Assembly (NCBI GenBank): GCA_964291395.2 | Contig: OZ219856.1 | Location: 2,208,001-2,272,000, forward strand | DNA length: 64,000 nt | Source: Alphaproteobacteria bacterium | Lineage (GTDB): Bacteria; Pseudomonadota; Alphaproteobacteria; UBA2966 | Direction of reading: 5' to 3' | In this document: positions 1 through 64,000 of the stretch, piece after piece | How positions within the stretch are numbered: position 1 is the stretch's first letter | Layout: every line of letters begins with the position of its first letter | Translations under genes and position numbers: made by a program | Notes under the pieces: generated by a model | What the model was told of the DNA's origin: nothing | The model's input: the letters and a program-made list of their open reading frames with translations, nothing else | Databases searched by the model: none

Positions 1-309
1 CGCGCCACCAGCTCGGTCGGCGAGAACGGCTTGACGATGTGTCGGCCGCACCCGCCTCGAGGGCCCTGGCGACGGTCTCGTCGCGGCCGTAGCGATCCCG
101 TCCAGGAAATCGTGTACGGATCCGACGGACCCAACGCCGTCGTTACCACTGCCCTCCACGAACTGCTTCCGGAAAGCCGGCGCAAGGTTCTCGCCTTCGC
201 CGACAGCCGGCAGGAGGCCACTCTCTTCGCTTGGTATGCCGAGGATTCCTGCGGGAAGCTGCGCGACCGGAACCTCATTCTCAGAGCCATCATGTCCGAA
301 CCGATATAG
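1..309 (+). pseudogene. Fragment of a large DEAD/DEAH-box (DUF1998-type) helicase
   Basis: Frame is open from the window edge and encodes ...ALHELLPESRRKVLAFADSRQEATLFAWY. This resembles the 'K/R-L-L-x-F-S/A-D-S-R-Q-x-A' motif of large SF2 helicases. It stops at 309, far short of the remaining helicase motifs. Confidence 0.5.
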
Positions 310-363
310 CCGAAGCGTTATCAGGCCGCCGTTAACAGACATCCCTGTGAAGCGATCGAAGGC

Positions 364-800
364 CTATTGAGCATCTTCGAGATCTTGCCACGGATCGAGC
401 AACCGAATTTCGAAGTTCCGAAAATCCTTCACATTGCGCGTGACAAGGGTCAAGTCATGCTGAATGGCAGCCGCTGCGATCTGTACATCGGCTGCGGAAG
501 GGCGACGGCCGACGCGACCCCCGTCCCCCATCAGTCGCCCCCAGACCGCTGCGGTAGCCGCATCAAACGGCAAGATGCGCCCGTCGAATTGGCGGGCGAG
601 ATCTTGTCCGATCCATCTCTCAAATTGTTCCGACGGTCTTGTTCCCTTACCTTCCGCGCGCCTCGGACGAGTTCTCCTATGGTTTGTGCCGCAAGGAAAA
701 GGTCGCGCGGGCTCTGAGACTCGATCCAGTCGAGCACGGTCTTGTCAGGTCGTGGCCTGACGGTCTCGCTGATCACATTGGTGTCCAGCAGAAAGACCAT
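364..800 (-). pseudogene. vapC: PIN-domain VapC toxin, frameshifted near 629-632
   Basis: N-terminal MVFLLDTNVISE (ORF 531-800) and C-terminal LPFD...ADVQIAAAAIQHDLTLVTRNVKDF (ORF 364-573) lie in different frames. Restoring one base after ...EQDRR gives a continuous EQFERWIGQDLARQFDGRILPFD. Confidence 0.85.
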
Positions 801-1090
801 CAGGTGAGGTCGGCAGATCGGCCCGTGGAGTGGTCACGCTCGATCGCAAGGTCAGCGTCGGTCAGAGGCGAAGCACGGAGGAAAGCGACCAGCTCGGAGC
901 CTGTCTTCGCCCGTGGTGCAGTCAGCCTCTGCTGCAGGGATCGGCGGATGAGTTCGGCTTCCTCGCCGCCGGAACAAAGGGCGCCAGCGATTGCCTTGAC
1001 GAGGGCTGCGTCTTGTAGGGGTACTGTGACTTCGACGCGCCTGGCGCCGCCAGTGGAGATCCTCTTGCGGTGACGGGAGGCACGGGACAT
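800..1090 (-). CDS. Putative antitoxin of the VapC module (96 aa)
   Basis: MSRASRHRKRISTGGARRVEVTVP...FLRASPLTDADLAIERD. Its stop overlaps the vapC start (TGATG), which is typical type II TA coupling. Confidence 0.7.
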   Translation of the reverse strand: MSRASRHRKRISTGGARRVEVTVPLQDAALVKAIAGALCSGGEEAELIRRSLQQRLTAPRAKTGSELVAFLRASPLTDADLAIERDHSTGRSADLT

Positions 1091-1135
1091 CTGTTGAGTC
1101 TTCAGACTTGAAGGGTCCACGACAGTGTATACATC

Positions 1136-1279
1136 CTGCAGCATTTCAAGGGAAGCCGGCTGTCCTTCGAGGATGTCTTCGAACGGGCCCGCGGGCTTGA
1201 GGACCGGGATCGGGCGAGCGCGTTCCCCGCGGTGTTTCGGCCGGTTTTCGAGCGCTACCAGGAAAGCCTTGCCTGTTGA
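1136..1279 (+). pseudogene. Short fragment resembling a UvrD/helicase IV internal segment
   Basis: Not in the ORF track. Translates as LQHFKGSRLSFEDVFERARGLEDRDRASAFPAVFRPVFERYQESLAC*, like the segment preceding the 'IDFxDMI' motif of helicase IV-like proteins. No start codon. Confidence 0.4.
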
Positions 1280-1302
1280 TCGGCATGAAAAAGTGACCCC
1301 AT

Positions 1303-1779
1303 TTGGAGGTACTTGTTTTGGCCAAACCAACTCACGAATCCCGTGCCCCGAATGCCGGGCGCTGGCAATACCAGATACGCGTCGAACTGACCGATGGAGC
1401 CGCGGAGGCGGCAAGGCGGGGGGAGAGCGCTCCAGACCTCGGACCTCTCGCCGACATACTCGAACGGCACGACGCGGATCTGAAATGCCAATACGATGCC
1501 TTCGCCGGCTATTGCGCCGAAGCGGAGCAACGGGGCATCGACAAATATCCGCTGTACGCCTGGACCAAGGCCACGATGGAAGATCCCGCCAAGAAGGCGA
1601 AATACACCAGGTCCTTCACGATTCACGTCAAGGGCGAAGAGGTCTATGCCAAGGAAAGGGCCGAGGCGCTGGAGGCTGATTTACGGCTTCTGGTCGGTGG
1701 CAAGGTCGTGACGAAACTGGCGAAGCACGACACCAATCCAGCCAACAACCCGCAGCCGCCGAAACGGTATCGCTCTTGA
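1303..1779 (+). CDS. Conserved-looking hypothetical protein
   Basis: Protein-like composition and GC3-rich codons (WQYQIRVEL...KCQYDAFAGYCAEAE...YPLYAWTKAT...HDTNPANNPQPP). Start position is uncertain. Confidence 0.7.
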   Translation: MEVLVLAKPTHESRAPNAGRWQYQIRVELTDGAAEAARRGESAPDLGPLADILERHDADLKCQYDAFAGYCAEAEQRGIDKYPLYAWTKATMEDPAKKAKYTRSFTIHVKGEEVYAKERAEALEADLRLLVGGKVVTKLAKHDTNPANNPQPPKRYRS

Positions 1780-1940
1780 GGATCGGCCGCTCCCATCCGC
1801 GCTCTGGGCGTCGTTCGGGCCGCGGCCGGGCAACGATGTCAGGCTGTCGCGCGACGTGCGGCAGAACCGGTTCGGTGGTTCGGAAACGCCTCGAACTCCC
1901 CCCAAAAAAATTCCGAATACAGTCCCGGAGTCGTCCGGAT

Positions 1941-2906
1941 TCACTGGTCGTGACTGGATCGCGGGACGCTCGGGCGCGGGGCGACGTCACGAAGATTGGC
2001 TCGCTCGACGAGCGCCTCTCCCATCGGTTCCGGCTCCTCGTCTTCGGCGACAGCCACCCACACCTTGAGGCTCGATTCTCCGCCACCGTACACGACGCCT
2101 CGGGTCGGTGAGGCGTCGTCATAGTCCCGGCCGACGGCAGTGCGGATATGCCGGTGATCGACGCGTGTATCGTTGGTCGGATCGATCCCGATCCAACCCA
2201 TGTCCGGGAGCAGAAACTCGGCCCATGAATGGCTGGCGCCGACTTGCGCCTGCTCGCCCCTCGCTCCCTCGAGGTGGAGATACCCCGACACGTAACGGCT
2301 CGGAATCCCCCAAGACCGGGCGATGGCGATCATCACGTGGGTGTAGTCCTGACAGACGCCACGCCCCGTCTCCAGGACTTGCTCGATGGATGAATCAACG
2401 GCGGTGCTTCCCGGTTCGTAGGTGAACGCGGCATGGAGGATCGAGGCCGTTTCCAGGAGCGAGCACAGAGGGCCGGCACCGCGACGGATACCGTTGGCCG
2501 CGGTAAACGAGTCGAGAGCCCGGCAGGGGTACGCGAAGCGACTGGGCCTCAAGTACTCCCAATGACGAATCGGATCCACCATGTCCACGAGCGCGTCCCA
2601 ACTCTCCCTTTCCGACCTCCCCGCGGGAGCCGGCGCGTCGGCTACCTCGACCTGCGACCGCGAATGCACGATTGCCCGCCGGTGCTCCCGATGGACGTTG
2701 AGCAGGTGACAGACATTACCGAACGAATCCTTGAAGGCGGCAGGAGATGCGAACGGATCTATGTCGAGGTTGAACGCCAAGATCCGCTGGCGCTGGTCCT
2801 CACGCGGCCGCAGCCGGAGTACCATCAGGCTTCCGTGCGCCGGATCCTGGTAGCTGAATTCGGAGACGTGCCTGACCAGGTACCGTCGCGCTCCCTGCGC
2901 ACTCAT
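1941..2906 (-). CDS. Transglutaminase-like protein (N-terminal domain + catalytic core)
   Basis: GVCQDYTH...IPSRYVSGY...SHSWAE...GIDPTN carries an intact Cys-His-Asp triad, plus the GRDYDDASP motif. Confidence 0.93.
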   Translation of the reverse strand: MSAQGARRYLVRHVSEFSYQDPAHGSLMVLRLRPREDQRQRILAFNLDIDPFASPAAFKDSFGNVCHLLNVHREHRRAIVHSRSQVEVADAPAPAGRSERESWDALVDMVDPIRHWEYLRPSRFAYPCRALDSFTAANGIRRGAGPLCSLLETASILHAAFTYEPGSTAVDSSIEQVLETGRGVCQDYTHVMIAIARSWGIPSRYVSGYLHLEGARGEQAQVGASHSWAEFLLPDMGWIGIDPTNDTRVDHRHIRTAVGRDYDDASPTRGVVYGGGESSLKVWVAVAEDEEPEPMGEALVERANLRDVAPRPSVPRSSHDQ

Positions 2907-3883
2907 GGTTTCGGGCTATCCTCTATCGCGTAGTCGAAATAGGCCGCCTCGACATCGTCGTGGAGCTTACGGCATGAGGCCCGGATTTCCATGAGCGTCG
3001 TTCTCGTGGCGTCATCGTCCTCGGGGTCCCGGTTCGGCCAATCGTAGTCGATGCGCGCTGCCATGCGTCCCGCCCCGCGTCCCGCCTCGACGGCGAGCGG
3101 CTGGCGTGAGGAGATCGCGTCGAGCGCATCCCAGACCCGCGCCAAGGCATATCGGATCGAGCGAGAAAGCAGCGGATCGGCAACGACGAAATCGACCACG
3201 GCCGTGGGCTGGAACTGAAGCGAATGGAGGCGGCTGTATGCGACCCGAGCGTCGCAGATTTGAAGCAAAGAGCGCCAGACCGACTCGATATGGTATTCAC
3301 TGGTCGGAAAGACGGTCAGCTGGGCGTCCACCAGCGCAGCAACAAGCTGAGCCCGCTCGACGAAACGACCGAGTTGCATGAAATGCCAGCCGTCATCTCG
3401 GTACATGGTGCTGTCGGTGATGCCCGAAAAGGTTCGAATCGCGTTCTCCGTACGCAGATAGAATTCTTCCGGCCGGTCTCTCCAGATGTCATCGACCTCG
3501 ATATCGCGCAGGCCGAGAAACGCGATATTGAGGCAAGACCACATGTCCTTGCCGACGACGTTACGTACCTGGCGGGCGTTCTCCCGAGCCGAAGCGAGAC
3601 AGTTCCGGATGCCATCGGGATTGCTGGGCTCGAAGGTCAGGTCGGCGGCGAGGGTATAGGCGTCCGCCAGCATGAATTGCTCGTCCCCGAGATTCGATTC
3701 CAGATCGCCTCCCACCGGTGTGCGGACGAGCCCGATGTACAGGCGCCGCCAACACCGGTCTATCTCCTCGACCGGCCGATCCTCAAGAACTCCGAACTGG
3801 TCCGCGAGCAGGCGACAGCTGTGCTGCGCCCGTTCGAGGTAGCGGCCGATCCAGTAGAGACCCCGGGCGCTCCGCGACAGCAT
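2903..3883 (-). CDS. Alpha-E domain protein (DUF403)
   Basis: MLSRSARGLYWIGRYLERA, ARENARQVR and LGRFVERA (duplicated ER motifs). ATG at 3883; 4-nt overlap with the downstream gene. Confidence 0.92.
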   Translation of the reverse strand: MLSRSARGLYWIGRYLERAQHSCRLLADQFGVLEDRPVEEIDRCWRRLYIGLVRTPVGGDLESNLGDEQFMLADAYTLAADLTFEPSNPDGIRNCLASARENARQVRNVVGKDMWSCLNIAFLGLRDIEVDDIWRDRPEEFYLRTENAIRTFSGITDSTMYRDDGWHFMQLGRFVERAQLVAALVDAQLTVFPTSEYHIESVWRSLLQICDARVAYSRLHSLQFQPTAVVDFVVADPLLSRSIRYALARVWDALDAISSRQPLAVEAGRGAGRMAARIDYDWPNRDPEDDDATRTTLMEIRASCRKLHDDVEAAYFDYAIEDSPKP

Positions 3884-3887
3884 ATCG

Positions 3888-5402
3888 TTACGCGGACAAC
3901 ACCCAGAGATCTTTTCCGCCGCCACCCTGACTTGAATTGACGACGAGCGAGCCGGGGGTGAGGGCAACCCGGCAGAAGGCTCCCGGAACCAGGTGCGTTT
4001 CACGCCCCCGCAGCACGAAGGGGCGGAGGTCGACATGACGCGGCGCGGTGCCATCATCCGTCAGACAAGGTGCGCAGGAAAGGTCCAGGGTGGGTTGGGA
4101 TATGAAGTTGGCCGGGTTTTTCCGAATCTCTTCGGCATAGGCCGCGCGCTCAGCAGGCGTGGCATGCGGTCCGATCAGCATGCCATAGCCGCCCGAGCCG
4201 CCGACCACCTTGACGACCAGCTGATCGAGGTTATCGAGCGTGTATTCCATCTGTTCGGGGTCTCGGCAAAGGTGCGTCTCGACGTTGGCGAGCAACGGCT
4301 CCTCGTTCAGGAAATAGCGGATCATGTCGGGAACGTAGGCATAGACACTCTTGTCGTCAGCCACTCCGGTCCCCGGGGCGTTGGCGATGGCGACATTTCC
4401 AAGCCGGTAGGCGTAGAAAAGCCCAGGCGTGCCGAGCTGCGAATCGGGACGGAAAGCCAACGGGTCGAGGAAGTCATCGTCGATCCGGCGATAGATAACG
4501 TCGACGCGCCGTAGTCCGCCCGTCGTCCGCATGTAGACGAACCCGTTGTGGACCAGCAGATCTCTCCCCTCCACGAGTTCCACACCCATTTCGCGGGCGA
4601 GAAACATGTGTTCGTAGAAGGCCGAATTGTGCACGCCCGGAGTCAGAAGGACGATGCAGGGATCGGAAATGCCGTTCGGCGCGAGCTCAGCCAGGGTGTG
4701 ACGGAGCAGCGTGCCGTAGTGCTCGATGCTGCGTACGCGGTGCCGACGGAACAGGTTGCGAAGACTGGTTTTCACCGTCCGGCGATTGGCCAGCATGTAA
4801 GAAACCCCGGACGGCACGCGCAAATTGTCTTCCAGGACCAGGAAGCCGTCGCGCGTCCGCACGAGGTCGGTCCCGCAGACACTAACGTAGGTGCCGTGGG
4901 GAACCTGAACGCCGCGCATGTCGATGCGGTACTGCGGGCAGTCACGCACCAGGTCCACGGGTATGACGCCGTCCTCGAGTATCCGTCCAGGACCGTAGAT
5001 ATCGGCCAGGAACAGGTTCAGCGCCTCGAGCCGTTGCCGCAGTCCGCGTTCGATGAAATCCCAATCCTCGGCGTCGATCAGCCGTGGGAGGACGTCGATC
5101 GGAATGATCCGTTCTTGCGCGCCTTTCTCGTCGTAGACGGAAAACGTGATGCCGTCCTGCAGGAACGATCGCTCCGCGCGTTCCTGCATGTTCGCCACCT
5201 CGACATGAGTCATGCCCCCAAGAGCCGTCCACAGCTCTCGGCAGTGTTCGCGGGGAGTCCCCGCGTCATCGAACATCTCGTCGTAGAAGGCGGGGTCGGT
5301 CTCGTAACCGTCGAAAAGATGCCCACCACCGCCCATCTGATCACCGCTCGCCGCCGATACGACCGACGGCGGCGTTACCTCGTTCGGCTTTTTCGATTCC
5401 AC
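3888..5402 (-). CDS. Circularly permuted type 2 ATP-grasp protein (DUF404/DUF407)
   Basis: LEDNLRVPSGVSY, VDVIYRRIDDDFLDP, GVADDK, HVDLRPF, VVNSSQGGGGKD. Confidence 0.95.
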   Translation of the reverse strand: MESKKPNEVTPPSVVSAASGDQMGGGGHLFDGYETDPAFYDEMFDDAGTPREHCRELWTALGGMTHVEVANMQERAERSFLQDGITFSVYDEKGAQERIIPIDVLPRLIDAEDWDFIERGLRQRLEALNLFLADIYGPGRILEDGVIPVDLVRDCPQYRIDMRGVQVPHGTYVSVCGTDLVRTRDGFLVLEDNLRVPSGVSYMLANRRTVKTSLRNLFRRHRVRSIEHYGTLLRHTLAELAPNGISDPCIVLLTPGVHNSAFYEHMFLAREMGVELVEGRDLLVHNGFVYMRTTGGLRRVDVIYRRIDDDFLDPLAFRPDSQLGTPGLFYAYRLGNVAIANAPGTGVADDKSVYAYVPDMIRYFLNEEPLLANVETHLCRDPEQMEYTLDNLDQLVVKVVGGSGGYGMLIGPHATPAERAAYAEEIRKNPANFISQPTLDLSCAPCLTDDGTAPRHVDLRPFVLRGRETHLVPGAFCRVALTPGSLVVNSSQGGGGKDLWVLSA

Positions 5403-5582
5403 GCAGCGCTACCGGTCACGCCCATCATTGGTGCAACGCGACATGACCGGAGCAACCGTAACACAGTCGATTCCGGGTAGCAATCGGACCCGAAGCGGTC
5501 GGTATTCTTCTGGCCGTCGAGTCGCGGAAGTCGGGTCACGGTTGCCCAGCGCATATTGAGCAAAGGGGTGGGGGGTGGATAA

Positions 5583-5594
5583 CCTGATATCAGG
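5583..5594. promoter_or_regulatory. Perfect 12-bp palindrome CCTGATATCAGG, possible operator
   Basis: Self-complementary and located in the divergent intergenic region 5403-5642, about 50 bp upstream of the methyltransferase ATG. Confidence 0.3.
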
Positions 5595-5642
5595 ATTTGC
5601 CGCGGATAGCGGCTTGCGCAGCGGATCGAGGGAGATCAGGCA

Positions 5643-6473
5643 ATGAACGGCAACGAGACCCTAAGTGCATCTACGCCCACTTACACCATGGGCTACAGCG
5701 ACGAGTTCCAGAAAATGCTCGATCGCCGGAACGCGGAAACCAACGCGGCGCATCTGCTGCCGCACCTCACGTCCGGTCTTCGCGTTCTCGACCTCGGATG
5801 CGGTCCGGGAACGATCTCGGTAGGGCTCGCGAAAACGGTGGAGCCCGGAGAGCTGCACGGCATCGACATCGAAGAGTCGCAGATCGAGATGGCCCGGGCC
5901 GCCGCCTCGGCCGGCGGGCACAGCAATGCGGTATTCCAGACCGGTGACGTGACCGATCTGCCCTACGGAGACGACTCCTTCGATGTCGCCCACTGTCACG
6001 CCCTGCTCATGCACGTCCCGGATACGCGGGCCGTCCTGGCCGAGGTGAAGCGGGTGTTGAAGCCCGGGGGGCTCATCTCCGCCCGCGAAATGATCGGCGC
6101 CTCGTCGTTTTCCGAGCCGGCACTCGGCGACCTTGGCGATGTGTGGGCGACATTCCAGGACCTTCTCGAGGCCAACGGAGGCCACCCCCAGATGGGGAAA
6201 GAACTGAAGGGTGTGTTCCTCGAGGCCGGGTTTTCCGACATCCATGCGAGCGCGTCATTCGAGACCTATAGCACGGTCGAGGACGTCACCTTTTTCCACA
6301 CGTTCGCCGGCGGCTGGTTCTTCTCTCCCGACACCATGGAGGCGGCCACGAAACACGGCTTGGCAACTCGCGAGCAGTTCGAAGACTGGCGCCGCACGAT
6401 GGACGAATGGAAAGACGCCCCCGGTGCCGTCTCGGCCGTGGCCTGGGGAGAAGCGATAGGACGCAAGCCGTAG
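5643..6473 (+). CDS. Class I SAM-dependent methyltransferase
   Basis: VLDLGCGPG motif I, GIDIE, GDVTDLPYGDDSFDV, RVLKPGG. Confidence 0.92.
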   Translation: MNGNETLSASTPTYTMGYSDEFQKMLDRRNAETNAAHLLPHLTSGLRVLDLGCGPGTISVGLAKTVEPGELHGIDIEESQIEMARAAASAGGHSNAVFQTGDVTDLPYGDDSFDVAHCHALLMHVPDTRAVLAEVKRVLKPGGLISAREMIGASSFSEPALGDLGDVWATFQDLLEANGGHPQMGKELKGVFLEAGFSDIHASASFETYSTVEDVTFFHTFAGGWFFSPDTMEAATKHGLATREQFEDWRRTMDEWKDAPGAVSAVAWGEAIGRKP

Positions 6474-6746
6474 CTCTTGGGCATGGTTCGCCGAGCTAAG
6501 TCGTCGCCTCCCGGCGGGCGCGCGGATCCCGTTCGGCGGCGGCCGCTCGACCGTGGACCACCTCCGCGTCCAAGGCGCTGTTTCTCCGTTGCCTCGTAAG
6601 CGGTTTCTCATGGCTTCCGGGATCGGCTCCACCTCGTGGGCGAGCCTCCCGGTCTCACCGCCCTATCCTGTCACTTAGGCCCGTCGCCGAGGCGAAGATG
6701 TGCAATAGTGCTTGCCCGCCATTTCGCAAGCCAGTGGGGTTGAGGC

Positions 6747-8504
6747 ATGACAACTGACGATTCCGATCGGCATACCGGCGTTCGCTACCAGCCAGACGAG
6801 AGGCCTCCGGCGGCACTCACAGTCGCCCTCGGTCTGCAGCTCGCCATCCTCTGCATTGCCGGAATCGTGCTGACCCCCTCGATCGTGGTGCAGGCCGCCG
6901 GCGGCACCGAAGCCTACCTGTCCTGGGCGGTGTTCGCCGCCGTCGCGGTCAGCGGCGCGACAACGGTGCTGCAAGCTGTCCGGGTTGGCCGGATCGGCGC
7001 AGGCTATGTCCTCGCCATGGGCACGTCCGGGGCCTTCATCGCGGTCTGTGTCGTGGCCCTCGCCCGGGGCGGCCCGGCGATGCTCGCCACGCTGGTGGTC
7101 ATTTCATCGCTTTTCCAGTTCGCGCTCTCCACGCGGCTCTCGCTGCTCCGACGGATCCTGACTCCGACCGTGACGGGGACCGTGATCATGCTGATACCGG
7201 TCACGGTGATGCCAATCGTCTTCGGCGGGTTGAAGGACGTACCGGACGGCGCGCCGGCATCTGCCGCGCCGCTCTGCGCACTCGCGACCGCACTCATCAT
7301 CGGCGGCATCGCGCTCAAGGCGACGGGCGCCCTGCGCCTATGGGCGCCGGTCATCGGTGTCGTAGCCGGCTCGGTGCTCGCCGGTCTCTACGGCATCTAC
7401 GACGTCAGCCGCGTTGCAGAGGCCTCGTGGATCGGCCTCCCAGAGGGTGGATGGCCGGGCTTCGATCTCGACTTCGGGCCGGTTTTCTGGGCGCTTCTCC
7501 CGGCGTTCGTGTTCGTGACCCTGGTCGGCGCCATCGAGACGATCGGCGACGGGGTCGCCATCCAGCGCGTATCCTGGCGCCGGCCCCGTGCGGTGGATTT
7601 CCGGGCGGTACAGGGCGCGGTAGCCGCGGACGGCGTGGGCAACCTGCTGTCCGGTCTCGCGGGGACGGTGCCCAATACGACCTATTCGACGAGCATATCA
7701 ATGACCGCCCTCACCGGGATCGGAGCCCGTAGCGTCGGCATCGCGCTCGGAGTGGTGTTCCTCATTCTGGCGTTCATTCCCAAGGCGCTCGCCGTGGTCC
7801 TGGCGATACCGGGCCCGGTCGCCGCGGCCTATCTCACCGTGCTGCTGGCGATGCTGTTCGTGGTCGGCATGAGGATCGTCATTCAGGACGGGGTCGACTA
7901 TCGCAAGGGTCTGATCGCCGGCGTCGCGTTCTGGGTCGGCGCGGGATTTCAGCACGGCATGATCTTTCCCGAACACGTCTCGAAGCTGGCGGGCGGTCTC
8001 CTCGAGAACGGCATGACGACGGGGGGGTTGGTGGCCATTTTGATGACCCTGTTCATGGAACTGACGGCGCCCCGCCGCCGCCGGATCGAGATGGCGTTCG
8101 ACGTCTCGGTTCTACCCACAATAAGAGAGTTTCTCAGCGCGTTCGCGTCCCGCAGCGGCTGGGACGGCGGGATGGCGTACCGCCTCGACGCCGCCGCGGA
8201 GGAGACGCTGCTGACCTTGCTGCGGCAAAACGACGGCGAAGGAGAACGCGACCGCCGTCGCCTGCTCCTGACAGCGCACAAGGAAGACGGCGGCGCGGTG
8301 CTGGAATTCATCGCCGCTGGCGGAGAGGAAAACCTCGAGGACCGGATCGCGCTGCTTGGCGAGCGGACCGAAGAGGTTCAGGTCGAGCAAGAAGCCTCGC
8401 TGCGGCTGCTGCGGCACCTCGCGTCCTCGATTCGGCATCAGCAATACCACGACACGGATATCGTGACCGTCCGGGTGGACGCCCCGGGGGCAGGTCGGGA
8501 CTGA
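6747..8504 (+). CDS. NCS2 (xanthine/uracil) family permease with a ~135-aa soluble C-terminal domain
   Basis: Multi-TM body with LTPTVTGTVIMLI, ETIGD, ADGVGN and PNTTYS (NAT-like) motifs, followed by a hydrophilic tail. Confidence 0.88.
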   Translation: MTTDDSDRHTGVRYQPDERPPAALTVALGLQLAILCIAGIVLTPSIVVQAAGGTEAYLSWAVFAAVAVSGATTVLQAVRVGRIGAGYVLAMGTSGAFIAVCVVALARGGPAMLATLVVISSLFQFALSTRLSLLRRILTPTVTGTVIMLIPVTVMPIVFGGLKDVPDGAPASAAPLCALATALIIGGIALKATGALRLWAPVIGVVAGSVLAGLYGIYDVSRVAEASWIGLPEGGWPGFDLDFGPVFWALLPAFVFVTLVGAIETIGDGVAIQRVSWRRPRAVDFRAVQGAVAADGVGNLLSGLAGTVPNTTYSTSISMTALTGIGARSVGIALGVVFLILAFIPKALAVVLAIPGPVAAAYLTVLLAMLFVVGMRIVIQDGVDYRKGLIAGVAFWVGAGFQHGMIFPEHVSKLAGGLLENGMTTGGLVAILMTLFMELTAPRRRRIEMAFDVSVLPTIREFLSAFASRSGWDGGMAYRLDAAAEETLLTLLRQNDGEGERDRRRLLLTAHKEDGGAVLEFIAAGGEENLEDRIALLGERTEEVQVEQEASLRLLRHLASSIRHQQYHDTDIVTVRVDAPGAGRD

Positions 8505-8647
8505 CGGGCGTGGAACGAGCCGGGAGGGCGACATGCCCGAACTGCGTCGTTCCAGGGGGGTGCCGCCGACTCGCTACCCTGCCGGCCGGAGTGACAGACC
8601 TCGACGCGGGGCGGTCCTCCTGCCGACGATGAGCGGACCAAAGCGGT

Positions 8648-9673
8648 TCAGTCGGGCTTGGCCAGGGCGGTTGCGATGCTCTCGAGGCGAACGGAGCCTG
8701 CCGGTTCCCCATTCCGGGTCACGGTGGCGACATCCGAACCGGTGCCGATCATCAACTGCAGAGCGTCGTCCAGGACGGTTTCCGCATCGACTTCCAGTCC
8801 GCCGTCCGCGTTTTCGGTGTCCATGATCGAGGCGACCTGAATCACCCGACCCCGGTTGATGTCCTTGATGAATTCGGCGACGTAGTCGTCGGCCGGCCGC
8901 ATGATGATATCCTGGGGGGTCCCGATCTGCACGGCTTCCCCGTCCCGCAGGATGGCGATGCTGTTTCCGATTCGGAGAGCTTCGTCGAGATCGTGCGTAA
9001 TGAAGATGATGGTCTTGTGCAGCTCGGTCTGCAGGTCGAGAAGAATGTCCTGCATATCGGTGCGAATGAGGGGATCGAGCGCCGAGAACGGCTCGTCCAT
9101 CAGAAGAATTTCGGGATCCGTCGCGAGCGCGCGGGCAAGGCCCACTCTCTGCCGCATTCCGCCCGAGAGATGGGTCGTGTAGTAGTCCTCATACCCCGTG
9201 AGTCCGACCCGCTCGATCCAGCGCCGACCGCGTTTGTCCCTCTCCGCCTTGTCGATGCCTTGAACGCTGAGGCCGTATGCCACGTTGTCGGCCACGGTAC
9301 GGTGGGGCAGGAGCGCAAAGCCCTGAAACACCATGGACGCCTTGGAGCGCCGGAACTGCCGCAGCTCGACCGGCGTCATCGCGAGAATGTCCTCTCCATC
9401 AACGATCACCTCTCCCGCGGTCGGTTCGATGAGCCGGTTGATGTGGCGGATCAATGTGGATTTTCCCGACCCCGACAGTCCCATGATGACCTGAACTTGA
9501 TGGGCGGCGACGTCCAGGTTGATGTTCCTGAGGCCGAGCACGTGTCCATGCTTGTCGAGCAGATCCTCCTTCGAGACCCCGGCCTCGACATGCTCCGTCA
9601 TGGCGGCCGCGTCGGGGCCAAAGATCTTGTAGAGGCTCCTGATCCGAACCTTGACGCCAGAGTTAGTGCCCAT
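8648..9673 (-). CDS. proV: Glycine betaine/proline-type ABC transporter ATP-binding subunit
   Basis: IMGLSGSGKST, LSGGMRQRVGLARALA, LLMDEPFSALDPLIR; short CBS-like tail. Confidence 0.93.
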   Translation of the reverse strand: MGTNSGVKVRIRSLYKIFGPDAAAMTEHVEAGVSKEDLLDKHGHVLGLRNINLDVAAHQVQVIMGLSGSGKSTLIRHINRLIEPTAGEVIVDGEDILAMTPVELRQFRRSKASMVFQGFALLPHRTVADNVAYGLSVQGIDKAERDKRGRRWIERVGLTGYEDYYTTHLSGGMRQRVGLARALATDPEILLMDEPFSALDPLIRTDMQDILLDLQTELHKTIIFITHDLDEALRIGNSIAILRDGEAVQIGTPQDIIMRPADDYVAEFIKDINRGRVIQVASIMDTENADGGLEVDAETVLDDALQLMIGTGSDVATVTRNGEPAGSVRLESIATALAKPD

Positions 9674-10547
9674 CAAACCGATGCTTCTGAATGTTCTTTC
9701 CGAATCCCTGGGAGATACGGTCGAAGATGATGGCGAGCACCACGATCGCGAGGCCGTTCAACAGGCCCAGGGCGAGATACTGATTGGCGACCGCCCGCAA
9801 CACCGGGATACCCAGCCCCGGGACCCCGATCATGGACGCGATAACGACCATCGCCAGCGACATCATGATCGTCTGGTTCACGCCGGCGAAAATATTGGGC
9901 AGCGCCAGGGGAATCTGCACGCCGAACAACTTCTGACGATAGCTGGCGCCGAAGGCGTCGGCGGCTTCAAGTACTTCCCTGTCGACCAGGCGAATTCCCA
10001 GATTGGTCAGACGCACGATCGGGGGAATCGCATAGATGCACACGGCGAGCAGCCCGGGAACCTTTCCGATGCCCAGCAGCATGACGACGGGGATCAGATA
10101 GACGAAGCTCGGAATCGTCTGCATGACGTCGAGCAGGGGCGTGATCAACCCCTGCACGCGGTCGGAGCGCGCCATGGCGACGCCGACGGGAATGCCGACC
10201 ACGATGCAAATGAGCGTGGCGACCGAGATGATGGCCAGCGTGGCCATCGTGTCATGCCACATGCCCAGGTAGCCGATCACGAGAAACGAAGCGACCGTTC
10301 CTCCCACCACCAGCCAGTTGCGCGCGCCGAGCCAAGCCAGCACGGCGATGACGACGACGACCAGCGGCCACGGGCTGTTCTGCAGCAGCTTTTCGAACCA
10401 GACCAGGAAATACAGCAATGGTTCGAAGAACGTCTCCAGCGCCTCGCCGTAGGCGCGGGAGAAATCGCGAAAGCCACGGTCTATGGCCTTCTTCAGGTCG
10501 CGTAGTTCCTGATCCCCCATGGTGGGGAATTCACTGAGAAATTCCAC
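9663..10547 (-). CDS. proW: Glycine betaine/proline-type ABC transporter permease
   Basis: LDVMQTIPSFVYLIP, EAADAFGAS (EAA loop), GVNQTIMMSLAMVVIASMIG. Confidence 0.93.
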   Translation of the reverse strand: MEFLSEFPTMGDQELRDLKKAIDRGFRDFSRAYGEALETFFEPLLYFLVWFEKLLQNSPWPLVVVVIAVLAWLGARNWLVVGGTVASFLVIGYLGMWHDTMATLAIISVATLICIVVGIPVGVAMARSDRVQGLITPLLDVMQTIPSFVYLIPVVMLLGIGKVPGLLAVCIYAIPPIVRLTNLGIRLVDREVLEAADAFGASYRQKLFGVQIPLALPNIFAGVNQTIMMSLAMVVIASMIGVPGLGIPVLRAVANQYLALGLLNGLAIVVLAIIFDRISQGFGKNIQKHRFDGH

Positions 10548-10575
10548 GACTTCTGGCTCTGGCGCGAAACGGTTG

Positions 10576-10608
10576 GGCCCGCCAATACCGAACGATCAGC
10601 GGGCCCAC
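10576..10608 (-). terminator. GC-rich stem-loop between proX and proW
   Basis: TGGGCCCGC...GCGGGCCCA inverted repeat just 3' of the SBP gene. There is no U-tract, so it may be an mRNA-stabilising hairpin rather than a terminator. Confidence 0.3.
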
Positions 10609-10630
10609 GAGACCTGAGAGATTCTCGGAT

Positions 10631-11632
10631 CTAGAGCGAGGATTTCACCTTCGCCGCGGCGTCGGCCGAGACCCACTCGGCCCAGACGCTCTCGTGCTGG
10701 CGCAGGAACTCAAGCGCCGCGTCTTCGCCGGTGGCTTGGTTGTCCACCATGTAGGCCAGCATGCCGTTCATGATGGCGCCTGGAAAGACGCGTGCCCTCA
10801 AGTAGTCGAGCGCCACCCCGCCGGTCTTGTTGAACTCCTCACCGACGACGGTATGCACCTCGGATTCGGTCCACGCCGAGGGTTTCGGGTCCGCGCATTC
10901 CTGTTCCGGCTTGACGATGCAACCGTCCCAATTGTCGCTGCCGCCGAAGGGCACCCCGAACGGTACCTTGACCATGCCGTACTTGCCGATCAGAGCGGTC
11001 GGCGACCAGTAGTATCCGAACCAGTTCTCGCCCCGCTCCACGGCTTTGGCCATGGACCCGTCCAGACCCGCGGCGGAACCGGGGTCGACCAGAACCCAGC
11101 CCATTTCCTCCATATCGAAGGCGCGAAAGAGGTTCGCGTTGGTCAGCTGGCAACCCCAGCCGGCCGGGCAGCCGACAAATGCGCCCTTCGACGAATCTTC
11201 CTGGTGGGGGAACAGGTCGGGGCGTTTCAGGATGTCCAAAACCGTCTTCAGTTCAGGATGTTTCTCGGCCGTGTGCGGCGGAATCCACCAGCCCTCGCCA
11301 AGCCCGGAGATCGGTCCGTCGTTGAGCGAGTGCAGGCGCCCTTCATCCATGGCCGTCTTGAGCGGGTGCCGCACGGCATTGACCCAGAGCTCGCTCGCGA
11401 CGTCGGGCTGACCCTTCTCGTTCATCGACGTGAAGGTCGGCATGGTGTCGCCCGGCACCAACGAAGCGTCGCAGCCGTAACCTCTTTCCAAGATGATCTT
11501 GTCCACGTTGGCCATCAGCTCGGCCGATGCCCAGTTCATGTTCGCGATCGTGACGGTCCCGCACGCTAGCGCGCCGTGGGAAAGCCCCAGCAAAACAGCT
11601 CCTGTCGCCAGGGCCACGAGCCTCTTATTCAT
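10631..11632 (-). CDS. proX: Glycine betaine/proline-type ABC transporter substrate-binding protein
   Basis: Signal peptide MNKRLVALATGAVLLGLSHGALA, NMNWASAE, GCPAGWGCQ, FGYYWSPT; GGAGG RBS upstream of the ATG at 11632. Confidence 0.9.
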   Translation of the reverse strand: MNKRLVALATGAVLLGLSHGALACGTVTIANMNWASAELMANVDKIILERGYGCDASLVPGDTMPTFTSMNEKGQPDVASELWVNAVRHPLKTAMDEGRLHSLNDGPISGLGEGWWIPPHTAEKHPELKTVLDILKRPDLFPHQEDSSKGAFVGCPAGWGCQLTNANLFRAFDMEEMGWVLVDPGSAAGLDGSMAKAVERGENWFGYYWSPTALIGKYGMVKVPFGVPFGGSDNWDGCIVKPEQECADPKPSAWTESEVHTVVGEEFNKTGGVALDYLRARVFPGAIMNGMLAYMVDNQATGEDAALEFLRQHESVWAEWVSADAAAKVKSSL

Positions 11633-11739
11633 ATCCACCTCCCTGCATTTCGGCTTCCGTGACATCGGAGCATAAACGAGATGTCGTGAAATGCACAAAT
11701 CTGTTTCTCACGTAACTCCACGTCACGCGCCCCTTGCGG

Positions 11740-12750
11740 CTACGATGCGGGACCTCCCTCCTCCGCGGGCTCGCCGTATGGGCAGGCTGCAAAGTGGCGG
11801 TTTCCGAAATCGCGCATGGCTGGGCGCTCGCCCGCGCAGGACAATCGTGCCACGGGACAGCGAGTCCGAAACACGCAGCCGGAGGGTGGCGTCAGGGGTG
11901 ACGGCAGGTCGCCCTTCAGCACCGGTACACCGCGCCCGCGCTCGATTGCGGGATCCGGGATCGGAACCGCAGAGACAAGGGCGCGGGTGTAAGGATGGCG
12001 CGAGGCATAGACGAGGTCGCGCGCGGCGGCGTATTCCATCACGCGGCCGAGATAGAACACCATTATCCGGTCGGAGATGTGCTTGACCACGCTCAGGTCG
12101 TGCGCGATGAAGATCAACGCCAAATCGAGCTCACGCTTCAGATCGCCGAGCAGATTGATGATCTGGGCCTGTACGCTCACGTCGAGGGCGGATACCGGTT
12201 CGTCGCATATCACCAGCCGGGGGTGCACGATCAGCGCCCGGGCGATGTTGATGCGCTGGCACTGACCGCCCGAGAATTCGTGCGGGTAGCAGTTCAACTG
12301 ACCCGGCAGCAGGCCCACGCGCTGCATCATCGCCGCCACCCGCGTCCTGACCTCGTCCTTCGGCAGACGGGATTCGTGGGTGGTGAGCGACTCGGCGATG
12401 ATCTCGCCCGCCGTCATCCGAGGATCCAATGCTGCAAGCGGATCCTGGAAGATCATCTGGATGTCGCGACGATGGCGGTGACGGTCCTTGGGCTCCATCG
12501 CCAGCAGGTCCTCACCCCGCCAGAGCGCCTGTCCCCCGGAGGCAGGCACCGTACCCATCAGCGCGCGGGCCAAAGTGGACTTTCCCGACCCACTCTCTCC
12601 CACGATGCCAAGGGTTTCTCCCGGACCCAGGTCGAAGCTCACACCCTGCACGGCCCGTAGCGGCTGCGTGCGCGCCCATGGACGGACTCCCCTCGACCGT
12701 ACGGAGAAGGTAACCGAAAGGTCGCGGACGGAAAGGAGCGGCGCGCTCAT
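11740..12750 (-). CDS. oppF: Oligopeptide ABC transporter ATPase
   Basis: GESGSGKST, FQDP, YPHEFSGGQCQR, DEPVSALDVSVQAQ, HPYT, C-terminal Cys cluster. Confidence 0.93.
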   Translation of the reverse strand: MSAPLLSVRDLSVTFSVRSRGVRPWARTQPLRAVQGVSFDLGPGETLGIVGESGSGKSTLARALMGTVPASGGQALWRGEDLLAMEPKDRHRHRRDIQMIFQDPLAALDPRMTAGEIIAESLTTHESRLPKDEVRTRVAAMMQRVGLLPGQLNCYPHEFSGGQCQRINIARALIVHPRLVICDEPVSALDVSVQAQIINLLGDLKRELDLALIFIAHDLSVVKHISDRIMVFYLGRVMEYAAARDLVYASRHPYTRALVSAVPIPDPAIERGRGVPVLKGDLPSPLTPPSGCVFRTRCPVARLSCAGERPAMRDFGNRHFAACPYGEPAEEGGPAS

Positions 12751-13715
12751 GATGCCCGGTCGAGCGGCCGATGGCAGGCGATCCGGCCGTCGGGAGGAAA
12801 GGGCACGAGCGCCGGTGATTCACGTTCGCAGCGTTCGACCACCCGCGGGCAGCGCACGGCAAAGGGACAGCCGGGGGCAAGCCGGCCCGGATTGGTTGGG
12901 TTGCCGGGAATGGCGGGAAGGCGCTCGTCATCGCGGTCGAGCCTGGGCACCGCCTTCAGCAATCCCCGGGTATAGGGGTGCCGGGGGACCGCGAAGATAC
13001 GGTCTACCGGTCCGCTTTCCATGATCCGCCCCCCGTAGAGAACCACCATCTCGTCACAGTTTCCGGCGACGATTCCCGCGTCATGGGTGACCAGGACGAC
13101 GGCGGTGCCGAACCTGTCCCGAACCTCGGCGAGCAGCCGCATGATCTGGGACTGCACGGTGACGTCGAGGGCGGTGGTCGGCTCATCGGCGATCAGCAGG
13201 CGGGGACGGCAGGCAAGCGCCATCGCGATCAGTACCCGCTGCCGCATGCCGCCGGAAAACTCGTGCGGATACATGCAGATCCGCTCGCTCGCATCCGGGA
13301 CTTCCATTTCATCGAGGAGGCGAACGGACTCGGCGAGTGCTTCGCGCCGGTTCATGCCCCGATGCAGGGTCAACACCTCCGTCATCTGGTCGGCGATACG
13401 CATGTACGGATTGAGCGAAGTCATCGGGTCCTGAAAGATCATGGCGATCTGGCTGGAGCGAACCCGGTTGAGCGCGGCGTCGTCCAGGCCGATGAGCTCG
13501 GCATCGTCGAATTCCACGGAACCGGTGGCGGTGCCGTTGCGGGCCAGCAGACCCATGATGGCGAACATGAGCTGGCTCTTGCCGGAGCCGCTCTCGCCCA
13601 CGACGGCGAGCGACTGGCCCGCCTCGACGGTCAGGTCGACCCCGTTGACCGCGTCGACCCTGCCGTCAATCGTCTCGAAGGACACCCGAAGGTCGCGTAC
13701 CCGCAGCAACGCCAT
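12747..13715 (-). CDS. oppD: Oligopeptide ABC transporter ATPase
   Basis: GESGSGKSQ, FQDPMTSLNP, YPHEFSGGMRQR, DEPTTALDVTVQ. Confidence 0.93.
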   Translation of the reverse strand: MALLRVRDLRVSFETIDGRVDAVNGVDLTVEAGQSLAVVGESGSGKSQLMFAIMGLLARNGTATGSVEFDDAELIGLDDAALNRVRSSQIAMIFQDPMTSLNPYMRIADQMTEVLTLHRGMNRREALAESVRLLDEMEVPDASERICMYPHEFSGGMRQRVLIAMALACRPRLLIADEPTTALDVTVQSQIMRLLAEVRDRFGTAVVLVTHDAGIVAGNCDEMVVLYGGRIMESGPVDRIFAVPRHPYTRGLLKAVPRLDRDDERLPAIPGNPTNPGRLAPGCPFAVRCPRVVERCERESPALVPFPPDGRIACHRPLDRAS

Positions 13716-13718
13716 GGC

Positions 13719-14651
13719 TCAGCGGTCCTTCGGGTCGAGCGCATCGCGCAGCCCGTCGCCCAGAAAGAAGAACGAGAACAGCGTGACGAAGAAGAAGAAG
13801 AGCGGAAAGAGAAGCTGCCAGAGCGTGCCGTACTGCATCTGGCTCGCACCGTCGTTGATGAGGGCCCCCCAGCTCGTGTCGGGCTCCTGCACCCCGAGGC
13901 CGAGGAAGCTGATGAAGCTCTCGTAGATGATCATCGAAGGCACCAGCAGCGTGGCGTAGACGATCACCACACCCAGCAGGTTGGGAATGATGTGGCGCAC
14001 GATGATCCTGCGGGGCCGCACGCCGATGGCTACAGCCGCCTCGACGAATTCCCGGTTCTTGATGCTGAGGGTCTGCCCGCGGGCGATCCGGGCCATGTCG
14101 AGCCAGCTGATGAGACCGATGCCCACGAACAGCATCAGGATCGAGCGGCCGAAGACGACCATGAAGATGATCAACACGAACATGTACGGAATGGCCATGA
14201 GCACATCGACGATGCGCATCATGACGCTGTCGAGCCGGCCGCCGAAGTAGCCGGCCGTAGCCCCGTAAAGCGTACCGACCACCACCGAGATCAGCGCACC
14301 CACGATGCCGACCATCAGCGAGATCCGAGTGCCCTGCACCGTGCGCGCGTAAAGATCGCGACCGAGCACGTCCACCCCGAAATAGTGACCGCTGGCGAGC
14401 GAGGGCGCCCCCTTCTCCGCAACGTCGCCGAGTACGGACCAATCGATCTCCTCGTTGGACCAGGACGCGGCCAAGTCGCCGAACAGGGCGAAGACCGCGA
14501 CGAACGCGAGCGCGACCAGGCTCGTTACCGCGGCGCGGTTGCGGAAGAAACGTGTCCGCGCGTCCTGCCAGAGCGAGCGCCCGTCGGGTCCCCGGTCGGT
14601 ACGGGAGCCGGAAATTGCCACCTGGGGGCGTCGTCCGAAGAGGAAAACCAT
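13719..14651 (-). CDS. oppC: Oligopeptide ABC transporter permease
   Basis: RSLWQDARTRFFRNRAA, FGVDVLGRDL, EFVEAA, SFLGLGVQEP. Confidence 0.93.
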   Translation of the reverse strand: MVFLFGRRPQVAISGSRTDRGPDGRSLWQDARTRFFRNRAAVTSLVALAFVAVFALFGDLAASWSNEEIDWSVLGDVAEKGAPSLASGHYFGVDVLGRDLYARTVQGTRISLMVGIVGALISVVVGTLYGATAGYFGGRLDSVMMRIVDVLMAIPYMFVLIIFMVVFGRSILMLFVGIGLISWLDMARIARGQTLSIKNREFVEAAVAIGVRPRRIIVRHIIPNLLGVVIVYATLLVPSMIIYESFISFLGLGVQEPDTSWGALINDGASQMQYGTLWQLLFPLFFFFVTLFSFFFLGDGLRDALDPKDR

Positions 14652-14655
14652 CGCC

Positions 14656-15579
14656 TCAGTACCGGATCCGCGGATCTATCCAGACGTAGAGGAGGTCGAC
14701 CAGCAGACTGAACAGAACGGTCAGCGCACCGGTCAGGATGGTGACTCCCATTATCACCGGATAGTCGCGGTTGAGGGCCGAATTGACGAAGAACTGTCCG
14801 ATGCCGCCGGTTGCGAAGAAGACATCGATCACGACCGAGCCGGTAACCATGCCGACGAAAGCCGGGCCGAGAAAGGAAATCACCGGCAGCATCGCGGGCT
14901 TCAGCGCATGGCCGAAGACGATCCGCCGCCGGGGCAGGCCTTTGGCGCGGGCGGCGCGGATGAAGTCCGAATTCAGCACCTCCAGCATGGAAGAGCGGCT
15001 GATCCGCGCGATCGAGGCCATGAACGATGTCGAGAGGGCGATGACCGGCATCACGACGTAGGACCACTGCCCTCCCTGCCAGCCGCCCCCAGGAAGCCAC
15101 CCCAGCCAGAGCGTGAAGACCAGGGTCAGAATCGGCGCCATGACGAAGTTCGGGAGCACCTGGGCGCCAATCGAGACCCCCACGGCGAGGTAGTCGAGAA
15201 AGGAGTTGTGGCGGACGGCCGCCGTGACCCCGAGCGAAATGCCGGCCAAGACCGCGACCGCGAAGGCCCAGGCGCCGTAGGTGAGGGTCACGGGAAAACC
15301 CTGCCGGATGATCTCGTTGACGGTCTGATCCTTGTATTGAAACGATGGACCGAAATCGAACTCGGTAACGATCGAAACGACGTAGCGCCAGATCTGCACG
15401 ACCAGCGGCTGGTCGAGTCCGTATTTCCGTTCGAGGTTCGCCATGACCTCGGGCGGGAGCACGCGTTCGGTGTCGAACGGCCCGCCAGGGGCAGCGTAAA
15501 TCAATACATAAGAAACGACGATGAGGACGAGCAGCGTCGGTATCGCGACCGCGAGCCGCTTGAGCAGGTAAACGATCAT
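14656..15579 (-). CDS. oppB: Oligopeptide ABC transporter permease
   Basis: APGGPF, YGLDQP, FDFGPSF, FIRAARAKGL, NRDYP, DPRIRY. Confidence 0.93.
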   Translation of the reverse strand: MIVYLLKRLAVAIPTLLVLIVVSYVLIYAAPGGPFDTERVLPPEVMANLERKYGLDQPLVVQIWRYVVSIVTEFDFGPSFQYKDQTVNEIIRQGFPVTLTYGAWAFAVAVLAGISLGVTAAVRHNSFLDYLAVGVSIGAQVLPNFVMAPILTLVFTLWLGWLPGGGWQGGQWSYVVMPVIALSTSFMASIARISRSSMLEVLNSDFIRAARAKGLPRRRIVFGHALKPAMLPVISFLGPAFVGMVTGSVVIDVFFATGGIGQFFVNSALNRDYPVIMGVTILTGALTVLFSLLVDLLYVWIDPRIRY

Positions 15580-15633
15580 CCGGCGCCCCACTGCCGTGGC
15601 CCGTGGCGGAACACCGGGGCACCCCCGCCGCGA

Positions 15634-17262
15634 TCAGTTCGCAACGCGGTACAGGTTCTTGGAGTACCAGTTGTTCTCCACGTTGTTGTAGGGCCAGCCC
15701 TTGATGTCGGCGCGCAACAGAAAAGTATTGGCATAGTGATAGATCGGCACGATAGCCATGTCGTCGGCCAGGAGTCGCTCGACTTCGACGTATATCGCGC
15801 TCGGATCCTCCGCCGTCTTCGAGGCGCGCATCAGCTCGTCCACCTTTTCGTTCGAATACCTGCCGTCGTTGGCACCATGGGTGGTGGTGAGCAGGTCGAG
15901 GAAGGTCGAGGCTTCGTTGTAGTCGCCGCACCAGGCGGAGCGGGCCACGTCGAACTCCTGGTTTCTGCGGATATTGAGGTAGGTTTTCCACTCGAAGTTA
16001 GCGAGTTTGGTCCGGACTCCCAGTTTCTGCTTCCACATCTGGCCGATCACGGTCGCGATCTGCTTGTGGCTTTCGGAGGTGTTGTAGATGAGCCTGAGGG
16101 TTAGATCTCCGACCCCGGACTCGCCGAACAGACGCTTGGCCTCGGCATCCCGCTCGGACTGGCTGAGCCCGGCGTAGGCGATGTCCGGCATCCTGAATCC
16201 GGCCGTCTTGAGGTGAGTGAAGTTGTAGGCCGGCCACTGGCCGCCCTTCAGCAACTGGTCGACGATCACGCCGCGGTCGATCGCCATGCTGAGCGCCTTG
16301 CGTACCCGCGCGTCGCGAAGGGCGGGATTGCCGCTCTCGGTATGGTTGAAGGTGTAGTAATAGGAGCATAGGCGCGGGACGCTCGTGGCCTGGTCCGGCA
16401 GCTCCTTCTTGAGCGCAGGGTATTGTCCGGGCGGCAACGGCTCCAGATGATCGAGTTCTCCGGCGCGATACCGGGTAAGCGCCTGGTTCACGTCGTTGAT
16501 GACGAGGCCCGTGACCTTGTCGATGATCACGTTGTCGGTGCCCCAGTACATCGGGTTCTTGACGCGCGTGTGGTACTCGTTCAGCACCATTTCCTTGAGA
16601 ACGTAGGCGCCGTTCGAGACCATGTTTCCCGGCGCGGTCCACTGCGCTCCGTGGGCCTCGATGGTCGCGCGGTGCACCGGAAAGAGGGTGGCGTAGGTCG
16701 TCATCGCCGGGAAGTAAGGCAAGGGCTCTTCCAGCCTCACTTCGAGGGTGTGGTCGTCGATGGCCCTCGCCCCCAGCTCGGCCGGTGCCTTCTTTCCGGC
16801 GAGGATATCTCCGGCGTTGACCATCTGGGTGAGCTCGATGTACCAGCCATAGGGCGATGCCGTAGCCGGATCGACCGCGCGCCGCCAGGCATAGACGAAA
16901 TCGTGCGCGGTTACCGCATCGCCGTTCGACCACCTGGCGTCCTCGCGCAGCGTGAAGGTGTAGGTCGTATTGTTGTCCGAGGCTGCATAATGCGTGGCCA
17001 CCCCGGGGACGAGGTCGCCGTTCGCATCCTGATTCAACAGGCCCTCGAAGAGGTCACGGATGACGTGGTACCCTGAGGTTTCTTCGTTGAGTTGCGGATC
17101 GAGCGTCGGAAACTGGTCCAGCAGACGGTAGGTAAAGGTCTGATTGTCCGACAATGCCTCGCCGGTTGCGGGATGGGTTCCGGCGGCGTGGACCTGCATG
17201 CCCGCCGCCAGGACGAGGGCTGCGGTTGCGGCCACTGCTTTCAGGGTGGAGGTGAGCGTCAT
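15634..17262 (-). CDS. oppA: Oligopeptide ABC transporter substrate-binding protein
   Basis: Signal peptide, TLDPQ, LFEGL, VPGVA, YTFTLREDARWSNG, AWCGDYNEASTFL. The start at 17262 was chosen from the signal peptide. Confidence 0.92.
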   Translation of the reverse strand: MTLTSTLKAVAATAALVLAAGMQVHAAGTHPATGEALSDNQTFTYRLLDQFPTLDPQLNEETSGYHVIRDLFEGLLNQDANGDLVPGVATHYAASDNNTTYTFTLREDARWSNGDAVTAHDFVYAWRRAVDPATASPYGWYIELTQMVNAGDILAGKKAPAELGARAIDDHTLEVRLEEPLPYFPAMTTYATLFPVHRATIEAHGAQWTAPGNMVSNGAYVLKEMVLNEYHTRVKNPMYWGTDNVIIDKVTGLVINDVNQALTRYRAGELDHLEPLPPGQYPALKKELPDQATSVPRLCSYYYTFNHTESGNPALRDARVRKALSMAIDRGVIVDQLLKGGQWPAYNFTHLKTAGFRMPDIAYAGLSQSERDAEAKRLFGESGVGDLTLRLIYNTSESHKQIATVIGQMWKQKLGVRTKLANFEWKTYLNIRRNQEFDVARSAWCGDYNEASTFLDLLTTTHGANDGRYSNEKVDELMRASKTAEDPSAIYVEVERLLADDMAIVPIYHYANTFLLRADIKGWPYNNVENNWYSKNLYRVAN

Positions 17263-17493
17263 TCGCGGTTTCTCGACCTGCATGGTTCTGTCTATGGGAC
17301 TTGACTCTCCGCGCGGTGATCTCGTCGCGTCGAATTCGTTGCGGCACCGGCGGACCGGATGCCGGCAATGGGTCCACCGTCGCCATCGGACGGCGTCTTG
17401 GAATGTTAATTGATGGTCGGGTTCGGCTCCAGCGGGGTCGAGCCGCGAATCACGCCGAGTCCGATCGCCTTCGGCCCCCGGCATTCGGCGGGT

Positions 17494-19824
17494 TCAGTTC
17501 GCGGCCCGGTGGACGGCGCGCCAGACCCTCTGCGGCGTGGCCGGCCCGTCAAGATGAGTCACCCCGTAGGGCGCCAGGGCGTTGAGAACCGCGTTGGCCA
17601 CCGCCGGGAAGGCGGCGATGGCGCCAGCCTCACCCAATCCCTTCACGCCCAAAGGGTTGGTCGTGCACGGAACGCCCTGAAACGCAAGGTCGAAGGACGG
17701 CAGGTCGTCAGCCCGCGGCAGCGCGTAGTCCATGAAGGATCCGGTCAAGAGCTGGCCCGTGTCCGGATCGTAGACCGCATGCTCCAGCAGGGCTTGGCCG
17801 ACACCCTGGGCAATCGCGCCGTGGACCTGCCCGGCGGCGATCATGGGATTGACGATCACGCCGAAGTCATCGACCGCCACATAGCGTAGCAACGTCACGA
17901 CCCCGGTCTCTGGATCAACCTCCACTTCGGCGATGTGGCAGCCGTTCGGAAAGGTTCCCTGCTCACGGATGTACAGATGGTAAGCTTCGAGGCCCGGTTC
18001 CATGCCCTCGGGCAGGTTGGCGGGGTCGCGAGCCAACCGAGCGACCTCGAAGAGGTCGATGCCGCGGTCCGTCCCCGCCACGCGGAATTGCCCATCGACG
18101 AACTCGATATCCGCCTCGGCCACTTCGAGGAATCGCGCGGCGACCTCCCGCCCCTTGGCGATGATCTTTTCGGCCGCGAAGTGCATCGCCGTCCCCGCCA
18201 TGAACGTGGCGCGGGAACTGCCGTGCCCGCCTCCCTTCGGAACAAGGTCGGTATCGCCCGCCAGGTATCGGACGCGCGCATTGGGCACACCCAGCATCCC
18301 GGAAACCAGTTGTCGGAAGGTGGTCTCGTGCCCCTGGCCGATCGCCGTGGTCCCGGTGATCAACGACACCTGATTGTCGTCGTCGAAGCGAAGTTCCACG
18401 TTCTCTTCGGGGGGACCCATGGTGATCTTGATCTGATGGGCGATCCCATAACCGCGCAGGCGACCCCCCGCCTCCGACCGTTTCCGCCGTGCGTCGAACT
18501 CCGTCAGCTCCAGCTTGGAGACCGCGGTATCCTGGTTGGCGGGGAAATCGCCGCTGTCGATGGTCGTGCCGCGTGAGTTGGTGAACGGCATCTCGGATTC
18601 CGGCACCAGGTTGCGGCGGCGCAATTCCGCGGGATCGAGGTTCATCTCCCGGGCCGCCTGATCGATCACACGCTCCATGAGGTAGACCGCTTCGCTGAAC
18701 CCGGGGCCCCGCGTGACGCCGGTTGGCGCCTCGTTCGTGTGCACGGCCTTGAGGTCGACGTGAAAGACGGGCACCGCGTAGACGGTGCCCATCAGGGCCA
18801 CGTATTGCAGGCTGCCGACCGTCCCCATGGCACCGGTCAGGTAGGCTCCCAGGTTGGCAAATGTCGAAACACGCAGGGCGAGGAACCGTCCGTCGGCGTC
18901 GAGCGCGAGTTCGGCATGACCTACGTGATCGCGGGCCTGATCATCTCCGCTGAAGGTGTCGCCGCGAGTGTTGATACACTTGACGGGTCGACCCGTTTCG
19001 CGGGCCGCCCAAAGGGTCAGCGCGTATTCCGGATAGGGAAAATTCCTGGCCCCGAATCCGCCGCCCACATCCGGCGCAATCAAGCGGACGCACTCGGTCT
19101 CCACCCCCAGCGATGCCGCGACGTTTCCGCGGATCAAGTGCAGTCCCTGGCAGGAAACGTACAGCGTATACCGCTTCGACCCCGCATCGAACGCACCGAT
19201 CGCGCCACGTGGTTCCATCGGATTCGTGATGACTCGGTGGTTGACCACGTCGACGCGCGCCACGTGCGCCGCGGCCTTGAACGCCGCGTCGACCGCAGCC
19301 CGGTCGCCGACGGACTCCTCGGCGCACAGATTGCTGTCGGACCCGTCGTTCAGGGGAATCGCGGCGGCGGCAAGTGCGGCTTCGGGAGTCGTCGTCGCGG
19401 ACAGGCTCTCGTAGCCGACCGCGATGCGCTCACCGGCATCGCGCGCCTGCTCGCGTGTCTCCGCCACCACGACCGCGACCGCCTCCCCCACGTGCCGCAC
19501 GCGATCCACCGCGAGGGGCAGGCGCGGCGGGTGCATGAACGGCTTGGCCGTCAGGGGGCTCCGCGACTGATAGGGCGCGATCGGGCGAATTCCGGCGCTC
19601 GCCTGATCCGGGCCGGTCAGGATGGTGAGAACGCCGGGCGCCGCGCGGGCGTCTTCCGTCTCGATCCCGAGAATGCGGGCATGCGCATGGGGCGATCGGA
19701 GCACGACGGCGTGCACCATACCGTCCAGCACCATATCGTCGACGTATGTGCCGGCGCCGGTCAGGAACCGTTCGTCCTCGACGCGTTTCGGCGCTCCACC
19801 GATGCCGGCTCGGCTCTCGTCCAT
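17494..19824 (-). CDS. Xanthine dehydrogenase/CoxL-family molybdopterin-binding large subunit
   Basis: RVEDERFLTG, RSPHAHA, PMEPRG, DVGGGFG, GQGHET, GQVHGAIAQG, KGLGEAG; active-site loop GVTRGPGF. Confidence 0.92.
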   Translation of the reverse strand: MDESRAGIGGAPKRVEDERFLTGAGTYVDDMVLDGMVHAVVLRSPHAHARILGIETEDARAAPGVLTILTGPDQASAGIRPIAPYQSRSPLTAKPFMHPPRLPLAVDRVRHVGEAVAVVVAETREQARDAGERIAVGYESLSATTTPEAALAAAAIPLNDGSDSNLCAEESVGDRAAVDAAFKAAAHVARVDVVNHRVITNPMEPRGAIGAFDAGSKRYTLYVSCQGLHLIRGNVAASLGVETECVRLIAPDVGGGFGARNFPYPEYALTLWAARETGRPVKCINTRGDTFSGDDQARDHVGHAELALDADGRFLALRVSTFANLGAYLTGAMGTVGSLQYVALMGTVYAVPVFHVDLKAVHTNEAPTGVTRGPGFSEAVYLMERVIDQAAREMNLDPAELRRRNLVPESEMPFTNSRGTTIDSGDFPANQDTAVSKLELTEFDARRKRSEAGGRLRGYGIAHQIKITMGPPEENVELRFDDDNQVSLITGTTAIGQGHETTFRQLVSGMLGVPNARVRYLAGDTDLVPKGGGHGSSRATFMAGTAMHFAAEKIIAKGREVAARFLEVAEADIEFVDGQFRVAGTDRGIDLFEVARLARDPANLPEGMEPGLEAYHLYIREQGTFPNGCHIAEVEVDPETGVVTLLRYVAVDDFGVIVNPMIAAGQVHGAIAQGVGQALLEHAVYDPDTGQLLTGSFMDYALPRADDLPSFDLAFQGVPCTTNPLGVKGLGEAGAIAAFPAVANAVLNALAPYGVTHLDGPATPQRVWRAVHRAAN

Positions 19825-19911
19825 CCTTGTCCTCCCTCCCCTTCCCAATGATACTGACGTCGATGCTACGCACCCGATGCAAAGGGCCGGGCGCAGACAA
19901 GGTTTCCACGA

Positions 19912-21255
19912 ATGGCCGTCGAACAGCCCCCGAATATCATCTTCATGCATTCCCACAACACGGGACGATTCGTTCAGCCCTATGGCCACGCGGTGCCGAC
20001 CCCGAACCTGCAGCGCCTGGCCGAAGAAGGTGTGCTATTCCGGCAGGCATTCTGTACCGCACCCACGTGCTCGCCCAGCCGCGCGAGTTTTCTCTCGGGC
20101 ATGTATCCGCATTCCTGCGGCATGTACGGGCTCGGGCATCGCGGCTTCAAGATGACCGACTTCCGGCATCACGTCGTACATACGCTCGGGCGGCACGGGT
20201 ATCACACCGCGCTCGCGGGCGTGGAACATACCGCGCCGGATCCGACGGCCGCCGGTTACGCCGAACTGCTCTCCACCGAAGACACGAACTATCCGGAGTT
20301 GTCGGATACGCGGCATCCCGTCGAGGCGGCCGTCGAATTTCTGGGCCGGCATCACGCACGACCATTCTTCGTCTCGCTCGGCTTGAACGTGACCCACCGT
20401 CCGTTCCCGCCGCCGGATCCGGCGAACCATCCGGCCGAGGACGAACGCTACTGCACGCCGCCACCGCCGTTGCCCGACGTCCCCGAGATCCGGGCCGACA
20501 TGGCCGGATTCAAGGCGTCCGCCCGCGAGATGGATGACTCCTACGGCGCGGTGATGGACGCGCTCGACGCGAACGGCTTGGCGGAACGGACGCTGGTGTG
20601 CTGCTTCACCGATCACGGACTTCAATTTCCACGCCACATGAGCAACCTCGAAGACCCGGGCATCGCGGTCTATCTCATCATCCGGGGACCCGACGGTTTC
20701 GCCGGCGGGCAGGTCGTGGACGAGATGGTCAGCCTGATGGATCTGGTGCCGACCGCATACGATCTCGCGGGTATCGAGCAGCCGGCGTTCGTGGAAGGCG
20801 TGTCGCTGCGTCCTCTGGTCACCGGCGAGCGTGACAGCGTGCACGATACCATCTTTGCGGAGAGCAACTATCACGCGGCTTACGAACCCATGAGATGCGC
20901 CCGTACCAAGCGCTACAAGTACATCCGCCGCTACGACAACCGGGACCGGCCGAACCTGCCCAACGTCGACGACACCGACAGCAAGGCGTTCCTTCTGGAA
21001 CGGGGCTGGCGGGACCAGGGCCGCGACCGGGAACTGCTCTACGACCTGATCTTCGATCCGTATGAAACCAACAATCTGTTCGACCTTCCCATGATGCGCG
21101 AGGTCATCGGGAACCTGCGCGGGCGCCTTGAGGCCTGGATGCGGAAGACCGGCGACCCGCTGCTCGAGGGCGACACGGTACCGGCACCCCGTGGCGCGGT
21201 GGCCAACGATCCCGATGGCGAGTCGCCCAACGAGCCCGTCATGACGATCGGCTGA
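19912..21255 (+). CDS. Formylglycine-dependent sulfatase (sulfamidase/N-sulfoglucosamine sulfohydrolase-like)
   Basis: PNIIF, CSPSRASFLSGMYPH (CxPxR), TDHG, YEPMRCART. Confidence 0.9.
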   Translation: MAVEQPPNIIFMHSHNTGRFVQPYGHAVPTPNLQRLAEEGVLFRQAFCTAPTCSPSRASFLSGMYPHSCGMYGLGHRGFKMTDFRHHVVHTLGRHGYHTALAGVEHTAPDPTAAGYAELLSTEDTNYPELSDTRHPVEAAVEFLGRHHARPFFVSLGLNVTHRPFPPPDPANHPAEDERYCTPPPPLPDVPEIRADMAGFKASAREMDDSYGAVMDALDANGLAERTLVCCFTDHGLQFPRHMSNLEDPGIAVYLIIRGPDGFAGGQVVDEMVSLMDLVPTAYDLAGIEQPAFVEGVSLRPLVTGERDSVHDTIFAESNYHAAYEPMRCARTKRYKYIRRYDNRDRPNLPNVDDTDSKAFLLERGWRDQGRDRELLYDLIFDPYETNNLFDLPMMREVIGNLRGRLEAWMRKTGDPLLEGDTVPAPRGAVANDPDGESPNEPVMTIG

Positions 21256-21286
21256 CGCAGATCTTCACCGAGCAGGCGATTGCGAG

Positions 21287-22048
21287 ATGGATACCGGCGG
21301 GTTCACTGAGGACGAGACGTTCACGGTCCGGATCACCTCGGACGCGGAGGAGGCCAGCCACCACGCCGCGACCGTCATCGTGAATCAGATCAGGCGAAAG
21401 CCGGACAGCGTCATATGCACGGCGAGCGGCGAGACCCCGGTCGGCACCTATGCCCGTCTGGCGGAATTGACGGCAGGCGGGAATTTGGCGGACCGGATCT
21501 CGATCGTGAAACTCGACGAGTGGCTGGACATCCCCCTTGACGATCCCCATACCTGCGAACGCTTCCAACGCGAACACGTGCTTGGCCCCCTCGGCGTTCC
21601 GGCCGCAAGGTACATCGGGTTCGACAGCCAGCCCTCGGAGGAATGGGCCGAATGCCGGCGCATAGAACGGGAGATCGAGCGCGCGGGCGGAATCGACCTC
21701 GCCGTCCTCGGCATCGGCGTCAACGGCCACATCGGGCTGAACGAGCCCGCCGAGTACCTGCACCTCGGCTGTCACGCGACGGAGCTTGCGCAAACCACCA
21801 TCGATCACACGATGCTGGAAGGCGTCGCGCAACCCGTGACCCGCGGCATTACGATGGGCATGCGCGACATACTCGGCGCACGCCTGATCCTGTTGCTCGC
21901 CCTGGGGGATCACAAGGCCGAACCCGTGCGGCAACTGATGAGCCGGCGGGTAAGCTCGCGGCTGCCCGCGTCGTTCCTGTGGCTCCATCCCAACGTGAGC
22001 TTCATCTGCGACCGCGCGGCCGCGCGCAACATCGCGGGAGACGGGTAA
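21287..22048 (+). CDS. nagB: Glucosamine/galactosamine-6-phosphate deaminase (isomerase)
   Basis: ASGETP, KLDEW, GIDLAVLGIGVNGHIGLNEP, GITMG, PASFL..HP. Confidence 0.85.
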   Translation: MDTGGFTEDETFTVRITSDAEEASHHAATVIVNQIRRKPDSVICTASGETPVGTYARLAELTAGGNLADRISIVKLDEWLDIPLDDPHTCERFQREHVLGPLGVPAARYIGFDSQPSEEWAECRRIEREIERAGGIDLAVLGIGVNGHIGLNEPAEYLHLGCHATELAQTTIDHTMLEGVAQPVTRGITMGMRDILGARLILLLALGDHKAEPVRQLMSRRVSSRLPASFLWLHPNVSFICDRAAARNIAGDG

Positions 22049-22049
22049 G

Positions 22050-23000
22050 GTGCCGGCCGCGGAGTCACACGGGCCCGCGGCCATCGGCATCGATATCGGT
22101 GCAACCAAGGTCCTGGGTGGCGTGGTGGATGTCGGGACCGGCGCGGTCCTGCACGCCGAGGAGATCCCCGCGCTCCCGCGACGCGATCCGGCTACCGTGC
22201 TCGACGACGTCCTCGGGCTGGCGGAGAGGATGCGGGATGCCGCGGCACGGGACCGCCTGACCGTTCGCGGGCTCGGCGTCGGCATCGCCGAGATCGTCGA
22301 CCCCAATGGCGGGATCACGACCCGGGACACGTTCGACTGGCTCGACCTTCCGGTGCACCAACGCTTTGGAGAGGTCGCGTCGCCCGTCGTCATCGAATCG
22401 GACGTACGCGCGGCTGCCTGCGCGGAAGCACGCTACGGCGCGGGACGGGGTCTCGACACCTTCGCCTACGTCACGATCGGCTCGGGTATCAGCAGTTGCC
22501 TGATGATCAAGGGCCGACCCCTGGTGGGGCATACGGGGGGCGCGATCGCGCTGACATCGGCGACGACCCGGGAGCGCTGCCCGAGTTGCGGCGAGACGCA
22601 CGACTTCTGTCTCGAAGCGTACGCGTCCGGATTGGGGATGACCCGCCGCTATGCGGAGGCGACATCCCGTGACGTCCGGCGAACGGAGGAAATCTTCGAT
22701 GCGGCTGCCTCGGGCGACGTCGAGGCGGTTCACGTCATCGAGTCCGCCGCCCAGGCGCTGGGAAAGGCCCTGGCTCAGTTGGCCAACCTGTTCGACCCCG
22801 CCGCGATCGTGCTCGGGGGTGGCCTGGGTTCGGCGGCCGGTCTCTATCACGATAGGCTGATCGAGTCGGCGCGCCGGCAGATCTGGCATGAACCCGTCCG
22901 CTCGCTGCCCATCGTCCGTGCGGAGCTCGGAACCGCCTCGGGTGTGGTGGGCGCGGCGCTTCGGGGCGCCGAGGGTCCGGTTGGGCAAGGAGCGAAGTAG
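22050..23000 (+). CDS. ROK family sugar kinase
   Basis: GIDIGATK, ESDVRAA, TIGSGI, CPSCG...CLEAYASG, IVLGGG; no N-terminal HTH. Confidence 0.9.
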   Translation: MPAAESHGPAAIGIDIGATKVLGGVVDVGTGAVLHAEEIPALPRRDPATVLDDVLGLAERMRDAAARDRLTVRGLGVGIAEIVDPNGGITTRDTFDWLDLPVHQRFGEVASPVVIESDVRAAACAEARYGAGRGLDTFAYVTIGSGISSCLMIKGRPLVGHTGGAIALTSATTRERCPSCGETHDFCLEAYASGLGMTRRYAEATSRDVRRTEEIFDAAASGDVEAVHVIESAAQALGKALAQLANLFDPAAIVLGGGLGSAAGLYHDRLIESARRQIWHEPVRSLPIVRAELGTASGVVGAALRGAEGPVGQGAK

Positions 23001-23002
23001 GT

Positions 23003-24139
23003 ATGGCCCGCAAGCGGCAGCCCTATCGGCTGGGTGTCATCGGATTCGCCCACATGCACGTGAACGAACTCGTGGCGCGGTTCCTCGCCCACGACGGAGT
23101 CGACCTTGTCGCCTGCGCGGATACCGTGCCTCGCGTGCCCTCGCTCACCGAGGTTGAAGGCAGCCGCAAAGCGAATCTCAAACGCGCGCTCGCGGCGTCC
23201 GATGGCGCCAAGGCCTTTGCCGATTACCGGGATATGCTCGATTCCGAAGAGCTCGACATCGTGATCTTCTGTCCCGAGATCGCACGACACGCGGAAATCG
23301 CCGAAGCCCTGGCGGATCGCCGCATCCATATGCTGACCGAGAAGCCGATGGCGGCAAGCCTGTCCGATGCCCTGCGCATGGCGCGCGCGGCCCGGCAAGC
23401 GGACGTCGTGCTGATGGTCAACTGGCCCATCACCTGGCGGCCGTGGGTACTCGCGGTCAAGGACCTCATCGATGCCGGCAGGATCGGAGACGTCTGGGAG
23501 TTCAAGTGGCGAAACGGTCCGTCTCTCGGACCGCTGGCCGCCGGCAGCCTGCACCCGGGCGATACGATGGTCTCCGGTGTGCTGACCGATGACGAGAAGG
23601 CGGCCGAATGGTGGCATCAGTCGGACACCGGCGGCGGCGCCCTTCTCGACTACTGCAGTTACGGGGCCTGCCTCTCGACCTGGTATTTGGACCGGCATGC
23701 CATCTCCGCGCAGGGCCTGAAGATGAACCTGCTGAGCCGGTTCGGCGACGCCGACGACAATGCCGCGATGCTCGTCCGCTTTCCCGATGCCATGGCCGTT
23801 CTCGAGGCGACCTGGACGACCTTCCACGCGGGCGTACCCCACGGGCCCATCGTCTTCGGCACGAAGGGCACCATCGTCGTGGACGGTGCGCAGGCAAAGG
23901 TCTATCAAGACCGGGACAGTCCGGAGCCGACGGCGACCCACCGCGGCGACCCCTTTCCCGCCGGACGCGCGACCATCGCCGAGCAGTTCATTCGCCGCAT
24001 CGAGGCCGGCGAGGACCCCCACCCGACGCTGGACATACCGCTCAATCTCGCGGCGACCGCAATCCTGGATGCCGGAATCCGGTCGGCGGCAAGCGGCAGG
24101 GTCGAGCAGGTCGAAACTCCGATTTGGGACGCCGGATGA
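23003..24139 (+). CDS. Gfo/Idh/MocA family oxidoreductase
   Basis: LGVIGFAHMH, EKPMA, GGGALLDYCSYG. Confidence 0.9.
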   Translation: MARKRQPYRLGVIGFAHMHVNELVARFLAHDGVDLVACADTVPRVPSLTEVEGSRKANLKRALAASDGAKAFADYRDMLDSEELDIVIFCPEIARHAEIAEALADRRIHMLTEKPMAASLSDALRMARAARQADVVLMVNWPITWRPWVLAVKDLIDAGRIGDVWEFKWRNGPSLGPLAAGSLHPGDTMVSGVLTDDEKAAEWWHQSDTGGGALLDYCSYGACLSTWYLDRHAISAQGLKMNLLSRFGDADDNAAMLVRFPDAMAVLEATWTTFHAGVPHGPIVFGTKGTIVVDGAQAKVYQDRDSPEPTATHRGDPFPAGRATIAEQFIRRIEAGEDPHPTLDIPLNLAATAILDAGIRSAASGRVEQVETPIWDAG

Positions 24140-24167
24140 CCCGCCATCCGGCGGCAGCGCCCCTGCC

Positions 24168-25256
24168 ATGATACGCATGGCCTCCGTCGGCTATGGCGAC
24201 ATCGCGCGCCGACGCCATTTTCCCGAACTCCTGGACTTGCGCGGCCGGGCCGAGCTGGTCGCCATCGCCGGCCGTGACGAGCCCTCGCTCGCGGCCTGCG
24301 CCCGCGAGCTCGATATCCCGGACTGGTATTCCGACGCGGACGAGATGCTGGCACGCGACGACATCGATGCGGTCCTCGTCCTGACACCGCCCGGCAGCCA
24401 TAGCCTGTTCGCACGAAGGGCCATCGAAGCCGGCAAGCACGTCCTGCTGGAGAAGCCGATGGTCATGTCGGTCGAGGAGGCAACAGGTCTCCTCGAAGCC
24501 CTCAGAACCCGACAGGACAGGAATCCGATCACGTTCCTTCCCCTGCCCCACGTGGACATCCCCGAGCACAAGGCCGCCGCCCGCCTGATCGCGGCCGGCG
24601 CGATCGGCGAGGCAACCAGTGTCGAATGCCATCGCGGCCATCGCGGCCCCACGCACGCCGGCTGGTTCTACCGGAAGGAACTCGCCGGCGGCGGCGTGCT
24701 CTTTGATCTCGGCATCTATCAGGTCAGTGCCGTGGTCTCGTTGTTCGGCCCGGCCCGAACCGTGACCGCGCTGTGCGACCGCCGTTTCGAGACGCGAACG
24801 ATGGATGACGGCACGGTGATCGAACCGGATGTCGAGGACAGCGCCCTTGTGAGCTTGCGGCTCGAGAACGGCATGGCCGCGTCCATCAACGCCAACTGGA
24901 ACGGGTATGTCACCCACCGCGCCACGCGGCGGCGAGTCACCGTCGTCGGGCGCGAGGGCAGCCTGCATTTCGGCGTCGACGACGGTGGCATCTACATTCA
25001 CCGGTCCGACGATGATTACGGCATCATCGGAGGCGCGTCTGAGGAAACCCGATTCGACGGATACGCCTGCCGCCGACTCGTGCCCGACGGCGATGCGGCG
25101 CCGTCGACCGTCGTGGGCGACTTCGTGAACCTGATCGAGACGAGGGAGACGTCGACGCGCGCCCTGGAGATGCAGGTGCACGTCATGGAGATCATCTTCG
25201 AGGCCTATCGGGCGGGGGACGCCAACGGGGTACGTGCGCTCAAGACACGATTCTGA
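24168..25256 (+). CDS. Gfo/Idh/MocA family oxidoreductase
   Basis: SVGYGDIA, GKHVLLEKPM, GGGVLFDLGIY, VEDSA. ATG at 24168; the ORF track extension to 23760 overlaps the previous gene. Confidence 0.9.
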   Translation: MIRMASVGYGDIARRRHFPELLDLRGRAELVAIAGRDEPSLAACARELDIPDWYSDADEMLARDDIDAVLVLTPPGSHSLFARRAIEAGKHVLLEKPMVMSVEEATGLLEALRTRQDRNPITFLPLPHVDIPEHKAAARLIAAGAIGEATSVECHRGHRGPTHAGWFYRKELAGGGVLFDLGIYQVSAVVSLFGPARTVTALCDRRFETRTMDDGTVIEPDVEDSALVSLRLENGMAASINANWNGYVTHRATRRRVTVVGREGSLHFGVDDGGIYIHRSDDDYGIIGGASEETRFDGYACRRLVPDGDAAPSTVVGDFVNLIETRETSTRALEMQVHVMEIIFEAYRAGDANGVRALKTRF

Positions 25257-27600
25257 CGGCCGGACGTCCTCGGGCGGAGGATCGGTTCTCCTGCATGTGG
25301 CGCCACACGGTCTCGGGCGTCGCGGGGCCGTCGAACCGGGTCACGCCATATGGTCTCAAGGCGTCGATCACGGCATTGGTGACCGCGGGAAAGGCGCCGA
25401 CCGCCCCGGCCTCTCCGCAGCCCTTCACACCCAGGGGATTCGTCGTGCACGGCACTTCGTTGAAGGTGAGGTCGACATCGGGCATGTCGTCGGCACGGGG
25501 CACGGCGTAGTCCATGAACGTGGCCGTGAGCATCTGCCCGTTCCCAGGATCGAAGCGGATCCGCTCCATCAGAGCCTGGCCGACGCCCTGGGCAAGGCCG
25601 CCGTGCACCTGACCGGACGCGATCAGCGGATTGATGAGCACGCCGAAGTCATCGACGATCGTGTACCGCGTGAGCGACACCCGACCGGTGTCGGGATCGA
25701 CCTCGACCTCGCAGACATGGGCGCCGTTCGGAAACGTCGAAGCCTCGCGCCAGTACTCCTGGTAGGTGTCGAGGCCCGCCTCCATGCCCTCGGGACGCCG
25801 TTCGGGATCACGGGCGATTCGGGCGACCTCCAGAATGTCGAGCGCCCGGTCGGTGCCGGCGACGGTGAAGAGCCCTTCCGAGAATTCGATATCCGCTTCC
25901 GCCGCCTCCAGGGCATGGGCGGCGACGGCGCGACCCTTCTCGACGATGGATTCGGAGGCGAGGTGGAGCGCCGACCCCGCCATGTGGGTGGACCGGGACC
26001 CGCCATGGCCGCCGCCCTTGGCGATGAGATCGGTGTCCCCTTGTCCGAACACGATGTTCTCGAACGGGATGCCCAGCTTGGCCGAGACGATCTGCGGGAA
26101 CGTGGTTTCGTGGCCCTGGCCGTTCGACCGCGTCCCCGTGACGAGGGCGACTCCGTCGTCGTCCTCGAACCTGATCTCGACGCACTCCTCCGGCGGCCCC
26201 ATGGTCATTTCCATGTAGTAGGCGACACCGAGACCGCGAAGCCGGCCGGCCGCTTCACTCCGGTCGCGGCGCGCTTCGAATCCGGCGGCGTCGGCCCGGT
26301 CCAGCGCGCGGTCGAGGGTGTCCGCGCAGGTACCGGTATCGATCGTGACGCCATGGAAGTTCGTGACCGGGGCGGCGTCCGTCCGCATGAAATTCCGTCG
26401 CCGCAGTTCCAGCGCGTTGAATCCCGTCTCTCGCGCGGCGGCCTCGATGAGCCGTTCCATCACGTTCATCGACTCGGCATAGCCCACGCCCCGGTAGGCC
26501 CCGAGCGGCGTGGCGTTGGTGAAAACCGCCTTGACGCTGAGGTGAACGGCCGGGATGTCGTAGACACCGCCGGTGAGAGTGCCGTAAGCGACGGTGTGGA
26601 GCAGAGCCGCGGTGGCCGTGACGTAGGCGCCGAGATTGCCGAGCGTGTGCACGCGCAGTCCCAGAAACCTGCCGTCGGCGTCGAGGCCGAGCTCGGCTCG
26701 GGTGACGTGATCGCGGCCGTGGTCGTCGCTGAGGAACGATTCGGTGCGCTCGTTGATCCACTTCACCGGCCGGCCGAGGCGCCTCGCCGCCCACAGGACG
26801 AGAACGGTCTCGGGATACAGGAAGTTCTTCATGCCGAAGCCGCCGCCTACGTCCGGCGCGATGACGCGGATATTCTCCGCGGGCACCTTGAGCGAGTCCG
26901 CGAGGATGCCGCGGGCGAGGTGGATGTTCTGGCCCGAGGTGTAGAGCAGATAGCGTCCCTCGCTCTCGTCGTAGGCGCCCAGCGATCCGCGCGGCTCGAT
27001 CGAATTGGCGATCACCCGGTGATTGACGAGATCGAGGCTGACCACGTGTTCCGCCGCCGCCAAGGCGGCCTCGGCCGCCGTCGAATCCCCAACTTCCCAA
27101 TCGTAGGAAAGGTTCTTTCGCGGGCTGTCCCATATCGCCGGGGCATCGTCGCTCAGCGCCGTCTCGGCATCGACGACGGAGGGCAAGGGCTCGTATTCGA
27201 CGGAGACGAGTTCGGCCGCGTCGAGCGCCTGCTCCCTCGTCCCGGCGACGACGAATGCGACTCCGTCGCCCAAATAGCGGACACGGTCCGACACCAGCGC
27301 GTGGCGCGGTGGCACGAAGAAGGGCGTCCCGTCCGTGTTGGCGGTGCGCGCGTGAGGCCGAACGGGCAGCAGTCCGTCGGCTGCGGCGTCGGCGCCCGTG
27401 AGCACCGCGGCGACGCCCGGAGCCGCCTCCGCCGTCGAGGTGTCGATGCCGCGGATGGCTGCGTGGGCGTGCGGTGGCCGCAGAACGACGCCGTGGAGCG
27501 TCCCGTCAAGGGAAACGTCGTCGACGAACCGGCTGTCTCCGGTGAGGAAGCGCCGATCCTCGGCGCGCCGTATCGCCTGCCCGATTCCATAGACCGCCAT
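25240..27600 (-). CDS. Xanthine dehydrogenase/CoxL-family molybdopterin-binding large subunit
   Basis: RRAEDRRFLTG, IEPRG, DVGGGFGMK, GAYRGVGY, GQGHETTF, GQVHGGLAQG, KGCGEAG. Confidence 0.92.
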   Translation of the reverse strand: MAVYGIGQAIRRAEDRRFLTGDSRFVDDVSLDGTLHGVVLRPPHAHAAIRGIDTSTAEAAPGVAAVLTGADAAADGLLPVRPHARTANTDGTPFFVPPRHALVSDRVRYLGDGVAFVVAGTREQALDAAELVSVEYEPLPSVVDAETALSDDAPAIWDSPRKNLSYDWEVGDSTAAEAALAAAEHVVSLDLVNHRVIANSIEPRGSLGAYDESEGRYLLYTSGQNIHLARGILADSLKVPAENIRVIAPDVGGGFGMKNFLYPETVLVLWAARRLGRPVKWINERTESFLSDDHGRDHVTRAELGLDADGRFLGLRVHTLGNLGAYVTATAALLHTVAYGTLTGGVYDIPAVHLSVKAVFTNATPLGAYRGVGYAESMNVMERLIEAAARETGFNALELRRRNFMRTDAAPVTNFHGVTIDTGTCADTLDRALDRADAAGFEARRDRSEAAGRLRGLGVAYYMEMTMGPPEECVEIRFEDDDGVALVTGTRSNGQGHETTFPQIVSAKLGIPFENIVFGQGDTDLIAKGGGHGGSRSTHMAGSALHLASESIVEKGRAVAAHALEAAEADIEFSEGLFTVAGTDRALDILEVARIARDPERRPEGMEAGLDTYQEYWREASTFPNGAHVCEVEVDPDTGRVSLTRYTIVDDFGVLINPLIASGQVHGGLAQGVGQALMERIRFDPGNGQMLTATFMDYAVPRADDMPDVDLTFNEVPCTTNPLGVKGCGEAGAVGAFPAVTNAVIDALRPYGVTRFDGPATPETVWRHMQENRSSARGRPAVRIVS

Positions 27601-27700
27601 GATCCCTACTCCCCCGACGCCGCGCGGACACCCCGGGCACGATCGGTTCGGAGGGCTTCGGCGGTCAAAATCATGACGGCGGGCATGGAGCGCCGGCGTC

Positions 27701-29113
27701 CTACAGATCGGGCATCCGCTCGTGCCAGCCGGTTTCGCGCTGGTACAGGTGCGCCGCGTTCAGCAGCCGGGCCTCCGCGAAGGGCCGCCCGACCAACTGG
27801 AACGCGACGGGAAGCCCGTTCTGCGCGAATCCGCAGGGGACCGAGACGGCGGGCAGACCGAGATAGCTGATGGTCCGGGTGAACTTGGGAAAAAGACCCA
27901 TGGTTCGCACCGCGCGCTCCGGGGACGCCGGATCGCTGTCGGTCAGGGTCGGCGCGGGCGCCGGACCCGTCGGTACATGCAGGAGGTCGACGCGTCCCAG
28001 CACCTCCTCGAGAAATTCGCCGAGCAGCGGACCGCGCAGGCGCAGCGCCTCTATGTAACGGGTCGCTGGAATGAACAGGCCCGGTTCCATCGGCGCGCGA
28101 ATGGCGATCTGGTAATCGTCGGGCCGTTCGGCGAGCCACTTCCCGTGAAGCGCGGCGGCCTCCGCCGCGAGAATGAGTTGTCCGAGGCGCATGGCGAGGC
28201 CCGGATCCGGCACGGAAACCTCCACCAGTTCGGCACCCAATGTCCGGAACACCTCGCGGGAGTCCGCCATGCCCTTCGCAACGTTCCCGTCGATGTCCTC
28301 GTTGTAGTAGTTGGTGGCGACCCCGACGCGGAGGCCTTTCAAGGTCTGCTCCAGCTCCTCCTCGTAGTCGGGGACGGGCTCGCCGCTCGATTGGGGATCG
28401 CGGGAATCGAAGCCGGCGACGGCGGTCATCATCCTGGCGACGTCCCGCGCCGTTCTCGCCATGGGGCCCAACGTGTCGGTCGCCCAGGACCGCGGCATGA
28501 CACCGTACCGCGACACCCTGCCATCGGTCGGTTTGATCCCGACGACGCCGCAGAGACCGGCCGGAATGCGCACGGACCCACCGGTGTCCGAGCCCAGGGA
28601 ACCGGTCACCATGCGTGCCGCCACGGCGGCGCCGGAACCGCTGGAAGATCCTCCCGGTATGTGATCCGTGTTCCACGGGTTCAGGCAATCGCCGTAGTGT
28701 TCGTTGTGGCCGGTTCCGCCGGCGGCGAATTCCGCCATGTTCAGGGTGCCGACTTCGATCGCGCCCGCGGCGTCGAGCCGCTCCAGGGCGGTCGCCGTGA
28801 CTTCCGCCGCCACGTTGCGCCGGATTTCCGAGCCGCACGTGGAGACGCGGCCCTTGCGGTAGAGCAGGTCCTTGTGCGCCAGGGGCACGCCGAAGAGCGG
28901 CGGCGCCCCGTTGCCATTCGACAGTACGGCGTCCGCACGTCGGGCGGCATCGAGCGCGCCGTCTCCATCGATGTCGATGAAGGCGTTGACGAGGGGCTGC
29001 ACCCGGTCGATTCGGGCGAGCGTGGCCTCCATCACCTCGACGGCGGAGACGCGGCGCGTCCGAATGGCGTCGGCAAGATCGCACAGCGTGTATTCGACGA
29101 TGTCCACGCTCAT
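27701..29113 (-). CDS. Amidase signature family enzyme
   Basis: GVPLAHKDL, NPWN..HIPGGSSSGSGAAV, GSDTGGSVRIPA (Ser-cisSer-Lys triad). Confidence 0.93.
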   Translation of the reverse strand: MSVDIVEYTLCDLADAIRTRRVSAVEVMEATLARIDRVQPLVNAFIDIDGDGALDAARRADAVLSNGNGAPPLFGVPLAHKDLLYRKGRVSTCGSEIRRNVAAEVTATALERLDAAGAIEVGTLNMAEFAAGGTGHNEHYGDCLNPWNTDHIPGGSSSGSGAAVAARMVTGSLGSDTGGSVRIPAGLCGVVGIKPTDGRVSRYGVMPRSWATDTLGPMARTARDVARMMTAVAGFDSRDPQSSGEPVPDYEEELEQTLKGLRVGVATNYYNEDIDGNVAKGMADSREVFRTLGAELVEVSVPDPGLAMRLGQLILAAEAAALHGKWLAERPDDYQIAIRAPMEPGLFIPATRYIEALRLRGPLLGEFLEEVLGRVDLLHVPTGPAPAPTLTDSDPASPERAVRTMGLFPKFTRTISYLGLPAVSVPCGFAQNGLPVAFQLVGRPFAEARLLNAAHLYQRETGWHERMPDL

Positions 29114-29319
29114 GACCCTTGCCCGTCTTGCGTGGCGCGGATGAGGGTCTGACGGGCGCTCAACAGCTCGTCATCGAAGTCCGACTCGCGTCCGGCGCGT
29201 CTTGCCGACTCGGCGAGTTCGGTGACTTGGCGTGCGATCTCGGCAGCCCGATCCTCCGTCAGCTCGATGCCGTAGATCTCCCGGGCCATCGCCCGGATGG
29301 TTTCTCCGCTGCAGCCCAT
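29110..29319 (-). CDS. Small (69 aa) protein translationally coupled to the amidase; possible GatC/AtzG-like partner
   Basis: MGCSGETIRAMAREIYGIELTEDRAAEIARQV...DFDDE; GGAGG RBS; ATGA overlap with the amidase start. Confidence 0.6.
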   Translation of the reverse strand: MGCSGETIRAMAREIYGIELTEDRAAEIARQVTELAESARRAGRESDFDDELLSARQTLIRATQDGQGS

Positions 29320-29453
29320 GTCCCGCCTCCCCGCAGAGCATCGTTCCAACCATTCTTACACAATGATCGCCGCGGCGCATGCCGCCTTCGACCCCGACCG
29401 CGCGCGATGTATGCTGGCGGCCGTTCCCGAGCATCGCAGGACAGGGGGATCGC

Positions 29454-30218
29454 ATGCCCCGCATACTCGTCATCGTCCCAGCCCCGGTATCCGGAGAACA
29501 GCTCGAACTGCGCAGGGCGCAGGCCGCCGTCGCCGGATTGCCCGAAGACGTCGAGGTGGACTACCGCGCGGTTCGCGCCTCCGCCGACAACCAAGTGAGC
29601 CATCACGACTATGCCCTTAGCGAAATCTGCATCCTGGAAGCGGGACTGACGGCGGCGGAAGAAGGTTACGACGCGGTTTGCATCGACACGGTCAGCGACA
29701 GCGGCGTGAACACCCTGCGCTCGATGCTCGATATCCCGGTCGTCGGTCCCGGCCGGACCAGCTACCTGGTCGCGCTCATGCTCGGCAACCGATTCTCCGT
29801 CGTGACGATGTGGGACAGGTGGAAACCGCTCGTCAAGAAGACCCTGACGGATCTGCAGATGCTGGACCGCTGCGCCTCGATCCGGACCATCGGCATGGAA
29901 CCGGACACGCGCGGCCTGCTTGAAGGGAAGGAGGACGAGACATTTTCGAAGATGCTCGAGGCCGCGCGGCTCTGCATCGACGAGGACGGCGCGGAGGTGA
30001 TCTGCCTGGGCTCCACGACCATGCACGATGCCGCCGAATTCCTCGAGGCTCGGCTCGAGGTTCCGGTCGTCAACCCGGGACCCTTGTCCTATCAGGTCGC
30101 CAGTTCGCTCATCCGCTTGCGACTCGCCCAAAGCCGCGCCGCCTGGCCGTCCCCGGTCAAGCCGAAGGAGGAGATGATCCGCGCCATGATCGAGGCCGCG
30201 GCCGGGTTCACCGAGTAG
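29454..30218 (+). CDS. Asp/Glu/hydantoin racemase family protein lacking the canonical Cys pair
   Basis: MPRILVI, EEGYDAVCIDTVSDSG...LDIPVVGP, GAEVICLGSTTM, VPVVNP. Confidence 0.85.
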   Translation: MPRILVIVPAPVSGEQLELRRAQAAVAGLPEDVEVDYRAVRASADNQVSHHDYALSEICILEAGLTAAEEGYDAVCIDTVSDSGVNTLRSMLDIPVVGPGRTSYLVALMLGNRFSVVTMWDRWKPLVKKTLTDLQMLDRCASIRTIGMEPDTRGLLEGKEDETFSKMLEAARLCIDEDGAEVICLGSTTMHDAAEFLEARLEVPVVNPGPLSYQVASSLIRLRLAQSRAAWPSPVKPKEEMIRAMIEAAAGFTE

Positions 30219-30257
30219 TCAAAGACCGCCACCCGCCGCCGCGGGGCCCGGAAGCCC

Positions 30258-31121
30258 TCACAGCCCCATCCGTGCGACGATCGCCTGCGTCAGGGGATCG
30301 CCGCCGTCGCCCAGGCGGTCCGTGACGGCGAAGTGGTGGTCGCCTTCTACCTCCACGTAATCGCTTTCGATCCCGAGGCTCAGGCATTTTTCGGTGAAAT
30401 CCCTCGACTGCCGGCGGAAAGATCGCGTTTCCCCGCCTCCGACCGCGCAAATCATGGTACCGCTGAAATAGAGCGGCAGACGCTGCGGACTGTTCGCCGC
30501 GGCCATTTGCGCGGTCAGCCGGATGTACGGCTGCAGGTTCGTATGACGGTGAGGCTCGATATCGAACAGTCCGCTGATGGGTGCGGTGCCCTTTATGAGA
30601 TCGGCCGGGAGCCCGAACAATCCGTCCCAATCGGTCGCCATCATCATGCCGGTGAGGTGTCCGCCGGCGGAATGGCCGCCGACGTAAAGTCGGCCCGAGC
30701 TGCCGTTGTATTCCATGATATGGGTGTGGACCCAAACGAGGGCCCGGCGGACCTGGTCCACGATATCGGGGATCGTTACGTCCGGACACAGTTCGTAATT
30801 GGGCAGCACCACGGTCGCACCCGCCGCCGTCATCGGCGCCGCGACCTCGCTGTATATGGCCTTGTCGAGTTGATACCAGTAGCCGCCGTGGATGTAGAAA
30901 AAAACGGGGGCGCCCGGCCGGTCCGCCGGGAATATGTCGAGCGTCTGTTTCGGAGTGTCGCCGTAAGGCACATCCAGCACACAACTCAGCCGCGCGCGAA
31001 CCGCCTCGCTTCGTTCCGCCGCGCGCTCCAAGAAGGCATCGGCGTCGGGGATCGTCATACGGGCGCGATACTCCAAATTGAGAGCATCCCGCTCCACTTC
31101 GGTCAGGTTCTCAAAATCCAT
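30258..31121 (-). CDS. Alpha/beta hydrolase, arylformamidase (kynurenine formamidase)-like
   Basis: LDVPYG..QTLDIF, YIHGGYW, NYELCP, GHSAGGHL, ISGLFD, HHF. Confidence 0.88.
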   Translation of the reverse strand: MDFENLTEVERDALNLEYRARMTIPDADAFLERAAERSEAVRARLSCVLDVPYGDTPKQTLDIFPADRPGAPVFFYIHGGYWYQLDKAIYSEVAAPMTAAGATVVLPNYELCPDVTIPDIVDQVRRALVWVHTHIMEYNGSSGRLYVGGHSAGGHLTGMMMATDWDGLFGLPADLIKGTAPISGLFDIEPHRHTNLQPYIRLTAQMAAANSPQRLPLYFSGTMICAVGGGETRSFRRQSRDFTEKCLSLGIESDYVEVEGDHHFAVTDRLGDGGDPLTQAIVARMGL

Positions 31122-31247
31122 CGCGTCCTCGTGGGCAACGTCCAGACGTGCGGGAAACGGAATTGCGAGAGTTTCTCTTCGCGGTCTTCCTGTCGCTCCA
31201 TCTCTGGTGGGTGCCGTCGAGCCTTCGCCGCGACGCAACGCAAGTCC

Positions 31248-32678
31248 TCAGTCGCCCACGATCTCGGGCCGTCGATCGGTCCATGGATGCGCCGTCTCGA
31301 GCTGAGCCGCCAGCCGGATCAGGGTGGCTTCGTCGCCATAGGGGGCGACCAGTTGGACGCTGATGGGCAGGCCGGTCTCACTGACCCCCATCGGCAGCGT
31401 GATGCCGGGCTGTCCGGTGATGTTGAACCATACGGTGAAGGGGCTGAAGCTGAAAACCCGGTTCCAATATTCGTCCGCGTCTTCCAGCATCATGTCGATC
31501 CAGCCGAGCCTGGGAGGTAACGTCCCGAGGGCGGGCGTCAGGAGCACGTCGTAGGACTGGTGAAAGGCTGCCATCCGGCGCCCCAGCCGGTGCGCGGCCT
31601 GCGTCGCCTGCACATAGTCGGCGCCCGACATCTCCTCTCCCAGTTTCGCGGCGGCCGCCGTAACCCGCTCGACGTTGCTGGCACCGGCCTTCTTGCCGGC
31701 GGGGTGGCTGCGCAAGGCCGCCGCGACGTTCGCGGCGCTGATGGTGCGGAACGTGGGGATCACGGACTCGCGGTCGATGTCGGGGTCGGCTTCCTCGACG
31801 TCGTGGCCGAGGTCGCGGAGTAGCCTGGCGGCGTTCTCGAAGACTTCGAGGACCTGGCTTTCGACGGGGGCGCCGTTGGGCGCTCGCGAGGTCATGGCGA
31901 TGCAGAGCCGACCGGGGTCGGCGCCAACCTCATCGAGAAACGGGCGCGCAGGCGGAGGGGCGACGTAGGGATCGCCGGAACCCGGCCCTGCCGTGGCATC
32001 CAGGAGGGCCGCGGAATCGCGTACGGAACGGGTCAGGGCATGCTCGGTGGTCTGCCCCGCATTGCCCTCGCCCGAATACGGATCCTGGGTATTCCGGGCC
32101 CGGGTCGGTTTGAGACCGACCAGGCCGCAGCACGACGCGGGCGCACGAATCGATCCGAAACCGTCGCCGCCGCTCGCCATCGGCACGATATAAGCCGCGA
32201 CCGCCGCCGATGATCCGCCCGATGATCCGCCCGGCGTCCGTTCGAGATCCCAGGGATTGCGCGATGGGCCGAACAGCTGCGGTTCGCACGTCAGGCTGAG
32301 GCCGAGCTCCGGCGTATTCGTCTTGCCGAAGATCACAAGCCCGGCCCGTTTTCCGCGTTTGACGATGACGCTGTCCTCGGGAGGCACCAGATCATCGAAG
32401 AAGCGGCTGCCGCGCGTTTGCACATAGCCGCCCAGCACCCCACCGATATCCTTCAGCAGATACGGGACGCCGGTGAACGGCCCGTCGGGCAGTCCGGCGG
32501 CGACGGTGTCGCGGCCGTGATCGTAGAGCTTGTCGACGATGGCATTGACCGTCGGATTCCGCATCTCCGCCCGGGCGATCGCGGCGTCCAGCAGCTCGGT
32601 GGCCGTGACTTCCCCGTTTCGGACGAGTTCCGCCAGACCGAGCGCGTCGTAGTTCTCATATTCGGGAAACGGTTCCAC
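31248..32678 (-). CDS. Amidase signature family enzyme
   Basis: GPFTGVPYLLKD, GKTNTPE, NPWD..TPGGSSGGS, DGFGSIRAPA. Confidence 0.93.
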   Translation of the reverse strand: MEPFPEYENYDALGLAELVRNGEVTATELLDAAIARAEMRNPTVNAIVDKLYDHGRDTVAAGLPDGPFTGVPYLLKDIGGVLGGYVQTRGSRFFDDLVPPEDSVIVKRGKRAGLVIFGKTNTPELGLSLTCEPQLFGPSRNPWDLERTPGGSSGGSSAAVAAYIVPMASGGDGFGSIRAPASCCGLVGLKPTRARNTQDPYSGEGNAGQTTEHALTRSVRDSAALLDATAGPGSGDPYVAPPPARPFLDEVGADPGRLCIAMTSRAPNGAPVESQVLEVFENAARLLRDLGHDVEEADPDIDRESVIPTFRTISAANVAAALRSHPAGKKAGASNVERVTAAAAKLGEEMSGADYVQATQAAHRLGRRMAAFHQSYDVLLTPALGTLPPRLGWIDMMLEDADEYWNRVFSFSPFTVWFNITGQPGITLPMGVSETGLPISVQLVAPYGDEATLIRLAAQLETAHPWTDRRPEIVGD

Positions 32679-32896
32679 TGTGTGCTCCCTGCATCTCCAT
32701 GTCGACAGTCCTCAGGCGCATACCGGAGTCTGGCCGAACGGCTTCGACTGCACAAACAGTATCCTGATCACGGCGGGTGTCGGTGGGAGTTGCGGCATTA
32801 ATTGCAAGGACCAAATCCTGCGGAGAATCGTTGGGACACCGTCATTCGGGCAAGGTCCTATGGACTTGCCGGAGCGACGGCAGTAGGTCATCGGTG

Positions 32897-33865
32897 ATGT
32901 CCGCCGCTCCAGCATCCGGTTCGATACAACGCTTGCCGCCGCGGGCCCTGCTGATGCTCGCCGTGATGACGTTGATGTGGGGCGCGGCCTGGCCCATCAT
33001 GAAGGTCGGCGCGCAGGAAATTGAAATCTTCACCTTTCGTGCCGCGGCCGCGTTCATATCGGCGTTCACGGCGTTCTCCCTCGCCCGCGCCACCAATTCG
33101 AGCCTGCGGGTACCCCGGGACGTGCGCGTGCCCCTCATCGCGGCCGGTCTCCTGTTCCAGGGGGCACTGGCGTTTTTCACCACACTGGCGTTGACGCTTA
33201 TTTCCTCGGGGCACGCCGTAATTATCGGCTACACCATGCCGCTGTGGGTGGTCTTGCTCGGGATTCCAATCCTCGGAGAGCGACCCACCCGCCTGCGGTG
33301 GCTGGGTCTCGCGCTTGGTATGGTAGGTGTGGCATTGCTGGCGAGCCGAGGCGTCGAGTTGTTCGCCAACGCGCCGCTGGGTGTCGCCGCGCAGCTGGCC
33401 GGCGCCGTTTCCTGGGCGGTCGCGGTGATCATCACCAAGAAAGTACGCTGGCGCATGCCGATGGACGTGGTATTGGGCTGGCAGTGCTTGATCGGTGGTA
33501 TCTCGTTGGCGGTCCTCGCCATTCCCGAACTGCCGGACTTGAAACCGGTGACGTGGATGGCGATCGGTTCAGTCCTCTATCTCGGGATTTGCGCCCAGGG
33601 CCTCGGGAATTGCGTATGGTTTCGCATTATCGACATGGCACCCGCGGGTGTCGCCGGTGTGTCGTCGCTTGCCGTTCCCACCGTTGGACTCGTCATCGGC
33701 TCCCTGATGCTCGACGAGCCCGTCGGCCTCATCGAGGTCACCGCTCTCCTCCTCGTCCTCGGCGCGCTCGCGACGGTGTTGACGTTGCCGACGTTCCGCC
33801 GCCGCGGCCTGGAGACGAAAACGACGCGAAACCCACGGCATCCAATTGACTCCGCGAAAAAATGA
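32897..33865 (+). CDS. DMT/EamA family transporter
   Basis: MWGAAWP..K, YTMPLW, LGERP, about 10 TM helices. Confidence 0.88.
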   Translation: MSAAPASGSIQRLPPRALLMLAVMTLMWGAAWPIMKVGAQEIEIFTFRAAAAFISAFTAFSLARATNSSLRVPRDVRVPLIAAGLLFQGALAFFTTLALTLISSGHAVIIGYTMPLWVVLLGIPILGERPTRLRWLGLALGMVGVALLASRGVELFANAPLGVAAQLAGAVSWAVAVIITKKVRWRMPMDVVLGWQCLIGGISLAVLAIPELPDLKPVTWMAIGSVLYLGICAQGLGNCVWFRIIDMAPAGVAGVSSLAVPTVGLVIGSLMLDEPVGLIEVTALLLVLGALATVLTLPTFRRRGLETKTTRNPRHPIDSAKK

Positions 33866-34772
33866 GCCCACCCGAATTCCGGCGCGGGGATTGGTCCTTC
33901 TCGTGCTGCTGACCCTGGCGTGGGGCACCAACTGGCCGATTCTCAAGATCGCGTCGACAGGCCTGCCGCTTTTCCCGTTTCGGGCGATCTGCGCGCTCGG
34001 CGTGGGCATCCTCATGCTGTCCATCGCAGCCGCCAATCGGGAACGTCTCCGGATTCCGCGCGACAACTGGATCGGTATCGGCGTTACGGGTTTTTGCAAC
34101 ATGACCGTGTGGTTCATCTGCTCCGCCCTCGCCGTCCGGTTCACGACCTCGGGCCACACCGCGATCGCCGCCTACACGATGCCGCTCTACGTGTTCCTGA
34201 TCGGCACGCTGTTCCTGGGCGAGCGGCCGACCCTGGGCAAATGGTTCGGCCTGGCCCTTGGCCTCGCCGCCATCGCGTTGCTGGTCACGCGTGACTTCGA
34301 ATCGACCTACGGAAGCTGGCTCGGCATCGCGGTGATGAGCGTCGGCGCCGTGTTCTGGGCGCTGTCCTCGATCGTCGTGAAACGGGTGCGTTGGCGGATC
34401 TCAGCCACCGCGGTGGTGGGCTGGCAGGCATTGATCGGCGGCCTGCCCGTCATCGTGATCGGGATCCTTCAGTTCCCGGACCTGCACGAATTTCCCGGAG
34501 ATGCCGTTCTCGCCACGATCTACGCCATCGTTGTCGGCATCGCATTCGCGCACTGGCTTTACTTCAAGATCCTGCAACTCGTGCCGGTTTGGGTGGCTTC
34601 GCTCTCGACGCTGGCGGTCCCGGCGGTGGGTCTGGTGTCGGGCGCTTTGTTTCTGAATGAACCGTTGGGTTGGGTCGAGATCCTGGCTCTTTTTCTTCTC
34701 GTCGGCGGCATTTCAACCGTGTTGCCCCGACCCGGCAGATTTTCTTCCGGGGGAAGCGGCGACGATTCTTGA
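33846..34772 (+). CDS. DMT/EamA family transporter (paralogue of the upstream gene)
   Basis: AWGTNWP..K, YTMPLY, LGERP, LAVPAVG, LNEPLG. Confidence 0.88.
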   Translation: MTPRKNEPTRIPARGLVLLVLLTLAWGTNWPILKIASTGLPLFPFRAICALGVGILMLSIAAANRERLRIPRDNWIGIGVTGFCNMTVWFICSALAVRFTTSGHTAIAAYTMPLYVFLIGTLFLGERPTLGKWFGLALGLAAIALLVTRDFESTYGSWLGIAVMSVGAVFWALSSIVVKRVRWRISATAVVGWQALIGGLPVIVIGILQFPDLHEFPGDAVLATIYAIVVGIAFAHWLYFKILQLVPVWVASLSTLAVPAVGLVSGALFLNEPLGWVEILALFLLVGGISTVLPRPGRFSSGGSGDDS

Positions 34773-34792
34773 CGCGCTTGCCGCGCGTTGGA

Positions 34793-35251
34793 CTACCGGA
34801 GCACGTCGGGCCAGTTTGCGTCGGCCTTGGCGATGTTGCCCGGGATGTCCTCTTCCCATCGCTTCTTCACGGAAAGGCTGTAGTTGAGGTAAAGCTTGCC
34901 GTCGACGATGCGCCAGGCTTCCGGAACCGACGAGGCTGTGTAGCCCTGCGAGACAGCCCAGGCGCAATAGCCGCCGTACCGGGGCGCGAAGGCCTCGGGG
35001 TCCGCCGCGAACCGGTCCCGATTTTCGGCGCTGACGAAGCGCCAAGTGGCGCCGTTCCATTCGTGCTCGAACGCGGACGACCCCTCGACGGGTCCACCCT
35101 GAGTGAAGTAGGCGACCGGGTCGTAGCCCGAAACCGCGAGGTCGGAGAACGTGCCCGTGTACACGGGGTCTTTGGCGCTGGCCGGCGGCGAGGCCGCAAC
35201 CGCGAGCCCGAATACGAGCACCCAATACGCGAAACGGCGAACGGCCATCAC
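34793..35251 (-). CDS. Secreted YHS-domain protein
   Basis: Signal peptide, AVSGYDPVAYF, PRYGGYCAWAV, WRIVDGKLYLN, KADANWP; GGAGG RBS. Confidence 0.88.
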   Translation of the reverse strand: MMAVRRFAYWVLVFGLAVAASPPASAKDPVYTGTFSDLAVSGYDPVAYFTQGGPVEGSSAFEHEWNGATWRFVSAENRDRFAADPEAFAPRYGGYCAWAVSQGYTASSVPEAWRIVDGKLYLNYSLSVKKRWEEDIPGNIAKADANWPDVLR

Positions 35252-35443
35252 TCACCTCCTCCTTTCGGCGCGGCCTTCTCCTCTTTCCGGCGCACCAGCC
35301 TTCGACTCTCCCGAAAAAGCACTGCCGATCTCTTTTTTGTCTTCCGGTTCAAATACTTAACGGGAATCAGGCGTGAGAGTACGGCAGCGACGCATTTCGG
35401 TGCCGGTGCGCTTTCCCGACCGGTCCTCGCGTGGCGCGAGACG

Positions 35444-35955
35444 CTACAGCAGCTTGACCAAGGCCACGATCAGGCCGCCCTGGGCGATCAGCGCGCCGAA
35501 CAGCCATTTCAGAAGGTCGGCCTTGACCGCCTCGATGCTGGCTCTGGTCTCCTGCCGCAAGGCTTCCATGCCGGCCTTGACTTCTGCGATATCGGCCTTG
35601 GTCTCCTGCCGCAAGGCTTCCATGCCGGCCTTGGTCTCCTGCCGCAAGGCTTCCATGCCGGCCTTGACTTCTGCGATAAGGCTTCCATGCCGGCCTTGAC
35701 TTCTGCGATATCGGCCTTGGTCTCCTGCCGCAAGGCTTCCATGCCGGCCTTGACTTCTGCGATATCGGCCTTGGTCTCCTGCCGCAAGGCTTCCATGCCG
35801 GCCTTGACCTCTGCGATATCGACCTTGGTCGCCAGATTGGCGTTGAGCAGGGCGACATGCTCTTCGGCCAGGGTCTCCGCCTGCTTCTCGGTGAAGCCGC
35901 TCTCCGTCAGGCGCTTGACGAAGCGGTGGGTGTCGAAGGCGATGGCCTCGGTCAT
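35444..35955 (-). pseudogene. DUF1640/CCDC90-like coiled-coil membrane-anchored protein, frameshifted inside its repeat
   Basis: Head MTEAIAFDTHRFVKRLTESGFTEKQAE..LATK, repeated stalk, and anchor LLKWLFGALIAQGGLIVALVKLL in a different frame. A 22-bp deletion at about 35678 shifts the frame. Confidence 0.85.
35546..35830. repeat. Near-perfect mosaic tandem repeat of 33-bp and 21-bp units (54-bp composite)
   Basis: Units GGTCTCCTGCCGCAAGGCTTCCATGCCGGCCTT (AGMEALRQETK) and GACTTCTGCGATATCGGCCTT (ADIAEVK) recur about 5-6 times each. Confidence 0.95.
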
Positions 35956-36037
35956 GCTCCGATCATAGGAAGCCCGCCGGTGCGGGACAAGGACCATCGC
36001 GCCGGACGGCCCGATGAAAGCTTCGTTCATGCCCCTT

Positions 36038-36062
36038 TCACTTACGGGTGTCACTTACGGGT
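36038..36062. repeat. Direct repeat TCACTTACGGGT x2 adjoining a TTGACT (-35-like) hexamer
   Basis: 36038-36049 and 36051-36062 are identical; TTGACT at 36062-36067 lies about 40 nt upstream of the riboswitch. Confidence 0.6.
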
Positions 36063-36106
36063 TGACTGTGCGATACCCTTCTGCTTCAACTATCGGCTCA
36101 GGACGC

Positions 36107-36236
36107 GCTCATCCAGAGCGGTGGAGGGACAGGCCCTTTGAAACCGCGGCAACCGCTACGAGCGGTGCCAATGCCTGATCGATGAGTCAGCCGAAGGCGG
36201 AACCCCGCTCTCGGCGCTCTTAGATAGAGCGCGTAG
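36107..36236 (+). ncRNA. SAM-I superfamily riboswitch (SAM-I/IV-like architecture)
   Basis: CTCATCCAGAGCGGTGGAGGGACAGGCCCTTTGAAACCGCGGCAACC...GGTGCCAA closely follows the SAM-I consensus. P1 is GCTCATC/GATGAGT (36107-36113/36181-36187). P4 is absent. A 3' hairpin lies at 36214-36232, and GTAG (36233-36236) is complementary to CTAC at the P3 tip. Confidence 0.88.
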
Positions 36237-36259
36237 GAAGCGAGAGAGGAGACCGCCAG

Positions 36260-36337
36260 ATGATGGTCCTGTGCTCCCCATTCGGGGCCGATTTCCGCGA
36301 CATGTCCGCACCCGGCCGTTCGGTCGGCGGTACCTAG
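36260..36337 (+). other. Possible 25-aa uORF/leader peptide MMVLCSPFGADFRDMSAPGRSVGGT
   Basis: GAGAGGAG RBS 8 nt upstream of ATG 36260, immediately 3' of the riboswitch; TAG at 36335-36337. Confidence 0.4.
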
Positions 36338-36456
36338 TTCGCTCCGCTGCCTGAGAGACGGGAAGGACCGCCGGTCCTCCGAGCCGTTCGTTCCACGATC
36401 GTCCCGATGCCGGCCCTTCCCATTCCCCAGAGTCGAATCTCAGTGAGGAGAATCCC

Positions 36457-37020
36457 ATGACCACAACCTCAGAGAAGCCTGCCGGAAACGGCGTCAACGT
36501 CGAAGCCCTGCTCAATGCGCGCGATGCATTGGGCGAGACGCCGGAAGCCGGCAAGTTCATGTGGCGGGCCACCAACGAGTGGCTGCACGGTACCCATAGC
36601 CGGTCCTCGGTAACGGGCTACTTCGGCTTGGGCGAAGAGCACTCGCACAAGTCGGCCTTCGGCTTCGAGTCGGATCATCCCCTCGTGTTCGCCGCCGAGG
36701 ACAATGCCGCCACGCCGGTCGAGATCGTCCTCGTGGGGCTGGCGAGCTGCCTGACGGCCGGCGTTGCCGCCGTCGCCCAGAATCGGGACATCCAGCTTCG
36801 ATCGGTGAAGGCAACGGTCGAAGGCGACATGGACATCCAAGGCATCCTGGGCGCCGATCCCGACGTCCGGAACGGCTTCAGCGGCATCCGGGTCAAGTAC
36901 GACATCGATGCCGACGCCACTCCGGACGAGATCGAGGCGCTGGTCGCCCAGTCGCAGAAGCGCTCGGCGGTGTTCGACATCCTGACCAACCCGACGAACG
37001 TGACCGTCGAGGTCGGCTGA
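36457..37020 (+). CDS. OsmC family protein (single Cys)
   Basis: NGVNVEAL, SDHP..F, TPVEIVLVGLASCLTAG, VEGDMDI.GILG..VRNGF, KRSAVFD; GAGGAG RBS. Confidence 0.9.
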   Translation: MTTTSEKPAGNGVNVEALLNARDALGETPEAGKFMWRATNEWLHGTHSRSSVTGYFGLGEEHSHKSAFGFESDHPLVFAAEDNAATPVEIVLVGLASCLTAGVAAVAQNRDIQLRSVKATVEGDMDIQGILGADPDVRNGFSGIRVKYDIDADATPDEIEALVAQSQKRSAVFDILTNPTNVTVEVG

Positions 37021-37028
37021 TCGCCGCC

Positions 37029-38282
37029 ATGCGCACGACCACCGTCGTGGTCGGAGCCGGGCATGCCGGCCTTGCCGTAAGCCATTACCTCGCCGCAAGC
37101 TCGATCGACCACGTGTTGATCGAGCGCGGCGAGGTCGCCAATTCGTGGCGAACGGAGCGATGGGATTCGCTGAGGCTGCTCACCCCGAATTGGCAGGCGC
37201 GGGTCCCCGGTCTCGCCTACGACGGAGACGACCCCGACGGCTTCATGGACATGACCGAGGTGGTGACGTTCATCGAACGCTACGCCCGGCTCGTCGCGCC
37301 GTCGCTCGAGCCCCATACCACCGTCGAATCGGTTCGGCGGAATGGAACCGGTTACCAGGTGGTGACGGATCGCGGGGTGTGGCACGCTCCCACGGTGGTG
37401 CTCGCCACCGGCGGCTTCAATATCCCGAAGGTTCCCCCGTTCGCGGCGGACCTTCCCGGATTCGTCATGTCCTTCACCCCGATGCAGTACACGAAGCCCT
37501 CCGCCCTTCCGGACGGGGGTGTCCTGGTCGTAGGCGCGTCGGCCAGCGGGGTACAGATCGCGGAAGAAGTTCACGGCTCCGGTCGCCCGGTGACGTTGGC
37601 GGTCGGCGAGCACGTCCGCATGCCGCGGACGTACCGCGGCAAGGACATTCTGTGGTGGATGGATCGGACCGGGCTCCACGACGAGCGGTATGACGAGATA
37701 GACGACATCGGACGGGCGCGCCGGGTTCCGGCGCCCCAGTTGGTGGGAAAACCCGAGCGGACCACGCTGGACCTGAATGCGCTCACCGATCAAGGCGTGC
37801 GCCTGGTCGGTCGGTTGGTCGGGATCGCGGACGGCAAGGCCCTGTTCTCGGGCTCGCTTCGCAACAAGTGCACCCTCGCCGACCTCAAGCTGGGACGCCT
37901 CCTCGACACGATCGACGAGTGGGTCGGCAGCAACGGCCTCGACGGCCAGGTGGAGCCGGCGCAGCGTTTCGCGCCGACGCGGGTCGAGGAGTCCCCGCCG
38001 TTGGTGCTCGACCTCGCCAAGGGCGGAATCTGCACGGTCATCTGGGCCACGGGGTTCGAGCCCGACCATTCGTGGCTCCACGTGCCCGTTCTCGACCGCA
38101 AGGGCCGGCTCCGCCATGACGGCGGGGTGGTAAGCGGCTCGCCCGGGCTCTACCGCATCGGCCTCAACTTCCTGCGGCGCCGCAAATCGAGCTTCATCCA
38201 CGGGACCGGGGACGACGCCTGCGATCTGGTTGGGCACTTGGCCGCCCGGGTCGGAGCCCGCCCTCCGGGCCCACCGGGGTGA
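37029..38282 (+). CDS. FAD/NAD(P)-dependent oxidoreductase, flavin monooxygenase (TrkA/CzcO)-like
   Basis: VVGAGHAGL, WRTERWDSL, LATG, VLVVGASASGVQIAEE, PRTYRGKDI, IWATGF. Confidence 0.9.
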   Translation: MRTTTVVVGAGHAGLAVSHYLAASSIDHVLIERGEVANSWRTERWDSLRLLTPNWQARVPGLAYDGDDPDGFMDMTEVVTFIERYARLVAPSLEPHTTVESVRRNGTGYQVVTDRGVWHAPTVVLATGGFNIPKVPPFAADLPGFVMSFTPMQYTKPSALPDGGVLVVGASASGVQIAEEVHGSGRPVTLAVGEHVRMPRTYRGKDILWWMDRTGLHDERYDEIDDIGRARRVPAPQLVGKPERTTLDLNALTDQGVRLVGRLVGIADGKALFSGSLRNKCTLADLKLGRLLDTIDEWVGSNGLDGQVEPAQRFAPTRVEESPPLVLDLAKGGICTVIWATGFEPDHSWLHVPVLDRKGRLRHDGGVVSGSPGLYRIGLNFLRRRKSSFIHGTGDDACDLVGHLAARVGARPPGPPG

Positions 38283-38337
38283 CGCGCCGGACGGCGGCCG
38301 GCCGCTTTTTCGAGATCCCGGCCGGCGCGCCCGGCGA

Positions 38338-38868
38338 TCAATCTTCCAAGATTTCGTAGGCCAAGCCCTGCTCGTTCTTCCAGATCTCGGTATGGGACTC
38401 GGTGTACGCGACTCCATGCCCCATGACGAGGCGGTTGATGAAGTTGTAACGCCCACAGACGGCGATCGCGAAATGGAGCGCGCCCTCCTCCCAACCGGCC
38501 TCGTAGACGGCATCGGCATCCGCCTGGACCATCTTTGCCGGCGTCAGCGTGAGCTTGCGGACGAAGCGCAAAATCGGCTTCATCCTTTCGTCTACCGACG
38601 AGGAGTCGATATCGTCCATGAGGTTGTCGAAGACATCCGCATCGACGCCGAAGGCCTCGGCGGCCATGGTGTGATCCTTGAAGCAATACTCACAGTCGTT
38701 CAGGCCCGAGACATAGGCTGCGACCAGCTCGCGTTCCGCAATCGATAGCGGTCCGGGCCCCCGCATGAGGGCCTGGCTGAATTTTCCCCATAGCAGCCAG
38801 ATGTCACGATGCGGCGCCTGTATCTCTGCGAGGCCCGCGCTCGCGGGCAATGAAGGAAAAAAGGTCAT
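38338..38868 (-). CDS. AhpD/carboxymuconolactone decarboxylase family peroxidase-related protein
   Basis: ERELVAAYVSGLNDCEYCFKDH (CxxC..H), KLTLTP, FINRLV. Confidence 0.9.
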   Translation of the reverse strand: MTFFPSLPASAGLAEIQAPHRDIWLLWGKFSQALMRGPGPLSIAERELVAAYVSGLNDCEYCFKDHTMAAEAFGVDADVFDNLMDDIDSSSVDERMKPILRFVRKLTLTPAKMVQADADAVYEAGWEEGALHFAIAVCGRYNFINRLVMGHGVAYTESHTEIWKNEQGLAYEILED

Positions 38869-39146
38869 CTGTGTTCTCCCTGATATCCTGCCCCGGCTTC
38901 AGGCCCCCCCGGCCTCAGGCCCAAGGGTTCCTGAAGCGCTCACGATGCTCTCCGAGCGGCGGCCCCGCCCCATCGATCATTGACTGGCCTTTCGGACCTG
39001 CGATCGGAAGTTGCCGACGGCAAGACGTGAAGGCGGGGTACCGCGCCAACCGCTTCGATCCCCGTGAGGCTCAGCGGACATTTTTACCCGGACCGGGGAG
39101 ACTTGCAGCAGCCATGACCGGGGTCCACCGGGGCGGAAAACGCAGA

Positions 39147-39557
39147 CTATCGATGGTTTACGGTCGGTCGATCCTCCGCAATCCATTGGGCGATGCCCCC
39201 GTGCGCGTTGTGGACCCGCCGGTATCCGAACTGTCTGTCCAACAAGCGGCTAACCACATTGCTGCGCCCACCGCTGTGGCAAATGATCGCGATGGGTTCA
39301 TCAGGGACCGCAATGGCGGCAAGCTCCGACATCCAGGCGCGAACGTCGTAGCGTCCACGCGAGTCGAAAAAGGTCAGCAAGTGACTTCCTTTGATGACGC
39401 CGGTCCTGTCCCATTCCTCCGGGGTTCGGACGTCAACGACCGGCACCCCGCCTGCCAGCAGCCGCTCGAGCGCGAGGTTGTCGATGTTGGTGACCTCCGC
39501 ACGAAGCGGCGTACCGCCGGCGAGGAACGCGACGACGAGGAATATCGGGTACTGCAT
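39147..39557 (-). CDS. Rhodanese-like domain protein with signal peptide
   Basis: VDVRTPEEW..G.I.G, ICHSGGRS, GGIAQW. Confidence 0.88.
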   Translation of the reverse strand: MQYPIFLVVAFLAGGTPLRAEVTNIDNLALERLLAGGVPVVDVRTPEEWDRTGVIKGSHLLTFFDSRGRYDVRAWMSELAAIAVPDEPIAIICHSGGRSNVVSRLLDRQFGYRRVHNAHGGIAQWIAEDRPTVNHR

Positions 39558-39712
39558 CAGTTTGAAAATTTCGGTTATTCCTGCGCAGCCTGATCAAATG
39601 GAAATTCCGATTGCATTCATAATAGGGTTGGACGGTACCATCGCAATGATTCTCGACCTAAATGATACCATTGGTCACGCGATGGCCTGAGGAGAACGAA
39701 GAGGCAGGAACC

Positions 39713-40345
39713 ATGTCTGTCGCCGAGCCCGCCGCCGTTCCGGTTACCATCACCCTTTATCGTTGGGCGGGTGCATGGGGGCCGTTCAAGGTCAGCATTC
39801 CGTGCGGCGAGTGCTCGCTGACCCTTGACGTCATCAATGACACGCTGGCACGCGAACTCGAGGGCATCCCGGTTACGGTCGACGTTCGCGAATGGCTCAG
39901 CGAATGGTGGCGCCCCCTTCCCAAAGGAGGTTGGCACGCCCCCATCGTCATCGTGGAGGGACGGCTCATCAGTCAGGGGCACGCCCTCAACCGCGGCGTT
40001 CTGACGGAGGCGGTGATCGAGGCCTGGGCACGCCGCAGCGCACCCGTGGGCAACCACCTGTTCGGCAAGGAGACCTGCCCGCACTGTGTCCGCGCCAAGG
40101 GGTACCTGGCCGAGGCGGGAATGGAATTCGCCTATCACGACGTGGTGCGCGATCCCCGCGCGCTTTACGAGATGCTGGCGCGGGTCAAACCGATCGTCGG
40201 GCCCAAGACGCCCATCACGGTACCGCAGATCTGGTTGGACGGCGTCTATGTCGGCGGCGCCGATATGCTCGGCGAGGTGCTCGAACGCGAAGTCGAGCCC
40301 AACCCCGACCGGGGCCGGTGTTCGCTGTCACCACCGGCCGCCTAG
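39713..40345 (+). CDS. Two-domain thioredoxin-fold/glutaredoxin protein
   Basis: N-domain WGPFKVSIPCGEC...WHAP; C-domain CPHC, TVPQIW..YVGG.D. Confidence 0.85.
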   Translation: MSVAEPAAVPVTITLYRWAGAWGPFKVSIPCGECSLTLDVINDTLARELEGIPVTVDVREWLSEWWRPLPKGGWHAPIVIVEGRLISQGHALNRGVLTEAVIEAWARRSAPVGNHLFGKETCPHCVRAKGYLAEAGMEFAYHDVVRDPRALYEMLARVKPIVGPKTPITVPQIWLDGVYVGGADMLGEVLEREVEPNPDRGRCSLSPPAA

Positions 40346-40830
40346 AACCGACCGCAAGCGTGGCGCGTTGTGATACGCGAAGCGAAGCCGCGCGGGGGGT
40401 GCCTGTTGGCCCACCGGGGCAACCGAGCCGCTGTCACGGCCGGCGACTTCGATCATGACCTGAAGGCTTTCCTTTTCCCCATCGATCCACCCTCCCGGAA
40501 ATCCTTTCCCTCCGGCGGATTTGAACCTCCAATCCGGCAGTGCCGTACGGTTTCTCGGAGGGCTCGATGCGTCATCTCATACATCCGCGCAGCCATGCGC
40601 ACTCTCGAACGGCCTCGTTTGGAAATAGCCGCCCGTCGGAGTAAGGTCGGCCGCGCTCCGTTCCGCACAGGCGACCTCCTGTGGTGGGCGTCCGAAGCGG
40701 AGGCAGGCGTACGCAAGAACGAAACTGAGATGATCGATAGAGGGAAAGCACCTGCGGCGACGCTGGACGGCTGAGTTGGCGGGCCGATCACCTCGATCCC
40801 ACGTATCCCGTTCAAAACCCGGTTGGATGG

Positions 40831-41859
40831 ATGACTCCCAAGAAGACCATCAGCGTTCTCGCGGTCGTCGGCGCACTGACGGCCTTCGCGGCAATATCGA
40901 GCCACGCAGCGACACTCGACAAGGTGAAGGCCGCCGACACGCTCAAATGCGGCGTCAATCCGGGCCTGCCGGGCTTCTCCTTCACCGATGACGCGGGCAA
41001 CTGGACCGGCTTCGAGGAGGCCTATTGCCGGGCGCTCGCCGCCGCCGTGCTGGGCGACGCGGACAAGGTCTCCTTCGTCCCCTTGACCGGCAAGAACCGC
41101 TTTCCGGCGTTGGCGGCGGGCGAGGTCGACATTCTGCCGCGCAACACGACCTGGACGTTTTCGCGCGATGTCAATCTCGGCTTCACCTTCATCGGCATCT
41201 ACTACTATGACGGCCAGGGCTTCATCGGCCGCAAGGCGCTCGGCGTGACCAGCGCCACCGAGCTCGACGGCGCCTCGATCTGCATCCAGACCGGCACCAC
41301 TACGGAGCTCAACCTGGCGGACTTCTTCCGCATCAACGACATGACCTACGAGCCGGTGCCGATCGAGACCAACGCCGAGGCGCGCGTCGCCTACGAGGCG
41401 GAGCGCTGCGACGTCTACACGACGGACATCTCGGGCCTCGCGGCGACCCGGACCACCTTCGACGACCCGGACGCGCACATGGTGTTCCCGGAGATCATCT
41501 CCAAGGAGCCGCTGGGACCGCTGGTGCGCCAGGGAGACGACCAGTGGGCGGACATCGCGCGCTGGACGCTGAACGCGCTTGTCGCCGCCGAGGAGCTTGG
41601 CGTGACCCGGGCGAACGTGGCGGAGATGGCAAACGGGACCGACCATCCGGAGATCGACCGGATGCTCGGTACGGAAGGCTCGCTGGGCGGCATGCTGGGC
41701 CTCGACGCACGGTGGGCGGTCCGCGCGATTGCGGCGGAGGGCAACTTCGCGGAGATCTTCGACAAGTATCTGGGCGCCGGCAGCCTGCTCGGCCTGCCGC
41801 GGGGTCTCAACGCACTCTACAGGGACGGCGGCATCCTCTACTCGCCCCCGTTCCGGTAG
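40831..41859 (+). CDS. aapJ: General L-amino acid ABC transporter substrate-binding protein (AapJ/BztA-like), orphan
   Basis: LKCGVN.GLPGFS, CRALAAAV, RNTTWT.SRD, YYDGQGF, GTTTELN, ISKEPLGP, GILYSPPFR. Confidence 0.88.
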   Translation: MTPKKTISVLAVVGALTAFAAISSHAATLDKVKAADTLKCGVNPGLPGFSFTDDAGNWTGFEEAYCRALAAAVLGDADKVSFVPLTGKNRFPALAAGEVDILPRNTTWTFSRDVNLGFTFIGIYYYDGQGFIGRKALGVTSATELDGASICIQTGTTTELNLADFFRINDMTYEPVPIETNAEARVAYEAERCDVYTTDISGLAATRTTFDDPDAHMVFPEIISKEPLGPLVRQGDDQWADIARWTLNALVAAEELGVTRANVAEMANGTDHPEIDRMLGTEGSLGGMLGLDARWAVRAIAAEGNFAEIFDKYLGAGSLLGLPRGLNALYRDGGILYSPPFR

Positions 41860-42002
41860 CGTCCAAGATGTACACTCCGCCGACCTCCGCGACTCTACGG
41901 TCTGCCACGCCACACCGCGCGACACGGTCTCGGGCCCGCTCGCACGGGACATGCGGGATGATATAGTTCGTGCGGTCCAGTGGCAGAGGAATTTGGCCAG
42001 CC

Positions 42003-42515
42003 ATGTCCGAGACTCCCGCCAAGAGAACGATACTCTCCGATATCGTAAGAGATCTGGATCTATATTTGTCCGCGGCGGCTTTCTTGTTTGTAAGCTGCGT
42101 CATGTTTCTCCTGGTCATCACACGATATCTGTACTCCTTGTCGCTGCCGGCCCTCGAAGAATTCACGATGGTGGTGTTCGTGTGGTTCCTTTATTTTTCG
42201 ATGATTTATTGTCTCCGACATAACCTTCACATAAAAGTCGAAATCATAGACACTCTGATTGGCCAAAAATCAAAGAAAATAATTGATACAATTGCCGATA
42301 TAGTACTACTTGTATTTACTTCTGTAATGTTTTACAATGGAATACTTCTAGTTGTCTTCAATATGGGTCGCTCGGGCGGCAAGACACCCATGCTCGATAT
42401 TCCCTACTACGTGGTCTATATCGTGCTCCCGTTCTCGTTCGGACTGTTTACGGTGTTCCTGGCAATGAGAATTTTCGGACACGTCAAAGATATTCTTCCG
42501 ACAAAGATAAAATAA
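42003..42515 (+). CDS. dctQ: TRAP transporter small permease
   Basis: 4 TM, ITRY...EEF..VFVW, HIKVEI; directly upstream of dctM. Confidence 0.85.
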   Translation: MSETPAKRTILSDIVRDLDLYLSAAAFLFVSCVMFLLVITRYLYSLSLPALEEFTMVVFVWFLYFSMIYCLRHNLHIKVEIIDTLIGQKSKKIIDTIADIVLLVFTSVMFYNGILLVVFNMGRSGGKTPMLDIPYYVVYIVLPFSFGLFTVFLAMRIFGHVKDILPTKIK

Positions 42516-42546
42516 ACACAATACATAGGGAGAATATATCCAAATC

Positions 42547-43827
42547 ATGGAAATACTAGGTGCATTTGTATTTCTCTTTGTTCTTATCTTCCTTATGTTC
42601 GCCAAGGTTCCCATCGGCTTCGCCATCGGCATCGTCAGCCTGTTGGCGTTCGCCATCTACGATTTGCCGCAGCAGATACTCGCGCAGCGGTTCTATACGG
42701 GCATGGCATCGCAGACCTGGATCGCCATTCCCCTGTTCATCTTCGCCGGAACCCTGATGGGCTGCGGAGGCCTGTCGCGGCGCATCGTCAATTTCTCCGA
42801 CGCGGTTATCGGCCACGTCAGAGGCGGGCTCGGCATCACCACGATATTTTCGTGCGCATTTTTCTCCGCCATTTCCGGCGCGTCGCCGGCGACCGCCGCG
42901 GCGATCGGATCGATCATGATCCCGGAAATGAAGAACAAACAGTATCCGGAGAAGCTGGCCGCCGGCATCACCGCATCGGGCGGCGTGCTCGGCGTCTTGA
43001 TTCCGCCCAGCATCATCCTGATCGCCTACGGCGTCTTGGCGGAAGTCTCGATCGCCAAGCTCTTCATGGGCGCCATGATTCCGGGTGCCCTCCTCGCCCT
43101 GACGATGATGTTCGTGACGTACGTGATGGCGCGGCACACCGTGCCGGCGGAGCAGGCCTTCACCGTGACGCAGGTCTTCGTGACTCTCTATCGCGGATTC
43201 CTGTCGCTGCTGGCGCCGGTGATTATCTTGGGCGGCATCTATCTCGGCATCTTCACGCCCACCGAGTCCGCGGTGATCGCCGTCGTCTACGGGATCATCG
43301 TCGGGTTCGTCTACCGGGAATTGACCCTTCGCGACATCGCGGAAGCGATACGGTCGACGGTGGTCACGACCGGCACGCTGGCGATCATCTGGGCGGCGGC
43401 GGCGAGCTATTCCTACGTCCTCACCCTGAGCGGCATCACCCAGAATATCGCGCTGGCGATCACCGGCGTCTCGACGGAGCCCTTCATCGTCTTGACGATG
43501 ATCAGCGTCCTGGTGGTCGTGCTTGGCTGCTACATCAACGCGATGGGGATGGTGATCCTGCTCACGCCCATATTCGTCCCCATCCTGAACGCGATCGGAT
43601 ACGATCTGATCGCCTTTGGCGTCATTTTCACGATGATGTGCGAGGTCGGCTACATCACCCCGCCGGTCGGGACCAATTTGTTCGTCGTCAAATCGCTGTG
43701 CGAGGAGGCGGACATTCTGGAGATAAGTCGCGTGGTCATCCCCTATATCCTGGCGCTATATGCTCTGGTTCTGACGTTCGTCGTATTCCCGGAGTCCATC
43801 CTCTACCTGCCCAACCGGTTCCTGTAG
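42547..43827 (+). CDS. dctM: TRAP transporter large permease
   Basis: AIPLFIFAG.LM, GHVRGGLG, FSAISG, LIPPS, FTPTESA, ITPPVG.NLFV. Confidence 0.93.
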   Translation: MEILGAFVFLFVLIFLMFAKVPIGFAIGIVSLLAFAIYDLPQQILAQRFYTGMASQTWIAIPLFIFAGTLMGCGGLSRRIVNFSDAVIGHVRGGLGITTIFSCAFFSAISGASPATAAAIGSIMIPEMKNKQYPEKLAAGITASGGVLGVLIPPSIILIAYGVLAEVSIAKLFMGAMIPGALLALTMMFVTYVMARHTVPAEQAFTVTQVFVTLYRGFLSLLAPVIILGGIYLGIFTPTESAVIAVVYGIIVGFVYRELTLRDIAEAIRSTVVTTGTLAIIWAAAASYSYVLTLSGITQNIALAITGVSTEPFIVLTMISVLVVVLGCYINAMGMVILLTPIFVPILNAIGYDLIAFGVIFTMMCEVGYITPPVGTNLFVVKSLCEEADILEISRVVIPYILALYALVLTFVVFPESILYLPNRFL

Positions 43828-43842
43828 GATCGCGGTTCCGAC

Positions 43843-43910
43843 GCCATGACGCGCCGCAACGGGGAACCCGTCATGGCTCCCCGCGCGTCCCCGACGGCAC
43901 CCGCCGTCGG
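43843..43910. terminator. Two inverted repeats between the convergent dctM and dctP genes
   Basis: GCCATGACG/CGTCATGGC (43843-43877) and CCGACGGC/GCCGTCGG (43891-43910). Confidence 0.4.
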
Positions 43911-43945
43911 CCGCGTCGGCCGATGGGAAGCGGCCGGGGTCGCCG

Positions 43946-44950
43946 TCAGTATTTCGTCTTGCCGTCCGCGACCAGCGATTCGATGACGCTCATTCCGCCG
44001 ACCGAAGGGGCGTGTTCCTGCCAGATGTGCTTGACCAGCGGCTGCACCTCTGCCGTCTTGACGCGGGTCACCTGCAAGCCCGCCGATTTGAACTTGTCGA
44101 TGATCGTGCGGTCGTACATTTGGCAAAAGCCGTTCACGTGGTTCGTGGCCTCCGTGGCGGCCCGGTCGACCGCGTCGCGCACCTCCTCGGGCAGCCCGTT
44201 GTAGAAGTCGGCGTTCATGTAGAGGCCCGTTCCGGTGACCGCATGATTCGTCTCGGTGAGGAATTTCTGGACCTCCGCAAACCCTTGCCCATAGGCCCAA
44301 CTCACGGTCGATTCCTGACCGTCGACGGTGCCGAGCTGCAGGGCGGTGAAGATTTCCCCGCCGCTGATGCTCACGGGCTTCATGCCGAGACTCTCCAGGG
44401 TCGCGATCAGGATCGGCGAACCCGGCACCCTGACCTTCAGGCCCTCGAAATCGTCGACCTTGTTGATCGGCCGCTTGGCGTTCGTGATGCCCCGAAATCC
44501 TCCGTTGAACACGCCGAGCACACGCACGCCCGTTTCTTTCTCGAACCCTTCGTACAGCTTGCGTGCCGTCGCTCCCTCGAATGCGATGGCGGCCGATTTG
44601 AAATCCTCGAATAGAAACGGCAGCGTGAAGACGTTGAAGGGCTTGTAGAATTCCACCAGGTTCGGAAACGCGAGGATCGCGGTCTGGATGGCGCCGAACT
44701 GCATTTGCTGAAAGACCGCGGGGTCCTTGCCGAGCTGCGCCCCCGGGAAGATCCTGACCTCGAAGTCGCCGTCGGTGTAGCGGTGCATCCGTTCCGCAAA
44801 CTGGGTCGCGTAGATGTAGTGGTAGGAGTTCTCCGTCGCCGGCTGATTGACGTGCATCTTGACGGTGTACTCGGCGGCGGCGGCCGCCATCGTCAGCATG
44901 ACGACAAGACCGGCTGCCAGTGAAAATACATGGAGCGCTTTGCGTATCAT
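43946..44950 (-). CDS. dctP: TRAP transporter substrate-binding protein
   Basis: Signal peptide, IFPGAQLG, LPFLF, GFR, GLKVRVP (conserved Arg), EIFTALQLGTVDGQE; GGAGG RBS before ATG 44950. Confidence 0.9.
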   Translation of the reverse strand: MIRKALHVFSLAAGLVVMLTMAAAAAEYTVKMHVNQPATENSYHYIYATQFAERMHRYTDGDFEVRIFPGAQLGKDPAVFQQMQFGAIQTAILAFPNLVEFYKPFNVFTLPFLFEDFKSAAIAFEGATARKLYEGFEKETGVRVLGVFNGGFRGITNAKRPINKVDDFEGLKVRVPGSPILIATLESLGMKPVSISGGEIFTALQLGTVDGQESTVSWAYGQGFAEVQKFLTETNHAVTGTGLYMNADFYNGLPEEVRDAVDRAATEATNHVNGFCQMYDRTIIDKFKSAGLQVTRVKTAEVQPLVKHIWQEHAPSVGGMSVIESLVADGKTKY

Positions 44951-45209
44951 CGTGGCCTCCCTGGTTCGTTCGAGACGCTTGGCGGGCCGGGATCCGTCCT
45001 CATTTTGTTTTCCCGGCGGCGGCGACTGTTGCCTGGCGGAAATCGTATTCGTGGCCCGATACCTTGTCAAAGCTTCGGCCTGTTTCAGGACAGGGGATGG
45101 CGGCTCGTACGCCGGCCGGCTACGATCTCCGGGACTGTCTGAAGGAGGCAATTTCGGCTCGCCGGACCCCGCCGCTTGGGGACTGGCGCGCACCGACGGC
45201 TTCGCCCGC

Positions 45210-47312
45210 ATGAACGCCACACGCGACTCCGAATACCAATACCGGTTCGGCTTCGACATCGGGGGAACGTTCACCGATGTCGTCGTGTCCGACGCCGGCG
45301 GCGACCTGCACGCCGGTAAATGCCTGTCGCGGCCGGATGCGATTACACGGGCCGTCGTCGACGGCCTCACCGGTCTCATCGAGCGCGAATCGATCCCGCG
45401 CGACAGAATTCGGGAGGTGATCTCGGGCGCCACGACCGTCGTGACCAACCTGATCATCGAGGGCAAAGGCGCCCCCACGGGCCTGCTGACGACCGAAGGC
45501 TTCCCCGACCTCATCGAGATCGCGCGGGAAGTGCGCTACGACATCTACGACATCACCGCGAGGCTGCCCGCGCCCGTCGTCCCCCGGCCCTGGCGCAAGG
45601 AGGTCCCGGAGCGGATCGACAAGGACGGCAACGTCGTCGTTCCCCTCGACGAGAATGCCGCGAGGCGTGCCGTCGAGGACCTCGCCGCCGGGGGCGTGAC
45701 GTCGATCGCCGTCTGCTTCCTGCACGCCTACCGCTACCCCGCCCACGAACGACGTGTCCGCGAGATCGCCTCGGAGGTCGCGCCGGACCTGTTCGTCTCG
45801 CTGTCGTCGGAGGTGTTGCCGGAGATCCGGGAGTACGAACGCACCGTCGCCACGGCGCTCAACGCCTATGTCCGTCCATACATCGGACGGTACCTTCAGG
45901 AGCTGGAGCGCGACCTGGGAGCGATCGGCGTCAGGGCGACGCTGAACATCATGCAGTCGAACGGCGGCGTGATCTCGCGCGAGTTCGCCGAGACGACGCC
46001 GTTGCGCATGCTGGAGTCCGGCCCCGCCGCGGGCGCCCTGGCGGCCTCGCACGCCGCCGGTCTGGCGGGCCTGGAGAACGTGCTGTCCTTCGACATGGGA
46101 GGAACGACGGCCAAGTCCTGCCTCGTCACCCGCGGGCGCCCGGAGATAACCCTGGAATTCGAGACGGCGCGGGTTCAGCGCTTCAAGAAGGGCAGCGGGC
46201 TGCCGGTCAAGCTGCCGATCATCGACATGATGGAGATCGGCGCGGGAGGCGGTTCGATTGCCCGCGTCGCCGACACGGGCCTCCTGAAAGTGGGGCCGGA
46301 CAGCGCCGGAGCCGTGCCCGGTCCCGCCTGCTATGGCCTCGGAGGCGAAGAGCCGACGGTGACGGATGCCGCCCTGGTGCTGGGATACCTGGACCCGGCC
46401 GCAAAGCTCGGCGGCACGGTCCGGCTTCATACGGGGCGCGCGGAAAAAGCCATCATGGAATTCGTCGCCGAACCGCTCGGCATGACGCTGATCGAGGCGG
46501 CAAGCGGCATCCATCGGATCGTGTGCGAGAGCATGGCCTCGTCGGCCGAGGTTCACGCCGTCGAAAAAGGGAAGGATATCCGGCGCTACACCCTCGTGGC
46601 GTTCGGCGGCGCCGGCCCCATGCATGCGCGGGAAATCGCCAACCGTCTGGGGTGCGGCAGGATTCTGGTGCCGCCCAACGCGGGCGTGTTCTCCGCCGTC
46701 GGCCTCCTCGTGGCGCCCGTCATGACCGACGCCGTGCGGACCCACTACACCCCGATCGCCGGGGCCGACTGGGCCGCCATCGATCGTATCTACGAGGATC
46801 TGGCAGAGTCCGCGTCGGCGGCCCTGATCCGGACCGGAATCCCGGCCGAGTCGATCGAATTCGAGCGAAGCGCCGACCTGCGTTACGTGGGCCAGGGATT
46901 CGAGGTGACCACGCCCCTTCCCCACTCCTTCGGTCCGAACGCCTCCGGCGAGGCGGTGGAGTCCTTCTACCGGACGTACGACGAGCTGTTCGGCCACCAT
47001 CTGACGAACGTCGGCGTCGAGGCGCTGACCTGGCGCTTGCGCGCCACGGCGCCGCCGCCCGCGCCTCCCGTCGCCCGCCGAAAGAACGGGCCGCACCCGG
47101 ACCGGACGGGGGAGCGTACGCGCCGGGTCTACTACCCCGACGTCGGAGAGTTCCACGACGTGCCGGTACTGGACGATTCCGGGTTGCCGGTCGGCCGGGA
47201 CTTCGAAGGACCGGCATTGATCGAGCAATCCGGATGCACGGCGGTGGTCGGCCCGCGTGAGCGGTTCTCCGCGGACGGCAACGGCAATCTTCTGATTTCA
47301 CTTCCGCGATGA
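45210..47312 (+). CDS. Hydantoinase/oxoprolinase subunit A
   Basis: DIGGTFTD, EIREYER, ESGPAAG, DMGGTT, EIGAGGGSIA, PGPACYG, AFGGAGP.HA, RYVGQGFE. Confidence 0.93.
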   Translation: MNATRDSEYQYRFGFDIGGTFTDVVVSDAGGDLHAGKCLSRPDAITRAVVDGLTGLIERESIPRDRIREVISGATTVVTNLIIEGKGAPTGLLTTEGFPDLIEIAREVRYDIYDITARLPAPVVPRPWRKEVPERIDKDGNVVVPLDENAARRAVEDLAAGGVTSIAVCFLHAYRYPAHERRVREIASEVAPDLFVSLSSEVLPEIREYERTVATALNAYVRPYIGRYLQELERDLGAIGVRATLNIMQSNGGVISREFAETTPLRMLESGPAAGALAASHAAGLAGLENVLSFDMGGTTAKSCLVTRGRPEITLEFETARVQRFKKGSGLPVKLPIIDMMEIGAGGGSIARVADTGLLKVGPDSAGAVPGPACYGLGGEEPTVTDAALVLGYLDPAAKLGGTVRLHTGRAEKAIMEFVAEPLGMTLIEAASGIHRIVCESMASSAEVHAVEKGKDIRRYTLVAFGGAGPMHAREIANRLGCGRILVPPNAGVFSAVGLLVAPVMTDAVRTHYTPIAGADWAAIDRIYEDLAESASAALIRTGIPAESIEFERSADLRYVGQGFEVTTPLPHSFGPNASGEAVESFYRTYDELFGHHLTNVGVEALTWRLRATAPPPAPPVARRKNGPHPDRTGERTRRVYYPDVGEFHDVPVLDDSGLPVGRDFEGPALIEQSGCTAVVGPRERFSADGNGNLLISLPR

Positions 47313-47324
47313 GATGCTTCGGCG

Positions 47325-48905
47325 ATGGATAGCGCAACCCGGCAAATCAACCCGATCGATCTGGAGATCTACTGGAATCGCCTGATCGGCATCGTCGACG
47401 AGGCGGGCGCGGCCATGAAGCGGACGTCGTTCTCCACGGTGGTCCGGGAGTCCAACGACTACACCTGCGTCATGCTCGACGCCGACGGCGCCCTGTTGGC
47501 CCAGTCGTCGTGGAGCGTTCCCGGGTTCATCGGAACGACCCCCCATTCGCTGCGGCACTTCCTGGCCGTCTACCCCCGGGAGACGCTCTCCGACGGCGAC
47601 ATCATCCTCTCCAACAACCCGTGGATCGGCTCGGGTCACCTCAACGACCTGACGATGGCGGCGCCCGTCTTCCACGGAGGCCGTCTCGTCGCCTTCGTCG
47701 TGACGGTGGCGCACCTTTCGGACATCGGCGGGCGGCAGTGGTCGGCGAGCTCGACCGAACTCTTCGAGGAAGGGCTGCACATGCCCGTTCTCAAGCTCTA
47801 CGAGGCGGGGATCAGGAACGAAGCGCTCATCAAGATCTTCGAGGCCAACGTCCGCCTGCCCGGCCAGGTGGTGGGCGACATCGAAGCCCAGGTGGTGGCG
47901 ATCAACGTGGTGAGGCGGCGCCTGCTCGAATTCATGGCGGAGTACGGCCTGAAGGACATCGGCGACATCGCGCGGGCCGTCTACGACGTCACGGAATCCG
48001 CGGTCCGAAAGCAGCTCCGCGACATCCCGGAAGGGACGTATTCCGCCGAGGTGGAAGGCGACGGCTGGGACGAGAGCATTCGCATCAAGGCCACGGTCAC
48101 CGTCGAGGACGGCCGGATTCGCGTCGACTACACGGGAAGCTCGCCCCAGGTCCGCTACGGCGTCAACGAGTCGTACAACCACACCCACGCGTACACGGTG
48201 TATCCCTTCAAGTGCATGCTGGCGCCGGGGCTGCCCAACAACGACGGGTTCATCCGCCTGTTCGACGTGGTCGCGCCCGAGGGCCTGATCGTGAACGCCA
48301 GGTTCCCCGCTGCCGTCGGCGCCCGCCAGCTCATCGGGCACATGCTGCAGGGCGCCATCTTCGAGGCCATGGCCGGCGTCATGCCCGACAAGGTCCAGGC
48401 GGACAGCGGCACGCCGCTGACCGTGTTGGTCTTCAAGGGCCTCGACATCGAATCGGGCGAGTCGTTCCAGCAGATCACGTTCCTGAACGGCGGGATCGGC
48501 GCCACCAGGGGCCGGCACGGCGAGCCCTGCTCCAGCTTCCCGGCGAATATCTCGAACACGCCGGTCGAGATCCTCGAGAACCTGGCTCCCGTCCGTTACC
48601 GGCAGAAGCGGATCCACGAAGGATCCGGCGGCGGCGGCGAGTTTCGCGGCGGCGACGGTCAGATCGTCCGGATCGAGTCCTGCTGGCACCAGCCGATGAC
48701 CGTGGCCCTGCTGACGGAGCGGACGCGAAAGGCGCCGCGCGGCGTGCTGGGCGGAGAGCCGGGAGCGTGCGGCTTCGTCCGGAAGAACGGGGAGCCCGTC
48801 GTCGAGACCAAGGGCGTCGTGGAGCTGGCGCCCGGAGACGTGCTGGAGGTCGCGCTGCCGGGCGGCGGCGGTCTCGGCGCACCCGACGCATCCGGGACGC
48901 ACTGA
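47325..48905 (+). CDS. Hydantoinase B/oxoprolinase subunit
   Basis: RTSFSTVVRES.D, NNPW.GSGHLND, AHLSDIGG, EEGL, NTPVE..E, SGGGGEFRGGDG, PGGGG.G. Confidence 0.93.
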   Translation: MDSATRQINPIDLEIYWNRLIGIVDEAGAAMKRTSFSTVVRESNDYTCVMLDADGALLAQSSWSVPGFIGTTPHSLRHFLAVYPRETLSDGDIILSNNPWIGSGHLNDLTMAAPVFHGGRLVAFVVTVAHLSDIGGRQWSASSTELFEEGLHMPVLKLYEAGIRNEALIKIFEANVRLPGQVVGDIEAQVVAINVVRRRLLEFMAEYGLKDIGDIARAVYDVTESAVRKQLRDIPEGTYSAEVEGDGWDESIRIKATVTVEDGRIRVDYTGSSPQVRYGVNESYNHTHAYTVYPFKCMLAPGLPNNDGFIRLFDVVAPEGLIVNARFPAAVGARQLIGHMLQGAIFEAMAGVMPDKVQADSGTPLTVLVFKGLDIESGESFQQITFLNGGIGATRGRHGEPCSSFPANISNTPVEILENLAPVRYRQKRIHEGSGGGGEFRGGDGQIVRIESCWHQPMTVALLTERTRKAPRGVLGGEPGACGFVRKNGEPVVETKGVVELAPGDVLEVALPGGGGLGAPDASGTH

Positions 48906-48956
48906 GCGAGACTTCCCCGGCCCGGTGCGACGAGCAGCTTCCCCAATCGTGACAAT

Positions 48957-48984
48957 CCGTTAGGCTCGGACCGTTAGGCTCGGA
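48957..48984. repeat. Perfect 14-bp tandem duplication CCGTTAGGCTCGGA x2
   Basis: 48957-48970 and 48971-48984 are identical and intergenic. Confidence 0.85.
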
Positions 48985-49095
48985 TGGCCTTTCACCGCGT
49001 TTACCCGCGCGGGCTGCATCCCCTTCCCCGAACCGCCGCCGACGTTCCCTCCGAACAATACGGCGGCGACCGAGGGAACACACGGGACAAGCCCC

Positions 49096-49236
49096 ATGCG
49101 CATCAACGCCAACATCAACGAACGAACGCTCCGCCGCAGGTTCAACGAGCCCAAGCATCGCAAACGTCCGCTGAGCCTCAAGATGATCAGGCGCTTGCAC
49201 CAGGGGCTCGGCGGCACCACGAACCGATTTTCCTGA
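49096..49236 (+). pseudogene. Antitoxin remnant (HigA-like HTH C-terminus)
   Basis: 46-aa ORF MRINANINERTLRRRFNEPKHRKRPLSLKMIRRLHQGLGGTTNRFS. RKRPLSLKMIRRLHQGLG is typical of the HigA HTH C-terminal helix. Confidence 0.55.
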
Positions 49237-49313
49237 CACCCATTCCCTTGGCGCGGACCGGCGGTCCGTTGCCGTGAACGACAAGGAATTGGGATAGGGC
49301 GATCCGCGTGCCC

Positions 49314-50069
49314 CTACATCCCGCCCGTGAGAAAATCCCCGACCACCTGATTGAAGAGCTCCGGCCTCTCCAGGTGAAGGTTGTGCGCGGCGCCCGGCAG
49401 GATGGCCAGGCGCGCGTTGGGCAGACCTTCGAACAGGCGCATGGACCGTTGCGGCGGCGTTCCTCGATCCCCGTCGCCGCAAATCACCAGGGCGGGCGTC
49501 GTGATCTCATGGAGCCGGTCGTCCGAGCTCCAATTCCTTACCGCGGTCAACGCGCTGGTCGCACCGTCCACGGTCGCGCCGCGGCCGGCCTGAAGACAGA
49601 AGTCGAAGGCCGGCGCATCGTCCCCGTGGAGAAACCATGATTTCGCGAAGCGGACCGCCGTCTTGTCGATGTCGTCCTCTTGCAGCTTTTCGATGCTGTC
49701 GGCGATGGTTTCGAACCGGCCCGGGATCTCGCCGATTGACGAGGCCCCGTAGAACACGACCCGCTCCAGGCGGTCCGGGTGGTCGAGGGCCGTCTGTTGA
49801 GCGATCGACCCGCCCATCGAATGCCCCACGAGGGAGAACGTCCCGACCCCCAATTCGTCGAGCAGTCCGATCAAGGCGCTGACGAATCCATCGATCGAAT
49901 CGGGCGCGGCCATTCTTGCGCTGCTGGCGAAGCCCGGAAGGTCCGGCGCGATCACGTCGAACCTCGGGCACAGATACTGGATCTGGGGAAGCCAGTAGCC
50001 CGACCCCCCGAGGAACCCGTGCTGCAGGACCACGGTGGGCCCCGTTCCCGCGCGCCGGTAGTTCTGCAT
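49314..50069 (-). CDS. Alpha/beta-fold hydrolase
   Basis: QHGFLGG, PDLPGF, GHSMGG, GDGD, AHNLHLE. Confidence 0.9.
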   Translation of the reverse strand: MQNYRRAGTGPTVVLQHGFLGGSGYWLPQIQYLCPRFDVIAPDLPGFASSARMAAPDSIDGFVSALIGLLDELGVGTFSLVGHSMGGSIAQQTALDHPDRLERVVFYGASSIGEIPGRFETIADSIEKLQEDDIDKTAVRFAKSWFLHGDDAPAFDFCLQAGRGATVDGATSALTAVRNWSSDDRLHEITTPALVICGDGDRGTPPQRSMRLFEGLPNARLAILPGAAHNLHLERPELFNQVVGDFLTGGM

Positions 50070-50119
50070 CCGATGGATCCCCTTTCTTCGTGGTTCCGCT
50101 TCGCGGGACTCCGCGGCGC

Positions 50120-50545
50120 TCAATCGAACGCCGTCAGCGGAATATCGGCCGTCCCGTCGATCAGGCGCCGGCCGTCCGGCCCTTCGCACCAGACCTCGTA
50201 GGTCACGGCTTCGCCGTCGCTCTCGTGCCGGCGACCCGTCCGCACGGCCCGCATCGTCAGCCGGTCTCCCGGACGGGCGGGCGCGCGGAAGCGGACGTCG
50301 AGAACGCCGTCCGACAGCCAGGGCTCCGGGCGGTCGAGGCCGCGGGAGACCTGTTCCGCCATCACGGCGAACAGGAGGAAACCCTGACCGATGGTCCCGC
50401 CGAGGGGCGTTCCCTTGGCGAATTCCGGATCCACGTGGATGGGGTCGCTCGCCCCGGCCACTTCGGCGTAGGCGTCGATCTGTTCCTGGGTCAGCGTCCA
50501 GGAGAGCGGCGGCAGTTCCCGCGGAGCCGCGACGCCGGCCGTCAT
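50120..50545 (-). CDS. MaoC-family dehydratase (hot-dog fold)
   Basis: YAEVAGASDPIHVDPEFA..TPLGGTIGQG, VRFRAPARPGD. Confidence 0.85.
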   Translation of the reverse strand: MTAGVAAPRELPPLSWTLTQEQIDAYAEVAGASDPIHVDPEFAKGTPLGGTIGQGFLLFAVMAEQVSRGLDRPEPWLSDGVLDVRFRAPARPGDRLTMRAVRTGRRHESDGEAVTYEVWCEGPDGRRLIDGTADIPLTAFD

Positions 50546-50964
50546 GCCGGCCACACGATCGTCATTTCGCCGCTCGCCACTTCCCCACCCTCGAGGTCCG
50601 AGAGCCTCGACTCGAAGACGACCCAGGGCCTGTCTCTGCGGATGTATTTCTCCTTGAGGCGGATGCGGACCCGCAGGGTCGACCCGGCGGGAATGCGCCG
50701 GGCGCACCGCCAGCGCTGGCCCGCATGAATGCCGCCGACCGGGACGTTCCATTCGCCGAACATGACCCGCGGGACGGTCCACATGGCCGCCATCGTCGGC
50801 GGCGCATGGTCGTCGCCCGAACCGCCTTCGCTCCCGGAGCCGGGAGAGGTGGCTCGACGGAACTCCGCGATCGATTCGGCCGTGACGGTGACCGTCGAAT
50901 CGACGAGAACGTCCCCTACGGTCATGCCGTCGTAGGTCAGGTCGGGCGCTTCCGGATTTGACAT
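50542..50964 (-). CDS. MaoC/hot-dog fold protein (likely non-catalytic partner)
   Basis: MTVGD, APPT, GGIHAGQ, EKYIRRDRPWVV; 4-nt overlap with the downstream maoC gene. Confidence 0.75.
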   Translation of the reverse strand: MSNPEAPDLTYDGMTVGDVLVDSTVTVTAESIAEFRRATSPGSGSEGGSGDDHAPPTMAAMWTVPRVMFGEWNVPVGGIHAGQRWRCARRIPAGSTLRVRIRLKEKYIRRDRPWVVFESRLSDLEGGEVASGEMTIVWPA

Positions 50965-51056
50965 CGCGGCCGGAAGTGTAGGCCGCCGGGACGGGCGCCG
51001 CCAAGGCACGCCCGACGCGCATCCGCTCGTGCGGTCCGCCAGGCGGTGCGTCTCGC

Positions 51057-52109
51057 TCAATCCTCCAGAACGCGATAACCCATGACCTGGCGCTCGGTGA
51101 TCAGTGCCCGTCCCGAGGTGGTGCCGTAGCGGTTGAGCGTATCGACCATGACCGACGGCCCGACGGCGTGGTCCGGATTGAAGGCCGCTCCCGCGAGAAC
51201 GCATTCCGCGGTGAGCGTATCCCCGGGGCGGGCAAGGGAGTGGATCTCGACGAAATTTCCGCCATTGAAGATGCCTCCGGGAGGCACTCCCAGTCGCACG
51301 GGATCGAGGCGGCCGATGTCGGTGACGCCTTCCCGGCCCAGCGTCGCCGGGTCGGGATCGAACGGCTTGGCGTCGGGCCACGACTCCAGGCCGTGCAACG
51401 GATAGAGCGGCATCGCCACCACGCCCCCAAAGGGGCCTTCCGCCGCCTTCTCCGGGTGATAGTGCCAAGGGTTCACGTTCATGACCGCGTCGGCCATCAG
51501 CCGCAGGCGACTCAGATCGACCGGGATGACCGACTCGACCACGTCCATCCGTTTTCCGACCATCCCGCGGATCCGGTCCGGCACGCCGTCGCCCGCCTCC
51601 CGGATCCCGGTGTCCACGCGCCAGTCGTCCGGCAAGTCCCGGTCATCGACTTCGACGACGCAGTTGCCTTCGGGATCGAGCAGGACGATGGCATCCCCTT
51701 GGGTGGTGTCGGCGCCTTGGTCGGGATTGTGGATGCGAAAACCGACGCGCGCGGCCACGTAGCGCCCCGCCTCGACGACGTCTTCGATCGACCCGTGAAT
51801 GACGAGATGTTCCTCGGCGAAATCCATGCCGCGGAAATCCGTGTTCACGCGCCACACCCAGCCCCGATGGTCGAAAGACGCGCCCAGGAACTGGACGATG
51901 GACTGTCCCTTGATCGCGCCGTTGATGTACACGTCCTTCAGCTTGCCGTGCTCCCGCGCGTAGTCCTGGTTGTAGTGGACCTTGTCCCAGTTCTGCTGTG
52001 CGGCGCACCATCGGGTGAGATGCTTGTAGCCGATCAGGCCCTTGTCCGACGGGGGCAGTTCCGTGCCCGCCCGCAGCGGCAGGTCCAGCCCTGGAATGTC
52101 GATCGTCAT
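51057..52109 (-). CDS. Double hot-dog (MaoC-like) protein
   Basis: N-domain WCAAQQNWDKVHYNQDYA..YING; C-domain ADAV..NPWHY..AA.GPFGGVVA.P, NGGN.VE...RPGD. Confidence 0.78.
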   Translation of the reverse strand: MTIDIPGLDLPLRAGTELPPSDKGLIGYKHLTRWCAAQQNWDKVHYNQDYAREHGKLKDVYINGAIKGQSIVQFLGASFDHRGWVWRVNTDFRGMDFAEEHLVIHGSIEDVVEAGRYVAARVGFRIHNPDQGADTTQGDAIVLLDPEGNCVVEVDDRDLPDDWRVDTGIREAGDGVPDRIRGMVGKRMDVVESVIPVDLSRLRLMADAVMNVNPWHYHPEKAAEGPFGGVVAMPLYPLHGLESWPDAKPFDPDPATLGREGVTDIGRLDPVRLGVPPGGIFNGGNFVEIHSLARPGDTLTAECVLAGAAFNPDHAVGPSVMVDTLNRYGTTSGRALITERQVMGYRVLED

Positions 52110-52219
52110 CCGTGTGGTCTCCTCAGATGTCTCGTGTCTCGAGCGCGCCGGCGCCGCTGGACGTCTCCGCCCCACTCGCCCACGCTCATCGTCCGCCCGG
52201 GTCCGGCACCGTTCTTCAC

Positions 52220-53005
52220 CTATCCGAATCGGACGGCGGCCTCTCCCAGGCCTTCCATTCGAACCGTGACTTCGTCCCCCGGTTCGGGCCACTTCGTGCC
52301 GACGACGCTTCCGGTCATGACGATCATGTCCCGGCGCAACGGGCGGCCTTGCTCGACGAGGCCGTTCGCCACGAAGGCGAGCGCTTCGAACGGATGGCCC
52401 ATGACATCGACACCTTTGCCGGTCTCGATATCCGCCCCGTTGATGACGAGCGTTCCAGCGACTTCACGGAGGTCGAGTTCCCGCCAGCCGGTTTGCGGCG
52501 CCGAGAGCACGCACCCGCCGTTCCACGCGCCCGAGGCGATGAGCGCGTGGGCATCGATGGCGTCGTAGTCCGCGTTCTGATCATCGACGATCTCGATCGC
52601 CGCCATGCACGCGGCAACCGCCTCGCCGACCGACTCGCGGTGGTAAGGCCCACCGTCGAGATCGGCACCGAGACGCACGGCGATCTCGCATTCGACCCCC
52701 GGACGTCCGTACGCATCGAATCGAACGTCGGCGGGCGAGGCGTGGATGCCCTTCTCGAAGACCGGTCCGATGCAAGGCTGATCGAACCCCAGGAGCCGCT
52801 GCATCACCGGCGTCGTGAGAGCGATCTTGTAGCCGGCCAACCCGCCGCGACTGCCGTCGTCGAAGGTTGCGGCCCAGGACTTCTGGACGTCGTATGCGTC
52901 CTTCAGCGTATCCGGCCGACACCGCTTGGGCGGAGACAGTGGCCCTCGGGTATCGAACACCTGCCGGTAATACTTCGCCGCGGCGGCGAGTTCCTCTGGC
53001 GACAC
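52220..53005 (-). CDS. 2-keto-4-pentenoate hydratase-like (FAH superfamily)
   Basis: DAYDVQ, GYKIALT..MQ..G.DQP, VECEIA, AIEIVD, GHP, VMTGS. Confidence 0.88.
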   Translation of the reverse strand: MSPEELAAAAKYYRQVFDTRGPLSPPKRCRPDTLKDAYDVQKSWAATFDDGSRGGLAGYKIALTTPVMQRLLGFDQPCIGPVFEKGIHASPADVRFDAYGRPGVECEIAVRLGADLDGGPYHRESVGEAVAACMAAIEIVDDQNADYDAIDAHALIASGAWNGGCVLSAPQTGWRELDLREVAGTLVINGADIETGKGVDVMGHPFEALAFVANGLVEQGRPLRRDMIVMTGSVVGTKWPEPGDEVTVRMEGLGEAAVRFG

Positions 53006-53021
53006 TTCTCTCTCCGGCGCG

Positions 53022-54503
53022 CTATCCGGCCGCGTTGGCGACGTGGAACGACCTGATGCTGCCGCGCTCGGAAAGCTCTTTCATCAGGGTCACCAAAGGG
53101 GTCGACCCCATGGAGTATTCGGTGTCGATGGGCCCCGCGGCCTTCAGGGCGCCGTACTCCTTGTCGGCGTAATACGCCGCCAGCAAGAGGTCGTCGTCAC
53201 TGGCGAAGGGTCCCCGCTCTTCCCGGATCCCGGGCAGCGCGGGCGGCACCAGGGCGCCGGGACGCTCCTTCACGGGTTCTTCGCCGCGCGTGATCTTGTC
53301 GTAGAGGTTCGGTTCGATCGGTCCCGCGATTTCGCCGTAATAGCCGAGGACGTACTTCCTGACCTCGTCGGGCACGGTGTCGTACCGGTCCTTGCCCTGC
53401 AGCTCTCCCATCACGTTGAGCACGGCTTGCGTCATGACGTACTGCGCGAAGGGACTCACGATGATGGGATAGCCGAGCTCGCGGCGGACGTGCCCGGCCT
53501 CCTCCATCACCTCGTCCAACCTGTCGACGATGCCCAGCGGCTCTAGCTGCGATTTCAGGTTCGAGATCATCCCGCCCGGAACCTGGTGATGATAGTGAAA
53601 CTCGTCGTACTCCACGGGCTCGCCGGTGGGCTTGTCCTCCCGCGCCGCGATATAGCGCAATTTGTCGGCTACCTGGCCGATCAGGTCGAGATCGAGATCC
53701 ACGGCATGGCCCCGGCGGCGGACGTTCCGCACGAATCGTTCCGTCGGCGGATGGGAGGCGGCGTTGGCCAGGGTCGACGTGGCCGTGTGCACCACGTCGA
53801 CGCCGTGGTCGACGGCGAGGACCGCGACGTACGGCGACAGACCCGAAAGACAATGACTGTGGAGCTGGAGCGGGATATCGCGGCAAACGTCCTTCAGGGC
53901 GGGCACCAGGGTCGGGACGCGTTCCGGCCGCAACAGACCGCTGGGGTCCTTGATGAAAATTCCGTCCACGTCGAGCTTCAGGAGCTCCCGGGCCTTGGAG
54001 ACGTAGTAGGCGTCCGTGTGCACCGGCGTCTCGGTGTAGACCAATCCGCCGACCGTGTGCATCCCGAGACGCTTGGCGGCGCGGATGCACACTTCCAGAT
54101 TGCGGATGTCGTTCAGGGCGTCATAGGTCGTGTGATACCGCATGCCGTTCGCGATCATGCGCTCGGCCGTGAGCTCCACGACGTCGTCCGCGAACAATTC
54201 GAAGGTGAACAGGCTCTGCCCGCGGTGGTGCAGGATGAGGGGCGTTTCCGTCACCCAACTCGACAGGATACGCATGCGTTCCCAGGGATCTTCGAGGAGG
54301 TAGCGCACGCAGACGTCGAACACCGCGCCGCCGACGAGATCTATGGCCTCGAACCCGGCGCGATCCAGCAGCGGAGCCGTCTCCCGCATCATCGCGGTGG
54401 TCATGCGCGTGGCCCACAGGCATTGGTGAGCGTCCCGCAGCGTCACGTCGATCAGATTTATGGCTCGCCCGCCTTCACGCGGCGGCGCACCCGCGGCCGT
54501 CAT
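53022..54503 (-). CDS. Stand-alone pyruvate/oxaloacetate carboxyltransferase (PycB/OadA-like, no biotinyl domain)
   Basis: DVTLRDAHQCLWATRM, EDPWER, YDALND, IKDPSGLL, LHSH, HQVPGGMISNL, GYPIIVSPFAQ; no C-terminal MK motif. Confidence 0.9.
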   Translation of the reverse strand: MTAAGAPPREGGRAINLIDVTLRDAHQCLWATRMTTAMMRETAPLLDRAGFEAIDLVGGAVFDVCVRYLLEDPWERMRILSSWVTETPLILHHRGQSLFTFELFADDVVELTAERMIANGMRYHTTYDALNDIRNLEVCIRAAKRLGMHTVGGLVYTETPVHTDAYYVSKARELLKLDVDGIFIKDPSGLLRPERVPTLVPALKDVCRDIPLQLHSHCLSGLSPYVAVLAVDHGVDVVHTATSTLANAASHPPTERFVRNVRRRGHAVDLDLDLIGQVADKLRYIAAREDKPTGEPVEYDEFHYHHQVPGGMISNLKSQLEPLGIVDRLDEVMEEAGHVRRELGYPIIVSPFAQYVMTQAVLNVMGELQGKDRYDTVPDEVRKYVLGYYGEIAGPIEPNLYDKITRGEEPVKERPGALVPPALPGIREERGPFASDDDLLLAAYYADKEYGALKAAGPIDTEYSMGSTPLVTLMKELSERGSIRSFHVANAAG

Positions 54504-54620
54504 CCCGTTACCCCTCGACACTCGTGGTCCCTGTGCTAAAACGCGGTTGCCGCGGCATTATATCGTCGCGGCCGTCTCGCGCCATTCGCCGCCGGACTCC
54601 CGTTTCGAATCGGCTTCCGC

Positions 54621-55133
54621 ATGACCCTGACCTACGCCGAAATCGCCGAGATCATCAAGCTCATCGACGCCAGCTCATGCGAGGAGATCACGCTCGACCT
54701 CGGCGAGATCAAACTCTCCATGCGCCGCAAGGGCGACGGCGGGCCGTCCGCGACGACGGCCGCTCCAACGGCCGCCGAGGAGTCCCATGAAACCGGCATG
54801 GAGCCAAGCCCGCCAGCGGACCCGCCCGCCGGGGACGAAGATCCGCCGGCAACCGGGTCTTCCCGGACCGAAGCTTCCGCGACGGCCGACGGCATGTCGG
54901 AAATCCGCTCCCCCATGGTCGGGACGTTCTATCGGGCGCCATCGCCCACGTCGCCTCCGTTCGTCGAGGTCGGCAGCCACGTCGACGAGGATGATCCGTT
55001 GTGCTTGATCGAGGTGATGAAGCTTTACACCACGATCTCCGCGAAGGGTCCCGGCCGCGTTGCGGAAATCTGTGCCGAGAATGGCGCCATGGTGGGAGCC
55101 GACGAGATTCTGTTCCGCATCGAGCCCGTATAG
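54621..55133 (+). CDS. accB: Biotin carboxyl carrier protein
   Basis: IRSPMVGTFYRAPSP..PFVEVG, IEVMKL biotinylation motif, Pro/Ala linker. Confidence 0.9.
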   Translation: MTLTYAEIAEIIKLIDASSCEEITLDLGEIKLSMRRKGDGGPSATTAAPTAAEESHETGMEPSPPADPPAGDEDPPATGSSRTEASATADGMSEIRSPMVGTFYRAPSPTSPPFVEVGSHVDEDDPLCLIEVMKLYTTISAKGPGRVAEICAENGAMVGADEILFRIEPV

Positions 55134-55205
55134 GCGGAGCCGCGCCGGCCTACGGCTCGTCGAACCGGTTCACGGATTCCGCGAAGAGACCGCCGCGCAA
55201 GGCGT

Positions 55206-56588
55206 TCAAGCGTCCCGCTCCATCGCTCGATAACGCTCGCGTACGAAGGCACGGCGCTCATCCCCGAAGAATCGCGCGCTCTCCATCACCGTCTCGAACA
55301 CCTTCCGCCCGACCTCGCTAAGCAAGGTGCGGTCCGTATCGCCCTCGGCAGGCGGAATTTCCAATACCGCATCCTGGGTGAAGGTATTGATATGGGGACC
55401 GCCGGTTCCTCGCTGCGACCGGGCGACCGCGTCCGGGATCTCGCCGCGCGCCGCCGCGCGCAGCAGCCTCCGCAACATCGTCACGCCCCGGTCGTGCACG
55501 CCGAGATGTTCGAGCGCATGCACCGCGATGGGCCGCTGGCCGGTCAGCACTTCCCAATCTCCGGGCTCGCGCTGCCGTTGCTCGTAACTGCGATTGCCGT
55601 CCTGACCGAACAGGTCGATCGAGTTCGGTCCGCACAGGTCCTCCCGCCCCTCGCCGCGGGGATCGACGAGGTCGCTGAAGTGGCGCCAGCCGACCAGGTT
55701 GCATTCGCCGTTGTCGATCGGGACGCACCACCGCGTGTTGCCGACACGCGCGAAATGGGTCGACGTGTGGGTGCGCGGAAAAATCGGGGCGATCTGCAGG
55801 AAGTTGGGCAGCAAGGCATGATTGGTCCGCACCCAGATGCGCTCTCCGACGCGGCGGGACGTCACGAACAGCATGCCGCTGCCGCCCTCGGTCTCGTGGA
55901 ATTCAAGCTCCGGAAAGCCGCCGAAGTCCCCGGAAAGCTGGAGATTCGTCATATTGACGTGAAGGAAGCAGGCATGGATCGGATCCATGATGTTCTCCTG
56001 CACCTGCAGCCAGTTGCAGCCATGCCAGACCGAATACGGGACCATACGGTCATCGGGTTCGTCATAGGTATCGAAAAGGGGAAACTCCGGTTCCTCTCCG
56101 GGCGGCCCCATATAGGCGAACACCAGCCCGCGATGCTCCCGCGCGGGGTAGGCACCATGCCGGAACGAGTCCTTCAGGCGCGAGCCCGGAGGCTCGCCCG
56201 GCGTATCCAGAATCGTACCGTCGGGCGCGAACAGCCAACCGTGATAGCAGCATCGCAGTCCGTGCTCCGAAACGATCCCGTATTCGAGCGAGGTGCCGCG
56301 ATGGCTGCAGTGGCGGTGCAGGACCCCGACGTCGCCCGACTTGTCGCGGAAGGCGACCAGATCCTCGTTGAGAACCCGGAGGGCCTTGGGCAAATCCGAC
56401 AATTCCTCGCTCAGGCAAACCGGCTGCCAGAAACGGCGCATGAGCTCGCCCATCGGCGATCCCGGGTCCGTATGCGTGAGCTCCGCGTCCTCTCGAGGCA
56501 CGTCCCGAAGCAGATATCCCGAATAGGGCTCGGTCACCGCTCCGAGGTCGGCGCTGTCCGAACCGGAATTTCGAATGGTCACCCGCAT
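55206..56588 (-). CDS. Rieske non-heme iron oxygenase alpha subunit (phthalate 4,5-dioxygenase/LigXa-like)
   Basis: PMGELMRRFWQP, CSHRGTSL...CCYHGW, ENIMDPIH..FLH, EHLG..DRGV. Confidence 0.92.
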   Translation of the reverse strand: MRVTIRNSGSDSADLGAVTEPYSGYLLRDVPREDAELTHTDPGSPMGELMRRFWQPVCLSEELSDLPKALRVLNEDLVAFRDKSGDVGVLHRHCSHRGTSLEYGIVSEHGLRCCYHGWLFAPDGTILDTPGEPPGSRLKDSFRHGAYPAREHRGLVFAYMGPPGEEPEFPLFDTYDEPDDRMVPYSVWHGCNWLQVQENIMDPIHACFLHVNMTNLQLSGDFGGFPELEFHETEGGSGMLFVTSRRVGERIWVRTNHALLPNFLQIAPIFPRTHTSTHFARVGNTRWCVPIDNGECNLVGWRHFSDLVDPRGEGREDLCGPNSIDLFGQDGNRSYEQRQREPGDWEVLTGQRPIAVHALEHLGVHDRGVTMLRRLLRAAARGEIPDAVARSQRGTGGPHINTFTQDAVLEIPPAEGDTDRTLLSEVGRKVFETVMESARFFGDERRAFVRERYRAMERDA

Positions 56589-56607
56589 CTCCCTTCCCGC
56601 TACCGCC

Positions 56608-57474
56608 CTATTCGAGGCTCAGGTATTCCGATTCCCGCGCCCGCCACCACTCGGTGTTGACCGCCACCTCGCGGTCCATCCACGACGCCATCCGATCCTC
56701 GTAGCGCTCGGTGTCACCATCCTCCTTGAGAACCTGGAGCACTTCCTTCGCCGCGAAGATGGCGGCCCGGTGGGTCTGGTTCGGATAGATGCCGATCCGG
56801 TAACCCATCCCGGCGAACTCCGCCTTTGGAAGAACGGGCGTCTTGCCGCCCTTGAAGACGTTCACGAGCGCGGGCCCGTCGATCTTCGAGGGAATGGACT
56901 CGAGCTGCTCGCGGTTCCGGGGCGCTTCCACGAAGCCGACGTCCGCCCCCGACTCGATGTAGAGGTTCATGCGATCGATGGCGGCGTCGAACCCTTCCAC
57001 CGCGATCGCGTCGGTGCGCGCGATAATGACGAAGTCGTCGTCTTTCCGCGCGTCGACGGCAGCCTTGATCTTCCCGGCCATCTCCTGTGACGGCACGATT
57101 TCCTTGCCCTCGTAGTGTCCGCACTTCTTGGGCGCGACCTGGTCCTCGAGGTGGATGCCGGAAACGCCGGTCTTCTCGAACTCCCGCACCGTGCGCACCA
57201 CGTTGACGGCGTTGCCGTAGCCGGAATCCGCGTCGGCGATGACGGGAATGCTCACGGCATCGCAGACGAGACCGACCCAATGAGTGACCTCGAGCATCGT
57301 CATCAATCCCATGTCGGGGTAGCCGTTGGCGCGAGAGAACCCGCCGCCCGTCAGGTAAAGCGCCTCGAACCCGGCGACCTCGATGAGGCGGGCGGTCAGG
57401 GCGTCGAAGGCACCGGGGACCACCAGATATTTGTCCTCGGAAATATGCTTGCGAAGCTGTTCGCGGGGTTCCAT
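56608..57474 (-). CDS. Isocitrate lyase/PEP mutase family lyase (methylisocitrate/dimethylmalate lyase-like)
   Basis: PGAFD, ADADSGYG, HLEDQ..PKKCGH, IARTDA, FVEA. Confidence 0.9.
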   Translation of the reverse strand: MEPREQLRKHISEDKYLVVPGAFDALTARLIEVAGFEALYLTGGGFSRANGYPDMGLMTMLEVTHWVGLVCDAVSIPVIADADSGYGNAVNVVRTVREFEKTGVSGIHLEDQVAPKKCGHYEGKEIVPSQEMAGKIKAAVDARKDDDFVIIARTDAIAVEGFDAAIDRMNLYIESGADVGFVEAPRNREQLESIPSKIDGPALVNVFKGGKTPVLPKAEFAGMGYRIGIYPNQTHRAAIFAAKEVLQVLKEDGDTERYEDRMASWMDREVAVNTEWWRARESEYLSLE

Positions 57475-57642
57475 GTCGAGAAATCCTTCCTGTGGGTCGA
57501 GGTGAATTTTCAGGGCGCATACCCATCTGTCAACCAGCGGTTGCGGGAGATCCGGTGCCCGAAAGGCGGACGACCGGCGAAAGGTCTATAATTCCTGTGA
57601 ATTCCGCCCGAGGAGCCGCGGCGAATCCGCCCGGAGGAGTCT

Positions 57643-58527
57643 GTGCTCGACAACACCTTCAAGAGATCGCTGGTGCTCCTGTGCATCGGGTCGAGCGCCA
57701 TGTGCGCCGCCATGGGGGTCTGGTACTGGACGACGCCGGGCTTGGTCGGGCCGGAGGTGCCGGCGGCCGACCTGACCATCGTTCTGACCATCGACCTGTC
57801 GGAGTACTGGCGGCCCCAGTTCGTGTACGCCCTCGTGGTGGCAGCCGCGGGCGGCATGCTTCAGGGGTTCACCGGCTTCGGCGCGACCCTCGTCATGGTG
57901 CCCCTGCTCACGTTCGTCTACGGGCCCGCGGAGTCCGTCGCCGTCGGCATCGGTCTCTCCGCCCTCGGGTCCGTTCTGCTGCTGCCGGAGGCATCTCGCG
58001 ACGCGGACTGGCCGGACGTCATTCCCGCCTGCCTCATGGGGTTCGTCATGGCACCCGCCGGGGTCATCCTGCTGCTCACCCTCGACCCGGGCATCACGCG
58101 CCGGCTGATGGGCGGGATCGTCATCCTGGTCGCCCTGATAATGATCCGAGGCTGGAACTACAACGGACCGCGCAACATTCTGACCAGTGCGGTGGCGGGC
58201 TCGTTCAGCGGCTTCACCGCCGGCTTCTTCGGCATGGCTGCCCCGGGGGCGACCATCTACTACCTCTCGGGAGCCATCCGGGCCGCCGTTCAGCGCGCCA
58301 ACATCCTCATCGTTCTCGGGGTGGTGTCGGCTGTTACCATGACGGGTGTCGCCGTCGGCGGCGGCGCGGATCTGGGTTCCCTCGTCCTGGGCATCCTCCT
58401 GATCCTGCCCTTCTCGCTCCCCATGTGGGTGGGTGCCCACTACTTCCGCCGCGCGTCCAACGACGTTTACCGGCAGGTCTGCCTGTGGCTGCTGATCGTC
58501 ATGGGCACGGCGGTCATCGTGCTGTAG
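57643..58527 (+). CDS. TSUP (TauE/SafE) family transporter with N-terminal extension
   Basis: GGMLQGFTGFG..LV.VP, GFTAGFFG...P, RAN; GGAGGAG RBS before the GTG. Confidence 0.85.
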   Translation: MLDNTFKRSLVLLCIGSSAMCAAMGVWYWTTPGLVGPEVPAADLTIVLTIDLSEYWRPQFVYALVVAAAGGMLQGFTGFGATLVMVPLLTFVYGPAESVAVGIGLSALGSVLLLPEASRDADWPDVIPACLMGFVMAPAGVILLLTLDPGITRRLMGGIVILVALIMIRGWNYNGPRNILTSAVAGSFSGFTAGFFGMAAPGATIYYLSGAIRAAVQRANILIVLGVVSAVTMTGVAVGGGADLGSLVLGILLILPFSLPMWVGAHYFRRASNDVYRQVCLWLLIVMGTAVIVL

Positions 58528-58561
58528 TTCCGCACCCCCGCCCGACTCCGACACCTCCCGG

Positions 58562-59302
58562 ATGATCGAACTCTCGCAGTTCCTGACCCTCTCGTTCGCC
58601 TTCGCTGGAGCCGCCGCCGTGCTGGGCGGGATTCTCATGGGGTTCACGGGTTTCGGCTCGACGCTCGTGATGGTCCCGCTGCTCACCATCGTCTACGGCC
58701 CTGCCGAGGCGGTGGTCGTGGGCGTCTCCATCTCCGCCGCGGGGTTGGCCCAGATGGTGCCGCAGGCATCCCGCGACGCGGTATGGAGGGACGTGATCCC
58801 GACCTGCATCGGCGCCATGACGCTGATCCCGGTGGGAACCGCGCTCCTCTTGCTCACGGATCCCGAACTGACTCGGCGGCTGATCGGTGCGGTGGTTCTC
58901 CTGGTGGCGATCGTGATGCTGCGCGGCTGGTCGTACTCCGGGCCGCGTAATCGCTGGACCGCGGCTCTTTGCGGGGCCGTCGGCGGGTTCACCAACGGTT
59001 ACTTCGGGATCGGTGCCCCCGCAGTCACGTTTTATTTCCTCGGGCCGAGGGTCAGCGCCGCGGTGGCGCGGGCCAACATCCTGTTGATCATCGGCACCTT
59101 TTCCGTGGCCACCGTCATCGCGATCGCGATCGGAGGTGGCATCGGCGCCGACACGGGGTTGCGCGCCGTCGTCCTGTTCGTGCCCTATTCGCTGTCGCTT
59201 TGGATCGGATCGCGGTTGTTCCGGCGCGCCTCGGACGACCTCTACCGCAACATCGCCCTCTGGCTGCTGATGGCCATGGGCGTGACCGTGCTCGTGTTCT
59301 AG
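58562..59302 (+). CDS. TSUP (TauE/SafE) family transporter
   Basis: GGILMGFTGFG..LVMVP, GGFTNGYFG.GAP, RAN; paralogue of the upstream gene. Confidence 0.88.
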   Translation: MIELSQFLTLSFAFAGAAAVLGGILMGFTGFGSTLVMVPLLTIVYGPAEAVVVGVSISAAGLAQMVPQASRDAVWRDVIPTCIGAMTLIPVGTALLLLTDPELTRRLIGAVVLLVAIVMLRGWSYSGPRNRWTAALCGAVGGFTNGYFGIGAPAVTFYFLGPRVSAAVARANILLIIGTFSVATVIAIAIGGGIGADTGLRAVVLFVPYSLSLWIGSRLFRRASDDLYRNIALWLLMAMGVTVLVF

Positions 59303-60690
59303 CCGGCCGGCCTCGTCCTCGCGAACTCGGGCCGATCCTTGATCCCGGCAAGCTCGGCTTCGATGTAAGCCACCCGCTCCCCGCGCGACATACCGTCCGC
59401 CGAACGGAGAACCTCGATGACGGCGTCGGACACGCGCCGACGCAGCTCCTCGTCGTCCCCGCCCGGCACCTCCGGCATCGGGATGATCGTGTCGCTGCAG
59501 TAGGACGGCACTTCCCCCCCGTTCTGCGGCGGCCGGGCGGGCGGCTCCCCGTTCCGCACCCGCTCGATGCCGGCACGGAGGTTCTTGCGCAGGATGGCGA
59601 CGCCCCGGTCGGTGTGGCCGAGGTTCTCGGTGCCGTGCACGGCGACGAGTCCCTGTCCTACCTGCGCCTCGTAGTCACTCGGGACGCGCTGGCGCTCCTC
59701 GTAGGGCCGGTCCGCGGTCTGGCCCAGGAAGTCGACGGTATCCTTGCCTACCAGCTCGCGGCGTCCCTGGTTGTCCGGGTCGATGGCCTTACCGAAGTGC
59801 CGCCAGGCCGTGATCCTGGTCGTCGTGTCGTCGACCGGCACCGTCCACTTGGTAATTGCGGCACGCTGGAAATACTTTTCGGCTTCCGCGGTCTCGAAGA
59901 ACGATCCGACCTGGCTGAAGCTCGGAAAGAACGTCTCGTAGACCCGCACCCAGACATTGTCCTTCCAGCGGAAGGTGCAGACGTTGCAGGTGTGCCGGCC
60001 GTTGTCATGCTCATACCAATCGATGACCGGAATCTCGCCCCAGCTCTCCTCGAAGTGATCGACGGAGTGGTTCGCATGCAGAAAGACCGTGTGGTACGGA
60101 TCCGTGGTGTTCTCGGCGATCTGCAGCCAGTTCGCCGGATACGAGATCGAATACGGCACCAACTCGTCGTCGGCCAGGTTGAAGGTGTCGTAGACCGGGA
60201 ACTCCGGCATCCAATCCTGCGGCCCCATGTACACGAACAGCAGGCCCTTGAACTCGATCACGGGATAAGCGCCGTGGAACACCCTTTCCTTGATCCTGCT
60301 ATTGGCGGGCTCGCCCGGCGTGTCGAGGATGGTTCCGTCGACGGCGTACTCCCAGCCGTGGTAGCAGCACCGGATACCGCATTCCGTCACGTGCCCGAAC
60401 TCGAGGGACGTGTTGCGATGGCTGCAGTTCAAATGAAGGCAGCCGTACTCGCCCCGGCGGGTCTTGAACACCACCAGGTCCTCGCCGAGGAGTCTGGTCC
60501 TGAAGGGGAGATCGCCAGGAACCTCCTCCGTCATCCCGATCGGCCACCAGAAAGTCCGCAAATACTCCCCGCACGGCGTGCCAGGGCCCGTCTCGGTAAG
60601 CAGCGGATCGGGCGGCGGACGGTTGGCCTTCTGCGCGCCACGGAAGTTACCCTTCGGCGGATCAGGCCGGACGAATTCTGCAACGCTCAT
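59299..60690 (-). CDS. Rieske non-heme iron oxygenase alpha subunit
   Basis: GPGTPCGEYLRTFWWP, CSHRNTSL...CCYHGW, ENTTDPYH..FLH, ENLG.TDRGV. Confidence 0.92.
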   Translation of the reverse strand: MSVAEFVRPDPPKGNFRGAQKANRPPPDPLLTETGPGTPCGEYLRTFWWPIGMTEEVPGDLPFRTRLLGEDLVVFKTRRGEYGCLHLNCSHRNTSLEFGHVTECGIRCCYHGWEYAVDGTILDTPGEPANSRIKERVFHGAYPVIEFKGLLFVYMGPQDWMPEFPVYDTFNLADDELVPYSISYPANWLQIAENTTDPYHTVFLHANHSVDHFEESWGEIPVIDWYEHDNGRHTCNVCTFRWKDNVWVRVYETFFPSFSQVGSFFETAEAEKYFQRAAITKWTVPVDDTTTRITAWRHFGKAIDPDNQGRRELVGKDTVDFLGQTADRPYEERQRVPSDYEAQVGQGLVAVHGTENLGHTDRGVAILRKNLRAGIERVRNGEPPARPPQNGGEVPSYCSDTIIPMPEVPGGDDEELRRRVSDAVIEVLRSADGMSRGERVAYIEAELAGIKDRPEFARTRPAG

Positions 60691-60884
60691 CGAAGCTCTC
60701 CCGTCCCGTCGCTTCCGCGATACGCCGCTGATCGCACCGGGGCGCACGCGGAAATTTCCCGGCGGCAACTATGCCCCAGGCGAACGCGCCCCTTCAACCG
60801 GCGAACTCCCGCAACTCCGACTCCCGCGGGCACTTCGTGTAGATCGGGCCCGCTCCCCGGCGACGGGGAGACGCGGATCGAGGG

Positions 60885-60990
60885 GTCGCCCAGTCCGCGA
60901 ACGACGATCGGAACCCATGCGGCACGGCCTCGATCCCGAGCTTCCGGAGTAGATCGGAGAGCATACTATTGTCTATCGCGCGACCCCGCG
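60885..60990 (-). pseudogene. Tyrosine integrase (P4/IntA-type) remnant
   Basis: RGRAIDNSMLSDLLRKLGIEAVPHGFRSSFADWA matches the catalytic HxxR box 'PHGFRSSFRDWA'. The rest of the gene is absent. Confidence 0.7.
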
Positions 60991-60996
60991 CCGCCG

Positions 60997-62313
60997 TCAG
61001 CACACCGAGTCGGGCGGTCGCGACGCTTGGACTCGTCCCCAATCCAGGACCTCGGGTTCCATGATCTCGGGCTCCGGCTCTCCTTCCTCCGGCTCGGACC
61101 GGGGATCGAGCTCTGCGATCACCGGCGTCGTCGTGGGCATCGGCGAGAATGGAGTCTGATCCTCCACGGGAAGCGGCTCGCGCCGCGTCATGCGATACAT
61201 GACGAACGACGCCAGGATCGCCGTTGCGGCCCCGGTGAAGACGAAGAGACCGAAGGGTCCCGCCAGGCCCATGATCGCCGATGCGGCAATCGGGCCGATG
61301 ACCGCGCCGACACCGTACGCGAACAGGAGGCCCGCGCTGACGGATACGAGCTGGGACGTATCGGCGAAGTCGTTGGCATGAGTCACGCCCTGGCCATAGA
61401 GGGTGAAGGCGAGGCCGCCATAGACCGCGACCAAGGAGAGCAGCATGAGGAATGGAAGGTCGCCGACGACGACGATGGCAACACTGGCCGCGGCGGCGCC
61501 CACCAGGACCCACATGACGACTCTGCGGCGGTCGAAGCGGTCCGAGAACCATCCGACAGGCCATTGCAGGACGAGGCCGGCGAAAATGGCCGTGGCCATG
61601 AAGGTCGACACTTGACCCGTGTCGAAACCGCTCTGTTGGGCGAACAAGGGACCCATGTTGAAGAACGCGGCATTGACCGCCCCGGCCGAGAAACACAGCG
61701 CGACGCCGAGGGGAGAGATTCGAGCCAGCGCCAGGATGCCGAGCCGCCCGCTCGGATCGGGCACGGGCGCCTCCATCCGCGTCAGCGCTACGGGGACGAG
61801 GCAGACCGCGAACAGCATGGCGACGACGCTGAATAGAACGAACGTCTCCGGACCGCCGAGGTTCAGCATCAGCTGCCCCGCGCTCAAGGCGAGAAACGAG
61901 GTCACCATGTAGAGGGAGAGAATCCGCCCACGAACCTCGTTGGGGACCTTGGCGTTGATCCACGACTCGGCGATCGTGTAGAGCCCCGCCGTGCAGTATC
62001 CGGTAAGAACCCGCAGAGCGCCCCAAGTGATCTCCGAAATGAACACCGGGTGCAGGAGCGCCGAGCACGCGGCAAGCGCCGCGAGCGCCGCGAACGAACG
62101 GATGTGGCCGACGCGGTCCACGAACCAGCGGCACGTCTGCGCACCGAGTATGAAGCCCACCGAGAAGCAGGAAAGCACGATGCCGACCGACAGAGCCGGC
62201 ATGTCCTCGATCCCCATGCGGACGGCCAGCAACGTCGTGAACAAACCGTTTCCGGTAATGAGCAGTCCCGCGCCTAGGAACAGCGCTCCGAGGACCGGCA
62301 ACAACTGAACCAT
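60997..62313 (-). CDS. MFS transporter (YcaD-like)
   Basis: GNGL..TLL, RVGHIRSFA, ESWIN...RG..LSLY, QWPVG..SDRFDRR, HAND, G...GP. Confidence 0.92.
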   Translation of the reverse strand: MVQLLPVLGALFLGAGLLITGNGLFTTLLAVRMGIEDMPALSVGIVLSCFSVGFILGAQTCRWFVDRVGHIRSFAALAALAACSALLHPVFISEITWGALRVLTGYCTAGLYTIAESWINAKVPNEVRGRILSLYMVTSFLALSAGQLMLNLGGPETFVLFSVVAMLFAVCLVPVALTRMEAPVPDPSGRLGILALARISPLGVALCFSAGAVNAAFFNMGPLFAQQSGFDTGQVSTFMATAIFAGLVLQWPVGWFSDRFDRRRVVMWVLVGAAAASVAIVVVGDLPFLMLLSLVAVYGGLAFTLYGQGVTHANDFADTSQLVSVSAGLLFAYGVGAVIGPIAASAIMGLAGPFGLFVFTGAATAILASFVMYRMTRREPLPVEDQTPFSPMPTTTPVIAELDPRSEPEEGEPEPEIMEPEVLDWGRVQASRPPDSVC

Positions 62314-62465
62314 CCGCTATCCCCGATTCATCATTCCACGAGAGTTTTCCGCCGCTACGTGTTGCGGACGACGCTGCGTCAAATGGGAATTCCCGCCCTG
62401 AGACGCAAGATCATTCGCGAAATTCGGTTGGGACCGGACGGGTGTTGGAACGGGAGCGCTGCCGC

Positions 62466-64000
62466 TCACATGTTGCGCCGGTACTGGCCACCCACCTCGA
62501 ATAGGGCATCGGTGATCTGCCCGAGCGAGCAGACGCGGACGGCATCCATCAGCACCGCAAAGACGTTGCCGTTTGCCGCCGCCGCCGTCTGGAGGCGTTC
62601 GAGCATGGCCGGCGCCTCCGCCGCGTGACGCTCGTGAAAGCCGCGCAGACGCTTGAGCTGGCTCTTCTTCTCCCTGTCCGTCGACCGGGCCAATGCCACG
62701 GTCGTCGTCTTCGGCACGTCGGCGTCGGGATCGATGAAGGTGTTGACGCCGACGAGGGGATAACTGCCGTCGTGCTTGCGGGTCTCGTAGTAAAGCGATT
62801 CGTCCTGGATCTTGCCGCGCTGGTAACCGGTTTCCATGGCACCGAGCACTCCTCCGCGCTCGGAGATGCGCTCGAACTCCTTGAGGACCGCCTCTTCCAC
62901 GAGGTCGGTGAGCTCGTCAATGATGAAGGATCCCTGGTTCGGGTTTTCGTTACCGGCCAGACCCCACTCCTTGTTGATGATGAGTTGAATGGCCACGGCC
63001 CGGCGCACCGACTCTTCCGACGGCGTAGTGATCGCCTCGTCGTACGCGTTGGTGTGCAGGCTGTTGGTGCCATCGTAGGTGGCAACCAGCGCCTGCAGAG
63101 TGGTCCGGATATCGTTGAAGGCGTATTCCTGCGCGTGCAGGGAACGTCCCGACGTCTGCGTGTGATACTTGAGCTTCTGACTCCGTTCCGAAGCTCCGTA
63201 TTTCTCGCGCATGGTCACGGCCCAGATCCGCCGAGCCACCCGGCCAAGCACCGTGTATTCCGGGTCCATGCCCGCCGAGAAGAAGAACGACAAGTTGGGG
63301 GCGAAGTCGTCGACATCCATGCCCCGAGCGAGGTACGCCTCCACATACGTGAATCCGTTCGCCAGCGTGAAGGCGAGTTGACTGATCGGATTCGCCCCCG
63401 CCTCGGCGATGTGGTAGCCGGAGATCGATACCGAATAGAAGTTCGTCACGTCGTGTTCGACGAAATACTCCTGGATGTCGCCCATCACCTTGAGCGAGAA
63501 CTCGGTGGAGAACAGGCAGGTGTTCTGGCCCTGGTCCTCCTTGAGGATGTCGGCCTGCACGGTTCCGCGGACGTTTTCGTGCACCCATTGCCGGATCTTC
63601 GCGGCCTCCGCTTTCTTCGGGTCGCGTCCGTGGTCGGTCCTGAACTTGTCGAGCCGCTGATCGATGGCGGTGTTGAGGAACATCGCCATAATCGTGGGTG
63701 CCGGCCCGTTGATGGTCATGGAGACGGACGTCGAGGGGTCGCACAAGTCGAAACCGTCGTACGTCGCCTTCATGTCGTCGAGGGTCGCGATCGACACGCC
63801 CGAGTTGCCGACCTTTCCATAGATGTCGGGCCGCAGGTCGGGATCGTTGCCGTAGAGCGTCACCGAGTCGAAAGCCGTCGACAGGCGCTTGGCGTCCGAG
63901 TGCTTGGACAGGAGCTTGAAGCGCTTGTTGGTGCGGAACGGATCACCCTCGCCCGCGAACATCCGCGTGGGGTCTTCGCCCCGGCGCTTGAAGGGGAATA
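62466..64000 (-). CDS. icmF: Fused isobutyryl-CoA mutase IcmF (3' part; gene runs off the window)
   Basis: [69 protein letters not shown]-terminus. Confidence 0.9.

Follow-up and report, generated by a model that had tools for sequence, protein, structure and literature searches.

A P4-less SAM-I riboswitch ahead of a leader ORF and a one-cysteine OsmC–flavoprotein gene pair

What does a SAM riboswitch do at the head of an operon whose genes are not the classical ones for methionine, cysteine or SAM? The question is raised by a 64,000-nucleotide stretch of an alphaproteobacterial genome (assembly GCA_964291395.2, contig OZ219856.1, positions 2,208,001 to 2,272,000; hereafter, the window), in which such an RNA precedes the genes for a one-cysteine OsmC-like protein and an FMO-like flavoprotein. 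The answer that we favour, and hold to be moderately probable, is that a SAM-I riboswitch lacking P4 turns off the translation of a short leader ORF (uORF) and, through it, an operon of the MetY-branch methionine regulon, whose products would form a relay based on Cys98 of the OsmC-like protein. The elements of the operon, from the promoter-like hexamer to the terminator-like hairpin, lie on the forward strand, and positions are those of the window.

Structure and class of the aptamer

A sequence-only reading of this stretch had described a SAM-I core and proposed a covariance-model search as a check. The search returned a significant match to RF00162 (SAM-I) at 36106–36188 (72 bits, E = 7e-15, with a gathering score of 44.4). 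This is the sole RF00162 match in the host genome, where the best SAM-II scores (23 and 16.6 bits) remained under the cut-off of 36. The core is there as described, with P1 (36107–36113/36181–36187), a K-turn-type P2 split into P2a (36118–36122/36143–36147) and P2b (36126–36128/36134–36136), in which the K-turn consensus letters of RF00162 align, and P3 (36148–36157/36161–36169). P4 is wholly deleted, a loss of 17 RF00162 consensus positions that leaves PK-1 and P1 separated by ATC alone. Across an alignment of 15 homologues, the aptamer helices are 98–100% paired, with covariation in distal P3 (8 and 5 double changes). PK-1 had been taken for mismatched; its strands CAGG (36130–36133) and CCTG (36174–36177) are in fact fully complementary, and invariant in 15/15 homologues. 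RF00162 scores range from 64.9 to 73.9 bits in eight genome homologues and from 67.7 to 75.8 bits in 19 of the 20 metagenome loci tested, the other (L150) containing masked bases.

The same reading had placed the RNA in the SAM-I/IV or SAM-IV class, with P4 replaced by P5 and PK-2. The junction without P4, the hairpin 3′ of P1 and four P3-loop nucleotides complementary to the tail (GTAG/CTAC) all recall those classes. However, genome-wide searches with RF01725 (SAM-I/IV) and RF00634 (SAM-IV) gave no match at E ≤ 1, and the window RNA retains the K-turn, PK-1 and split P2, whereas SAM-I/IV RNAs are described in PMC6890682 as having an undivided P2, no K-turn and no PK-1. Only 56.9% of the ‘PK-2’ cells pair over the 15 homologues, against 96–100% for real helices, one of its pairs being unpaired in 8 of 10 lettered cells, and we read the complementarity as chance. 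Of the two elements proposed 3′ of P1, the hairpin (36214–36232) stands, as a component of the expression platform, with one homologue (L052) doing without its 5′ arm; PK-2 falls. A SAM-I/IV or SAM-IV identity is refuted by the covariation count, and we regard it as extremely improbable.

Judged from its sequence, the RNA is a genuine P4-less SAM-I (S-box) riboswitch, which would be expected to bind SAM. SAM-I aptamers with ‘very short or no P4’ occur naturally, according to PMC12714719, in a group of Actinomycetota, and SAM-I is reported there to be able to function without P4, so that such aptamers are not new. The window RNA shares with them the P1–P2 (K-turn)–P3 core with PK-1 and a score far over the gathering cut-off, and in metagenomes the same variant precedes ThrC-like, MetH, MetE and MetY genes. 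It differs in residing in an alphaproteobacterium-like genome with no other SAM-I, alphaproteobacteria being almost devoid of this class according to PMC2258182, and in that it would control a leader ORF rather than the start of a gene itself.

Expression platform and leader ORF

Beyond P1, a sequestor strand (GGCGG ... CCGCTCTCG; 36196–36213) pairs with 36241–36257 in most homologues, whether folded with or without constraints, thereby covering the Shine–Dalgarno (SD) region and spacer (36241–36259, with GGAG at 36248–36251). The two parts of this helix are 69% and 86.4% paired over the 15 homologues, with some double changes, and the local hairpin nested within it, the former ‘P5’, is 96.7% paired. 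L052, which has lost the 5′ arm of the hairpin, retains the 3′ arm and carries matching changes, as judged by eye, on both sequestor strands. Extended to 36233, this 3′ arm is the partner of an anti-P1 strand (CGCGCTC, 36104–36110) in the proposed SAM-free fold: the strand overlaps the 5′ strand of P1 and pairs with 36227–36233 in the RNAalifold consensus. All seven pairs are invariant in 15/15 homologues, and the long-range helix therefore has no covariation support.

The mean unpaired probability of SD and start codon is 0.32 with P1 enforced versus 0.52 with the alternative helix enforced. In 14 of the 15 homologues compared, without a shuffled control, the SAM-free fold leaves the SD more open than the P1 fold does; L069 behaves in the opposite way. 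SD and start codon are retained at the platform position in 16/16 riboswitch-bearing genome loci. In many metagenome copies, ThrC-like, MetE or MetH genes themselves begin at the platform SD-ATG; SAM must shut these genes off, and this counts for an OFF platform. We infer that the platform is a translational OFF switch. With SAM bound, P1 would be stable, the sequestor would pair with SD and spacer around the nested hairpin and the ATG at 36260 would get no ribosome. With SAM absent, CGCGCTC would pair with GAGCGCG (36227–36233), the released P1 3′ strand and the sequestor strand would fold locally, and the SD would be exposed and the leader ORF translated.

That ORF (36260–36337) has 25 codons, begins Met-Met-Val-Leu-Cys and stops 119 nt upstream of osmC. 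A short ORF of 1–60 codons follows the controlled SD in 16/16 riboswitch-bearing genome loci, and a simple search detected one in 15 of the 18 metagenome leaders of OsmC type. Its translation would permit expression of the osmC-like and flavoprotein genes. The uORF directly adjoins osmC or runs into it in 8 of 15 homologues; folding predicts that clearing the uORF opens the osmC ribosome-binding site in these relatives, and the link may be coupling or re-initiation. Across the 119-nt gap of the window, a possible link is protection from Rho or RNases; the C/G ratio of the leader (0.75–1.29) is not clearly Rho-like and is not diagnostic.

The gap also suits a different reading, in which the riboswitch of the window governs the leader ORF alone or is a transferred relic, and the two operon genes rely on expression signals of their own that do not respond to SAM. 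The window osmC has a good SD of its own, about half unpaired (0.45 versus 0.60) regardless of uORF occupancy, and the remaining 119 nt of leader (36338–36456; −19.6 kcal/mol) are weakly conserved in structure, with one small conserved hairpin in an RNAalifold consensus of five close relatives. Contigs from metatranscriptome libraries, whose depth is not comparable, cover 36296–36956, with two differences, as well as some stretches of the flavoprotein gene, with DNA carry-over possible. One of them begins at 36296 within the leader and extends into osmC, a weak pointer in that contigs cannot show transcript starts, and no piece connects the aptamer with osmC. By contrast, aptamer and platform are near-invariant across two phyla in the face of diverging flanks, which argues for selection; all 18 metagenome OsmC-type genes behind the riboswitch share the long-leader design; and in 41 related genomes riboswitch and operon come and go jointly, co-occurring in the same two and found in none of the others. 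We hold this reading to be decidedly unlikely. Under the translational OFF switch that we prefer, the riboswitch would control osmC in the window as well. An internal promoter in the window is possible, and would count against that control.

The ends of the transcription unit can be proposed from sequence elements. A −35-like hexamer, TTGACT (36062–36067), about 40 nt before P1, may belong to a promoter, and its TTGAC is retained in a same-genus locus (L004) despite diverging flanks; a sigma-70 scan of 35900–38450, uninformative for the host organism, returned no full plus-strand promoter. A terminator-like GC hairpin with a T run (38286–38312) lies at the operon end, followed by a convergent gene (38338–38868).

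Regulation through short upstream ORFs has parallels in mycobacteria. In M. tuberculosis, the B12 riboswitches ahead of metE and ppe2 are reported to act on the translation of a uORF that the gene behind it needs for its expression, in the case of ppe2 through termination–reinitiation (PMC11260477). The target of translation is of the same kind, whereas ligand and aptamer are others, the window uORF lies 119 nt upstream and the window case is predicted. Short ORFs rich in Cys codons ahead of mycobacterial sulfur-metabolism operons have been described as attenuators (bioRxiv 10.1101/834739), and the actinobacterial relatives of our leader recall them in having a uORF with a conserved Met-Cys-x-Cys stretch, conserved partly at the RNA level, immediately before a conserved long hairpin. 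The uORFs contain 6.6–8.0% Cys, a modest enrichment over the roughly 3% that we estimate for random GC-rich frames. Unlike the mycobacterial attenuators, the window ORF is not leaderless, its SD is predicted to be hidden by the riboswitch and it retains only Met-Met-Val-Leu-Cys.

The OsmC-like protein and its flavoprotein partner

The two genes are as the sequence-only reading had them: an OsmC-like gene encoding a protein with its second Cys replaced and, 8 nt further on, a flavoprotein gene. The OsmC-like protein (36457–37020, 187 aa; PF02566, 66.7 bits) has a single Cys, C98, which is invariant in 81/81 family members, matches in alignment the peroxidatic Cys, the first in Ohr/OsmC chains, and is preceded by a PVE motif nine residues upstream. 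The resolving-Cys position is occupied by an invariant Ser (Ser170), which aligns with a Cys of 1LQL. Two-cysteine OsmC/Ohr organic hydroperoxide reductases have in common with it the Pfam OsmC domain and the peroxidatic-position Cys, but the present family has Ser for the resolving Cys throughout, and the window protein carries an N-terminal extension of about 70 residues and matches characterised OsmC/Ohr structures marginally (E 0.13–0.4). Its nearest structure is 2OPL, a ‘hypothetical protein’ without assigned function.

The flavoprotein (37029–38282, 417 aa; Pyr_redox_3, 82.7 bits) is modelled by AF2 (pLDDT 91.7) with a two-dinucleotide-binding-domain fold. Its best Foldseek matches are the type II FMOs 4USR, 4USQ and 4A9W/4C5O (E about 1e-22, TM 0.61–0.67), followed by the disulfide reductase YpdA/Bdr (E 2.7e-19), and an S-allyl-cysteine S-oxygenase is among the matches. 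By sequence, the N-terminal half aligns with both type II FMOs and YpdA/Bdr. With type II FMOs (SMFMO 4A9W and others) and the bacillithiol disulfide reductase YpdA/Bdr it shares the two-Rossmann class B fold; it differs from them in identity (18–21%), in being about 60–80 residues longer and in being always paired with an OsmC-like gene. Scores for curated NCBIfam families fall under their cut-offs: 350.6 for TIGR04046 (MSMEG_0569 family; cut-off 498), 108.5 for NF040505 (ArsO; 425) and 49.3 for TIGR04018 (YpdA; 340). Cys281 is conserved in 93% of 75 sequences. The FMO signature motif includes a His before the second GxGxxG; here the Tyr is retained (Y154, invariant), but by eye the His is unseen at the expected place. 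Complex prediction of flavoprotein, OsmC and FAD stayed under the mark of 0.32, with scores of 0.16 and 0.10, which speaks neither for nor against binding, and Protein Atlas offers generic family names only for the operon proteins. The best fold matches of the flavoprotein are oxygenases rather than reductases, an observation that we counted against a relay of reductase type.

With type II FMOs as the best matches in both sequence and fold, and an S-oxygenase among the others, the flavoprotein might be a true FMO and, in line with the liberation of sulfur from an organosulfur compound that the sequence-only reading proposed, might act as S-oxygenase on a thioether-, sulfoxide- or sulfonate-type compound for sulfur recovery, the OsmC-like protein handling a by-product (peroxide or sulfenate). 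Induction at low SAM would suit sulfur scavenging, and neither NIR_SIR nor NIR_SIR_ferr has a match in the host genome, which is 98.1% complete. We nevertheless consider an S-oxygenating role unlikely: the signature His is unseen, the scores lie under the curated cut-offs, no transporter, lyase or desulfonating gene is conserved beside the pair, around which only the two genes themselves recur, and no clue to a substrate emerged.

Distribution of the pair and its tie to methionine and sulfur supply

The two genes are direct neighbours in 78 of 80 loci from many phyla, the remaining two being cut by contig ends, and a protein search for the family gave at least 8000 matches, with cross-phylum identities of at least 70%. 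The riboswitch and leader ORF seen in the window occur at 14 of the 80 loci and no Rfam riboswitch at the other 66, so the job of the pair is not bound to SAM control. In metagenomes, the pair follows the riboswitch in five pattern-matched instances and in L089, found by Rfam; the recurrence that had been raised as a possibility is thus observed. One to three gains or losses suffice to explain the riboswitch-bearing loci on the flavoprotein tree, and the 14 loci may therefore go back to a single event, followed by inheritance and transfer, rather than to repeated invention. The alphaproteobacterial copies form one well-supported clade beside an Acidimicrobiia copy, a tree that fits transfer between the phyla, in either direction, with riboswitch and operon apparently travelling together. 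Other genes of the window (an AhpD/CMD-like convergent gene, a 247-aa ORF and a DUF1640-like gene) have no tblastn match at E ≤ 1e-4 in the 80 loci and L004.

The contexts of the riboswitch in metagenomes connect the OsmC-like proteins with methionine synthesis. One-cysteine OsmC genes follow 18 of 82 metagenome instances of such riboswitches, and 13 of these 18 encode a paralogue that, where readable, is the first gene of a metY operon. The paralogue is followed by an OAH sulfhydrylase gene in L102, L104, L141 (where a MetX-like gene comes next) and L156, and by a same-sized ORF in L163; these metY operons contain no flavoprotein gene. Divergent double-riboswitch loci were found at L089, L156, L163 and, with metY, L069. 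Of the 80 pair loci, 5 have a MetY-like gene no more than 4 kb away, and the host genome has two MetY genes and no match to NIR_SIR or NIR_SIR_ferr. The tie of the pair to SAM, methionine and sulfur supply, proposed earlier from the sequence alone, is well supported by its riboswitch-bearing loci, the riboswitch-controlled metY operons of the paralogue and the MetY neighbours.

Pelagibacter offers the nearest precedent. Its osmC lies behind SAM riboswitches and is reported as the most induced gene under sulfur limitation, with a role left unexplained (PMC5069961); the authors take the protein for a peroxidase. The bhmT-osmC-ordL arrangement (PMC5069961, PMC2704228) resembles our locus, by its published description, in having a SAM riboswitch ahead of an OsmC gene and a gene for an FAD oxidoreductase beside the latter. 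It differs in riboswitch class (SAM-V/SAM-II), in the position of osmC, second after bhmT, and in OrdL, described as a deaminating oxidoreductase and of another family than the FMO-like protein of the window. Among the main texts covered by our literature searches, the Pelagibacter work alone bore on the window for OsmC with a SAM riboswitch; nothing further was relevant by title or abstract for OsmC with riboswitch and methionine, and no paper joined OsmC with O-acetylhomoserine sulfhydrylase.

A peroxidase role such as that assumed for Pelagibacter suggests a tentative but serious alternative: the pair could be a general NAD(P)H-driven peroxide defence, induced at low SAM or sulfur for thiol sparing or protection of the methionine pool and not for sulfur supply, in which the one-cysteine OsmC is the peroxidase and the flavoprotein its dedicated reductase. 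The OsmC domain with its invariant peroxidatic-position Cys and PVE motif, the resemblance of the flavoprotein to YpdA/Bdr together with its one conserved Cys, and the 66 loci without riboswitch agree with it. A stress peroxidase does not explain, however, why the paralogue opens metY operons without the flavoprotein; the whole family lacks the resolving Cys, the likeness to characterised OsmC/Ohr structures is marginal, and the genome has four other OsmC-domain genes.

According to the relay reading that we favour, the pair would be part of the direct-sulfhydrylation (MetY) branch of the methionine regulon, and a sulfur or redox relay based on Cys98, powered by NAD(P)H via the flavoprotein, would supply or safeguard reduced sulfur at low SAM. 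A bolder version, possible but doubtful, makes the riboswitch-gated leader peptide itself a sensor that combines SAM with Cys/Met-tRNA charging through ribosome stalling. In that version the one-cysteine OsmC-like proteins, whether alone ahead of metY or paired with an FMO-like flavoprotein, would carry out a hitherto unrecognised step of methionine synthesis by direct sulfhydrylation, either delivering sulfur or handling persulfides.

Few guides to the genes of methionine and sulfur metabolism are as reliable as SAM riboswitch regulons, and here they bring two related one-cysteine OsmC-like families into the SAM regulon beside MetY, one of them always joined to an FMO-like flavoprotein. The locus also provides a concrete SAM-I example of a riboswitch that would act through a leader ORF, documented otherwise, as far as we found, for mycobacterial B12 riboswitches, and an example of a riboswitch that appears to have travelled together with its operon. 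The one-cysteine OsmC family is very large and strongly conserved, and has had no assigned function. With the present leads, the ten-year-old puzzle of why osmC is the gene most induced in sulfur-starved Pelagibacter (PMC5069961) becomes testable; a sulfur-delivery or persulfide-handling role, if true, would also explain its place as the top sulfur-limitation gene of that organism.

A P4-less SAM-I aptamer ahead of an OsmC/flavoprotein pair

The leader RNA matches the Rfam covariance model of SAM-I riboswitches (RF00162) at 36106-36188 on the forward strand, scoring 72 bits where the gathering cut-off is 44.4. The match covers the model from one end to the other apart from 17 consensus positions, which are those of P4, so that the absence of this helix, already noticed in the sequence-only reading, is borne out; between the 3' strands of PK-1 and P1 there is only ATC. 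The same reading had called the RNA SAM-I/IV-like, a label that proved mistaken, as the SAM-I/IV and SAM-IV models yielded no match at E ≤ 1 across the whole genome (G000, the window's own). Its supposedly mismatched PK-1 is in fact perfectly paired (CAGG in the P2 loop with CCTG in J3/4). As for its proposed PK-2, the complementarity between CTAC in the P3 loop and GTAG in the 3' tail is present in the window, but it is not kept elsewhere: in an alignment of the window with 14 homologous leaders, on which covariation was counted, 56.9% of the PK-2 cells are paired, and one pair is broken in 8 of 10 lettered cells. Pairing within the aptamer helices of the same alignment reaches 98-100%, and the distal part of P3 shows covariation at its two base pairs, with 8 and 5 double changes. 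The window RNA retains the split P2 with K-turn letters as well as PK-1, both of which are absent from SAM-I/IV as characterized in excerpts of its description (PMC6890682). Because no SAM-I/IV or SAM-IV match was obtained, PK-2 is not kept, and the K-turn and PK-1 are retained, both of these labels are ruled out and, judged by its sequence, the RNA is a SAM-I aptamer minus P4. This is an ordinary kind of variant that has been described before: excerpts of PMC12714719 report that SAM-I aptamers in a group of Actinomycetota have 'very short or no P4' and that aptamers of this form are able to work, and no further description of P4-less SAM-I was found in the literature searched.

The window locus holds the sole RF00162 match in the 4.16-Mb genome. 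A SAM-II-like match at C3:1070804-1070881 is weak (23 bits, cut-off 36), and the genome search found no convincing second SAM riboswitch.

Downstream lie the two genes described in the sequence-only reading, an OsmC-domain gene identified by profile search (187 aa, 36457-37020, forward strand) and, eight bases further on, a Pyr_redox_3 flavoprotein gene (417 aa, 37029-38282, forward strand), followed from 38286 by a hairpin and T run that resemble a terminator. Convergent to them is an AhpD/CMD-family gene (38338-38868, reverse strand; TIGR01926, 80.4 bits, cut-off 81.8), and no such gene was found beside the pair at the 80 other loci. On the upstream side, a coiled-coil CCDC90-like/DUF1640 gene (35509-36054, reverse strand) contains, by eye, at least two full head-to-tail copies of a repeat of about 57 nt (35700-35830). 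Ten public sequencing runs contain at least half of the sampled words of 36038-38300, and seven of these, including one metatranscriptome library, are labelled sponge metagenome; the host organism is probably sponge-associated.

Recurrence of the riboswitch and of the pair

The OsmC-like protein is very highly conserved, with at least 74% identity for the best 120 of at least 8000 scored matches. We surveyed 80 loci, one per species genome, from Alpha-, Beta- and Gammaproteobacteria, Acidimicrobiia, Thermoleophilia, Gemmatimonadota and Acidobacteriota. The flavoprotein gene immediately follows the OsmC gene in 78, the remaining two being truncated at contig ends. Fourteen of the 80 loci (9 alphaproteobacterial, 5 Actinomycetota) have a P4-less RF00162 element at a distance of 130-400 nt upstream, showing that the association recurs in other genomes; 13 of these elements were retrieved with a core regular expression (7 confirmed by Rfam, 68-74 bits) and one, L017, by an Rfam scan of the other 67. 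No other class of SAM riboswitch was detected at any locus scanned. Among the loci that have the pair but not the riboswitch is L058, from the culturable Saccharopolyspora rosea. Among 41 related genomes, RF00162 is present in three (G000, G005 and, at a different locus, G021), and the OsmC orthologue in the two, G000 and G005, that have the riboswitch at this locus.

In a maximum-likelihood tree built quickly from 72 flavoprotein rows (those outside 380-450 aa omitted), all riboswitch-bearing rows are confined to one half; the alphaproteobacterial ones form a single clade (SH-aLRT 98) adjoining an Acidimicrobiia row, and one to three changes suffice to explain the riboswitch label. The tree does not show many independent inventions, and would fit one old association, kept and moved between phyla along with the operon.

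The flavoprotein frame of L067 (4588-5811) is interrupted at codon 218 by an in-frame TAG, which may reflect an assembly error or mark a pseudogene. Twelve Acidimicrobiaceae/Acidimicrobiales loci without riboswitch (L024, L028, L029, L034, L035, L042, L045, L048, L061, L065, L073 and L075) share one cluster of same-strand ORFs upstream of the pair, at about 1050-3900; of the two scanned in L024, one encodes a cytochrome P450 and the other a fusion of a methyltransferase with an AhpD-like 'peroxidase-related' domain, making a four-gene cluster with OsmC and the flavoprotein. Matches to c-di-AMP riboswitches (73-75 bits) at L076:7297-7436 and L104:12074-12224, a few kilobases from OsmC loci, are probably unrelated.

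The P4-less junction pattern was also found in at least 119 metagenome stretches, of which 80 loci with 82 riboswitch instances were examined. The commonest first downstream gene (24 instances) encodes a ThrC-family PLP enzyme of about 412 aa, whose scanned representative matches NF006050 (305 bits) and TIGR00260 (294 bits) and which looks, by sequence, like a ThrC paralogue in methionine or homocysteine synthesis. OsmC-type genes come first in 18 instances, MetH-like in 9, MetE in 3 and MetY-like in 2; nine run into the contig end with no ORF in between, and a number of small clusters have no family. Five of the OsmC-type genes are orthologues (about 70% identity), four of them with the flavoprotein gene next and the fifth, L150, at a contig end. 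The other 13 are paralogues (about 30% identity, 172 aa) that share the N-terminal extension and the single cysteine and have Ser where the second would be. Wherever the sequence is long enough, the gene after the paralogue is an O-acetylhomoserine sulfhydrylase (by Pfam in L102, L104, L141 and L156; TIGR01326, 632 bits for L156); L163 has an ORF of the same size there, and in L141 a MetX-like acetyltransferase follows. Two divergent riboswitches are present in each of L089, L156 and L163, one facing the paralogue operon and the other the orthologue with its flavoprotein; as L156 and L163 are near-identical, these represent two independent cases.

Expression platform and leader ORF

The roughly 75 nt 3' of P1 are nearly as conserved as the aptamer itself across Alphaproteobacteria and Acidimicrobiia. 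When P1 is enforced in folding, 36196-36213 pairs with the Shine-Dalgarno (SD) sequence and spacer (36241-36257) in nearly all homologues, and a hairpin at 36214-36232 sits inside this sequestor helix. RNAalifold proposes an alternative 7-bp helix between CGCGCTC (36104-36110), which overlaps the P1 5' strand, and GAGCGCG (36227-36233), invariant in all 15 aligned sequences. In constrained folding of native sequences only, the mean unpaired probability of the SD and start is 0.52 with the alternative helix versus 0.32 with P1 enforced, 14 of the 15 sequences being more open under the former; in energy, the ensembles differ by no more than a few kcal/mol. By eye, L052 has lost the hairpin 5' arm but kept GAGCGCG, with matching changes on both sequestor strands. 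Folding and invariance thus make an OFF switch plausible, in which SAM binding would hold P1 and sequester the SD.

At all riboswitch-bearing genome loci, the start codon 4-12 nt past the controlled SD opens only a short ORF (uORF; 25 codons at 36260-36337 in the window). It spans 20-60 codons in 15 genome loci, and in L017 (3866-3997) the controlled SD precedes a bare start-stop, ATG-TGA, which suggests that ribosome loading, rather than the peptide, matters. The uORF stop lies -7 to +27 nt from the osmC start in 8 of the 15 loci, and there the osmC ribosome-binding site opens when the uORF is cleared in silico (for example, from 0.32 to 0.81 in L010); in the window and six other loci, where 82-163 nt lie between uORF and osmC, clearing has little effect (0.45 to 0.60). 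In many metagenome copies the same SD-ATG is the regulated gene's own start (ThrC-like, MetE, MetH). Metagenome OsmC-type genes have leaders of 190-355 nt in all 18 cases, 15 with a short ORF at the controlled SD position. Riboswitches acting through a translated uORF have a precedent in the B12 riboswitches of M. tuberculosis, according to excerpts of PMC11260477.

Actinobacterial-type leaders keep a uORF stretch, Met-Cys-x-Cys ... Ser-Arg-Val, with nearly invariant codons (ATG TGT ... TCY CGG GTG). In a long hairpin these codons make the 5' arm and CCACCC-RR-GAG the 3' arm, where G/A covaries, by eye, with the Ser codon (TCC/TCT). Of 97 riboswitch instances, 16 have the motif (L069:3801-3960 on the forward strand, L070, L095, L104, L105, L117, L121, L122, L126, L133, L141, L145, L150, L156, L160 and L163), and in 12 of these an OsmC-type gene follows; it could be a second, ribosome-dependent sensor. 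The window uORF retains only Met-Met-Val-Leu-Cys-Ser-Pro.

The two proteins and methionine supply

C98 of the OsmC-like protein aligns with the first, peroxidatic cysteine of Ohr/OsmC chains, whereas their resolving cysteine is replaced by S170. Matches to characterized members are marginal (E 0.13-0.4), and the sole close structure, 2OPL, is annotated 'hypothetical protein'. The flavoprotein, confidently modelled (pLDDT 91.7), most resembles type II FMOs, followed by the YpdA/Bdr disulfide reductase, and does not reach the cut-offs curated for MSMEG_0569, ArsO and YpdA; its C281 is retained in 93% of 75 sequences. These features would fit a cysteine-based relay fed by NAD(P)H, and also an oxygenase with a peroxide-handling partner.

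Several lines of evidence place the pair with MetY-type methionine synthesis. At 5 of the 80 genome loci a MetY-like gene is found no more than 4 kb away, and on the opposite strand of L069 a MetY-like gene follows a second copy of the riboswitch, which shares the platform and has a uORF of 21 codons. Pelagibacter has osmC behind SAM riboswitches and beside an FAD oxidoreductase gene, and excerpts of PMC5069961 report that sulfur limitation induces it more than any other gene. The window's genome encodes two MetY genes above cut-off and five OsmC-domain genes; at 98.1% completeness, no NIR_SIR or NIR_SIR_ferr domain was found in it, and the PAPS-reductase domain has a weak match only (37 bits). 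Since the former domains were not found, assimilatory sulfite reduction may be missing from this organism, which may depend on reduced sulfur. The interest of this riboswitch lies in the genes it controls, a leader ORF and then, with putative control of osmC in the window, a very widespread one-cysteine OsmC/flavoprotein pair.
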